The position numbers and the translations under genes are program-made. This document shows positions 1 through 64,000 of a stretch of DNA of 64,000 nucleotides, piece by piece (within the stretch, counting starts at the first letter, position 1; the number at the start of each line of letters is the position of its first letter). The stretch lies in NCBI GenBank assembly GCA_964016885.1, contig OZ024747.1, positions 14,632,001 to 14,696,000 of the forward strand, in the 5' to 3' direction. This DNA is from Eledone cirrhosa. Its lineage: Eukaryota. The notes beneath the pieces are model-generated. The model saw only the letters and a program-made list of their open reading frames with translations. It was not told where the DNA came from and did not search any database.

Positions 1-1494
1 TTTACATTTTCATTTGTTCTCTTCTATAATTTGCCTTTTTCTATTATGACCAATGTTTATTTGTCTCTTAGCAAATGTTCGAATGCGCTGATAGCTACTA
101 CTTGACACATGGGCAGCTGAGTATGACATGAGGGCCGAAGGATTCGAAATAATTTCTATGAGAGCTGAAAGTGTCCCTAAGACGTTATGTTTTGTTATTC
201 CATTTATAAGGAGTGATATGTCTTTACAAATAAATACAATTGATAATGAAATTGCTCATGTGGTGAACAATGATCCTGACTCAAAACATCATCACATAAA
301 ATATGAACCTAACATATTTATGTTAACATATTATATGAAATAGATATCACTGGGGAAATGGCATACATAGGATAATGATACAGAGATCGTTTAATAACTA
401 AATAACTACCATTCTGCATATGAAAAAGAGATTTTCTAATATAAATTTATTTTATCTTTTTATTCCTCAGCTTATAAGAAGTTCAGGATGATTGATCACA
501 AGAAAAATAACAACAATGCCAGGCAACATTAAACAATGAATGAGTGTGGAAAATATTTGAGAGATTATTCTTGTTTGAATAATGTTTAACCCAGTATTAC
601 TTTCTATGAGAGTTTTCAACTAATAGAAATTTAAAAGCAAAGAAGGCAACAACCATAGCAGAAACCGACGCGATATCATTTAGACGAGTAAACGACTTGC
701 AAGTATGATCAGCTAATTTTCCTTTGAATCATAATGTGTCAACACAGAAAAGGAAGTTAAAGCTTAATCTCAACTCGAATTAATCTCCCATAGAAATGAC
801 TGGAGTATCACAACTTGCTTGGTAAGGCCTAATAAGAGGATCAAGCAACGAGACCGAACAGTTTATTTGAAGGCAGCCGTTCTTGATAGGAGCCTCCCTT
901 GTGTAGGTCAAATATTCACCAATGGGTAAATGTTTTCTTTTGATGCTACTTCATAATGGTTTCTATAATACAAGGCACTTGGAAGTAAAATAATATCTTG
1001 GGAAAGCTCCAGCCAATGAGTTTTATATATACCTCTATCTACACTTACCTTCACAGCTGTGTACGAACCAACAAGTAACACACAATCACACAACCTTATA
1101 TACACCCACATACAGCTTCGTACTCACAAACACTCAAACACACAAACACAGAGACATACACACACACACAGAAACACACACTTCTCTCTTCAATTTACAT
1201 ATACACATACAGACCCTCATAGCATCGTACGGACGAATAACAAACACACACTCACGCACACACACACACACACACTCACGCACACACACACGTGCAAGCT
1301 TATACGCTCTATATGTAAAACGATATATTTCCTTTTCACCTAGACGCGTTCGATCACCGAATTCTAAAACAAGGTTATCTTATATTACAACGCCAGCATC
1401 AATCGTTTTCCAAGAGATGGCGACAAGAGTAGACCTGTTTTTTTCGTTTCTGCCACTGCCCACTCTCCTCTATTTCTTCTTTAATTTCTCATTC

Positions 1495-1614
1495 TATTTC
1501 ATGATGAAAGACTAATGTCCAAAACTTTAGGAGTCTTTCCATACTATAAAAAGCGTAACTCTAATAACATATTCGTCATTGTACTGTGTCGTTTGCTTTG
1601 TTATTTCTGATTTT

Positions 1615-1618
<4 letters not shown>
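1495..1618 (+). mobile_element. Family D decayed copy
   Basis: ATGATGA-AAGAC-TAAT-GTCC-AAAA-CTTTAG is a decayed core, followed by sequence similar to the reverse complement of 7379-7470. Ends in (CA)n. Confidence 0.45.
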
Positions 1619-1690
<72 letters not shown>

Positions 1691-2162
1691 GTATATATAT
1701 TCATTTAATATGGCTAAGCAATGAGCCTTGTTATGCTGGAGTTATAAATGAGTCATAATAAATGAATATTTAAACTTTACTTCGGTATACAGTAATTTTC
1801 ATTACGTCTGTCAATAATACGCGGTTACACGTATATATATATATATATATATGATATATATATTTCTTCCTCTCTCCTCACCATTCACCCCCCCCCCCCC
1901 CCTGTTCTTCTTTTCCCTCCCTTTTATCTCCTTTTTTTCTCTCCTTTCTCTTTTCTTTTCCTCCTGGCCTATTGATTAATAAAAGCCCTTGGGCGCGCCC
2001 GATCGCTACAGATGTCCTGTAATTCAGCGCCGAAAACATCTAGATCGCGGGTGTTTTTTACAGCTGACGAAGGATCCTTTCTTTTTTTCTCCTCTTGTTC
2101 CGTCCTAACCCCATCCTAAACCTTGTTTTTAGTAACCACACAGCTCCTTTCGTTTCATATCA

Positions 2163-2225
<63 letters not shown>

Positions 2226-2228
<3 letters not shown>

Positions 2229-2540
2229 TTATATATATAAAAGCGAGGATGTGTGTGTGTCTGTGTATAACTTTGGATACCTAAGGCTTTTAAAATTAGC
2301 AACCGAATTTGACCAAATTTTCTGTGCACGTTGCACAGGTCACTAAGATGGTTTTTTTTTCGAATCGACCCACTTTGAGCTATAAAGAATCGATATCAAA
2401 ATTATCGGTAGCAAAATTGATGTAAGGGAGATAATCAACTTTATTGACAATCCTTATAAAGAGAGTGAGATATGGAGACATCTTTTACTTCCTAGCTGTA
2501 TATTCTAAGCATAATTTCAAACCCCGAGTAAATCTGCTAG
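2226..2540 (+). mobile_element. Non-autonomous Helitron-like element
   Basis: Starts TCTTTATATATATAAAAG followed by (TG)n and ends CTAG. Inserted between A (2225) and T (2541) with no TSD. The subterminal hairpin is degenerate. Confidence 0.65.
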
Positions 2541-2562
2541 TAAATATATATATGTATGTATG

Positions 2563-2661
<99 letters not shown>

Positions 2662-2834
2662 GTATATGTATGTATGTATGTATATATATATACATATGTA
2701 TATATATATATATGATATTTGGATTTAGAATGTTATCACATAAGATGTAGGAATCAGATATATGGTTTTGAAAAATATATATACACGAACGCACACACAC
2801 ACACACACGCACACACACACATATATATATATAT

Positions 2835-3249
2835 GTAGGAGGTGAGTTTTATTGTAGTACAATAAAGCAATGCAGATATGGATAAGAAGCACTCTACAGT
2901 TTGTAGGACTGGAGTATACATAATATAAGATCAAAAGATGGTTAAAGGAGTTCCATGTATTTTATTATGCGCATTTCAAAAACAAACATCATCATGCAAT
3001 AATATTTGTGTTTTCATCAGATAAAACAGGAGAACATGATATGAAGGCTAAAAAACACTTGTGGATAGTGCAGTTTTAAATCAACATATATGTTGATTTA
3101 AAACTGCACTATCCACAAGTGTTTTTTAGCCTTCATATCATGTTCTCCTGTTTTATCTGATGAAAACACAAATATTATTGCATGATGATGTTTGTTTTTG
3201 AAATGCGCATAATAAAATACATGGAACTCCTTTAACCATCTTTTGATCT

Positions 3250-3257
<8 letters not shown>
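2835..3257. mobile_element. Non-autonomous palindromic PLE-type insertion, family A copy 1
   Basis: Apparently perfect palindrome 2920-3257, centre 3088/3089, plus an 85-nt tail at 2835-2919. Flanked by (TA)n. A second copy lies at 18190-18587. Confidence 0.85.
3146..3225 (+). ncRNA. Minimal type I hammerhead ribozyme (mirror copy on - strand 2952-3031)
   Basis: Stem I TGTTTTAT/ATAAAATA; CTGATGA 3157-63; stem II AAACACAAATA/TGTTTGTTTTT; GAAA 3200-03; self-complementary stem III TGCGCA; ATA triplet ending at 3211. Confidence 0.8.
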
Positions 3258-3287
<30 letters not shown>

Positions 3288-5430
3288 ATGTATATATATG
3301 TGTGTGTGTGTATATGTGTGCATGTATGAATATACTTTATTACTTTAATACGTGTGTCAGCTAATTCCAGCCAACAGGCTGAGACCATGTTGGTGACACA
3401 GCCATAATGAAACTATATATTGTAACCAACACTGCATGTGTTAACATGTGAAATTTAATTAGATATATTTAACAATGGAAAACTGTCGTATTTTTCTGTT
3501 TATTGAATTTCATGGAGAATAGAAATAAGTGGCTTCACCTGGAGTACAGTTTTAAACGTTCTGGTCGCATCAGCAACCAATTGCCGTGCTCTTTACTGGC
3601 AACTGGGAAATTGTATTTAAAGTCACTCGTAATAGATCTTTATTAGACCAGACGTACAGACTTTATATATCACGATTTATTAATAATCAGTTCTATTAAG
3701 TAAGTTACTAGTGCATTAGCCGTGTTTCTCTTCGATAACATAGTATACAATACAATGAACCTATAGATTTTTGTCGGCTCCGTATGTGTAAACTTATTAG
3801 ATTTGATCAGATGCATTGGATATCGGAAAAGGATGTATATTGTGTACGATGTTACCAAGTCTAGATGATTGCTGGTAAACCAGTTCGTCGTGAGTATTAA
3901 GTGGTGTGGAGGTAATAAGTGATATTTGGATTTAGAATGTTATCACGTAAGATGTAAGAATCAGATATAGGGTTTTGAAAAATATATATACACGAATGCA
4001 CACACACTCACACACATACACATACACACACACACATATAAACATAGATACATACTACACACCCACATACACACATATATATATATATATTTATATATAT
4101 ATATAACGAAGGAAATGTGGTAAGGAACCAGGTGGACCATAACGCACCAAAGTACTCAATACTTAGGGTAGTAGAGTGGGTAATTGGAACGAGTAGGACC
4201 CCGACGGCTGAGCTCAAGCCGTTTCGACGGCTAATTCTGGACTAAATGAACATTTTTATCCTGGTATTTGAATAGCCGAGCTTCTCAGGGGGTAATTCCA
4301 TATATGGTAAAAGTGATTGTCACAAGGATTGGTCAAAAGTTTGTTGTTGAGACATAATAATTCTATCATGGCAATTTGTGGAGGGAAGGGGTAGCTGAAC
4401 CTGCCAGTAGAAGAAAGAGGGAGAGGGGGTGGAAGAAACCCAGTCGTGCGTTGATAGTGCCAACTACGGCTGGGAAGGAGGTCAAAGAAGATACGGGGGG
4501 GGGGGGAGTGGAAACAATAAGTAAAACAATATGGGGTAAATATATAGAAAAATACCGGGAGTGTTAAAAAACAATTAAGTGGAAAAAAAAAAAACAATTT
4601 CTGGCTACTATAACCTAAGGACAGCTATCAAGTCTCTCACTGATACTGCTAGACTAAAGAAAGGTTTACTAGGTGGGACGGAATTATAATGAGACCCTTT
4701 TAAGAGGTATAAGTAAACAACCGAATATATCTTACGGTGACGGGTCAATAAGTGGGGGGCCAAAATACTAAATAAACTACCACGAAATAATAAATCAGAG
4801 TCCCGAGACCAGTGCGAAATAAAGCTTTCTACCCACAGGCACAAGGCCAGCAACCACCCAGTGCAAAAAAAAAAAAAAAACTAATGCGACATAATAATTC
4901 AGAATCCCGAAAAAGAATACTAATACTATCTGTAAGGGTGCCGCCACGATACAAAAATTCTAATGCAAACTACATAAATGCTCGTACGAAGTATATGTAA
5001 AATTTAATACGGAAAAATAATTTAGAATCCCCCCCCCCCTTATCCCCCCCAAAAAGATAAATAAATACTGATATACGAGAAATTAAAGCAAAGATACCAC
5101 TAAGAAATATAGAAAGCACGGAAAAGGTGCGGCCATCGGATAAGAAGGCTAGTATCCGGGGTCTAACACATCTGCTATAAAAAGCGGAGTCGGCCAAATC
5201 TATCATAGATTAGGGGAAGGGGGTGGTGGTACTGAGGCTACAAGGGACCGAGGGGCTGCCTCAGGTGGGCGAGAAAGTAAAAGGACGACAAAGAAGGAGG
5301 ACTGGGGTGGAAGGACTAGGGAAGGATGGGGGAAGAAGGAAATATAGAGGAAGTGATAAAAAGATATAGAAGATATTAGGTCTACCTTTGCAAGCAGGGG
5401 TTACCCGATACAAAATCGGCAAGTGGGGTG

Positions 5431-6045
5431 TTATAGGCCTAATCTACCCCCCCCCCCCAGGTCATTATGGGGTTTGAAGGCAAGGTAAGTCCTACACAAT
5501 CGGTGTTTACATGCAGTTACCAGTTCATCTTTCTTGTTTAGGAGTTGGTCCGTAGAGAACAGCATTTGTAAAATTTCCTCCGAGCATAAATTGCACGGAC
5601 GGCGTCCTCCCGTGTAAGAGTTGGCTCTGGACAGTAAGCTCCAAGTGATATCATAGGTAATATTGTTATCCTTGAGGTCCCATATGTGGCCCGAAAGTGT
5701 AGTGGCGTGACGCCGGGTTTCGGAAGGTATGTCTGTGTTGGTATAGCCGCGTCTTGAAGTCACGCGCGGTTAATCCTATATAGGCTTTGTTGGAGGTGTC
5801 CGTCCTCACGTTGCACTGGTATATCAGATTACGATCTCTGCATCTATTGTCGAGGGGGCAAATGGATCCATCAGGACAGTTGCACCTCCTGGTCGGCTCT
5901 CCACTGCTATTTTGGTTATTTCTTCCATGGGGGTTGAGTTTTTTGTTGTTAGAGGAGACGATGTTTTGTGCAAAGTTTGGTGTGGTGCTGTAGGAGAGTT
6001 TGATGGTATTTTTGTTAATTATGTTGTGGTAGCGCTGTTGTAGTG
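5431..6045 (-). pseudogene. PLE ORF C-terminus: linker plus GIY-YIG endonuclease, frameshifted near 5714
   Basis: Manual translation gives NKNTIKLSYSTTPN...RCNCPDGSICPLDNRC..LIYQC..KAYIGLTARDFKTRLYQHRH, then after a frameshift ATTLSGHIW..CNLCSEE..LLNKKDELVTACKH. These are PLE GIY-YIG and Cys/His motifs. Confidence 0.9.
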
Positions 6046-7120
6046 GGTAGACCTAATATCTTCTTCTATATCTTTTTATCACTTCCTCTATATTTCCTTC
6101 TTCCCCCCGTCCCTCCCTAGTCCTTCCACCCCAGTCCTCCTTCTTTGACGTCGTCCTTTTACTTTCTCGCCCATCTGAGGCAGCCCCTCGGTCCCTTGTA
6201 GCCTCAGTACCACCACCCCCTTCGCCTAATCTATGATAGATTTGGCTGACTCCGCTTTTTATAGCAGATGTGTTAGACCCCGGATACTAGCCTTCTTATC
6301 CGATGGCCGCACCTTTTCCGTGCTTTCTATATTTCTTAGTGGTATCTTTGCTTTAATTTCTCGTATATCAGTATTTATTTTTTTTGAGGGGGGGGGGGGA
6401 GTCTGAATTAATTTTCCGTATCAAATTTTACATATAATTCGTACGAGCATTTATGTAGTTTGCACTAGAATTTTTGTAGCGTGGCGGCACCCTTAGAGAT
6501 AGTATTAGTATTCTTTTTCGGGATTCTGAATTATTATGTCGTATTAGTTTTTTTTTTTGCACTGGGTGGTTGCTGCCCTTGTGCCTGGGGTAGAAACCTT
6601 TATTTCGCACTGGTCTCGGGACTCTGATTTATTATTTCGTGGTAGTTTCTTTAGTATTTTGGCCCCCCACTTGTTGACCCGTCACCGTAAGATATATTCG
6701 GTTGTTTACTTATACCTCTTAAAAGGGACTCATTATAATTCCGTCCCACCTAGTAAACCTTTCTTTAGTCTAGCAGTACCAGTGAGAGACTTGATAGCTG
6801 TCCTTAGGTTATAGTAACCAGAAATTGTTTTTTTTTTTTACACTTAAATGTTTTTTAACATTCCCGGTATTTTTCTATATATTTACCCCATATTGTTTTA
6901 CTTATTGTTTTCACCCTCCCCTCATAGTATCTTCTTTGACCTCCTGCCCAGCCGTTGTTGGCACTATCAACGCACGACTGGGTTTCTTCCACCCCGTCTC
7001 CCTCTTTCTTCTACTGGTAGGTTCAGCTACCCCTTCCCTCCACAAATTGCCATGATAGAATTATTATGTCTCAACAACAAACTTTTGACCAATCCTTGTG
7101 ACAATCTCTTTTACCATATA

Positions 7121-7235
7121 TGGAATTACCCCCTGAGAAGCTCGGCTATTCAAGTACCAGGATAAAAATGTTCATTTAGTCCAGAATTAGCCGTCGAAAC
7201 GGCTTGAGCTCAGCCGTCGGGGTCCTACTCGTTCC
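7121..7235 (+). ncRNA. Type I hammerhead-ribozyme-like fold with variant core CUGAGAA (mirror copy on - strand at ~4186-4300)
   Basis: Stem I ACCCC(7128-32)/GGGGT(7219-23) plus GGAA/TTCC; core CTGAGAA 7133-39; stem II CGGCTA/TAGCCG; GAAA 7196-99; stem III ACGGCT/AGCCGT; GTC triplet 7216-18. Confidence 0.72.
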
Positions 7236-7378
7236 TATATATATATATATATATACATATATACATGCACACACACACACACACACATACATATACATAG
7301 ATACTTACAAACACACACACACACACACCCACACACATGTATAGATATATATATATGTGCGTGTGTGTATGTATGTAT

Positions 7379-7494
7379 GTAAAAGATAAACAGATATAAC
7401 AACACAATCGGTACAGTATATGGAAGGGATATATTAGGTTAACGCTTGATATAGCAGGAAGAGGGTCTTAACGTTTCGGATGCTAGTCCTTCAT
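7379..7494 (-). mobile_element. Family D: PLE-type 3' fragment truncated inside a minimal hammerhead core
   Basis: Minus strand reads ATGA-AGGA-CTAGCA-TCC-GAAA-CG-TTA. Downstream sequence aligns by eye with 1501-1618. Ends in (CATA)/(CA) repeats. Confidence 0.55.
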
Positions 7495-7517
7495 ATATAT
7501 ATATATATATCAAAGGC

Positions 7518-8160
7518 AAGGGAACTGGCATGGAGGGCAGGGGGGAGGCCCCACCAATAATTATATTTTTCTCCCCAAAATAAAAAAATAGACATTTATT
7601 TGTATATGCGCTACAATTTATGTACATAAAATGTATGATATAGATATAGATATATAGAGAGAAGGAGGAGTGTTTCGTGGTAATTGATATAGAGAGGAAG
7701 GTTGGGAGAGTGTGTTGATATAGGGAGGGGAAGAAATTGATGTTTATTGATATAGAGAGGGGAATTGAAAGAGAGTTTCATATAGTAGATATATATAGAG
7801 AGGCGGGAGCTAGGTGGCAATGAATAGAGTGTGAGCATTAATAGAGATAAGTATTGATAGATATAGAGAGGGGAAGAATTTGGTAGTGATGGATAGAATG
7901 AGAGGGAATGAGAGAGGGTATTGTATTGTAGATATAGAGAGGGGGATAGTGTGGTGGGGATTGATATAGTGAGGGGCTTGAGAGTGTGTGTGTTGTATAT
8001 TAGACATAGAAACCGGGAGAGATTGATAGTTATTGACATAGAGAGGGGGTTTAACGGGAGTTCAATGTAGTAGATATAGAGATGGGACCGGGGGGGGGGG
8101 GTTAATATCTATTGATATAGAGAGGGGTATTTGAAGAGAATTCCATGTAGTAGATATAGT
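7518..8160 (+). repeat. Interspersed element with an internal ~30-35 bp degenerate minisatellite (reverse copy at 39778-40143)
   Basis: Repeated GATATAGAGAGGGG units. The unique end TTATATTTTCTCCCCAAA..TTTGTATATG.GCTACAATTTA is shared in reverse with 40040-40100. Confidence 0.65.
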
Positions 8161-8420
8161 TTGGTGCTAATCTAAATATTAGTGTGACAATCTGTCCTTC
8201 GAATTAGATAGACTCTATCAGATGAAGCTTCAAATATTTTATGTCTACCCAATTTAATTAGAAGACTTATATATAGAGTACATGAACCATGCCTAAGATA
8301 CTACACAGTGGGATAGAACACGGAATATTCAATATCATTAAATTAATATCTTATGTCCACAAAACTATAAATCTTAAGAGAAAGCCATATATCGTCCAAC
8401 AACAACTGAATAATAGATTG

Positions 8421-8753
8421 AACTCTATAGATAATGAACACAACCACAAGGATATGGTCCGAACGTGGAAGAGCAGAACTCACACTGTCATCACCCCCAT
8501 CTCTCTCGCCCTCCCCATTTCTCTGTATGGTGAGCAAATGGGGTCCCACGTGCTGGCCTCCTCACAGCCCCGGCGGACAGAATAGAGAAGGGGTTTCCCC
8601 GGAGGATGGTAAGGGAGATACGCTGGAAGAGCCATTCCAACTCGCAAGGCTCACACCTGAGGCTGGCCAGCTCAGCGCCTATGGTGGTGAGTAGGGAGGT
8701 ATCCCTAGGGTCAAGGACACCAGAAGTATCCACTGCCAAGGGCACGACCTCAA
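8421..8753 (-). mobile_element. CRE-like non-LTR retrotransposon 3' fragment
   Basis: VPLAVDTSGVL...EWLFQRISLTILRGNPFSILSAG resembles the C-terminus of CRE-clade REL-endonuclease proteins. The 3'UTR is repeated at 12139-12296. Confidence 0.7.
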
Positions 8754-9326
8754 TATGAGCGGCATGCAAAATACGTACTTGCTCAGTTCTACTGTATGGC
8801 AAACTTGAAATATATAAACTAAAAAATATGATACATTCATTCATGTCAATGTTGTAATGCTGTATGCTTAACAATAACTGTGTTCATAGAGAATCATATG
8901 ATGTCACGTGTAGTATGATGTTTCGTGTTTTCATAGTGTTAAGACCTTCATACAGTCCTTCCGAGGAGATTTCATTTCATTGGATGATATTTACTGCTCT
9001 TTTAAAATAAAATAACGAACGTTGATCTTTTAAGGATAGTTTCAATTTTTGCCGGATTTACTTCGTATCTTCCAGTCAAATTTGACAAAATCAGCTGCGC
9101 ATGTGTCAACTATTCACTATAGATGTATTAGATTGAGGGAAAGTGAAACATGCTCTGAGTAGAGGTAAACTAATATATATACAGAGGTATAGCAGAATCT
9201 ATGCAAGTGAATGCTTATATACAAAGGTAAAAGAAAATACTAAAATGATGTTAATAATTTTGTTGATTGTTTTCTATAAAAAGAAAACATTGGTGATTAT
9301 AAGAATTCATTATTCTTATAATTATA

Positions 9327-10008
9327 GGCAAAGTCAAAGGCAAAGTCAACCCGCCGAGGTTGACTTTGCCTTTCATCCTTACGGGGTCGATAAAATAAAG
9401 TACCAGTAATGCACTGGGTAATAAAGTACCAGTAATGCACTGGGTAGAGACAATTATTCTTATAATTATAAGGTGGTGGATTGGCAGTGTCAGTAGAGCG
9501 TCGGATGCCATGCTTTGGAGCATAGAGTTATGGCCCTTTAAATTCTGAGTTCAAATCCCGTCGAGATTAGCTTCGCCTTTCGTCCTCACGGGGTCGATAA
9601 AATAAAACACCAGTAATGCACTGGGGTAATTGCTGACCTTGTGCCAAAAGTAGAAACAATTATTATATATGGTGGATTGACAGTATCGGAAGAGAGTCGG
9701 ACGTCATGCTTTGCAGCATAAAGTTATGGACCTTTACGTTCTGAGTTCAGATCCCGTCGAGGTTAGCTTTGCTGTTGTTGGGGATGGTGATTTTGTTTAA
9801 ATAGAGATCAGATCTGATAAGCTATAACCCTCTCAAATCATATCCATAGAGTGCATTTCTAGCTGCTACTACGTATAGTATCCTTTATTATTAAACTGTA
9901 AAGGTTAACATTTCCTTTCATCCTTACGGGGTCGATAAAATAAAGCACCAGTAATGCACTGGGGTAATTGCTGGCCCTGTGCCAAAATAGAATAGAAATA
10001 CAATTATT
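9327..10008 (+). mobile_element. Cluster of 3-4 tRNA-derived SINE copies and fragments
   Basis: Repeated GAGTTCAAATCCC (B box)...CTTTGCCTTTCATCCTTACGGGGTCGATAAAATAAAGTACCAGT...GGCCTTGTGCC..TAGAAAC; full copy at 9471-9666. Confidence 0.9.
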
Positions 10009-11011
10009 ATTATCATTATGTAAAAGATATCATATAAAAAGAAATAATTATAATAAAAGAACCAATCAGAAATACATAACATCCTATACGTTCCTGAGAT
10101 ACAAAGTCAATTACACAGAATAAGACATTCAAACATACACAAATACAAACCGAGTGAGCTGCTTCCGCATTAAACAAATTTAAAGATTGATTTCAAAAAC
10201 AGAAGAAATGATAATAAAACATCAGGGAAAATAATATTTTTGTTCAAAATACATTTGTGTTTGCCTAAAAAATAAGAAAAATACCAAGAAGGCAACGACG
10301 TCATTTCCAGATCGTAATTGCTGTTACATTCAGGGTGGACAATATTGAAATCATTTGAATTCAATTGTTTGCTTCGTCTGAATAGTTTAAAAAAGGATAA
10401 TTTTTTAAAATTCTGTTTTGTTTTCTCAATGTAGAAGCATGGCTGAAAATATAAAATAAGGAATGCTCTTAAATTCTTGCAACGTTAATACTTCGCTCCA
10501 GCAATACTTGACAAAGAAATTAACGTGATTGTGTTTATTATTTCGTGATTTCTTAGCTTAATTAAACAATTTAAGAGAAATTTGCAACAATAATCTTAAT
10601 GAATTTTTTTTTAATTCAGCAGAATGAGGAAAATAATAGCCATAGAATAAAATACTATACATATCCATTAGCTATACATTTAGATAATCAAAATAAGGGA
10701 TACATCGCTTTTGGAATGTTGTACAATGGAAACGTTCTATTAAATTTAATTCGTATAGGCGAGGATCATAATTGACTGAATTATGTTACTGATAGTTTGC
10801 TTATCGATCCCGTAGAGATTAAATGTAAAGCGAGCCCCGATAGATTCAATGGAAAAAGTAATATTTATCTTACAGAATCACATATATGGAAAACATGTGT
10901 ATGCCTGTAGCCCGTGTGCGAATATGTGCTAGCATTTAGCGTTTATGTGGGTATATGACCCATAACATGTATGTATACACACGTGTATGTATACCCCCCC
11001 CCCACACACAC

Positions 11012-11055
<44 letters not shown>

Positions 11056-11057
<2 letters not shown>

Positions 11058-11111
11058 CGGATCTAGCTTTCGGAACTACCGGAGCTCAGCCGTCGAGGTC
11101 GTGACTCTTTT

Positions 11112-11113
<2 letters not shown>
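11056..11113 (+). mobile_element. 58-bp relic related to the family N terminus
   Basis: GAGCTCAGCCGTCGAGGTC..ACTC..TTCC matches the 3' half of the family N hammerhead and ends at the same TTCC boundary. Embedded in (TA)n. Confidence 0.6.
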
Positions 11114-11155
<42 letters not shown>

Positions 11156-11302
11156 GATGTATATATATATATATACACATCCATACATACATACATATAT
11201 GTACTTGTTTATATATGTGTGTATGTGAATGTATATATATTTATATACACAGACATACATACATATATCCATACATACATACATATGTACATACATACAT
11301 AC

Positions 11303-11902
11303 TGCGAAAGAATGTCATCTCGCTACTACCTCTCCATGAGACACGATGGGATAGCTAGAACCATCTGGAACGCACTTCGGAAAACAAAATTAAAAACAAA
11401 CGAGGAAGAATATATTGAGACAGATGGCACTAAAGAATACTGGTGGAACCTGAAAATAAAAACTACCACCAAATTAAAGCACAACCGGCCTGATATTGTT
11501 GTTTGTGACCACACATTGAAAACGTGTTCTGTTGTAGAGATCAGCCGCCCACTTGAAGTAAACGTTGTCAGAAAAATACAGGAGAAGGAGGGCATATACG
11601 GACCATTGATGAGGAGTTTACAAATCCATTATCCAAGATACACCTTTAGCTTCATACCCATCATTATTGGAGCTACGGGTTATATACCAATCCGCTTGGA
11701 TCAATGTATAACTGAACTTGGATTTGCGGACAAAGAGCGCAGCTCCCTAATTCATAGTCTACAAATGGCTGCGATAGCTGGCACCTTCAACGTTTGCAAA
11801 ACATTCTTGCGATTCAAGGGATGACAATCTCTTTTCTTTTACAATCTTGCCGCCAGGAATGTAACCGGTCAAAAATATACTCGAAATTAAGAGAAAGAGA
11901 GA
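11303..11902 (+). mobile_element. 3' fragment of a second R4/Dong-like LINE (REL endonuclease)
   Basis: Open frame [41 protein letters not shown] to the stop at 11824; homologous to 33957-34480; (CATA)n on both sides. Confidence 0.9.
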
Positions 11903-12138
11903 CATACATACATACATTTTTATATGCATTTAGACTTATGAAATAGAGGTAAAATTGCGCCACATACGTTACGTTTATGTATAATAAACATATGTAATTC
12001 TCCTTACGGATGTTTAAACTGTGAAACTATCAAAATAATCATAATAGATGAGTATTTCAGTTTATCCATCCTCAGTGACATTTATTCTCTCGCTACTCAG
12101 TCAATGTTAAACTATAATAAATAAAATTTATTTTTACA

Positions 12139-12296
12139 ACTTTCTATAGAGATGATAAACACAACCACAACGATATGGTCCGAACGTGAAAGAGCCGAAC
12201 TCCCACTGTAATCGCCTCCATCTCTCTCGCCCTACCCATCTATCTGTATGGTGAGCAAATGAGGACCCACGTGCTGGCGCCCCCACAGCCCCGGCG
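12139..12296 (-). mobile_element. 3'UTR fragment of the CRE-like family at 8421-8753
   Basis: Diverged direct repeat of ~8421-8575. Confidence 0.7.
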
Positions 12297-12926
12297 ATAT
12301 AATTCTTTTTATAAAACATATACTAGACAAATGTGTTTCCACAAAAGTGCTTCGTTGACTCTCCTGTGAATAATTTGTAATTGCACTAACGTATCGTGAC
12401 TCAAAATAGAGAAGTATGTGAAGGCATATATGATAGGTTTATGTATAAAAAATATACACAAATCTCATTATGAATGTTTAAGTCGTAATGATAGCACAGC
12501 TAACTAAGTAGAGGTTTAAGAACACTAGAAACGTATCGAATAACTAATCATCGCTGATCATGGACTTACACATCCAGAAAGACGTGCCAGTTTACTTACA
12601 ATTCTGTTTCGAGTCCTTGAATTAAAAGACCTTGAAATAACAATAATGCAGGTTATATTAAAATGGTGAATCAAATAATGAAAGAGCCTAAAATAAGGTT
12701 TTAAATGTTACATAATTTCTCGTATCTCGCGTGAGCTTTTCTTCAGAATAGTGAAAAACCGACATAAATCCTGCATTCATTTCTGATTTATATTTACAAA
12801 CACACACACTTGCGCACAAACACATCACATATATATACCATTTCTTAGGTCAAATCCCCCTGAATTCAACAAGAAACGTTTCAGTTTAGTACTGGGTTGA
12901 TCCTTCCTCTCTATCTCATTTTTCAG

Positions 12927-13010
12927 TTCCTCTCTATCTAAGAAATCGGCTGCGTTCAAACCTGGAGAGGGAACGGGACCGCCATTTTAAAGAAATGTCA
13001 AAGGATCGTC
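12927..13010 (+). CDS. Candidate 84-nt internal coding exon (phase 1-1), product unknown
   Basis: Polypyrimidine tract plus TTTTTCAG acceptor; GTAAGT donor at 13011; open frame xPLYLRNRLRSNLERERDRHFKEMSKDR; GC higher than the flanks. Confidence 0.5.
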
Positions 13011-13094
13011 GTAAGTCAATGCGGAGCATACCTAGATCCATTATGAGTTACGGGTCTTACGGGTCCATTCATACAACTGTATATATGTATATAA

Positions 13095-13144
<50 letters not shown>

Positions 13145-13149
<5 letters not shown>

Positions 13150-13231
13150 GTGTGTATCACAAAAACATAAACGTTTTTTAGGTAGGTGATTAGATGAAAA
13201 TGGTGCCATTTAGGGTTCTAAATTGTAAGAA

Positions 13232-13232
<1 letters not shown>
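13145..13232 (+). repeat. ~90-bp interspersed repeat (reverse copy at 53060-53156)
   Basis: TTTTTTAGG(T/C)AGGTGATTAGATGAAAAT..TGCCATTTA..GTTCTAAATTGTAAGA occurs at both loci, each abutting (TA)n. Confidence 0.7.
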
Positions 13233-13293
<61 letters not shown>

Positions 13294-13599
13294 GTGTGCG
13301 TGTATGTAAGAGATAGATATCCGGGAGTTCCGACGGCGTGTATTTCAATTGTTAGTTTGTTCGAAACAAAGGTAAAACTCTTCCTGTAATTGCACAATCA
13401 CGTGCACATTTAATGTGGTTCCTGGAAAGGGTTTGGCTAAGCTGTACCTTTGAAATATCGGTACAACTTCTATACCCCATGAATCGCCTTGATCATGGTG
13501 AAATAAAGGGTATTTTTCTGGGCCAAAACGCGTCGACGAGAATCAAGCTCAAGTCCTTAGGATTATAAACCGAATACACAACATATACATATATATCCA

Positions 13600-13643
<44 letters not shown>

Positions 13644-14109
13644 TACAATATTAAATAAATGGAAACTATATTTATAAAACCATATTTATTTCATTATATA
13701 TATTTCGGGGATATCATATTAACAATATGCTATGCCTTCCTCAGACAAAATACAATATAAACAGTTTTATAGATAAATAGATTCGACATACCGTTATAAC
13801 ACCGACTTCCATTTGAAGAGGTTTACGCTGGCAGGCGTAAACCTCTTCAAATGGAAGTCGATGTTATAACGGTATGTCGAATCTATTTATCTATAAAACT
13901 GTTTATATTGTATTTTGTCTGAGGAAGGCATAGCATATTGTTAATATGATATCCCCGAAATATATATAATGAAATAAATATGGTTTTATAAATATAGTTT
14001 CCATTTATTTAATATTGTAAATATACTCCAATTATTTGTCGAGTGCTTTTATATCAGTTATAAATATTTACTAGTTGTAACCCAACAATTTTAAATATAA
14101 CTTTCCATG
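13644..14109. mobile_element. Palindromic PLE-type insertion, family B
   Basis: 185-bp arms at 13644-13828 and 13835-14019 (one mismatch seen), 6-nt spacer, and a 90-nt tail at 14020-14109. Flanked by (TA)n. Confidence 0.85.
13911..13976 (+). ncRNA. Minimal type I hammerhead ribozyme (mirror copy on - strand 13687-13752)
   Basis: Stem I TATTTTGT/ATGAAATA; CTGAGGA 13919-25; stem II GG..ATA..CATATT/AATATG..TAT..CC; GAAA 13957-60; palindromic stem III TATATA; ATA triplet ending at 13968. Confidence 0.75.
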
Positions 14110-14212
14110 TATATATATATATAAAAATAGTGAGAAATAGACGATTATTAGGAAGAAAAAATACATTTTTTTCCCTTTTATATCTGTATGAATATATATA
14201 TATTCGTATATA

Positions 14213-14244
<32 letters not shown>

Positions 14245-14245
14245 A

Positions 14246-14288
<43 letters not shown>

Positions 14289-14470
14289 TATATATATATG
14301 TGTTTTTCAGTGTGGTCTGCCCTTGGTGATAGGGACCGTACAGTAGATAGAACTCTGATGGATCTGATGGCGAGTAATCCAGTTAAATCCATAGAAAAAT
14401 TCTGTGTCTCGCTGAGTTAATTCGTTAGATACAGAGTCAGATATTAGGTATTAAATTAACAATTAAAATA

Positions 14471-14655
14471 GGGCGGTGGATTGGCTGTATCGGTAGAGGG
14501 TCGGACGCCATGCTTTACAGCATAGTTACGTCCCTTTACGATCTGAGTTCAAATCCCGCCGAGGTTAACTTTGCCTTTGATCCTTACGGGGTCGATAAAA
14601 TAAAGTACCAGTAATGAACTGGGTAATTTCTGGCCTTGTGCCTAAAGTAGAAACA
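14471..14655 (+). mobile_element. tRNA-derived SINE with 20-bp TSD
   Basis: A/B-box-like head; TSD TTAAATTAACAATTAAAATA at 14451-70 and 14657-76. Confidence 0.92.
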
Positions 14656-14678
14656 ATTAAATTAACAATTAAAATATG

Positions 14679-14862
14679 TGTTTCTACTATTGGCACAAGG
14701 CCAGTAATTACCCAGTACATTACTGGTATTTTATTTTATCGACCCCGTGAGGATGAAAGGCAAAGTTAACCTCGGCGGGATTTGAACTCAGAATGGAAAG
14801 GGCCGTAACTCTATGCGTCAAAGCATGGCGTCCGACCCTCTACCGATACTGCCAATCCACCG
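14679..14862 (-). mobile_element. tRNA-derived SINE, tail-to-tail with the previous copy
   Basis: Reverse complement of the same family; flanking CAATTAAAATA at 14666-76 and 14869-79. Confidence 0.92.
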
Positions 14863-14911
14863 TTTGTTCAATTAAAATAATAAAAAAGTCGTGTCATTTT
14901 ACCTATTCATA

Positions 14912-14954
<43 letters not shown>

Positions 14955-15184
14955 TGTGGTGTGAGAGATAGAGAGTATGAAAGAAAGATAGGTATATGGA
15001 TGTATATACAAGTTCAGTTGTATAGGTATATTTCTACTTACGTATCTATTCTCTCCCATGCACGTGTGTGTATGTTTCCGTGAGTGTGGGTGTAGTGTGC
15101 GCGTGTGTGTGTGTATAAACTGATACGAATATGTATTGAACAAATAATAGAGAGAAAAGCTATTTAAACCTACTGCAGGCATGA

Positions 15185-15187
<3 letters not shown>

Positions 15188-15251
<64 letters not shown>

Positions 15252-15301
15252 ATGTATGTATGTATATATGTATGTATGTATGTATGTATATATATATACA
15301 C

Positions 15302-15362
<61 letters not shown>

Positions 15363-15368
15363 TATATG

Positions 15369-15452
<84 letters not shown>

Positions 15453-15515
15453 CATACATACATATATATATATAAATGTATATATATATATATAAATGTA
15501 TATATATATATATAA

Positions 15516-15570
<55 letters not shown>

Positions 15571-15625
15571 CAAACATATATATAAATGTATATATATATA
15601 TAAATGTATATTTATAAATATATAA

Positions 15626-15659
<34 letters not shown>

Positions 15660-15772
15660 GTATATATATATATATAAATGTATATATATATATATATAAA
15701 TGTATATATATATATATATATAAATGTATATATATATATATATTTATTTATATATATATATACATATATATA

Positions 15773-15806
<34 letters not shown>

Positions 15807-15846
15807 CATACATACATATATATATAAATATATATATATATATATT

Positions 15847-15912
<66 letters not shown>

Positions 15913-16369
15913 TATATAGTTAGCACCCTAAACGTATAATTGGGATTATACTAAGGTATATCGTAATGTTTGTTGAGTGAGACGGAAGGCGGTCGGAGTA
16001 TTGCTTTAAGCTTTCTCTGTTAATGTATTAATATATATATATATACATATATATATAAACATATATGTATATACATATACATATACATATATATGTATAT
16101 GTTTATATTTATACATATACATATATATTTATACATATACATATATACATATACATATACATATATATTTATACATATATACATATACATATATACATAT
16201 ACATATATATATATATACATATATATATATTTATATATATATATATATATACTTATATACATATATATATATAGACATATATATACATTTATATGTATAT
16301 ATGTATATATATATATATATATATATAGGTATATATATTTATGATGTGTATATATATATATATATATAT

Positions 16370-16468
<99 letters not shown>

Positions 16469-16535
16469 AATATATAAGTATATGTATAGGTTTGCGTATG
16501 TGTGTGTGTGCATGCATGTGTGTGTGTGTGTGTAA
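15188..16535. repeat. Compound (TA)n/(TACA)n microsatellite field
   Basis: Seen directly; includes recurrent (TA)nAATG units at 15470-15730. Confidence 0.97.
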
Positions 16536-17744
16536 CTGTAAAAATGCTGCTGGCATTTCTTACTGCTTACTCACATGGGAGATAAATAGCAGGGATATTT
16601 GAACTCATCATAGCAATTATATAGCCTTAGGTATTGTGAAGCCATCTAATGCAGCAAACTAAAGGAATCTTTTTGAATTTATTTGTGCCCTATTGAAGAA
16701 ATAATCGAGACAAGCATGAAGAACGGAAATACACTATATACTTCATGTTTACAACCTGTGTCGTTATGAAACCTTTGTCCTTGCTTTGTAATTCGTTTTC
16801 AAGATATTTCCATTTTGTAAATACAGATGAAAATGAATAAATATATAAATATAAAAATATAAAATGTATTACAAAAATGATATGCGTTTTAAATCCTTCT
16901 AAATTCATAAAAGTTTTGATATTTATGTGTTAAAAATGGGTTTGTAATTTTTTTCTATAGATTTTCAATTTTACTAAACATTGTTTTATATGATATATTT
17001 TTATATTTTGTGATATTGGATTTTTATTCAGTTGTTACAATGAAGGACGTTTCGTATCAATACTTAGCCATACAGAAGGATATGATGTGTTTATGTATAC
17101 TTGATACTTAATCGTAAAAATGCTATATATTGAATAGCATGAGTCCACGTAACCAAGTGGCTCTTCGTTTTTACTGAATACGTCGCTGTAGTGTATTATA
17201 TATCTTTTACAAAGAATATCACTCCCAAGGGTTCATCCCAATATTACTGACCTAAAGAAACACGAAAATACCGAAACTGTTGCTAGCTATAAATCGCTAG
17301 CGCTGATAAAAAGGGTAAGCTTTTCCCTTTAGGTTGGTGGTTGTTTAAAGGTTACATATCTACTTATAATATTTACAATGCATTAGCATAGGTTCACTCT
17401 TAAAGACGATCTGAAAACTGCCGTCCATAACCTAATCATGTTCATAATCAGTGTATATTCTCCCGTCCGTACCAATTGCTTACATAATTATGGCTAATGA
17501 ACAGTTGTAATGCCCAAGTAATTATTATATATTCCTTGGATTTTGTTGCTGTTGTATTTTTCAGTATAGGCCTACATGTGATATACGATGTGAGCTCCTG
17601 TTCTTTGTTTTCTATATAAAATAAGTTGCCTGCCTAAAACAAAGAGATATTTCGTGTATCATTATGTGAGAGAGGGATCGCCTCAAATAATTCGACTATG
17701 ATGTCTTACTGCAAGAGTGATTTCGATATATTCCTGATATATAC

Positions 17745-18587
<843 letters not shown>

Positions 18588-18664
18588 GCATATATATATA
18601 TATACATATATATAAGTATGTATGTATACGTACATACATATATGTATACAGACGTACAGTAGCA

Positions 18665-18760
<96 letters not shown>

Positions 18761-19178
18761 CAGGTACACATACATATATGCACGCATCAGTTTAGCGGAC
18801 GCTTATTATAACGCCGCTTTGTTCGTTTGTAAACAAACTGAACAGCCTGAATTTATGCCATACGGTGTTAAGGCGACCACGTCACCTTTTTGTTCAACAC
18901 TGACACAGGAACGATGTACTAGTTTCAAGCTTGTTAGCTATCATCAGCACCGTATACCCATCTGCCAGATAGTTGAACGTTCGAAAGTATATACTTTCCT
19001 TATGAAAATTAACGGCTGAGCAGCCTAATTTGCATATTGAGTGAGTTAAATCGGTCAGGCATACCGAAAACGATAAGTTGAAAAAAATGAAAACGAAATT
19101 TCATTTCTCACTCTTAGTATGGCACTTACTTAAATGTAAGTATGTATGTATACGTACATACATATATGTATGTGTACC

Positions 19179-19276
<98 letters not shown>

Positions 19277-19373
19277 GGTACACATACATATATGCACGCA
19301 TCAGTTTAGCGGACGCTTATTATAACGCCGCTTTGTTCGTTTGTAAACAAACTGAACAGCCTGAATTTATGCC

Positions 19374-19614
19374 ATAATATGGAAAACAAAGAATCTGCGA
19401 TGCATTGGAACACAGTTTATTAACGTATTACAACTGTTTCTCCCGAGAACAGTTCAAGGTACTCGCCGGAGAAACAATTGTAATACGTCAATAAATTTTG
19501 TTCCGATGCATCATTGATTCTTCGTTTTCCATATTATTATACTCATCTCCGTAGGAACATAGAGTGCTCAACTGGCATACTGCCTATGAACGCATCCAAG
19601 CAACCTTACTACAA
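19374..19614. mobile_element. Short inverted PLE-type insertion, family C (hammerhead 3' half only)
   Basis: Diverged 70-bp arms at 19374-19443 and 19468-19537; GAAA-C...G-TC-AATAAA remnant; tail with ACTC (19541) and GAGTGCT (19562), ending in (TA)n. Confidence 0.65.
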
Positions 19615-19632
19615 ATATATATATATATGTGT

Positions 19633-19678
<46 letters not shown>

Positions 19679-22600
19679 GGATATGTGCGTTTGGGTGATT
19701 GTGTTCAATGCCGGTTGAATTCCATAGAAAGAAGAAGCGGAGTTCGACATATTCTGATGCGAACTCCATCTAACCCGTGTGAAACATATTTGTTTACTGC
19801 ACTCATATTAAATGGATTATTAATGTATTAATGGTCACCGGTATAATAAATCATAGCTTTCACGCAATATGCCACCTTCAATTCAATTTGATTAAATTCA
19901 GATTCTCAACCTCGTTAGTTAGCACATGAAAGCAATGAAATTTAAATTCCTTAAATATGAAACTCTTCAAACTTGCTAACAGGAATCACAATAAGTTGAA
20001 TACGAATAGATCTTCAAATACCCCTCGAACCATTTTGATTTCTTACCAAACAATGTGCAAAATAACGGGAACACAAACAGTTGTACTTTAAAATCCAAAC
20101 TTAGTCAATATTAACATAGAGAACTCTTCTCTACCAAAGGTTCTACTTTGCGCCACTTGACATATTAAAGTATAAACCTTGTTTATTCAAACATCAAATA
20201 CCAACTTGCCTGGTTTATTTTAAAGTTCAATGTTACACAATTTATGAAAATAATATTTGTAAAAAAAAAAAAAAATCACACTACTCGGATGCATTTCGTG
20301 AAAATTACTAATTGCGTGAATAGAGAAATACGCAGGTGCATTTTCGCAATATCGAATGTTTAAATCTGAACAAAATTATTTTTGCTGTGTGTGCTGCTGT
20401 GTCAGCTATCAAAGAGTTTGCGTGTATCTACATTCCAATCACGTTGCTAACGTACAGCCAATAATTAATTTGGTAACACGGTAGTAGATCTCTCATTATG
20501 GAATATTACTTGGTGAATTTAATCAAATTACTATTAGTCAACAACACACACATAAACATTACACGTAGTCATATATTCGTATAGACATTAGTTTGAATAT
20601 TATTTGGACATTTCGATAATAACACAAAAGTATGTATCCATTTGTTTAAGCTTTTGTAAAAAAAGTAAAAAGAATAACTTACCACCCGTCTATATATACT
20701 AAAACTTATGTATGTGCTGAAGATTATCTGTGAGTAACACCAAATTTACTATATCAACATGAAAATGAATGCAACTAATATGAAACAGTAACATTTCCCC
20801 TGAAAGGAATGCATTGCATTATAAACTTCAAAAGATTTTTCAAATCCCAAACATTCTTAAATTCGAAATAAATTTGTTTGCGTAGAATTATCTTCACTTA
20901 GATTTTCTACAAACCTGCTCTTTGATTTAAACGTCAAAAAGCTAAAATAACATTTTGCTTTTAAGTTTTGGCATCCAGTCATAAATTTTTTTCTCCTCCT
21001 CCTTAAAATGGCAGATCATTTAAATATGCTGACTTGATGAAACAAATAAACAAATGATGAACGCAAACAGTATAAAGAAAATAAATATAAAACACAAGAA
21101 TAAATCTCATGAATTAGCCATAAAAGAAAATAATTAAATTTCGCAAACAATATAAAGAAACTTTTTTTAAGTAAATTAAAATGCCAAATATATATACATA
21201 AATAAATTATAAAAAAAAAACACGAAATATGTTGATGACAAATGATGGAATTCAATGAATAAAGAGTTTACTTTTAGCAATTGAATGGAAAAAGAAATGC
21301 AAATTTAATAAAAATACCCACAAACCAAATGAAAGTTGTAATAATATTAATAATAATCATAACAACAATAACGACAACAAGGAACAGAAAAAGACAATAA
21401 GAAAACTAATGGGAGACAACAGCGATAAAAATGTATTAAAAAACAACAGCAATATGCAACGAAAACTACAACAGCAACAACAACGGAAGCTACAACAACA
21501 AAGAAATAAATTGTAAGTCAAGTGAATTTGAATACACGACTGAGTCGCCGCAAAACGACTAGCATATAACATGATGGCGAAATGTTATCTTATTACACGT
21601 TCTGTATTGTCTCTTATTTTTAAATTTTTTTCCGTATATTTCTTTCGCTAACATCAACTAATCAACGTTTGCGCGTTTCTGTAGTGGACATAATTCTTGG
21701 GGACACGGTGAGAATTCTAATGTGGGCAGAAGAACAAAAAGAAATAATAAAAGAATCAATACTGAATTTATTGCTATTTTCTAACTTATTTATATTTATT
21801 TTATTTCCTTGTACATTTATTTGCATGAGAGCCTAATACTTGCTGAAAACCCCCACCGGTCACATTATTTTATGAGTTAGTTGGGGCCGTAAATATTTCC
21901 TTTTCACTTCGAAAAGCTGTGCTTTATTCTATTTTAAGTGAAAAAGGAAAAAAAGCGAATGAACGAACAAACAAAAGATAAACGCAAATTTGTTTTTAGA
22001 ATAAACAAAAAATGTGAGAAAAGGGAGAAATAAGTGAGGTTAAATACAAATAGTAAAAAAAACAATTACGTTCCTCTTTCTTTCTCCTTCTATCAGTATA
22101 CCTGTCTATATATTTTACCAGCTATATTTTGTGTTTATCTATCTGTCTATCTCTATGTATCTATCAGTTCAACTCAGTAGCAATAGGCAACAATTTAGAT
22201 AATTTAACCTCAATCAAATTTTCCTCTCCTTTTTGTATATCTCTTTATCTCGTTTTCGGGTATCCAAAAGTCACTGGAACACAGCTACATTGCTTTTATA
22301 TGTAACATCGTGAAATTCTGGAAATACAGAATGTGAAAGCAAAATATATTTTATAGTAATTTAACATTTCAATCAGATTTATGAAATTCATCAGTTTTAA
22401 TATTACATCACCATTTTATTGAAGATCACGTGCTCATGTATATAAATGATTCAAATGAATATTGCACATCATCATCTTTAACATCATCATCATGACCGTT
22501 TGACTGCAATAGAAAAGGAAAATAAACGTCCTCTCTCATAACATTTTTGTTAATCAATTGTGCTCTCCAAGTCGATCATCGGTAAAAGGTGACTACATTA

Positions 22601-22871
22601 GCGAGATTAGATCTTAGAATGAAAAGATCCAGGACACATATATGACAATGTATCTTGTACAATATTTAATCCACTGACACAGATATATGATTTATATTGA
22701 CGAAACCGAAAGGATAAAAGGCAAATGTGACCTCTATAGAATTTAAACATGGGGCTTGAATGTCAGTTCAAATACCACAGCAATTCTGCTAAGTAGCTGC
22801 TGCATATTACAAGTTATTCTTTTGAAAACATTAATATTGCTTAGATTAGAGTGCGTCCTATTGGCTGGAGC

Positions 22872-22962
22872 CTAAGTCTTACCTTAACTCTAACCCTTAT
22901 CTTAAAGCTGATCCTCATCCTAATCCTAATCCCAACTCTAATCTTAACACTAACCCTAAGTC
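22872..22962 (+). repeat. Degenerate (CCCTAA)-like hexamer array
   Basis: CCTAAG/CTTAAC/CTAACC/CCTAAT units with 6-bp periodicity. Confidence 0.7.
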
Positions 22963-23560
22963 TAGTAGTAACCATGACCACACAATAACCATAGTAACCA
23001 TACTACTGTACAAACATTTAATTTTTGCGAATATATGTTGTATTGATAGACCTTTAGAGCATCGCACAACATATTGTGGTATTTAAGTACGGCTTTTTCC
23101 ATTCTAAGTTCAAATCCCACCGAGGATTACTTAATTTTCATACTTCTGTTGTCAATAAACCAACATATCAATCAAGTATTGGGGGTGATTTAATCGACTA
23201 CGCTATTCTTCTAATATCTGGCCGTGTGATATGCTAGAAACAGTTATTTGTAAGAATAGAGCAACTCCTCTACTAGGTCATGTATAGTAAATTAAGACTG
23301 CAACTAATATATATTTGCAAGCATAGACAAGTGAATGAAAAACTCTGCGTCGCAATCTATTGGTATTTTGAGTAAGTGACTTATACCGTGGCCTCGGTTG
23401 AAACAGTGCTTTGTGAATGGAATTCGATGTATGTATGGAACGGTAACTCTAAAGGAATTCGTAAAGAATGTGGTAGTGAAATATGTAGGTAATTTATCTG
23501 ATAGAAGCCATCCGTCTTCGTGGTTGAACATATCCGACTTCTTCGAGAGGAGAGAGCAAA

Positions 23561-23759
<199 letters not shown>

Positions 23760-24732
23760 AAAGAGAGAGTTATAGAGAGGGCGCGTGAAAAAGATACAGA
23801 AGAAGCATTGACCTAGTACTGGCTGAAAAAACAACGTTGACTTCCACACTATTTGGAGTCAGACAGAGCATGCAAAGAATCGGAATAAATACCGCGAAGT
23901 ATTCTATCCAACATTTTATCTATCCAGCCAATTCAGGCCTATCCCAGTATTTGACAGGTACTTTATTTTTTTGACCCCGGAAGGTTGAAAGGAAAAGTTG
24001 AGCTCAATGGGATTTGAATACAGAATGTAAAACCAGAATAAATACGTCATTATCCGCCGTTCTATGAATTCTGCCAACCGCACGTCCTTACAAGAATAAA
24101 TATTGAAAAAAAAAAAAAACCCAATGATTGATTCCTTTACTCGAAATGTTTTGATTGCTTGGTTATTAGTTCTCTTTTTTTTATGGAACGAAACATATGT
24201 GTGATAAATTCCCGTACTTCGGTTAAACGAAATCGATTATATGAGAAATTACCAGATGATATGTTGCTCACTTGCTATTGGTAAGTGACTGGTGCAACTT
24301 TCTTTTTTCAATTCCGCAAAAAGAAAAAAAGAGAGGATATTTGCATCAAAAGAAATTGCGATCCCCACGGTGAATTCTACATGTTTCTCTATGTTACACA
24401 TCTACCAGGGATTTTAACTTTAATTATTTTGTTATTGCTTCAAAAAAGGTATAAATACTATGCACGTCTTATCGTTCAACATTTATGAATTATCAGTAGC
24501 CCCAGCATAGCGTGGTTCATAATAAGGTTATATATGAAAGCATATAGGGTAGTTTTGTGTATACTATAAATGAGTCTCGCTATGAATAAGGAAAGGTTCA
24601 TTCAGTGGGACATATAAGAGCAATTAGGTCTCACTTTGCAGAGTCCTAGCTTTTGTTGTTCTATGACAGCATTCATATGTGTTAAACATTTTTATAACAA
24701 AATAGCTATCGTGTCTTGTATTCAGGTATAAC

Positions 24733-25217
24733 ATATTGGATGTTGCAGAGGGTGTCACCAGCCATCGTCCAAGGGTATGTTTTTGCCGTCTTGTCCGCGG
24801 GGTGCAGCACTCCTGCCCACTTCCCTAGGCCAAATCCTCCTCCTCCTCACCCCCCACTTCTGGGCCACCAGAGCTCTTGGCAACCCCTCCTTTTCCCGTT
24901 CTTTTTCTTCTTTCTTTCTCTCTTTTTTTCTATATTCCCTATTCTTTCTTTCCTTTTGTTTCCCCTTTTTTATTTTTTATTACTAATAAATACTTAAGAA
25001 ATTTTAAGAGTCTTGTGTAGTGTGTGAGAAAGACTTAGCGCAGTGTGTGTTACTTATTGACTGGCCGTGTATTAGTTTGCTCCTTAGCTCTCTCTTGCTT
25101 TAGCATTTGTCGATTGTATTTGCCAGTGGTGGTGACGCCTTGCGCTGAACTTTGCAAACCGTATTCTTATTGCTGTATTTGATCAACTGACTTTACTGTC
25201 TATGTAATATGTAAAAA
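24733..25217 (+). mobile_element. Another CRE-like LINE 3' end
   Basis: YWMLQRVSPAIVQGYVFAVLSAG matches the same C-terminal motif, followed by a pyrimidine-rich UTR and a short A tail. Confidence 0.5.
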
Positions 25218-26143
25218 ATTCATCAAGGTAAACTTTCCCTTCCAGCATTTTATGTAGATAAATGAAAGTAACAATCAAACATTTGATACAATTTAATCAA
25301 ATAACTTTTCCCAGCGAAATTGACGATCTTCGGCCTTTGTTAGAAACGTTTACCGCGGAGGAAATGTTGCCTTTTATCCTTTCATGCTTTGTGTCACTCT
25401 ACAGAACTCTGCTACAGTGCAGCAGATTGTGTTACCTTACGTCTAAGTTAAAAATATATATCCCATGCTAAGATGAGAATGTAACAAAGATATTATTCAA
25501 ATAGAAAAACAGAAGGAAGAAATCTTCCGAAGCTTATAGAAGCTTATCAGCCACTGTATCCAGTGACTGCTCTTTAACAGTTTCAGCGAACCGTTGTCAT
25601 TAATCAAGTCGCTGGATTTGTATAAAACTCATCAACATATCTTAGTAAACAGTATGACAAAGTAATAAATGAAGAGTAAATATAAATGTATTTGTAATTA
25701 TTGTTATAGTTGTGGTTTACTATTTATTTGATCTATCTCTATCGTGTAAGAAATATTTACTATGATGTTACAGAAAGTTAGAAATCCTTACCAAGACGAA
25801 CTAATGAGTCAGATTCTAAGTAGTCGATAGAGCTGTAAGCTAGATATAACAGCCCAATTTCTCACAATTCACATACACGCAATATAAAAAGAAAGTTTGT
25901 CTGTTTGCTGAAGCAACGGGTCTGTCACGGCTGGAACAGCTTTCTTCATAACTACACTTTTTATGGCTGACCGGGGACTAAAACATAAAATCAACTGTAA
26001 AGATACATCACCAAATGTAATCTGAAGGAAAAAAAACCATGGGATGTTTCAGACCAAAGATTCATTGAATCTCGCACTACTCATTTCGAACTGACCTGGG
26101 CCTAAAATATACAGATTTAAGCCTGCACCCTCTCCTCCCGTCC

Positions 26144-26436
26144 TCATCCTGTCCTCCTTACACAATATAAGGCCGTCAAAACTATCCGAAACTCTGCTCG
26201 CCTTTTCATAACGTTTATGTCTTTTAACCGCCCCTATTGATGCAAAAAAAAAAAAAAAAATCGGAAACAAAAAAGACAAAAGAGAAAAATTAAGAATGAA
26301 AACACAAAAAAAATATGCAATATTGTAATTACCTTGTTTGCTTTCATTTCAACGCCGTTGAAAGTATTTCCATTACACGCCCCACTTATTTCATCGGCAT
26401 CTTTTCTCCAAAGTGATGATTCTTCATTGGTAATTC
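26144..26436 (-). CDS. Candidate two-exon 3' end (26436-26333 and 26233-26144) of an unknown gene
   Basis: AAG|GTAATT donor; 99-nt intron with a strong T tract and TAG acceptor; frame stays open across the junction: ITNEESSLWRKDADE..KANK|GRLKDINVMKRRAEFRIVLTALYCVRRTG*. Confidence 0.35.
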
Positions 26437-26489
26437 CTGTTTATGGTTTATTTAGTGCTAACCTAATTTGATTGTAATATTGAAGATGT

Positions 26490-26529
26490 GTGTGTATGTG
26501 AATGTGTCAATATATATCTATTATATATC

Positions 26530-26604
<75 letters not shown>

Positions 26605-26653
26605 ATTTGAATGTGTCAATATAGATCTATTATATATCTATATACATATATAA

Positions 26654-26731
<78 letters not shown>

Positions 26732-26914
26732 GTATGTGTATGTGAATGTGTGTGTGTGTGTATGTGAATGTGTATGACAGACTGAGCAATGATTTGTTCA
26801 CTTTGTGTATGTGAATATATGAATGTGTCAATATATATATGTAAATGTATGTGTATGTGTGTGCATGCATATGTGTGCATGGTGTGCATGTGCATGTGTG
26901 TGTATATCTATATA

Positions 26915-26993
<79 letters not shown>

Positions 26994-27341
26994 ATATATG
27001 TATATATATATATGTATATGTGTGTATGAATGCGTGTGTTATCTGTGTTGTTTGCATGTGTATTTATGTACGTGTGGGTGCGTGTATTTATCTATGTGTG
27101 TTTGTGTGTGCATTTACATGTGCATATGTATGGATGTATGCCGTAGTAATAGTAACCATAATTGATATGGCAAGTTGGCAATAAATTTCTACTTGGTCCG
27201 TGCGAAAAGACAAGACAACAACAACAAAAACACAAGCCCGAAAATACAAACGGCTACGCCACTGAAGTTAAAGAGAACAAAAATAAGAAAAAAGCAAACA
27301 CACACACATACAGAGACACACACACAGATACACATATATAT

Positions 27342-27435
<94 letters not shown>

Positions 27436-27440
27436 GTATA

Positions 27441-27526
<86 letters not shown>

Positions 27527-27543
27527 TATATATATATATATAG

Positions 27544-27610
<67 letters not shown>

Positions 27611-27903
27611 CATAAATTAAGAGCGAACAAACGCAAACATAATAGCATATGCTGCTCTGTTTCCCTATTCTACACACATTGTCATCAGTATTTCCCCAAT
27701 ACTCAATTTTATTACATGTGTTGCTGTGTAACGTGCTAAACCATACTTTGAAAGGGCAAAAAATAACAATAACAATTACATGGCTATAAATTATAATACT
27801 CATATACATATACTCATATATAATATATACGTAGATATATATATATGTGTGTATGTAGGCACACGCATATATTTACGCATATGTCTGTCTTTCTGTATGC
27901 ATT

Positions 27904-27993
<90 letters not shown>

Positions 27994-28010
27994 TATACAC
28001 ATATATAAGT

Positions 28011-28065
<55 letters not shown>

Positions 28066-28333
28066 AATATATATATATATGTAGGTATACATTCACACAC
28101 AAGAGAAAGTAAAGAAGTAGAAGGAGAAGGAGAAGGAGGAGAAGGAGGAGAAGAAGAAGAAGAAGAAGAAGAAGAAGAAGGAGGAGAAGGTAAGAAGAAG
28201 AAAAAGAAAGTATACAGAGACGAAAGACGTAAATGTAAAAGAACAGCAACGATAACAACAACAATAATAGCAAAACGAAATAGTAGAAACATGGAAGAAA
28301 GCAAGTTTGCAAATAAATTCTCTGATTTATTTG

Positions 28334-28384
<51 letters not shown>

Positions 28385-28385
28385 G

Positions 28386-28455
<70 letters not shown>

Positions 28456-28606
28456 ACATACATATACGGAATATATATATGTATATATGTTTATATATAT
28501 ATACATATATATGTATACATATACAGTACATATATATGTATGTATGTATGTATATATATATATGTATGTATATATATATATACAGTATATACATGCATAC
28601 ATATAC

Positions 28607-28671
<65 letters not shown>

Positions 28672-28682
28672 ATATTATATAC

Positions 28683-28732
<50 letters not shown>

Positions 28733-28742
28733 GTATATATAT

Positions 28743-28797
<55 letters not shown>

Positions 28798-29216
28798 GAT
28801 ATACACGTATATACAAATATATATATACATACATATCATTATATACATATGTATAGATATGTAGCATATTATTTATATTTTTGAATTTTCACTCCTTTAT
28901 CTTCTTTTTAGTCTTCTGTAGAAAACGACAAAAAGCAAACTATAATGGCACTGCATTATTTTATTGTTTATAACGTTGATGTTATTGTTGTAGCTTTTGT
29001 TGTTGTAATAGCTCTTGTTCACTTTATTGCTGTTAATTTTTCTCTTCCAATGTTTTTTCATAGTTGTAAAGCAAAAAGCAAAAAGCAAGAAAACGTTATT
29101 TGCATTCATGCACTTGTGTTTCTGACTGCTGTTGTTATTGTTGATATTATTGCCGTTGTCATGTGAACTTGTAAAAATTCAGTTCAGGTATATTTGATGA
29201 ATAATGGTTGGTGTTG

Positions 29217-29283
<67 letters not shown>

Positions 29284-29293
29284 TATAATGTAT

Positions 29294-29378
<85 letters not shown>

Positions 29379-29418
29379 CATACATATAAATACATATACA
29401 CATATATATATACATATC

Positions 29419-29460
<42 letters not shown>

Positions 29461-29496
29461 CATATAAATACATATATACATATATATATACATATA

Positions 29497-29528
<32 letters not shown>

Positions 29529-29557
29529 CATACATATAAATACATATATACATATAT

Positions 29558-29620
<63 letters not shown>

Positions 29621-29639
29621 CATATAAATACATATACAC

Positions 29640-29713
<74 letters not shown>

Positions 29714-29812
29714 ATAAATACATATATACATATATATATATACATACATATATATATATATATATCTATATTTATACATATAAATACATATACACATATA
29801 TATATACATATA

Positions 29813-29851
<39 letters not shown>

Positions 29852-30093
29852 GTATATATATATATATAAAATATATATATACATATATATATGTATATAT
29901 ATATATACATATGTATATATATATACATATATATACATATGTATATATACATATGTATGTATATATATATATGTGTATGTGTGTAAGTATGTGTGTGTGT
30001 AAGTGTGTGAGTGAATGTTTGTGTACATATGTGTCTGTATGTATGTATAAATATATATATATATATATTATATACGTATATATATAAAAATAT

Positions 30094-30162
<69 letters not shown>

Positions 30163-30318
30163 CTGCATGTGTTGTGTGTGTGTGTGTGTTTCCTTGTATA
30201 CATATGCTTACGTACAAATGTGTATATATTTTAGGTACGCTGGTGTATATGAATATGTATAGATGTGTATGTAGAAATAGATTAGTTACACATACAACAC
30301 ACACACACACACACACCA

Positions 30319-30410
<92 letters not shown>

Positions 30411-30440
30411 AGTATATATATATATCGTATATATATATAT
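26490..30440. repeat. Large compound microsatellite region: (TA)n, (TG)n, (GAA/GGA)n, (TC)n
   Basis: Seen directly; it accounts for the YI/CV-rich ORFs in the track. Confidence 0.95.
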
Positions 30441-30964
30441 TTTCAATTGAAAATGGTTGCTCGTCAGTGTATAGAAACGTGGGAAAATGTACTCAATACC
30501 GCAAGTACTAGAGTAATACAATTTAACCTAAATGTTCTTTACATATATTAAATATAAAATTCTGTGTTATACATACATTATATTTATAGATCAATGATTT
30601 ATTTGAAAGTAGCCCTACGATATATTGATTTATTTGAAATATTAGTAACATGGGCGTAAAACGTACGAATAATCTACTCTTAGCTTAAGTGAAAATGTAC
30701 AAAAGCCGTCCTTACACAATATTTACCAACTATTTCGTTTTCTTCTTTTAAATTCTAGTTTCAAATTAATAATCCTTGTTACAAGTTAATTTGGGTCTAA
30801 TCAATGAAAATTATATTTATGTTCTTTTTATAAATTATTCTTGTAAATAGGCAAAGCAGGGAGTTGAAAGTTTCAGAATGTAACATTCTGTGGATTCTTA
30901 CAATATTAAAGCCCGATAATTGGGAGTCAAGTAACCCATTTAATTTCACTGTTAGCATTATATA

Positions 30965-31132
30965 CTGTGTCCCCCGGTGCCGAAGGTGCTTCGTCCTCGA
31001 GGACCCACCGTAATTTTGACAACCAAAAAATTGAAGCAAATTAATAAACAACCTTCGGCCTCCAGGACCGTGGTAGATCTTAGAAACTTACTTTAGGAAA
31101 AAAAGTAGCGTTTTCTACGCTGGTAAATACGG
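30965..31132. mobile_element. Tc1/pogo-type MITE (partial second copy at 63839-63920)
   Basis: Imperfect TIRs of the CCGTATTT.CCGGCG...AAGACGC type, TA flanks, and a shared TTTTGACAACCAAAA interior with the 63839 copy. Confidence 0.6.
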
Positions 31133-32520
31133 TACGTATGATACTTTAAAGCACAGGTAATTGAAAATGTGAAATTTAACATCGCTGGCCTCTTGTTAAT
31201 ATACTACTGTGTACCTTCTGTTGCAAACTTTCAGACAAGGTGGCCGGTTTGAGGATATGTCCCGCCCCCCCCCCCCCTCCCCGACCAACTGTCTCAGAAA
31301 CTTGCAAAACTGTCAAAGTCGCTAGCCTTCCCTCCTCGACTAAGCAATATTTAAAAATCCATCCAAATTTTTTTCGTACTACTGTGTAGAAAAGAAAAAA
31401 AAAAGGAATGGAAGTACAAGTAAGTATCGAAGCCATATTGCAGGCACAGTTATTCTACGTCTCATGAACCACAAGAAGATACAAATAAATTTGTTGAAAA
31501 TATCGTAGGTTCTAAATTTAGCAGCTTTGCTGAAATCAAGCTATTTCAATGCAACGCACTTCTCAGTTTTTCAAATAACTCACTAATATTCTGTATAGAA
31601 AAATAAAATGAAAGAAAATTCTGTAAAAGAAAACCCTCAATGCAAATAAATGATTACAGTTGTTCCGCTACATTTTGAATTATTGTCGAAACAAGCAAAC
31701 TTAATAATATATCATAGAGATATGGAGTGAATTTCAATATGAAGAGGTGTGAACTTTAGTTTACATGAATATTAGGGAGTTATGCTTTTTCAATAAATTT
31801 CAATAATCACGTAATTGTAAAACTTTCACTTGGTAATTATCTTTTTTAGTTATTGGAAATCTATAAATGCAATAACGTAGTAATAACAAGTTCAGCTGGC
31901 ATTTCAATTCCGGAGATATGTGGAAGAGTGACTTTAAATAGACACAATACCTAAACATATTACAAGTACACACTTTATCGTCTGCGTCAAATAAAAGAGT
32001 AGAATATTTGTATTGTTAGGAAATTTACTGCAGGTTGACATCTTAACTACCAAATTTGCTGAGCTGTATACTATATTGGATTTATGATATTAGAGATCTG
32101 TTCTTCACAGCGTTAAAGCCCCAGGCGAAGCCTGATCGTGTAAAAGTATATTCATATGCATATACGTACACACTCATACAAACATGAATACATAAAAATA
32201 TACATACATACATACACACATACATACATACATATATACATACGAACGTACAAATTTACATACTTACATGATGGCTGCCCCCTCGTTATCGAGTATGGCC
32301 ATTGCACGATATAAAATTATTAATAATTAGCAATTAATGCTATCGTGCAATGCCTGTGCGTGAAGCTTTTTTTTAAAGTGAGGAAAGATTGTGGATTGAG
32401 CCAATCCCACTCTCTCTCTGAGTGACAGTAGCTATAACCCGAAAAGAAGAAAAGATCAACATCATCGGTAACTACTGAGCCGCAGGTTCATACATACATA
32501 AATATATACATACATGCATA

Positions 32521-32742
32521 CATGTACAGATACAAAGTATATACACATGCACACATACAACTCAAAACATTCACATCCACACATACAATAACATCCATAC
32601 CTACACACGCATGCATGCGGACATGCATACATATCTACCTAGTTGATGTTGTGTAAATTCTAATGAGAGAGTCTTGTATCTATGCTAGAAACCGACTCTC
32701 TCTCTATTGGCAAACATTTGTGAAATTATAGAACTAGAAGAA
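32521..32742 (+). mobile_element. Solo 3'UTR copy of the same R4-like family
   Basis: Direct repeat of ~34495-34710 (CTACCTAGTTGATGTTGTGTAAATT...AGAAGAA) ending in CATAC. Confidence 0.85.
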
Positions 32743-32778
32743 CATACGTACATACATACATATATACATACATACATA

Positions 32779-34710
32779 GGACTCTATTTTCACTGATAAA
32801 ATAAAATATTGCAGGGGTATATTTCAGGAGGACAGTCTCTCTGTGATATTATTCATCTTGTCATTAAACCCCTTGTCCTTTCTGCTCAAGAAATGTGATG
32901 GATACATCATTGGCTCACAGGAGGACAGGAATACGAACGTAACCCATAATTTATATGTGGACGATCTGAAACTCTATGCCAAGAACATGGATGGGATGAA
33001 GAAAAATCTTGACCTGTTTACAACGTTCTCAAAGGATATAGGAATGGAGTTTGGCCAAGATAAATGCTCATACATGACTGTAAAGCGGGGAAAAACAACA
33101 ACCCAATCTAGCAACATTATCATCAATGGCCTAACTGTTTCACCGATATCTGATGAGGACTGCTACAGATACCTGGGGATAGATGAGAACATATCCTGGT
33201 ATCTGTAATAAAGAACGCGGGAATACTACACCCGATTAAGAAAGATCTGGTCATCGGAACTCTCTGCGCAAAACAAAACTGTGACTCACAATGTGTTTGC
33301 TGTGCCTGTCCTAACACCAACGTTTGCAATACTCAATTGGACGATAGACGAAATCCGAGCAGTTGATGTTGGAATTCGAAAAATACTGAACAACACCGGA
33401 AAAGTCCTCATCAACAGTGATATAGACCGCCTTTACTTGAAACGTAAGCAGGGAGGCAGAAGCCTAACATCAGTCCAGAACAACATTTGAATGACGCATC
33501 ATATCTCTCCAACAACATCTACGAACCTCGAAGCGTAGGAGCCCGTTTCTCGAGCAAGCCTATCTGCATGAAACAGATAAGATCATGAGCGTTGGGAAGG
33601 AACTCCTTGGGTGATAATCAAAAACTCACACCCAGGGATGTCACTCAGCAGTATCGCAGTGAATTCATGGATGAAAAACTGCATGCCTGTCAGCAAAAAA
33701 TCATGCATGGATATGTTGCCAGGAAGCTCCAGAGTGAGAGTAATATAGATAAGGAAAGTAATCTATCTTGGACCAACAACCCCTATATTGGCTACCACTT
33801 TGAAGGATACGCTTTTGCAATCCAGGAACAGGAGATTAGCACGAAATACCTGATTCACAAAAAAGAGATAGGGATGCAGGCAAAACACCTAGATGTGATC
33901 ACAATTGCAGACTCTGCAGAACTAACATCGAGGATATCACCCATGTCATCAGCAGCTGTCCAAAGATGTCATCGCGGTACTATTTACCTATGAGGCATGA
34001 TGTAGTGGCCAAAACACTGTACAATGCAGTTCGTAAAAAAGATAGCCCCGATAATAAACACATTAAAAGCTACAACATGGAAGACATCCATGTACATAAT
34101 ATGAAATAGTACTGGTGGAATGTTCCAGTAAAAACCCCAATAAAATGCAGGCATAACCGACCAGATATTATGATATGGGACAGGGAGAAGAAAACATGCA
34201 CAGTAGTGGAAATTAGCTGCCCAGCAGATGCCAATATAATATCAAAGATTAATGAAAAGGAGAATATTCATACAGAACTGATGAGAAATTTGATTACACC
34301 TTCACATTTATGCCTGAGATTATTGGGGCACTGGGATATGTTAGTAACTGCCACAATACAAATCTTGAGATGCTAGGCTTCACAGGAACTGAAAGAACAC
34401 AACTAGTTAGGAAATTACAAGCACAATCCACTAATGGAACAGTAAAAATATGTAAAATATTCCAAACATTTTGCATCTAATAACTGCATATACACATGTA
34501 CAGATACAAAGCATATACACATGCACATGCACACATACAACTCAAAACATACACATCCACACATACAATAACATCCATATCTACCCATGCATACATACAT
34601 ATCTACCTAGTTGATGTTGTGTAAATTCCAATGAGAGAGTCTTGTGTCTATGTTAGAAACCGACTCTCTCTCTATTGGGAAAACTTTGTGAAATTATAAA
34701 ACCAGAAGAA
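32779..34710 (+). mobile_element. 5'-truncated R4/Dong-like non-LTR retrotransposon (RT + CCHC + REL endonuclease), pseudogenised
   Basis: RGIFQEDSLS..LF, THNLYVDDLK, DIGMEFGQDKC, CRLC..EDITHVISSC..RHD, NRPDI..VVEISCP; multiple stops and frameshifts; final stop at 34478-80; 3'UTR to 34710; flanked by (CATA)n. Confidence 0.93.
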
Positions 34711-35224
34711 CATACATACATACAGAACATACATACATACATGCATACATATAGGCGGCCAATTTGCAGAGTCGTTAGAACGTTGGATATAATGTTTTGC
34801 GGTATTCCTTCCGTCTCTGTGTGCTTTGAAGTCAAGATTGCATTTTATCGTTTCGTGCCAGATAAAAACTTATCAGTGAAGTCCTGGGCTTAATTCTTCC
34901 TCTATATCAATTTCTCACTTGAACTCTAACGATCTCCATCCCTCCTTCACTGGATAAAATTGCCTGTTAAGATCTGAATATGTAATGAGCTCCGACAGGT
35001 TTTAAAAAAGGCCCAGGACAGGCTGCATACACTATGGAACCTCTGCCTTTCAGCAGACATCAATACATACATATATACATAACATACGTCAATAAATACA
35101 TACATATATATACATAACATACATCAATACATACATATATACATAGCATTCATCAATACATACACACACACACATATATATATATATGTGTATATATATA
35201 TACACATAACATACATCAATACAT

Positions 35225-35259
<35 letters not shown>

Positions 35260-35407
35260 CATAACATACATCTATACATACATATATACATAGCATACAT
35301 CAATACACACACACACACTTCACACACACCACACACACACACATATATATATAAAGAATTAGTATATCTACCAACATATATATACAGATGCATACCTATG
35401 CTAGCAA

Positions 35408-35961
35408 ATATATTGGTTTTGTCTTAGTAACTTTGTGGTTCAATGCAAGGGGATGCAGTACAATTATATGAAAGACGTAAAATAAGAAAATTATAAAAAT
35501 TGACTTACTTACTAATATTTCACTCCAACTAATTAGTTTTTGAAAGGGAATAAACATGGTTTACGAATGGAACGCATGGAGAAGGCCTTTCGTCATCAGG
35601 AAGTCTATTCTCAGCTAAGTTCCCAGGCGATGCGTGGACACAGAGAACTTATACAAAAATAATTCAGTGGATGGAAAAAAGCAAGCGTGGACTAAATTCC
35701 AAGACATTGAAAAAATCACTGCCTACTTGGTCGGTGGCAAATTCAAAAGAATCAATCACGTGACATCGAAGTTAATCAGTGAGGAGTGGGGTGTTAAGAA
35801 GGCAGTAGCCGAACTATTACTATGAACTATAGTAGCAGTTTTGGCAAATTGCGTTCCATTCGGAAACCATGTTTATTCCCTTTCAGAAACTAATTAGTTG
35901 GAGTGAAATATTAGTAAGTAAGTTAATTTTTATAATTTTCCTATTTTACGTCTTTCATATA
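35408..35961. mobile_element. Inverted-repeat insertion, family E, with a degenerate hammerhead-like fold on the - strand
   Basis: 112-bp arms at 35465-35576 and 35850-35961. The right arm ends in (TA)n and the left arm has a ~57-nt extension. Minus-strand CTGATGA at 35599-35593; GAAA is intact in the right arm (35863-66). Confidence 0.6.
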
Positions 35962-38900
35962 TATATATATATATATACACACATATCATAGATCAATACA
36001 TACATATATATAGAGCACACATCAATACACATATATATATATATATATATAACATACATCAATACATACATATATACATACAGATATCTTCAAAATAGCA
36101 TTACAACGATTTTGTTATCGTTATTCTTAACATTTAATATTTTATTTGCATTATTGTAGCCTTCTGAAAACGAAAACCCTATTTTCGTCACATTCCACAA
36201 GGTTTCAGGCAATCTATAATACCATCACACTTTTATATGCTTTGCTTCAGCTTTCAACCTTCTGACAAGCAACGATTTATCATGTTAAAGCTTTGAAATT
36301 ACTCCTGTTAAACTCTAGAAAGTATTCAATTCTATGCATGCACATACGACATACTTTTGACTGAATTATGCAAACACATGAGAAATACTTTCTGTAGAAA
36401 TAAAATTGATATCAGAGCTAACAGTTAAAACACAAAGGCATTAGTAATACAATAAAATATATATTGATATGTTTTTGCTATTACGGTCATCAAACGTAAA
36501 CAGTAGATAGCGTGAAAGTCCAATTTAATGTTTAGATACAAAAAATATAAATAGTAAAAATTCACTGCATTATCATGAAACACTTAGCAGGGGAAACATC
36601 TAGTGTCCTGTGTTCTTAAACCCCAGCTTTACTGTAATAAATATGGAGATGGCCTCTGCAGGTAACGAGCCACACGAGGTAGAATGACTCCTCTAATTCA
36701 TCTCCCTCGCCTAACTCGATTATAACGTATTCACCTTTCAATCTGCTGGTAGTATAACAATCACTATATTAACTTGGTGAGTTATATTTTCTTATTTCAT
36801 GAAAGCACATGTATTGTACATGTAAAACAAAGATTTCTGGAAATAAAACACATACGTAACATATTCTGGGCTAAACGTTAGTATTCACTCTGCCTCCCGG
36901 CAGATAGTTTAATTCCATTTTGGGAAGCATTGACATTTTTACAATTTTCTTAGTAGCAAAATAATAAAGATGTGCAATAAATGTAAGTATTGAATATAGT
37001 TAGATAGCTATTAGTTTTATTGGGATTATATTATATTTCTTATTTTACTAATATCATACTCTCTATGATTTGCTTCCATAGCAACCTGCTTGTTTTGAAT
37101 ATGCCACGATGTTTCTTTACTTCTGTGCCTATCCTATAATTTCAAAGTCCAACTCCCACCCAGTCACTGCAATACCTCCCAATAACACGGTGGAAGCTCA
37201 TCATTGTTACACACGCCTGGGGACGAACGGACAAACTACATTTGTTTCTGTGTTCACCCATGCAGAATAGTTTAAAAACTGTGAAGTGTTAGAAGAAAGC
37301 TCTATAGTTCGCTTTTGTGACGGGTGACACTGGAAATCCAAACGTACAATGTCGCATTGAAAATTTGCACGATAGCGCAATGCCTCTCAAAGTTAATCCA
37401 GCGAAAAGAATATCTTAAAGGAAATTTTCAACAAGGCGAAAATTTGGATAAAAGCTTTTGAGCAGTAGTAAAAATTTCACCGATATTATCATCTGGTAAA
37501 ATATTGTACGGCTTTTTGTTGGTTCTGTTATTCTCCTTGAAGAACAAAGATAGGGTCAGCAGGTGGGTAAGATTTACTTGTCCACTATCGGCTTTGACAG
37601 GCACATGCTTAACTGACAGCTCCCTTTATACGCACGCCCGCACGTAAACACACCGATGGACACATATAAACGCACACCATATATTCACTCTCATTTACAG
37701 ATACATACACACACTGCAAATGTTTACAGTTGTTTGCTTTCATTCATTAACTTTATTGAAGAGTACTTTCGACATTGACACGTTTGGATAGAAGAAATTT
37801 GGCTAGTTTCAAATAGAGAATAGAGAGTGTTGTTAGCAAATGCAGCCAGTAAAGTGGGAACAACGATTTTGAATGAAATAAATTGTATTAGAGAATAAAA
37901 TAATATAAAGAAACGAAAACCAGAAAAATATTGGCAACATTAATTCATACACGAGAAAAGCATATGAAATTCGAAAGCTGGTGAAAAAGACAGAATAAAG
38001 TAGGCAATGTTAAAATTGGGGGAAGAATGAGTAACCGAGAGAATTATAGTGTAAGGAAGCGTTAAAGGGAATATGAGAAACGACATAAAATTTGAATAGT
38101 TTCTTAGGTTCATTAACATGAGAGAGACGAACTTTTGTCGAACAAATGCAATTTTATACGAATCTCAAATGGAAAAGTATTTTCCATATAAAACCAACAT
38201 TGTCTGAATGAGTACACCACTTTTATCAATTTGATAATGGTTTTTCACAGGACAAAAGCAAGCTGTCAATTAGCTTATGTTTGTTTATGACCCTTATTTC
38301 AAATTCTTTTATTTTGTTTATTTATCTCTCAAAAAATCCGCCCAAAATAGCTTGTACCTCCTAATATAATTTAATCTTTCACTTACACATTTCCTTTCTA
38401 TTTTTTACACAATTGAAAGCTTTTCACTATTTCACATTCATAAAAACACAAACAAAATAGAATGTCAGAAGGTAAAACTGAAATATCAATTCTGGATAAG
38501 CATTTATTTGTAGACGATAAATAAATTAGAACCTATAGTAAAAGAAGCATTGATAAACGAATAGTTTAAGCATTTTAGTGAATGATATGAAATGTGCTGT
38601 AAGCAATATCTGATAGATAGTGAATATTTTAGAGATAATTGACTATATTTGACGAAAGCTGTGGAAAAAAACGAACAGCAGCAACTGCTGACAACTATCT
38701 TTGATTGAATGTTATATGGGATATTTTTTTTATAGAATTGAACTATTGTATTTAAAATGTTGATTGAGTTTTCTTTTTTCCACCTCTATTCTACTCTCTC
38801 CCCATTTTTAATATTTCATTTGATTTTTCAATATCTTTAATTTGATTGTACGGTGAAGAGGAATTGTAAATGCTCGATATTGATGAAAAATAATTTGTTA

Positions 38901-39653
38901 TGATTTCTAATATCGTTAGCTGACAGAAACTTTGCATTAACTTGGCCAGAACAATGTGTTTACGTGTCTTTGTTCTTCCTATCAAAATTAGACATGGCCT
39001 TAACATGTATGATTGACGTTTAATCTCATTTACTCTAAGAGGCACAACTAGCAAGGCGTTTCAGTTCAACATTCACAACTATATTCTTTGACAGGTCAGA
39101 AGAGCATAGCAGTGTGATTCTTTGTAATTTTGTTAAAACGTCAACGTGGATGGAGGATAAACATATATAAGCTGCAAATTGTGAAATCGGCACCTAAGTG
39201 TGTTGGCTTGCAAAAACATAAATGTAGAATAAAAATAAACAATATAGAGGAAACTCCATCTTTCCTGTCACCCTGACACACATTACTCACATATGGTAAA
39301 CAAAGATGCAGCGATTTACAACAAAAAATTATCGACAGAATAACACGCATACAATATCAAATAGTCTAACACTCTAGCAAGAATCACAATAAACTATTTA
39401 TAAACGAATGTCATTTTATAGAATAAAATGGGAGTGCTCTGGTATCTTATTACAATGTTTGCTGTTTCTAGTATAATTATAGTCATTTTCGATTTTCAGA
39501 TTCTTTCTCTCTTGTTAGTAATGTTTCTATGTCAATTAAACATTTAATAGAGAAATACGGTAAGAAAAGAGATAGAAAAGGTAGCATTTTGAAAGGCGGT
39601 TTACAAAATATATAGTATGTATACTTTTAGCAGTACACACATAAATACTGCCG

Positions 39654-39735
39654 CTGTAGATGATACCCTTGCTGTCGAAGAATGGGATCATCATGACGTT
39701 CCAAGTGAACCTGCATTTCTTGACCTTCTTGTGTG
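39654..39735 (-). mobile_element. Mariner transposase relic
   Basis: KKVKKCRFTWNVMMIPFFDSKGIIY resembles the mariner KVM..FFD.KGII segment. Confidence 0.5.
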
Positions 39736-42700
39736 TGTGTGACAGCTCACACATATGCAGGTTTAGCTGGCCTCCTCCAAGATATATCTCACTCTATCCA
39801 TCACTACCAAACACTCCCCCTTTCTATATCTCTGAATACCTATTTATATCAGTCCTCTCCCTCTATTCCTTACCACTAAACACTACCCCCTCTCTACATC
39901 AACCATACAGCACTCTCTCCCAATAACCTCTTCAACACTCTCTCCCAATCACCTTCTATATCAATTAATACCAAACTCTCCCCCTCTCTATATCTATATA
40001 TATATATCTCTCCCATCTATGTCTACATAACATGTAATTAAATTGTAGCACATATACAAATAGATGTGTTTTGTTAGTTTGGGGAGAAAATATAATAATG
40101 AGGGGTGGGCATATCACTCGTACCCCGCAACCCCCAGTTCCTCCCCACCCCAGCTCTATTTATTTTAAAAAAAATTGAGAACTCTTCTATGGATGACCTA
40201 TAACGACAACGAGATTGTTAGCGTTGGATACATTTGGCATTATATATAGAGGTTAACTTTGCCTTTTATCCTTACATGGTAGATGAAATAAAGCACTAGT
40301 AATGCACTGAGATAATTGCTGGCCTTGTGCCAAAAGTAGAAATAATTATATATTTTTTTTTTTCCTGACATTGATTATAGACTCAATTGTTGTTAACTTG
40401 TCTAAACCTAGGTTCGAACTGGTAATGTAAATTTACTTTGTCAGAAATACACACGACAATGTACGTGGAACCGATATATGATAGACAATAGGCTTTTCTT
40501 CGGAGTTAAATTATTGTTATTCTTATGGAAACTTTTAGCTATTATTTTATCCATGTTGATTAAATAACTAAACTTCTTCACGTCTTCTTAAAAGGCAACA
40601 CAATGATGGCTAATTTCCAAATTCTTGTAATCCAAATAATATAGAAATCATGTTAATACACTTCTTATGATTGAAATTAAATTTAGAAACAAACGGTTCC
40701 ATTAATAAATTTAGTAAATTAAATTGAGCCTTATGTCGATACAAAAGAAATCAATAATTTACATATATTTATTTGAAACCTGTAATATAATATTTGTCAC
40801 AAGCTTGTTGATATTTAGACACAATGCATTTAACGAAATGAAATGTAAATTGGATTGCACACTCTACATTTTTAATATTTTCGTACAATATCAATCAAAA
40901 TAACGGAAAGTGTTCATTGGTTTATGATAAGTTACGAAAATAAAATATTTGAAAATTGGTCAAGTTGACAGAGACAGTAGACAGTATTATGGTAGATAGT
41001 TTCAGTTCTTTTAATTCTTTCATTTCCACGTTCAATTCACACCGCCATCAATATTTACATTTGAAAAAATATACAAAAGGTTTTGTTTTTTGCTCTGGCT
41101 CAGCCATGATCAAAACCATCAAACCATCATCTCGCTATATATTTCAGATATAGTGTACCGTGCTTAACAATATACAATATATAGATTATTAACGAAGTTT
41201 GAAGGTGATTTGGCTGCTATTTCTAGCAGGGTAAGTGATGGGATATGAGGTTTCTTTGTTGGCTTGATTACATACTAGTTTTTATTGGCTTACTTTTATT
41301 ACAATTAAAGTTTGTTGGGTGTAAAATTAAGAAATTGTACAATGTTGTCAAGTAACTTTTAGTATTGCAATGGATTAATATATGTCTAGTCTTGGTATAC
41401 ACTGGATTCAGCTTTAGAGCTATTTTAAGATTACACGTGTATGTAGAATACATTTTAATTTAAAATGTAGAGCCTTTAATCCATCCAACAACAGAATATT
41501 TGTCGAAAATATCGATCAAGTGTCAATCATGCATGGAAATATGATATGATCACGCCTGGAATACATTTGTTTATATGTTAGCTGAAATAGGCCATATCGA
41601 CAATAAAGAACAGAAATGACAACTATGCTTATGGAACAGAATCTTAAAATCTACCATCTCAGATAATCTTAGATATTCAGCTTTAGAACAGCTAATGTCT
41701 GGAAGGATTGTGGCTACAGCTTGATAAACGAGGTTATTCCCACAAGCTGTTTTAAACTGAAAAACACAGGAATATTTTGAAATATTGAGTGGTGGAATGG
41801 CAGAATTGGCAAACTGAGAGGATAGTTGATTTGTTGCCCATTTAAGGACTTTTTAATTTGAATTAGTGTTGTCTTTTTTGTTGCAAAAGTTACTAGGTCA
41901 GGGGATATTAATCATTTCTTTGTATCGCTCGAATACGTAATTAATTTTAAAAATGAAAGAAATGCAAATAACACATGTGTTGGGAACTATGATAGAATGA
42001 AGGACATGGGCTTACAAAACCAACCCATGTAACTGAAGAGAGTAAAACCTCGCGGTAAAATATTAACAACACATGTATTACTACAACGCTGGTTATTAAA
42101 AGCATGCATCAGAGGGGGAAATGACGAGGGCTTCTATATTGATAAATTTTCCTCATCCTCAATAGTAAAAATAACACCAACACGCGCAAAATCGCCACCA
42201 CTTTCACGGCGTTTATGGAAACAACGACCAATGACGTAAAATTGACCTCTATCCCAGAGGTAATTAACAGTTAGCTTTTAATACGAACGTATCAATCATC
42301 ACCACCATTACCAACACCGCTGCCACATTCCTGCAGGATTCGCATAGGCGGCGCACAGCGGTCTGTCAATATTAGCTGTCTAGAGACCTAACCGGTAATG
42401 TTCAACTCATAGACTTAAGAGTATAGCCTTATTGCCTTGAACATTCATTACTTAATAGCTTTCCTAAACCTAGAAAACAGCACTGGTGTGATGCTAAGAT
42501 TTAAGAAACTCTTGCGTGTTTATCTGGCCATGACCTTTAATACATAGCCTAGAAATGTTTGAGCTGTGTAACAGTTTCTAGTCTAAAATGACACGATGAA
42601 CTTTACTTTCTGCGTAATACATGTTTATACACTAAATGATTACAGAGGGTATCCATGTAGAGCTCTGTGTGTAAGCCATGGGCTGGTGTCCAAAACGTCA

Positions 42701-43744
42701 TCAGCATGTGGTAATGGTATAAATATGTATCTTTGTATTTTATTTAAAGCAAAGTGTTCTTGTTCGTACAAACAAGGAGTTTAGACTACACTAACTAAGC
42801 AAACGTGGGGTGTATAGGACTTTATCTTCATTTATAATAAATCATATAAGATTGGAAATGTTATCAGTTTATATACAATATTTAAATAAGTTCTTATGAT
42901 AAATAACTTTATTACATTGTTATCAAATAAATATATTGTGGATGGGTGAAGCACACTTTCGCACTCAGTAAATGATGCAGACAAATATTTTTAACAGGCA
43001 GTTTAGCTTAATCTACTCAATGCCAAATATTACTGATCGCAAAAATCAGTTCTTAGAATCTGCTTGACAGAATGACAGGAGATTTAACACATCATTTATG
43101 TTCTCTATTTATGTGTGAATATGTTTGTTTTCCCTTTATATTTATTGTTATTCTTTACTTCGTCTTGCTTTCTTCCTTTTATTCTACAACATCCTTTTCT
43201 TTACCTTACTCCCATCTCATCATTGCTGTTTATAATCATGTATTTATATCTCTATCCTACGTACCGTTTCCTTTTTACATCAATTTCTACACTTGTCCAT
43301 TCTTTCTCTCACTGTTTCTCTGTATATTGTTATTATTGTTGATTTCGATAAACTACTTTTCTCTCAATTATTCTCTCTCACCTCTCACTTTTTATCTCCC
43401 ACTACCATTCCACCATATTCTCTCACTCTATTCACGTTTTATATTCATTTTCCCGTTCCAATATTGACGGAAAATAGAGGCCCTCCATGTCTCCAAGGGA
43501 AAATCTGAACCACACGTTTAAGAAATAGAAAACCGATAAGATCATCTAGGGAAAGATTTAAATGCTATTGTCTATTACATTGTCTAACTTGCCGATATTG
43601 CAACTCTTAAGAATGCAGCCATTATCTAACTCCTTGTATTTCTGTGCACTTTTGTTTTGATGCAATCGCTTTCAAACAATTGTTATTTCGTCCTACTATC
43701 ATTAACATCGTGTTACTTTATATTATTTCAGTGACTACAGTCAC

Positions 43745-43779
43745 GATTATTATTATTATTATTATTAGTTTTATTATTA

Positions 43780-43810
<31 letters not shown>

Positions 43811-43815
43811 CATTA

Positions 43816-43849
<34 letters not shown>

Positions 43850-44087
43850 AATAGTATTATTATTGTTGTTGTTGTTGTTGTTGTTGTTATTATTATTATT
43901 ATTGCTGTTGTTGCTGTTGTTGTGTTGTTGCTGTTGTTGTTATTATTGTTGTTGTTATTAACATTATTATTATTATGATCATCATTAATGTTGTCTTTGT
44001 TAATGTTAGACTTCCTTTTCAAACTAGTCCACAATAATAGGAATTCATTTATTATTATTTATGAATAACAACAACAACAACAACAAC

Positions 44088-44119
<32 letters not shown>

Positions 44120-44180
44120 TAATAATAATAGTAAAAATAATAATAATAATGATAATAATAATGATAATAATAATAATATA
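43745..44180. repeat. (ATT)n/(GTT)n tract followed by an (AAC)n/(AAT)n tract
   Basis: Seen directly; the two tracts are mutually complementary. Confidence 0.95.
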
Positions 44181-47100
44181 TCACACTTGGTTTATTTATT
44201 TAACCATGAATAATAAAGAATAGTAATAACAACAAACAAGATTAAATAACTTGTAAATTTTATATATTGTATTCTAGGACAGTTTGTTTACTGCCAAAGT
44301 TTTGCTAGAGACTTTGGACAGATATTTTGAAATCTGTGCATCATTTCCCTTAACTAGAGAACTCTTTAGAGGATTTTAGCGCTTGCGTTCTCCTTTTGTT
44401 GTAGAAAAGATCTTCTCGATTCTATTACTGTTCAAAGATTTCCTCTCAAATAAATCATGCTTTGTATCATAAGCAGAGCAGATGTTGGAAATAGTTATTT
44501 GATATCGGTTTTGTGAAAAATTTCAGATTTTCCTTGTTGATTGTATTAGATTTTTTTCAGTTTTATTTTTGTTAACATTTTTTCATCTGCTGTTTATTTA
44601 TTTATTTATATATATATTTATTTATTCGTTTATTTATTTTACATCTCGTTTAAAAGGAAAAATCTCAAGTATTTTTTTCTTCACTGAATTTTCTTTCTTG
44701 ATTTTTGATATTAGATTCATTCATTAATGTTACAGTAGACTGTTTTTCGGCCACCATTTTTTGTCTGATGGTTGCTTATTATTTCATATTTTAAATCTGC
44801 TTCCTTTAACTCATAGAACCAATTTTATTCCGTTTCAAAATGGGAGAAAAAATATATATTTCATTCTTCTGAATTTCTTGAAAATAACCGGAACTGTATG
44901 AAAAGTTGAGTGAGAGACTCAAATTTTTTCTAAGTCTTTTGTAAGGAATTACTAGCAACAAATATCTTCAGTTTCCTTTCAAATACTTCCAGCAGTTGTT
45001 TTTTGTATCTCTCAAGTTTATTATTATTTTCTGTTTTTCGTTTTGCAAACTTCCTTTTTGGGTGTGTCTTTCATTGATTTTTCTGTTTAGATGTTTGGAA
45101 TTAAACAGATCGTAAATGTATATCTTTTCAAGTGAATTCTAAAAACTAAAGTCTTCTAAAAAATCTTCTTTGATATGAGAAATCACATCAAGCAAACCGT
45201 ATTTAATCCCGAAGAATAGTATTTTTTTAATAATTCAATTAAATCGACAAAACCGTATAGCATTGTTGATTTCTTTCAACACATTTTGTAGAGTATCAGC
45301 ACATATCCGACTGAAAAGTCCTCAGGAAATTACAGCTATGTTTTCTAACCAAAGGGGAAAGAATCGAATGCGTATAAGGTTATTTCAGTTCCGGTCGGTG
45401 TCAATCAAAAAGGCAAGAAAGATGTAGTTAAGATGGATTGGGTACATGGAAGTTTCAGCTACTTTTATCAAATCAATAGTTTTAGATAGGCTCGATAAGA
45501 TTTGGTCAATAAATACTCAGGTAGCAGAGTCGATAGGTAGCCAGTAGATATATTTACTATAATATACTATAGTATCACTATTGTAAGTAATCATATCTTT
45601 TCCATGTAAATTTAATATTATTTATGTTGTCCTCATTTCGTAGATTTTCTTCACGTTTTCTTTACTTATACCGATTGCGATCGTCGAAGATTATTATCAT
45701 TGCTATTTTGTAGGTGACGAGTAAAACATTAAAGAAATGTTTTGAGTATATTACTGGTTTCAATATTTTCCTCTGTTAATATTTTGAACATTTTCTAAAA
45801 TTGCCTAGGTCATATTTATTACAGATAGTGAGAGTGAAAGGATTTATCTTGTTAGTTCTGCTACTACATATGCAAACATAGACCAACACAATAGCCTCAT
45901 TATTCCTAAAGACATTATTAACTTTGCATCTATGACACCCGTAAACAACACGAGATTGGGCAGTAGAATGATAAATGTCAATCTCAATAGAGAAAGCAAC
46001 TACTATAACAACTTACGCGTTAAGGAAGCTAACACCAACATCGGCAATAACGACAACATTGTGACAACAGCAACAATAAAGAAAACATCATCTACATAAC
46101 TATAGCGATGGCTAAGGAGTATATTTACTTTTCCAACTCTGCCAGCGTTCAGATATTGTACGCACGAGGGAGAAAAATGAAGGTGCAAGGTATTATAAAA
46201 GTGATATTTTCCAACAGAAGTTGTGGTGTTTTCGGCAAAAGTAGTTTGGAAAGACAGAATGAAATGTATTCACAGAAATATTCTAAATTAATATTTTCCC
46301 CAACCTTGCAGACAGAGACACGCCATAGACTATGTAATGAGAAGGAGAACATATGGAACAGTAATGGCAATTTGTCACCAAGAGCAGAAAACACTCGTTT
46401 CGTCTACTACCTGCACTTTGCAATTATATATGACACCGCAGCACAATGTATGAATCCCTGTGAAAGTGACTGTGACCGAAAAAATAGCCCAAACGAGGCA
46501 GTGTCGAAAGGAGTAATTTAAATGTGGTCCGATAAGAGTTCGGCCCAAGCTAACAATCAAAGGGAAATAGAGCACCGATACATTGGACCACGCCAACACT
46601 CACTCTTTCACTACAAAATACCCAACACCATAATTCATAAAAAATAAAAATAAAGAAATGTACCAGAACAAGATTAGAAGCAACTAACACTAATTATTCT
46701 CCAAAATCCTCACCGTTGCTTGACAGAGCAACTGTGAGCTGCTGGAGGAGATTATTAATAGCAAAAAGGATGGTATACAAGGAACTCAGGTATAAAACAC
46801 TGCCTGACAGACGTTGTGTTCGAACATATACAAGAACAAACAGAGTAGCAAAACTACAATTGCCCACAGACACAAGGTATGTCAGTTACAACCGCAACAA
46901 AACGGGCATAGAGAAGCCCCTTTCATCAAAATAATAGACTGGATCATCCAATTCTCTCGAAGACCTAGATGAGTAAACCCAACCCTTGCGTTTCCGACAC
47001 TTAGAGCAAGTCAAATGACGTGATGTGGGGGTCGGCGTGGATGGAAACATTACTTGTGGAATGATATCCGGTCAGAAAAATAGATATTTCCAGTACGGAT

Positions 47101-48486
47101 GCATCTGTTTTCAACAAACACAAGGCGTTCACATTCACATCTAGTGGACATTCGAGAGCAGAAGTAAGGGGATTCTTCTGTTTTGGAAAGTGTGTCAATA
47201 TAGACAGTGGATCAATATAACTGGTAAAAATGTTGTAGTTGAAACCGTCTACATCAATATGTAACTGTTACTTATTTTATCGAACACAGAATAATTAAAT
47301 GTAAATGGTGCCGGGCTAATAATATAAAAATATATTACTAATTATCGTATCTATTTCACCCAGAACCCAAACGATTCAGATTAAAGACATGAATGTGCAT
47401 GTCAGTAAAAATAATGTGTGTATCATTCTCGGTATGGATACCAGCAATGTTTTGCCTTATCTTACCAGATCGCAATATATTTTCAAATGTGACAACATAA
47501 ATCATATCTCCAGACACTTGCTGATCTTCCCTTTCTAGATACCGTTTATTATTTAAAATCCCGCCGAGGTTAACTTTGCCTTTCATGCTTACGGGGTCGA
47601 TAAAATAAAGTACCAGTAATGCACTGGATAATTGCTGGCCTTGTGCCAAAAGTAGAAACAAATATTTAAAATCACATATACTTCTGCTGACCGAATCGCT
47701 AGAGCATCGGATTAAAGGCCTTAGTACATGTTCCGGCTCAAAGCACCCTGAATTCAAATCCCACGAAAGTCAACTATTCCGTTCATCTTTTTGGGATCAA
47801 TAAATAAAGTACCAGTCCAGGAGAGAGGCCTGGCAGAACTGATAAAGAATTGGGCGAGAAATATTACGCTATCAGTTCTAAGTTCAAACCACGGCTGCAG
47901 TCGCTGGTAATTTTTTGGGTTACGAGGGGCATTTAGTATGAGTAATGTAAAGTCCAATGAAACATATTTACCGTGGTCCGATCTGAAGCTCGACACCTTT
48001 CTTTTCCTATATCTCTATCTACAATTAACTATAGAAATATATTATTTGAAATTATGTATACATCAAACGTATTTATAACGACGCATACATCTATTATGTA
48101 CATATTTACTAGAAAGAGAATATGGAAAACCAAAATAAAAAGACGAAGAAAATTAAAATTGAAAATAAAAAAAAAGATAGGTGAAAACTAAAAGTGGTAT
48201 TGAAGTGTATTTCGAATGAATATTTGAAAGAATGGATTTCATTCAAATATAGTTAAACAATTCAGAATGAGAGCTTTAAAATATATAATTGTTTGTTTTT
48301 TCCTATGTACATTTATTTCATCAGTTTATTATGTAGCACTTGGCATACGATCAGGTGTTATGCGTGTGTATAGAAAAATTAATAATCGTCTTTGTTCCAA
48401 GTAAGATGAGTTCAGTTAGTTGAAATGGCAGCCAGGGGTGGAACATTAGTGTAATATTATTACCACTCTACCACTTTAATGTTATC

Positions 48487-48573
<87 letters not shown>

Positions 48574-49190
48574 CACAAACACATATATATGTATATATAT
48601 ATAATATATATATATATATATCTTTTGTGTATATGCGTGTGTGTATATATGTACAGATGCATTCAATGATCTTGCATAAGATTCTGAAAGCTCCTGCTGG
48701 GTGTATTTTTCTAATTCAGCCTGTGTGTTCTTATGTAAAACTGTTTATGAAGTTCAGATATTTTAAATGATTCTGTATTAATAGAGCTAGCATTGTAATA
48801 GCAACGACATGATCACAATTTGCTTTTGGAAATTTATCTTAACATTTCAATTCGCTGTTAATTTCAAATGTATTTCAACAAAACTATTTTAAAAAAGTGA
48901 ATAAGATTTTCTAATTGTTTATTTACAGATGATGCAAATATTTAAAAGCCGTGTTCACGCTTTTGCATGGCATTCAATGTTTTATTCACAAATACACATA
49001 TCCCATTTATATCTATGGAAATGAATTAGGCTTTTAAAGATAAAAGAATATCCAAATTTGTTCTGAATATTAGTTGTGTACTAATACCTTCAACACCTGC
49101 AGATATCTATGTACATAATAACAGCTCTCATACATGCATATATACACACACAAACAAACACACAAACACACACACAGGCACTCACGGACG

Positions 49191-49275
<85 letters not shown>

Positions 49276-50027
49276 ACAACACACACACACACACACACAG
49301 TCACACACACACACAACACACACACACACACACAGCAATCAGTCCACACATGATAACATCCACAATATACATTTGTGAAGTTTTACAATAAACGTTTATT
49401 TAGCTTAAATATAAAATCCTCGCAATTATATTTAAATAATTAATTTTGTGGCTGTAGGTGAAGAAGTGCTAAAGGTTTCAAAGGAGATGTTAAATCGAAA
49501 TTAATTAAATATTAAACCCATAGCAGAAAGGGAGCAGCTGTGTGTGTCAGAGTAGAAACACTCTATTGGGTTCCTATAACTAATATCGTACCATATCTGA
49601 TATCACGACGTATATTACAAAAACATACATAAGCTGATAGTTGTTTGCGTAATATTATGTTATTAAATTGAGTGAAAATTTATTTACGAAATGCATTAAG
49701 ATTTTTTCACAAGAAACAAATATCTTGATAAGTGTTGATTGCTCAAATGCATTTCGTCCATAACACCCCAGTGTCGAGAAAAATATTGCATAGAATATTA
49801 CAATATCTAGCTCATTTGAGATTTTCATTAAATAAAGGGGCTAGTTGCAGTTTCCAGCAGGTGACATGCCCACAAAGAGTCCCTTAACCTTATTGATCAA
49901 GATTCGGATGCCCGAAATAATAGATTTAATTAAGAATTGTAATCTTGAGAGTTTTCTTGTTGTGTACTATTTACAGTTTACAGTATATATATATATATAC
50001 ATATTTTGTATATATATGTATATTTAA

Positions 50028-50086
<59 letters not shown>

Positions 50087-50176
50087 TATTTACTTTCAAA
50101 CAGGCATAAGTGATCACATGCATACACTCATGCACACAAACACACGCAGGCTCACATATGTATATACATAAAGACA

Positions 50177-50264
<88 letters not shown>

Positions 50265-50268
<4 letters not shown>

Positions 50269-50515
50269 AGGCGCATGGCTTAGTGGTTAGAGCATTGGGC
50301 TTGCAATCGAAAGGTTGTGAGTTCAATTCTCGGACCGGGTGATGTGTTGTTTCCTTGAGCAAGACACTTTATTTCACATTGCTCCAGTTTACTCAGCTGT
50401 AGAAATGAGTACCAGCCTGCCCGCCAGCCAGTCGGATGGCGTTATCTTATGGCTAAAACAGCACGACGTGGTGTGACGTTTGGCGCCCCACAGACTGGTC
50501 GGTCAAATTGATATA
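50265..50515 (+). mobile_element. Second SINE family: tRNA head plus CORE-like domain
   Basis: TGGCTTAGTGG (A box), GAGTTCAATTC (B box), CCTTGAGCAAGACACTT..CTCAGCTGTAGAAATG. A decayed - strand relative lies near 13420-13580. Confidence 0.75.
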
Positions 50516-51016
50516 TTTATATATATATATTCTGTTATTTTAATAAATATTTGCTCTACGGTTCTTATATATTTGATATATATTTATCCTTATCGAGTCC
50601 TCTTTGGATTTTAGTCTTCAAATTTATTATTATTACTATATATATATATATATATATATACTTATATACAATCACTCATAAAAAACCTAACATGCAATGC
50701 TCTTCCGAATTAATACTGCATTATATTTCAGAAAAAAACATATACATGCATATATTTTTTACCATGTGCATTCTAAAAACGCAACCTATTTTTTTGTTAT
50801 TCTTCTAAATGGAAATGTCTTTCACTACTGTTCTACAAAAGAAAGAGATATGATTTAACAAAAGCTGAGCCAGGAAGAACTAGAGAAATTTACAAAAACG
50901 TTTCCAAGGAGGAAAAGAAAATAACCTCTTATATATATATATATATTTTTATTTTATTTTATATATATACATGTATATATATATATACATGTATATATAC
51001 ATGTATATATATATGT

Positions 51017-51103
<87 letters not shown>

Positions 51104-51648
51104 CATATATAAATATGTATATATATATATAAACATATAACATATATATATATATTATATATGTTAAATATGTGCGTGTGTGTGTGTAGATATGTAGATA
51201 AACATATGTATAAGTGTATGTGTATTTGTGTGTAGTTATACATATATCTATCTACATATATGTATATGCGAACAGGCTGAAGCTTATACGTATATGCTAA
51301 GGCACGTATAAATGTCTATATAGATATTAATGCACACAGGTATACATTGAACACAATTATATGTATATATTCAAGTCTGTGCATGCATGTGCGTATATGT
51401 ATGTTTGTTTGAACGCATATATGTATATATTGTCTAAACGTAATTGTGTTTTGTTATATATAGGTGTGTTTATTCATATGTGGATATATATGTGTGTAAG
51501 GTTCGAATAAATATTTATGAATCTGTAATACCTGTAATTTTCATAAATATCTGCGCACACGCTCACACAAAGACACACATTTACTTACATACAGAAATAT
51601 GAACATATATATATATATATATGTATATATCTGTCCGTGTGTGCGAGC

Positions 51649-51703
<55 letters not shown>

Positions 51704-51754
51704 TATACAAATATATATATATATATATACATACATATATATACACATATATAT

Positions 51755-51801
<47 letters not shown>

Positions 51802-51808
51802 TATACAA

Positions 51809-51951
<143 letters not shown>

Positions 51952-52803
51952 TATACAGTATATATACATTCATATAAGTATACAGGTTTTTCCTCAATGA
52001 TAACATCTGGCGCGAAAACACTAAGTACATATTTACATAACTAAAAATACAAATTTCTTTTAATCTTTTCTATACCTCTCTTTATGACTAACTTTAATTC
52101 TAAGCTCACTTTTTGTATGTCACCCCCTTCTCCTATTCTTTTCTTTTTTACCCCTATTATTCAAAGCCAACATTTATTTTATTTCATATCTGCAATCTAA
52201 ACGGCCAGCAAAACGTTGCAAACAATACACGAACCTTTTTCGCTCCCCTCACCCTTTACCTTCTCCACTGACTCCCCTCACCCTCTCTTCTTTTCTGAAT
52301 CGACAATAAAGAAGAAGAAAGAGAGAGAGAGAGAGAAAAAAAAACTCTAGAAAAATAGGAAAGAGGATAACAAAAAAACTAAAATAGCAACAACACCACA
52401 ACTATAACTATAATAACAACTCCATCAACAAATATAAATTCATAACAATAATAATATTAACAATAATATGACGTTTACTTTCAACCCAGTATCTTTAACG
52501 TTTCTACTCTACATGTAGATCATAAAATTGTATATAAAGCCATCATTGATTTACTATATTTATGGAAATAAAAGCTTCAGTCCCATCCACATTGTTGGAG
52601 TTGGTACAATGCATTTATTACAATAGGCTTTCTCAGACATGACAATTTATTCCGAAAGAAAATAAAGACCGCATATTAAAAAGAAAGAATTGTGGAGAGA
52701 GAGGTATACAAAGCAAGTTCATAATAGAAAACATGAGAGAAAATATAACAATAAATAAATATATGCAATAATAATAGTAATGATGAGTGTGATGATGATC
52801 ACG

Positions 52804-52860
<57 letters not shown>

Positions 52861-53195
52861 GTAATAATGATGATACTAATAATAATAGGAAAAACAGAAG
52901 AAAGTTGAAAAAAAAAAGAAAAATTAAATAAAATTAGAAAAAAATATATATATATATTACTAAAGAAAAGACCTGAAGATAAAAAAATGGGACGAAACAA
53001 TTGATTATTTAAAATACATTTAGATTAGATTAACATATACTTCAATGGAGCTCGGTATGTCTTACAATTTAGAACTGTAAATGGCAGTATTTTCATCTAA
53101 TCACCTGCCTAAAAAAACTTTTGTGTTTCTGGTGATACATATACACGCATAAGGGATATATATATATATGTGTATATAAATATATATATATATAT

Positions 53196-53313
<118 letters not shown>

Positions 53314-53321
53314 CACACACG

Positions 53322-53363
<42 letters not shown>

Positions 53364-54582
53364 CCTTTTTACGTATGTATATATGTACGTTTACTGTTTT
53401 TGATTTGTCGTGCTTTTGTCTGTGTGTTCGCATTTGTCTAAATGTTTGAATATATATTTGCCTAACTATGTAAATAATCATTTTAGATTGTGTATCGTTA
53501 CATAGACTGTTGTTGTTTGCCAATGCGCATGACTAGATTGTATGCGTATATGTACACACCCACACATATATGCATCCCAATTATGTTTTCTCGTGTTGAT
53601 CGCGACTAACAAACTTGGTCGGGCTGGCTGACTTACTCTTAATGGATTATATATGTGTACAATTACAGATTACTTCACACTCCAATTCCGATCGTCGACA
53701 CATCTGAGCACTAAATCTACTTTGGAGCATGTTAACAAACGCCTGTACCCTTATTTGCGTGGTAATGTACGTATACCTACCTGTGTTTCGGAAAATAGAC
53801 AGATTCCGAATTATGTTGTTTGAGCCTACATTATACTCAATGAACTCTTGCCAGTACTTGGACTTGTTTTGTAAAAGCAATCATCAGGAAATACCGCACT
53901 GGACATTGTTGGGTTGTTATTCAGTAGACGTATAATGTTTATATGTTGTTGACGAGATCGTTTGTACAACAGTATAAGGTGTATGTTCCGTTGAATGTTT
54001 TGTTATTTTCAGATTCCGGCGTTTACTAAAAACGAACGCACGTCTATAAGACTATAAGTGAAACTATCTACTCGCTCGAATCATTAGATATTGCAGCCAC
54101 ATCCTTCTAAAATCACACAATATTCCTCTAAAACTGGCTTCAAATATTGTACTGTATAATCGCATATAAACGTTCCTTAGAGGTCTGCTCAGTCTGGACT
54201 GAATTGAATCTAATCAACAAATGTATTTCCCATAAGGTATGAGAAAGGAGACATGCACTTAGAAATATAGATGGTCCAAGCATTCTAGATTGCATCCCCA
54301 AAGACGTAACGACTGGTTGGAATGAAGACACTCACAACACATGCTCTAAATGCTAAGACTAAAATGTACGATTTTATATCTGATTTTTTCTGCTACCTCG
54401 GGGACCTCTGACTGGTTTTGTACCACCGCCATTGAAATATTCCAGATGTATTTATCTCTTCTCTTATCAATCATAACGTGAACGCAATTTCAAGCTTTGC
54501 ACTAAACACTACACTCAGTATTTCCTTCGGAGAAAGTGTCACTTCTCTGAATTTCTCTCCATACAAATGCTTATTTGTGCAG

Positions 54583-54696
54583 GCATTGTCGTATCAAGCT
54601 GAACGTTAGTGACATCAATTTCACATGTCTCGGAGAGGCTCTGAAGGGGCACAATATCTTCCTTCAGACAAAACTAATAAAAAGAAAAATGTGCAG
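54583..54696 (+). CDS. Weak candidate 114-nt exon (phase 2-2)
   Basis: TTTGTGCAG acceptor, CAG|GTATAT donor, open frame HCRIKLNVSDINFTCLGEALKGHNIFLQTKLIKRKMC. Confidence 0.2.
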
Positions 54697-54866
54697 GTAT
54701 ATATATATATACACATGTACATATATCTGGTGGGGGTGCGTTTGTGTGTAATTGTATTAATACATGTGCTTTGAGTTCTTGTGCGACTTTATTCATATCA
54801 TATCATGTAACTATTTAGAGAGATGGTGTAATTCGATATAAAATCAGTGTAGCACCATTGCATGCA

Positions 54867-55030
54867 TACATGGACACACTGGAAGAGGAAGACCAAGGTT
54901 AACGTATGTTGATGCCCTAAGGACAGACACTGGTCTGTTGGAGACGCAGGACATGGCAGCGATAATGAGGGACAGAGACCGCTGGAGAGAACTCGTTCAT
55001 CGATCTCGGGAATTTTACCCGCCCTAGAAT
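54867..55030 (+). mobile_element. RTE-clade LINE 3' end (same family)
   Basis: Near-identical to 17907-18070. Confidence 0.88.
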
Positions 55031-55060
55031 ATATATATATATACATGCATACATAGACAC

Positions 55061-55120
<60 letters not shown>

Positions 55121-56796
55121 CTATATATGCATGTATGTATTCGATATCATATATAATACACAAATCTATTTATATCCAAGTTCTTCTGTAACACTTCTAC
55201 CCCCGGCTGAAGTGAAGCGTGAAGCTCTTGTTTGCTTCAAGGGAGATAATTTTCTATCCATGAATGGGAACGTGCAATAATGTGAGCATTGAGAAGCAAT
55301 GTTCTTCAATTATAAAATAGAAGTATCTTGTATTAGCGAACATACTACATATTCAACGTAATATCTTTGTCAATAATTTAGGAAATATTTTCTATTCGTA
55401 CGATCGCATCATTGTTCTACGTGAGATGTAATAGAACTCGCTTCTTCTCCATACGTATTGTAAGTGAGCAATCATTGAAAATTAAACATCATTCGTTTGT
55501 CTACACCCTCCATTTCTTTCCACAAACAGACTGAATTAATAAAAAAGGACACTAGTAAAAAGTACTATGGCAGACAGCAGAAGCAACAACAATAACAGTT
55601 TTGCATCACGATGTATATCACGACTAGTGTCAGCTAAGATATTTGGGGGCCGGTCTGCGGAGGAAGAACGCTGGCATCAAACGTTCATCCTGGTACGAAT
55701 GAAGAAATAAATTGGACTGCGTGAAAGTTATTCAAGGGTTAAGGCGTGTTGGTAAACCGGGTAACTATGGGATTTGAACTCATAACGCAAATACACGAGC
55801 AAATGCCTACAGTCTTATGATCTACTGATTCCATTCTTTGATTACTATAGTTTCTTAATTTATCAACTCCACAAGTGTAAATGGCAAAGTTGACTTCGGT
55901 GGAATGATATTTGAACTTACAATGCAATGAATGAGAATAAATACTCTAAGGCATTTCCCTGATTCCCTGATAATTCTACAAATTCACCTGATATGATTAG
56001 TGACAATATTTGAAAGAAATCGATAACATATATGAAGTATACCTCCAGTATCTTTACCAACATCAGTTCTGCTGTGCATAGTTTCGACGACAATTTCTGG
56101 AGTTGGGGAAATATTTTTTACTGGTCATAAACGTCGTTAAGCTGACTGGGAACTTTGTCTATGGCTTTCATAAAGAAATATGTGATTTTACTATTCTAAT
56201 GTATTCTAAATACGACAGCTGGTGCTTATTCGTAGCTGACATGAAATTTGGAACAATGAGAAAATAATCAATAATTTGTAATACATAATACCACATAACA
56301 TGTGGTGGAATATTCCGGGCGTTGTGACACGAAGCGTGGTGGTAGTTGCCTTTGTTATTACGGGTCAGTTGTGTTATTTATTTGTCTGGCATTCACCGAT
56401 AACCTGAACACTATCCAGAGTATAATGAAATTATTTCAATTGCCTATTCACTTGCCTATTCACTCGCCTATTCACCGGATAATTATAATATCCATTCTTC
56501 GCAAATTTGACCGTAGTGCAAATCAAAAGAACTAATGGTAAATTTGAGCAACAAGCTGTTGTACACGTCTAATATATGTGTCATTAATCCTTAATAAACA
56601 GTAGTTTTTAGAATAAAACTGTAACACAACGCTCCTGTGCGGTTTGGATTTCATATAGGCCTTATTAATCAGAGTAACACCAAAATATTTCGTCATCCGC
56701 CTTTTAGTAGGACGAAATAAAAACAACATCAAGTAGACAAATAAAAAAAACTATAGCTAGCAAACAATCATTATTCCCTACATTATAATACAATGA

Positions 56797-56985
56797 AGGG
56801 CGGTGGATTGGCAGTGTCGGTAGAGGGTCGGACGCCATGCTTTCCAGCAGAGAGTTACGCCCTTTTATGGTCTGAGTTCAAATCCCGCCGAGGTTAACTT
56901 TGCCTTTCATCCTTACGGGGTCGACAAAATAAAGTAGCAGTAATGCATTGGGATAATTGCTGGCCTTGTGCCAAATGTAGAAACA
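56797..56985 (+). mobile_element. tRNA-derived SINE with 13-bp TSD
   Basis: Full copy; TSD ATTATAATACAAT at 56782-94 and 56986-98. Other partial or old copies lie near 22680, 23040, 23870-24090, 34754, 40248, 47556-47820, 55830, 62509 and 63925. Confidence 0.92.
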
Positions 56986-59618
56986 ATTATAATACAATAA
57001 AGAACCAGTTAAGTACAAAGGCCGATATATTGGGTCGTCAAGTATGCAATTTGTAGAAATTTGTAAAAAACAAAACAAATTTCTTCAAATCTCATACTTG
57101 AAGACCCAATAATTCACGTTCCTTGTGCCTAAGTTAGAAGCCATATAAGCCCTTAATGGAGAATTCATTTGTATTGTTTATGGTAGAGGGGAAACATAGA
57201 GAGTAAAGAACAAAACGTTTTGAGAATTTAGTCCCTACTGTTACATTTCGATATGGAACTTTCTGTGCCAAGCATCTTTTGACGAATGAGTACCATTCAT
57301 ATATTGGGATCAATTACACGCCTCAATTAAAGATTGTTCAAATTGAATTCAAACAACGCCGAAGTTGACTTTTCCTTTCTTACTTCCATAATATTCATAA
57401 TACATACGAGCTGAATACCGAAATTGATATAATGAAATATAAATACTTCACTAAATACATGATTTCATTACCAAATATACTATGTCATGTTTAAGATCAA
57501 TATATATTCAATATATGATAAACTTGGCTATAGAATGCTCCGGCGACAAATCATTTAAACGTTGTCCGTGTATTATTAAGACTGCTTTCAATTTTCAGAG
57601 ACGTTTTCCATATGAGATGTCGGTCAATTTGTTTGATGAATATTGATCCTATCACAAATGTGTTAATGTGTACAGTAAGAGGAATGTAGTAGAAGAAAAC
57701 ACTAATCAAATTCTATTGCAAACATACGGTTTATACTATTCTAAATACAGAGTTATTTTCCATGGCTTTAAACGCTCATTTTTCTGTTAATATATCTGAA
57801 ATATATGTGAGTACAGCAATAATACCAACATTTATAGCTTACCTTAGAATGTTTACACATGGAGGAAATTCATATTTTTTCTTTTTTCTTAAGCTCGGAA
57901 AGAAAGTCTCGTTTTAGATTAGAACATTTATCAAAGAACACCTTAGTAGGTTACATTACTGAAATGAATTCTATTGGGCTGAAGACGTTTGGATTTCTAA
58001 GCACAAAGATATAAAATAGATAAATACACTTTCTTATCATTGGCTCTTAGCAAAAAAGAAATAGACTAATTGTTTGTGCAATATGTCCTTCCATTGTCGA
58101 TTTTTACATTAGGTATTTGCTTCTCAATTTTTACAATACGTTGTTTTCTATGTATATGTGAGCCATACTAGCATACAATGACTAAGAATTGATGAAGTGA
58201 CCATGAATTGGGCAATAATATATTAATGGAGTTTCCCGTCGAAAACGACGTGTGAATATCCATGTGTTCGATCATCTGAACAGCATAGCCATTACATTGG
58301 CGTATGAAGTAGCTTAGAATTCAAGAGGCACGTGTAGCGTTAACCCATATTTCTAACAGGGATTTATACATCGGGAATTAACTCAAATAACATGGCTTGT
58401 TCTCCCAGTTAAGGGTCATAAACCACTGGATGAAGATTTGGCTTGATGTAGCTGATCGGTTTCTTTTTGATGGAAGTCATCATCATCATCATTCGTCGAC
58501 TACTGTCTCGATGAGAGATCTCACTTTCATGCCCCAGAATTCCAGGAACCCTGGTGCAGTTAGTTGCGAAATCCATCATCTTGCAACACGAACAATTAGG
58601 GAGAGGGTATAAATGCCAGGTTGGTATCTGGCGCCGGGTAACCCACCAAAACGGAGGAGAAAGCACCTTCTTCAAGACTTGGCTGTGAAATTCTTTCACA
58701 TGTGTGTAGTAGTGGCGCCCACACACATTATTAGCTATTTGAAAAGATGATGGATTGATGGAAGTAATTGTTCTTGTAATGATATTCTTTACAAACCAGA
58801 CCTACCACGGTCCTGGCAGAGTTATTAAACCAATTTATGTTCCTATTGGGAAGTCTGCTGTGGGGTCCTTGAGGGTGATAAGGGAATCCCCCTTAGCTAA
58901 ATATTCTAATGTCTGATCTATACTTATCATGATGTGTAGGTATAAGGTCATGGTAAATAGTATGTCATTTATATTTGATACTCTCTTCACTTTTTGCCGT
59001 CGCAAAGGGTTATCTACCCGAATTCATGCAGTTGTATCATAGTAAATAAATTAGTTGATTCTGTGCTACGACATCATTGTGTGTTTTTTGTGTGAATTTG
59101 TGTGAGTGTGCGAGTGAGAGTGTGTGTATAAATATGTAAACGCCCAAGTTTATACATATAAAAAAAATAGTCATGTATTTCGAGTCACCGTAGGTATTGT
59201 TGCATACAATGTATTTTGTTTCAAATTTCGAATTTCGTATTTGTTGAGACGCAGCCATATTCATATTGTTAGAGTTAACATACACGAGGAGTAATCTTTA
59301 AATTCATACATGGGTCAATGCATGCTTGAACATCTCGCCTATATAAATTATATTTACACACACAAATTCATACACACACATGAGGTTGTCCGTGTCTGCA
59401 TGTCTGTGTCCGTACACAGGCACATACACAGGTGCATACACAAACAAACACACACACACACATATATATACATATGTATATCTACCATATGTATATCTAC
59501 CTATCTATCCATCTATCTTCTCTCTCTCTCTCTCTCCATTACTCTCTCTTTCTATCTATATATATATATAAATATATATATATAAAAGTATATATATATA
59601 TAAGTATATATATGTGTG

Positions 59619-59698
<80 letters not shown>

Positions 59699-59705
59699 AA
59701 TATAT

Positions 59706-59859
59706 AACGAAGGAAATGTGGTAAGGAACCAGATGGACCACAACGCACCAAAGTACTCAATACTTAGGGTGCTGAGCTCAAGCCGTTTAGACGGGTAATT
59801 CTGTCCAGAATTAACCGTCGAAACGGCTTGAGCTCAGCCGTCGGGGTCCTACTCGTTCC
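59706..59859. mobile_element. Miniature inverted copy of PLE family N
   Basis: Same two termini as 4105-7235 (AACGAAGGAAATG... and ...CTACTCGTTCC), with an internal deletion and an inversion near 59802. Sits in (TA)n. Confidence 0.88.
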
Positions 59860-59867
59860 TATATATA

Positions 59868-61158
59868 CAGGGTGTTCGGGATAAATTGGACAGTTTCAGA
59901 AAAAGTGCTTGGTATCTACAAAATTTATTTGATTTAAAAGAAATTCAATGGACAAGGAAATTACACTATTGTCAAAGAGTTTTACTCAAAATAACCGCCA
60001 TTGGCGTCTATTACAGCCTCAATCCGGGCCCGGAACCTGGAGCAAACTGATTTTACACTTTCCCTGGGAAGGCCCTCAAAACTACTTTAATTCTGTCGAT
60101 TAACTGGGCTTTTATAGTACTGGCATGGCGATTGGTGTCTTTCTCTACAGCGCCCCATACATAATAGTCCATCGGGTTAAGATCAGGGGAGTTCGAAGGC
60201 CAAACATTGGGACTGGTGTAGTCGTAAAATTGGCTGACAACCATTTTTGACTTTTCCCCGAGGTGTGGCAGGGGGCCGAATCCTGCTGCCATACATACGG
60301 CCTATTATTGGCTACCCTTGTTATCCAGGGCTTAACTACAGTGGTTAGCAATTCCACGTAGGCATCTGAATTCAACCTGAGACCCTGTTTGAAAAAATGC
60401 GGAGGCATCACATCACCCTCGGAGGACACACATCCAAAAACCATGACAGTTTGGAAAAATTTAGTCTGAATGACTCGAGGAGTGTCCTTTGAACTGTATG
60501 CAAGTCATCTGTTATTCTGCGTGTTGTGTTTTTGATCTTGGCAACAGTTTTTCTCATCGGAAAAGAACCAGATTGTTTGTGCTTCAGCAGGATATTTCAC
60601 TTTGCTCAGAAGTTTCTTCGCCTTTGTCAGACGATTTTCGCGGGCCTTTTCTGTGAGAAGTTGACCTCTGCGACGCTTGTATGAGTAGTAGCGAAGGTCT
60701 TCATTGAGTGCAATTTTCATAGTAGAGACTGAAACATTCAATTCACGCGACAAAGACCGAATTCCGATGCCAGGGTCCTCCAACACTTTTTTCTGCAGAT
60801 TTTCGATGAATTCTGCTGTGCGAGAGAAATCAGATCTTCTGTTATGTTTCTTTCTTCTAGCCACAGCCTCGTAGTCTCCATTGCAATTCTCCAGTTCATG
60901 CCGGATTGTTTTTACAGTGTTCAGGGAGCATTGAGCAGCGACCATAATCTCTTTATTTTGATGGCCGGCGCGAATCATCATGATACAAGTTATTCTCTTC
61001 CATGATTCAGGTGGCTCCCAGTCATCCATTCTCGTTGTCATCACATATATGAATGAAGGAGGGTTTAAACTTTCAAATAAAGCCTAGTGGGCATGAATGA
61101 ATTTAAAACATCTGAAAAAACAACCAAATATTATTCTGTCAAATTTATCCCGAACACC

Positions 61159-61161
<3 letters not shown>
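59868..61161 (-). mobile_element. Tc1/mariner superfamily transposon, DD37D (maT) type, full length (1294 bp)
   Basis: 26-bp TIRs CAGGGTGTTCGGGATAAATT(G/T)GACAG, TA flanks, internal transposase. Confidence 0.95.
59982..61044 (-). pseudogene. DD37D transposase with one nonsense change (60505) and two frameshifts
   Basis: FFSDEK, WQQDSAPCH, WPSNSPDLNPMDY; 37 residues between the 2nd and 3rd Asp after frameshift repair; C-terminus RIEAVIDANGGYFE*. Confidence 0.9.
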
Positions 61162-61244
<83 letters not shown>

Positions 61245-61633
61245 GATGGCTGCCCCCTCGTTATCGAGTATGGCCGTTGCACGATATACCATTATTAATA
61301 ATTATCAATTAATGCTATCGTGCAATGCCTGTGCATGAGGATTTTTTTAAAAGTGGGGAAAGACTGTGCACTGAGCCAATCCCACTCTCTGAGCGAAAAT
61401 AGCTAGAGCCCGAAAAGAAGAAAAGATCAACATCATCGGTAACTACTGAGCCGCAGGTTTTATATCGGATTTATCCCAGTTCCCTGAGTTGCCTTCTCCT
61501 AGAAGGATGCCCTGACAAGGGCTAGGTGTTCTTCACTCCCAGTGGTTTAACCACGAGTTTTAATATCCAGTGGTTTAACCACGAGTTTTAATATCCAGCC
61601 CGATCGGGTATCCAGCCCGATTATGTCCCTGCG
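61245..61633 (-). repeat. Interspersed non-coding repeat (shorter copy at 32271-32488), possibly RTE-related and non-autonomous
   Basis: About 215 bp shared between the two loci; internal hairpin TTGCACGATA..TATCGTGCAA; 28-bp tandem duplication at 61540-61597; embedded in TA/CATA tracts. Confidence 0.7.
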
Positions 61634-61955
61634 TATATACATACACATGCATATATACATATACATACATACACATATATATACATATATACATATACAT
61701 ACATACACATATATATACATATATACATATCCATACATACACATATTTACACATTTTTGGATGGCTGTTGACTCTTATGAGTTCTTCCGCCCTTTGTCAG
61801 GTTTTCTATTTTGTCCTGCAGGGTGTCCAAAACCACTCTTCTCACCAAGTATATTTGGTGGGGTTGCCAGTTTAGTCGCCGACGAGCCGACCGTGCAAAA
61901 TGCTACCAGTAGCACTCAAGAGTGACCCGACATAATATACATATACATACATATG

Positions 61956-62446
61956 TCTAAGGCGGGTAAAATTCCCGAGATCCATGGACGAGTTCTCTCC
62001 AGCGGTCTCTGTCCCTCATTATCGCTGCCATGTCCTGCATCTCCAACAGACCAGTGTCTGTCCTTAGGGCATCGACATACGTTAACCTTGGTCTTCCTCT
62101 TCTAGTGTGTCCATGTAGGGGCTCCCAAAGGAGTACTGAGTGCAATGTCAACTTTGGATGTGGTTGAGAGGAAGAGCAAGGCCTGGGTGGCGTGCCACAG
62201 CTTAAGATCGGTGTGGAAGTCGGACCTGCGTAGAGACCTGAAAATCCGCATCTTCATTGCTGTAGTGGAGTCTGTGCTGCTGTATGGGTCTGAGACTTGG
62301 ACACTGACCAAGAAACTCACTCAGATGGTGGATGGGTGCTACACGAGAATGTTGAGGATGGCTCTGAACATTAATCAGTATACACTAAGGATGAAAAACT
62401 TAGAGCTGTATGGGAGCATCCCAAAAGTCAGCTCAAAAGTGATACA
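61956..62446 (-). mobile_element. RTE-clade LINE 3' end with inverted upstream segment
   Basis: Minus strand 61956-62160 reads HPKLTLHSVLLWEP to the 3' end. Plus strand 62157-62446 reads DVVERKSKAW..VESVLLYGSETWTLTK..DGCYTRMLRMALN. Confidence 0.9.
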
Positions 62447-63087
62447 TACATATATATATACATATATAAATATATATATATATGAATATATGTTATTATA
62501 TTATTTACAGTCTGAGTTCAAATCCCGCCGAGGTTAACTTTGCTTTTCATTCCTACGGGATCGATAAAATAAAGTACAAGTAATACACTGGGATAATTGC
62601 TGGCCTTGTGCCGAAAGTAGAAACAATTATATTATTATTGCAAAGCGTATATAATTGCCTTAGTAAATGTACTAGTGTTTGACTATTTAATTATATATAT
62701 ACGTATGCGTGTGTATGCTACTTTTTATGTCTATCTTATATTAACACATATTCAGTTGTAATTTGATGGAAGTCACTTTCGAATTGTATTAATAAATACT
62801 AAGGTGTGTACTAACAGCTGAAACTTCTTTGAAATTTCCCTTTTGTATTTCTATTCATTTTATTTAAATCTCATATTATTTCTGTTTTCTTTTTATTGAG
62901 CATTATATCCTCAAATAATATAAGAAAATGGAACCAATGTGTCACTTTTCAAATATCCTATTAAAAGATCCATTGTATGAATTTTTTTTCTTTTTTGAAG
63001 AAGGGGTATACAATACACGCACACACACACACATATATATATGTGTATGCATGTGTGTATGCATGTATACATATATGTGTATGTATG

Positions 63088-63215
<128 letters not shown>

Positions 63216-64000
63216 TACATACATATATATATGAATCTTTGACATTTGACTTCTGTTCTATTCTAGAAGAATGCAAATGTTTCTTACAAGAAAATGTCAA
63301 ATCAAAAACACAAAGCTTTCTTTACAATTTTTGTTTTTTTGCTCTTTCTATTGGAGCGGCAAAGTTCATAGAACGCTTGTTTACAAGCAACTATTTATAT
63401 ATTTATTTGTCTTTGTTTTTGTTTTTTTATTCGGAAAATAGACGTTTGCGTCTGTGGGAAAATATTAAGATAATCAATAGGCGAAGCAAATTACACTTTA
63501 AAGAGAAATTTTTACCTTAAAGTTAAATTCAAGTGTACAAATAAAAAGACTTCAACACATATATTCTGATAAATAAAAATAATATACTGTTAAAAAATAT
63601 TCCAATAGAAATGTATTTAAAAAAAAAGAGTTTAAATATAAGAAAAGCGTGTATAGAAATAACATTTTAAACATTGAGTAACTGAAAAGAGGAGTATAGA
63701 TAGGGTGCCGTTTCTTTTGGTTCTATATATGAAAAAATGCCTGTTCTAGCGAATGTAATCATGGATTTCACACAGAATTTAAAAATAAATGCACTTGTAC
63801 ACACATAATCTTACACACTCATGAAAATGCACATACATACCGTATTTCCCGGCGCCGAAGACGCTTTGTTTTCGAGAACGCACCCTAGTTTTGACAACCA
63901 AAAGTTTGAAAAAAATAATGATTTCTAGTATAGGCACAAGGTCAGACATTTGTTTGGGTGGAATTCGATTAAATCGACTCCAGTACGTTACTGGTGCTTT

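Follow-up and report, generated by a model that had tools for sequence, protein, structure and literature searches.

Paired, covarying hairpins lie behind the two alternative 3' ends of Hydra-like Penelope-like elements in Eledone cirrhosa

Small RNA stem-loops that bind a reverse transcriptase (RT) and set the place where copying starts or stops are known from several systems, such as the 3' stem-loops of LINEs and SINEs, the epsilon signal of hepadnaviruses and the template-boundary element of telomerase. Epsilon is also a bulged hairpin with two stems, and its bulge serves as the template of protein priming; the stem-loops of LINEs are found 5' of the start and become part of the copy, and it is the stop that the telomerase element sets. 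The RT of Penelope-like elements is the sister of the telomerase RT, TERT, and the tail and the inverted insertions of these elements have long been an open question. For the Poseidon RT, a predicted dimer, it was described that both target strands are cut and extended, and that in vitro two internal start sites bound the tail, in an AC-rich stem-loop at the junction of the pseudo-LTR and the ORF (Frangieh et al. 2024, PMC11167929). Elements of the Hydra clade were described with CxxC and CxH around conserved E and N residues, and no CCHH (Craig et al. 2021, PMC8557442).

Here we analyze a stretch of 64,000 nucleotides of the E. cirrhosa genome (GCA_964016885.1, contig OZ024747.1, positions 14,632,001 to 14,696,000; hereafter the window), in which a first-pass annotation had pointed out a short hairpin, ACTC pairing with GAGT, just past the inverted arm in element families A, B, C and N. 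Each motif site belongs to an insertion in (TA)n that consists of two 3' fragments placed head to head. The 3' ends of the copies are confined to two fixed positions, called here the short end (S) and the long end (T). One hairpin (H1) is located a few bases behind S; a second (H2), which the annotation had missed, is located a few bases behind T and is visible only where the pseudo-LTR continues into the ORF. The features of the window are the following.

2835..3257: head-to-head insertion of family A, T arm on the minus strand with H1 at 2915-2888, S arm on the plus strand
2888..2915, minus strand: family A H1, upper stem CAG/CTG, bulge TA
4105..7238: head-to-head insertion of family N, T arm on the minus strand, including the ORF's 3' part, and S arm on the plus strand
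4151..4177, minus strand: family N H1, upper stem TACT/AGTA, bulge TT
5666..6052, minus strand: fragment of the family N ORF, with the CxCX5C linker and the start of GIY-YIG
13644..13823, minus strand: inverted arm of family B, ending at S in (TA)n
13919..13960, plus strand: putative hammerhead core (CTGAGGA...GAAA) in the family B pseudo-LTR, a pattern match without Rfam match
14018..14019, plus strand: TA of the family B S end, 7-6 nt before H1, where the inverted arm joins (TA)n
14020..14112, plus strand: family B tail between S and T, about 91 nt long, with (TA)n adjoining the T end
14025..14047, plus strand: family B H1, lower stem ACTC (14025-28) and GAGT (14041-44), upper stem CAA/TTG, 2-nt bulge TC at 14039-40, trailing GCT
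18190..18592: second insertion of family A, H1 at 18271-18244 on the minus strand
19374..19615: head-to-head insertion of family C, H1 at 19541-19568 on the plus strand
19541..19568, plus strand: family C H1, upper stem decayed in this copy
35350..35956: head-to-head insertion of family E, T and S ends in (TA)n, 530-bp non-coding unit
35438..35461, minus strand: family E H1 variant, lower stem GTTC/GAAC (GTAC here), upper stem TGCA/TGCA, bulge TT
59706..59862: mini-insertion of family N, T arm with H1 partly deleted

The H1 positions of A (both copies), B, C and N are those that the annotation had given. It had placed ACTC 3-8 nt past the end of the inverted arm, and we find it at 3-9 nt.

These elements share with Poseidon PAc two fixed 3' ends that bound an optional tail, AT-rich targets and the involvement of a stem-loop. 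They differ from it in clade and sequence; Poseidon has one stem-loop, with the starts described inside it, and the available parts of PMC11167929 report no covariation or cross-family motif. The tail is 30-40 nt in Poseidon (PMC11167929), whereas here it is 57-105 nt, lies 5' of the ATG, and is accompanied by two homologous bulged hairpins, each located 3' of its end.

Family N is represented at locus L197 (G000:C1:91476000-91484500) by a head-to-tail array that has a repeat period of about 3,543 bp, contains two unbroken ORFs (717-719 aa) and is likely a source element, and family A by an ORF of 809 aa (L199). Both ORFs include an RT and, at the C terminus, a GIY-YIG domain, with YRDD and IY..YIG/YFG motifs; their linkers, CNCPDRSIC in N and CNCRIKNKC in A, have the form CxCX5C and are joined by CNLC and by CKH or CLH, which matches the description of the Hydra clade. 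SDKT (DKT for DKG) is present in N, A and B, as is RWR or RWT where that description has RWK. The unit of N measures about 3.5 kb and that of A about 3.7 kb, against 'generally' less than 3 kb in the clade. Insertion into (TA)n is a trait of the clade (PMC8557442) and is present here, beside RT plus C-terminal GIY-YIG, the CxCX5C linker and DKT. The clade also has a canonical hammerhead ribozyme in its pseudo-LTR; here a core pattern was found in A and B and not in N, and a search of five loci gave no Rfam hammerhead match. Pfam assigned no family to the ORFs of N or A, and no relative was found in viral contigs. By these motifs, together with a match by eye of RT3-4 to Hydra-2_Amil, the families resemble Hydra-clade Penelope-like elements; the Nematis clade had been a first guess and was dropped after consulting Fig. 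S2 and section 11 of Craig et al. 2021.

Protein identity is 38% between A and N, 52% between A and B and 40% between B and N, and 38-49% to two copies related to C. In the window the 3' regions of A, B, C and N gave no cross-family alignment beyond the motif, the best blastn match (E 0.06-0.1) falling on the motif itself. Judged from these comparisons the families are related but old. The annotation had called them unrelated, which is corrected here to homologous, deeply diverged and Hydra-like; they are not recent relatives in which the match would be simple homology.

The hairpin has the form RCTC, an upper stem-loop, a 2-nt bulge (TN) and GAGY-RCT, and both of its stems covary. Covariation was counted with scripts that anchor both stem ends, in 23 cluster representatives that were clustered by downstream flank and obtained with a scan pattern that demanded neither a bulge nor an upper stem; 30 of the source loci had, however, been fetched with a TN-bulge pattern. 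The three positions after RCTC and the three before the 2-nt bulge form Watson-Crick pairs in 47 of 69 cases, against 13-18 when the bulge is set to 0, 1, 3 or 4 nt, and against a mean of 23.8 and a maximum of 38 in 10,000 partner shuffles, figures that are not probabilities, the representatives being related. The outer pair is A-T in 14 representatives and G-C in nine, with none broken, and the first base of the bulge is T in 21 of the 23. The proposal that the loop varies freely thus does not hold: within it lies an upper stem with compensatory changes, set off by a bulge of 2 nt on the 3' side. In family C, the upper stem decayed in the window is TGCTC/GAGCA in most other copies.

The motif is enriched in the window: ACTC-N4-30-GAGTRCT occurs five times there, and 100 shuffles gave 0.63 on average and never more than 3. 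In the whole genome (G000, 3.0 Gb), where counts are repeat copy numbers and not independent events, TATACTC-N8-24-GAGTRCT is matched 26,973 times and its reversed control 279 times; for ACTC-N9-21-TN-GAGTRCT, with an A-T outer pair, the figures are 142,936 and 4,257. The form with a G-C outer pair gives 23,284 against 549, and that with an A.C outer mismatch 4,030 against 1,404; outer G.T pairs were left out of the counts because the inner GCTC of family C is a confounder. At G000:C1:14235091-14252855, 3' fragments of family N form a tandem array with the same A.C mismatch in every H1, which inflates the mismatch count.

RNAalifold found no structure in a MAFFT alignment of 42 hairpins, which MAFFT had right-aligned with end gaps; lone hairpins fold weakly (z -2.5 to +0.8), and in families A and N the predicted minimum-energy fold differs from the motif hairpin. 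Among 43 hairpins the ratio of G.U to A.C in the upper stem is 8:6, and it therefore does not decide between RNA and single-stranded DNA, nor between a sense and an antisense fold. An Rfam search of five loci gave 39 matches at E<=1, all under the gathering score and none on the hairpins; nearly all were microRNA models on TA repeats.

H2 belongs to the same class (GCTC/GAGC) and precedes the ATG. No ORF-linked junction of A, B, N, C or further families lacks it behind T; in the ORF-linked copies of family B it lies 3-4 nt past T. We scored 199 3' ends of A, B and N in alignments of at least 40 nt and at least 88% identity. All 161 ends joined to TA are located at -14..+2 of H1 (64) or H2 (97), none of them beyond T; the remainder comprises 13 that read through H2, 10 near S or T without a TA tract, and 15 elsewhere, also without a TA tract. 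The same was observed for every TA-joined end (65/65) in copies that had not been fetched by the search of their own family. The references of A, B and N contain 25, 42 and 16 TA sites, of which only 4, 3 and 3 adjoin a hairpin. A lone exception is a TA-joined end at -18 relative to the minor reference B2. The tail length equals the H1-H2 spacing, 78 in N, 90 in A and 91 in B. The distance from H1 to the TA is not constant, the TA being found at -8 to -5, and there is no null for the priming TA.

The hairpins recur in sequences from other sources. Of 49 marine-metagenome loci picked by protein alignment alone, 15 include the start of the ORF together with DNA before it, and in these we scanned the 140 nt upstream. 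They contain 20 strict hairpins, against one in antisense and 0.04 in shuffles; eight loci have two, four have one and three have none. The proteins of these loci have a median identity of 48%, with more than 70% in 6 of 91 pairs. The upper stem is paired in 41 of 60 positions (shuffles 21.3, maximum 35), and a TA starts at -8..-5 in 19 of the 20 hairpins, a count without a null. By eye, L206, L213, L221 and L227 have variant second copies, two of them with GTTC/GAAC. The three resolvable 3' ends fall 2-3 nt before H2, H1 and H2; those of L201, L205 and L207 were not traceable. On one metagenome contig (L203 2546-2679), two different Hydra families with twin hairpins each abut by their tails within a single short (TA)n tract.

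Six published Hydra consensi (File S7 of Craig et al. 2021) were inspected by eye. The exact motif is present at the 3' end of Hydra-2_Amil and Hydra-2_Ajap, and twice before the ATG of Hydra-1_Ajap; Hydra-1_Crog has variants, GCCC/GGGC at its 5' end and one with a single mismatch at its 3' end. No motif was seen by eye in the Hydra-1_Amil and Hydra-1_Obim consensi, both of which appear to stop before the tail. The consensi with the motif include coral and sea-cucumber ones, so the hairpin is conserved across phyla. The available text of PMC8557442 has no description of the hairpin, and gives the tail as 30-40 bp and as a product of endonuclease (EN) resolution. Nor did full-text searches of the open literature, or the available parts of PMC4209133, PMC3846280, PMC5737381, PMC13282606 and bioRxiv 10.64898/2026.07.22.740005, yield a description of the motif. 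Two GCTC...GAG(T/C)RCT strings in Naiad consensi were left uncounted, having no clear bulge-stem form, and the single Neptune-like 3' end considered (L039) has no motif.

Family E, an abundant 530-bp tandem unit with no ORF longer than 72 codons, was looked at after the two-hairpin prediction had been made; it had been identified in the window (35350-35956) by a TACT at the equivalent place, which according to the annotation was all that it had there. The window copy differs by one base from a variant hairpin with GTTC/GAAC, GTTC-TGCA...TGCA-TT-GAAC, whose lower stem is intact in 30 of the 33 genomic copies scored. Its H2 is TCTC-CAAA...TTTG-TT-GAGC, with the outer pair mismatched, and both hairpins are without the trailing RCT. 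The 54 ends from 24 loci comprise 20 S, 14 T, 18 reading into H2 and two others. Genome-wide the pattern GTWC/GAAC is not enriched (11,706 against 10,876 in the control), and therefore the variant rests on family E and the two metagenome copies only. Hairpin and end features, and not a protein, tie this family to Hydra; it is a candidate non-autonomous partner or retrozyme-like element. Family E (L258) also carries the string CTGATGACGAAA.

From the above, the twin hairpins are a real, covarying, clade-wide paired cis-signal. The annotation had proposed a cis-acting boundary signal for RT binding or for the priming or template-switch site: its boundary character is supported by the fixed distance, the covariation and the conservation across phyla, and its action in RNA and the binding of the RT are suggested by analogy with Poseidon (PMC11167929). 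We consider a role as RT start signal the best reading, and it is probable that the bulged hairpins act in RNA as docking signals from which copying starts at the UA just upstream of each stem. In such a mechanism the GIY-YIG endonuclease would nick a (TA)n target on both strands, one RT would start at S behind H1 and another at T behind H2, and at each start the 3' TA of the target would pair with the UA of the template. The two cDNAs would be joined at their 3' ends into a head-to-head insertion with one S and one T end, and the optional tail would simply be the H1-H2 spacing. Compared with the LINE, epsilon and telomerase signals, this hairpin would be located 3' of the start, would not be copied, and is paired. 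Given that position, only RNA continuing into the next unit could start at T; such RNA, running from the pseudo-LTR into the following unit, could come from a 5' pseudo-LTR with a jump, from a tandem array such as L197 or from a circle as proposed in PMC4209133. This requirement would explain the need for more-than-unit arrangements. The metagenome loci with no strict hairpin (3/15) or only one (four) count against docking, as do the weak folding of lone hairpins, the variable H1-to-TA distance, the missing RCT and mismatched H2 outer pair of family E, and the different sequence and in-stem starts of the Poseidon stem-loop.

The same junctions could be produced if the hairpins formed in single-stranded DNA, in the cDNA or the second strand, and guided the GIY-YIG endonuclease to cut at the preceding TA, trimming a longer intermediate to S or T. 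This EN-mediated resolution, to which the tail is ascribed in PMC8557442, agrees with junctions at TA, the EN target, with a Penelope tail that Frangieh et al. (PMC11167929) cite as needed for EN recognition of plasmid DNA, and with wobble counts that do not favor RNA. We regard it as unlikely, given that S and T are where priming joined the element to the target DNA, that copying of H2 needs a start further downstream, where no TA-joined end was seen, and that the in vitro starts of Poseidon coincide with the tail ends (PMC11167929).

The fixed distance and the conserved unpaired bases, the bulge U and the trailing RCU, would also suit a motif that directs cleavage of the RNA, by itself or by a host nuclease, 4-7 nt upstream, which would leave RNA 3' ends at S and T for end-primed target-primed reverse transcription. 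To our knowledge, the motif is too small for the known 5'-cleaving ribozymes, and it has no Rfam match. Penelope RNAs already use ribozymes (PMC4209133), yet in Poseidon unprocessed RNA is the main substrate (PMC11167929), and cleavage seems very improbable to us.

The head-to-head pairs bear on how the two arms arise. Script labels gave S+T for 36 of 41 pairs, and inspection for 39: the three labelled 'S+S', in which one arm aligned through the whole tail, proved to be S+T, and the two T+T pairs are divergent read-through pairs. Near-zero-gap head-to-head palindromes are common, and self-priming was proposed for such structures (PMC3846280), so H1 might be a stop or template-switch site at which the second strand of a T-primed cDNA that folds back or self-primes would halt, giving the short arm. 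That leaves the H2 behind T unexplained, and a fold-back copy cannot extend 5' past its template, yet among the pairs whose arms are unequal at the 5' end by more than 10 nt, it is the S arm that extends further in six (L006 being uncertain) and the T arm in five. Both arms were therefore likely primed separately; a fold-back origin is most doubtful, and between the priming and template-switch sites of the annotation priming is favored, there being a hairpin behind the other end too. In the second family A insertion (18190..18592) the S arm extends 5' to -171 and the T arm to -146, and in the family N mini-insertion (59706..59862) the S arm stops 5 nt before the H1 position. That the motif is an inherited sequence without function is hardly tenable and already largely refuted by covariation: the families are homologous, but the flanks are unalignable, both stems show compensatory changes, and the motif is kept twice per element, in the non-coding family E and across phyla.

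The 5' stops of the fragments are clustered, at -170..-173 relative to H1 in 13 of 30 incidental fragments of family A, at -61..-70 in 25 of 29 of family N, and at about -197 and -495 in family B. These clusters (window 3085-3090 and 59803-59810, and A, N and B loci) fall at the border of the low-complexity 3' UTR and the conserved pseudo-LTR, and may correspond to the transcription start, that is an RNA 5' end, or to a strong RT stop. The hammerhead cut site was rejected as their source: the core ends at -58 (A) and -64 (B), and the stops are at -172 and about -197. An extension of the docking reading, which we put forward tentatively as somewhat less likely than its negation, is that a dimeric telomerase-like RT on two hairpins near the 5' end of the transcript primes both cut strands at once and produces short 'strong-stop' cDNAs with a fixed 5' limit, about -172 in A and about -65 in N; these would fuse into mini-palindromes or jump to the downstream pseudo-LTR and copy the ORF, in a Hydra-wide, LTR-like cycle that units such as family E would hijack.

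A motif of 20-30 nt at a fixed distance behind both ends is a mutable handle, and changes of spacing predict shifted starts and an altered tail length. The twin hairpins can serve as a clade-wide diagnostic of element boundaries and non-autonomous partners, and if they load the RT, the hairpin would be a compact tag to program internal initiation.

Other features were observed beside these. Behind the hammerhead cores of A and B stand short palindromes, TGCGCA and TATATATA (window 3204-3210 and 13961-13968), as in dimer-type minimal hammerheads. An abundant repeat (L277, L281, L284) has a motif-like hairpin with a 1-nt bulge, GTTCC-GTTGAT...ATCAAC-T-GGAAC-ACT, away from (TA)n. A very abundant SINE-like repeat is found in the window at 9350-10010, 14470-14862, 40249, 47553, 56797 and 62504, its copy at 14474-14862 forming a head-to-head palindrome without the motif. 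RTE-like LINE 3' ends are joined to (TA)n at 17791-18071, 54867-55031 and 61956-62537, one of them with a short inversion, and a Tc1/mariner-like transposase fragment is located at 60505-61083 on the minus strand.
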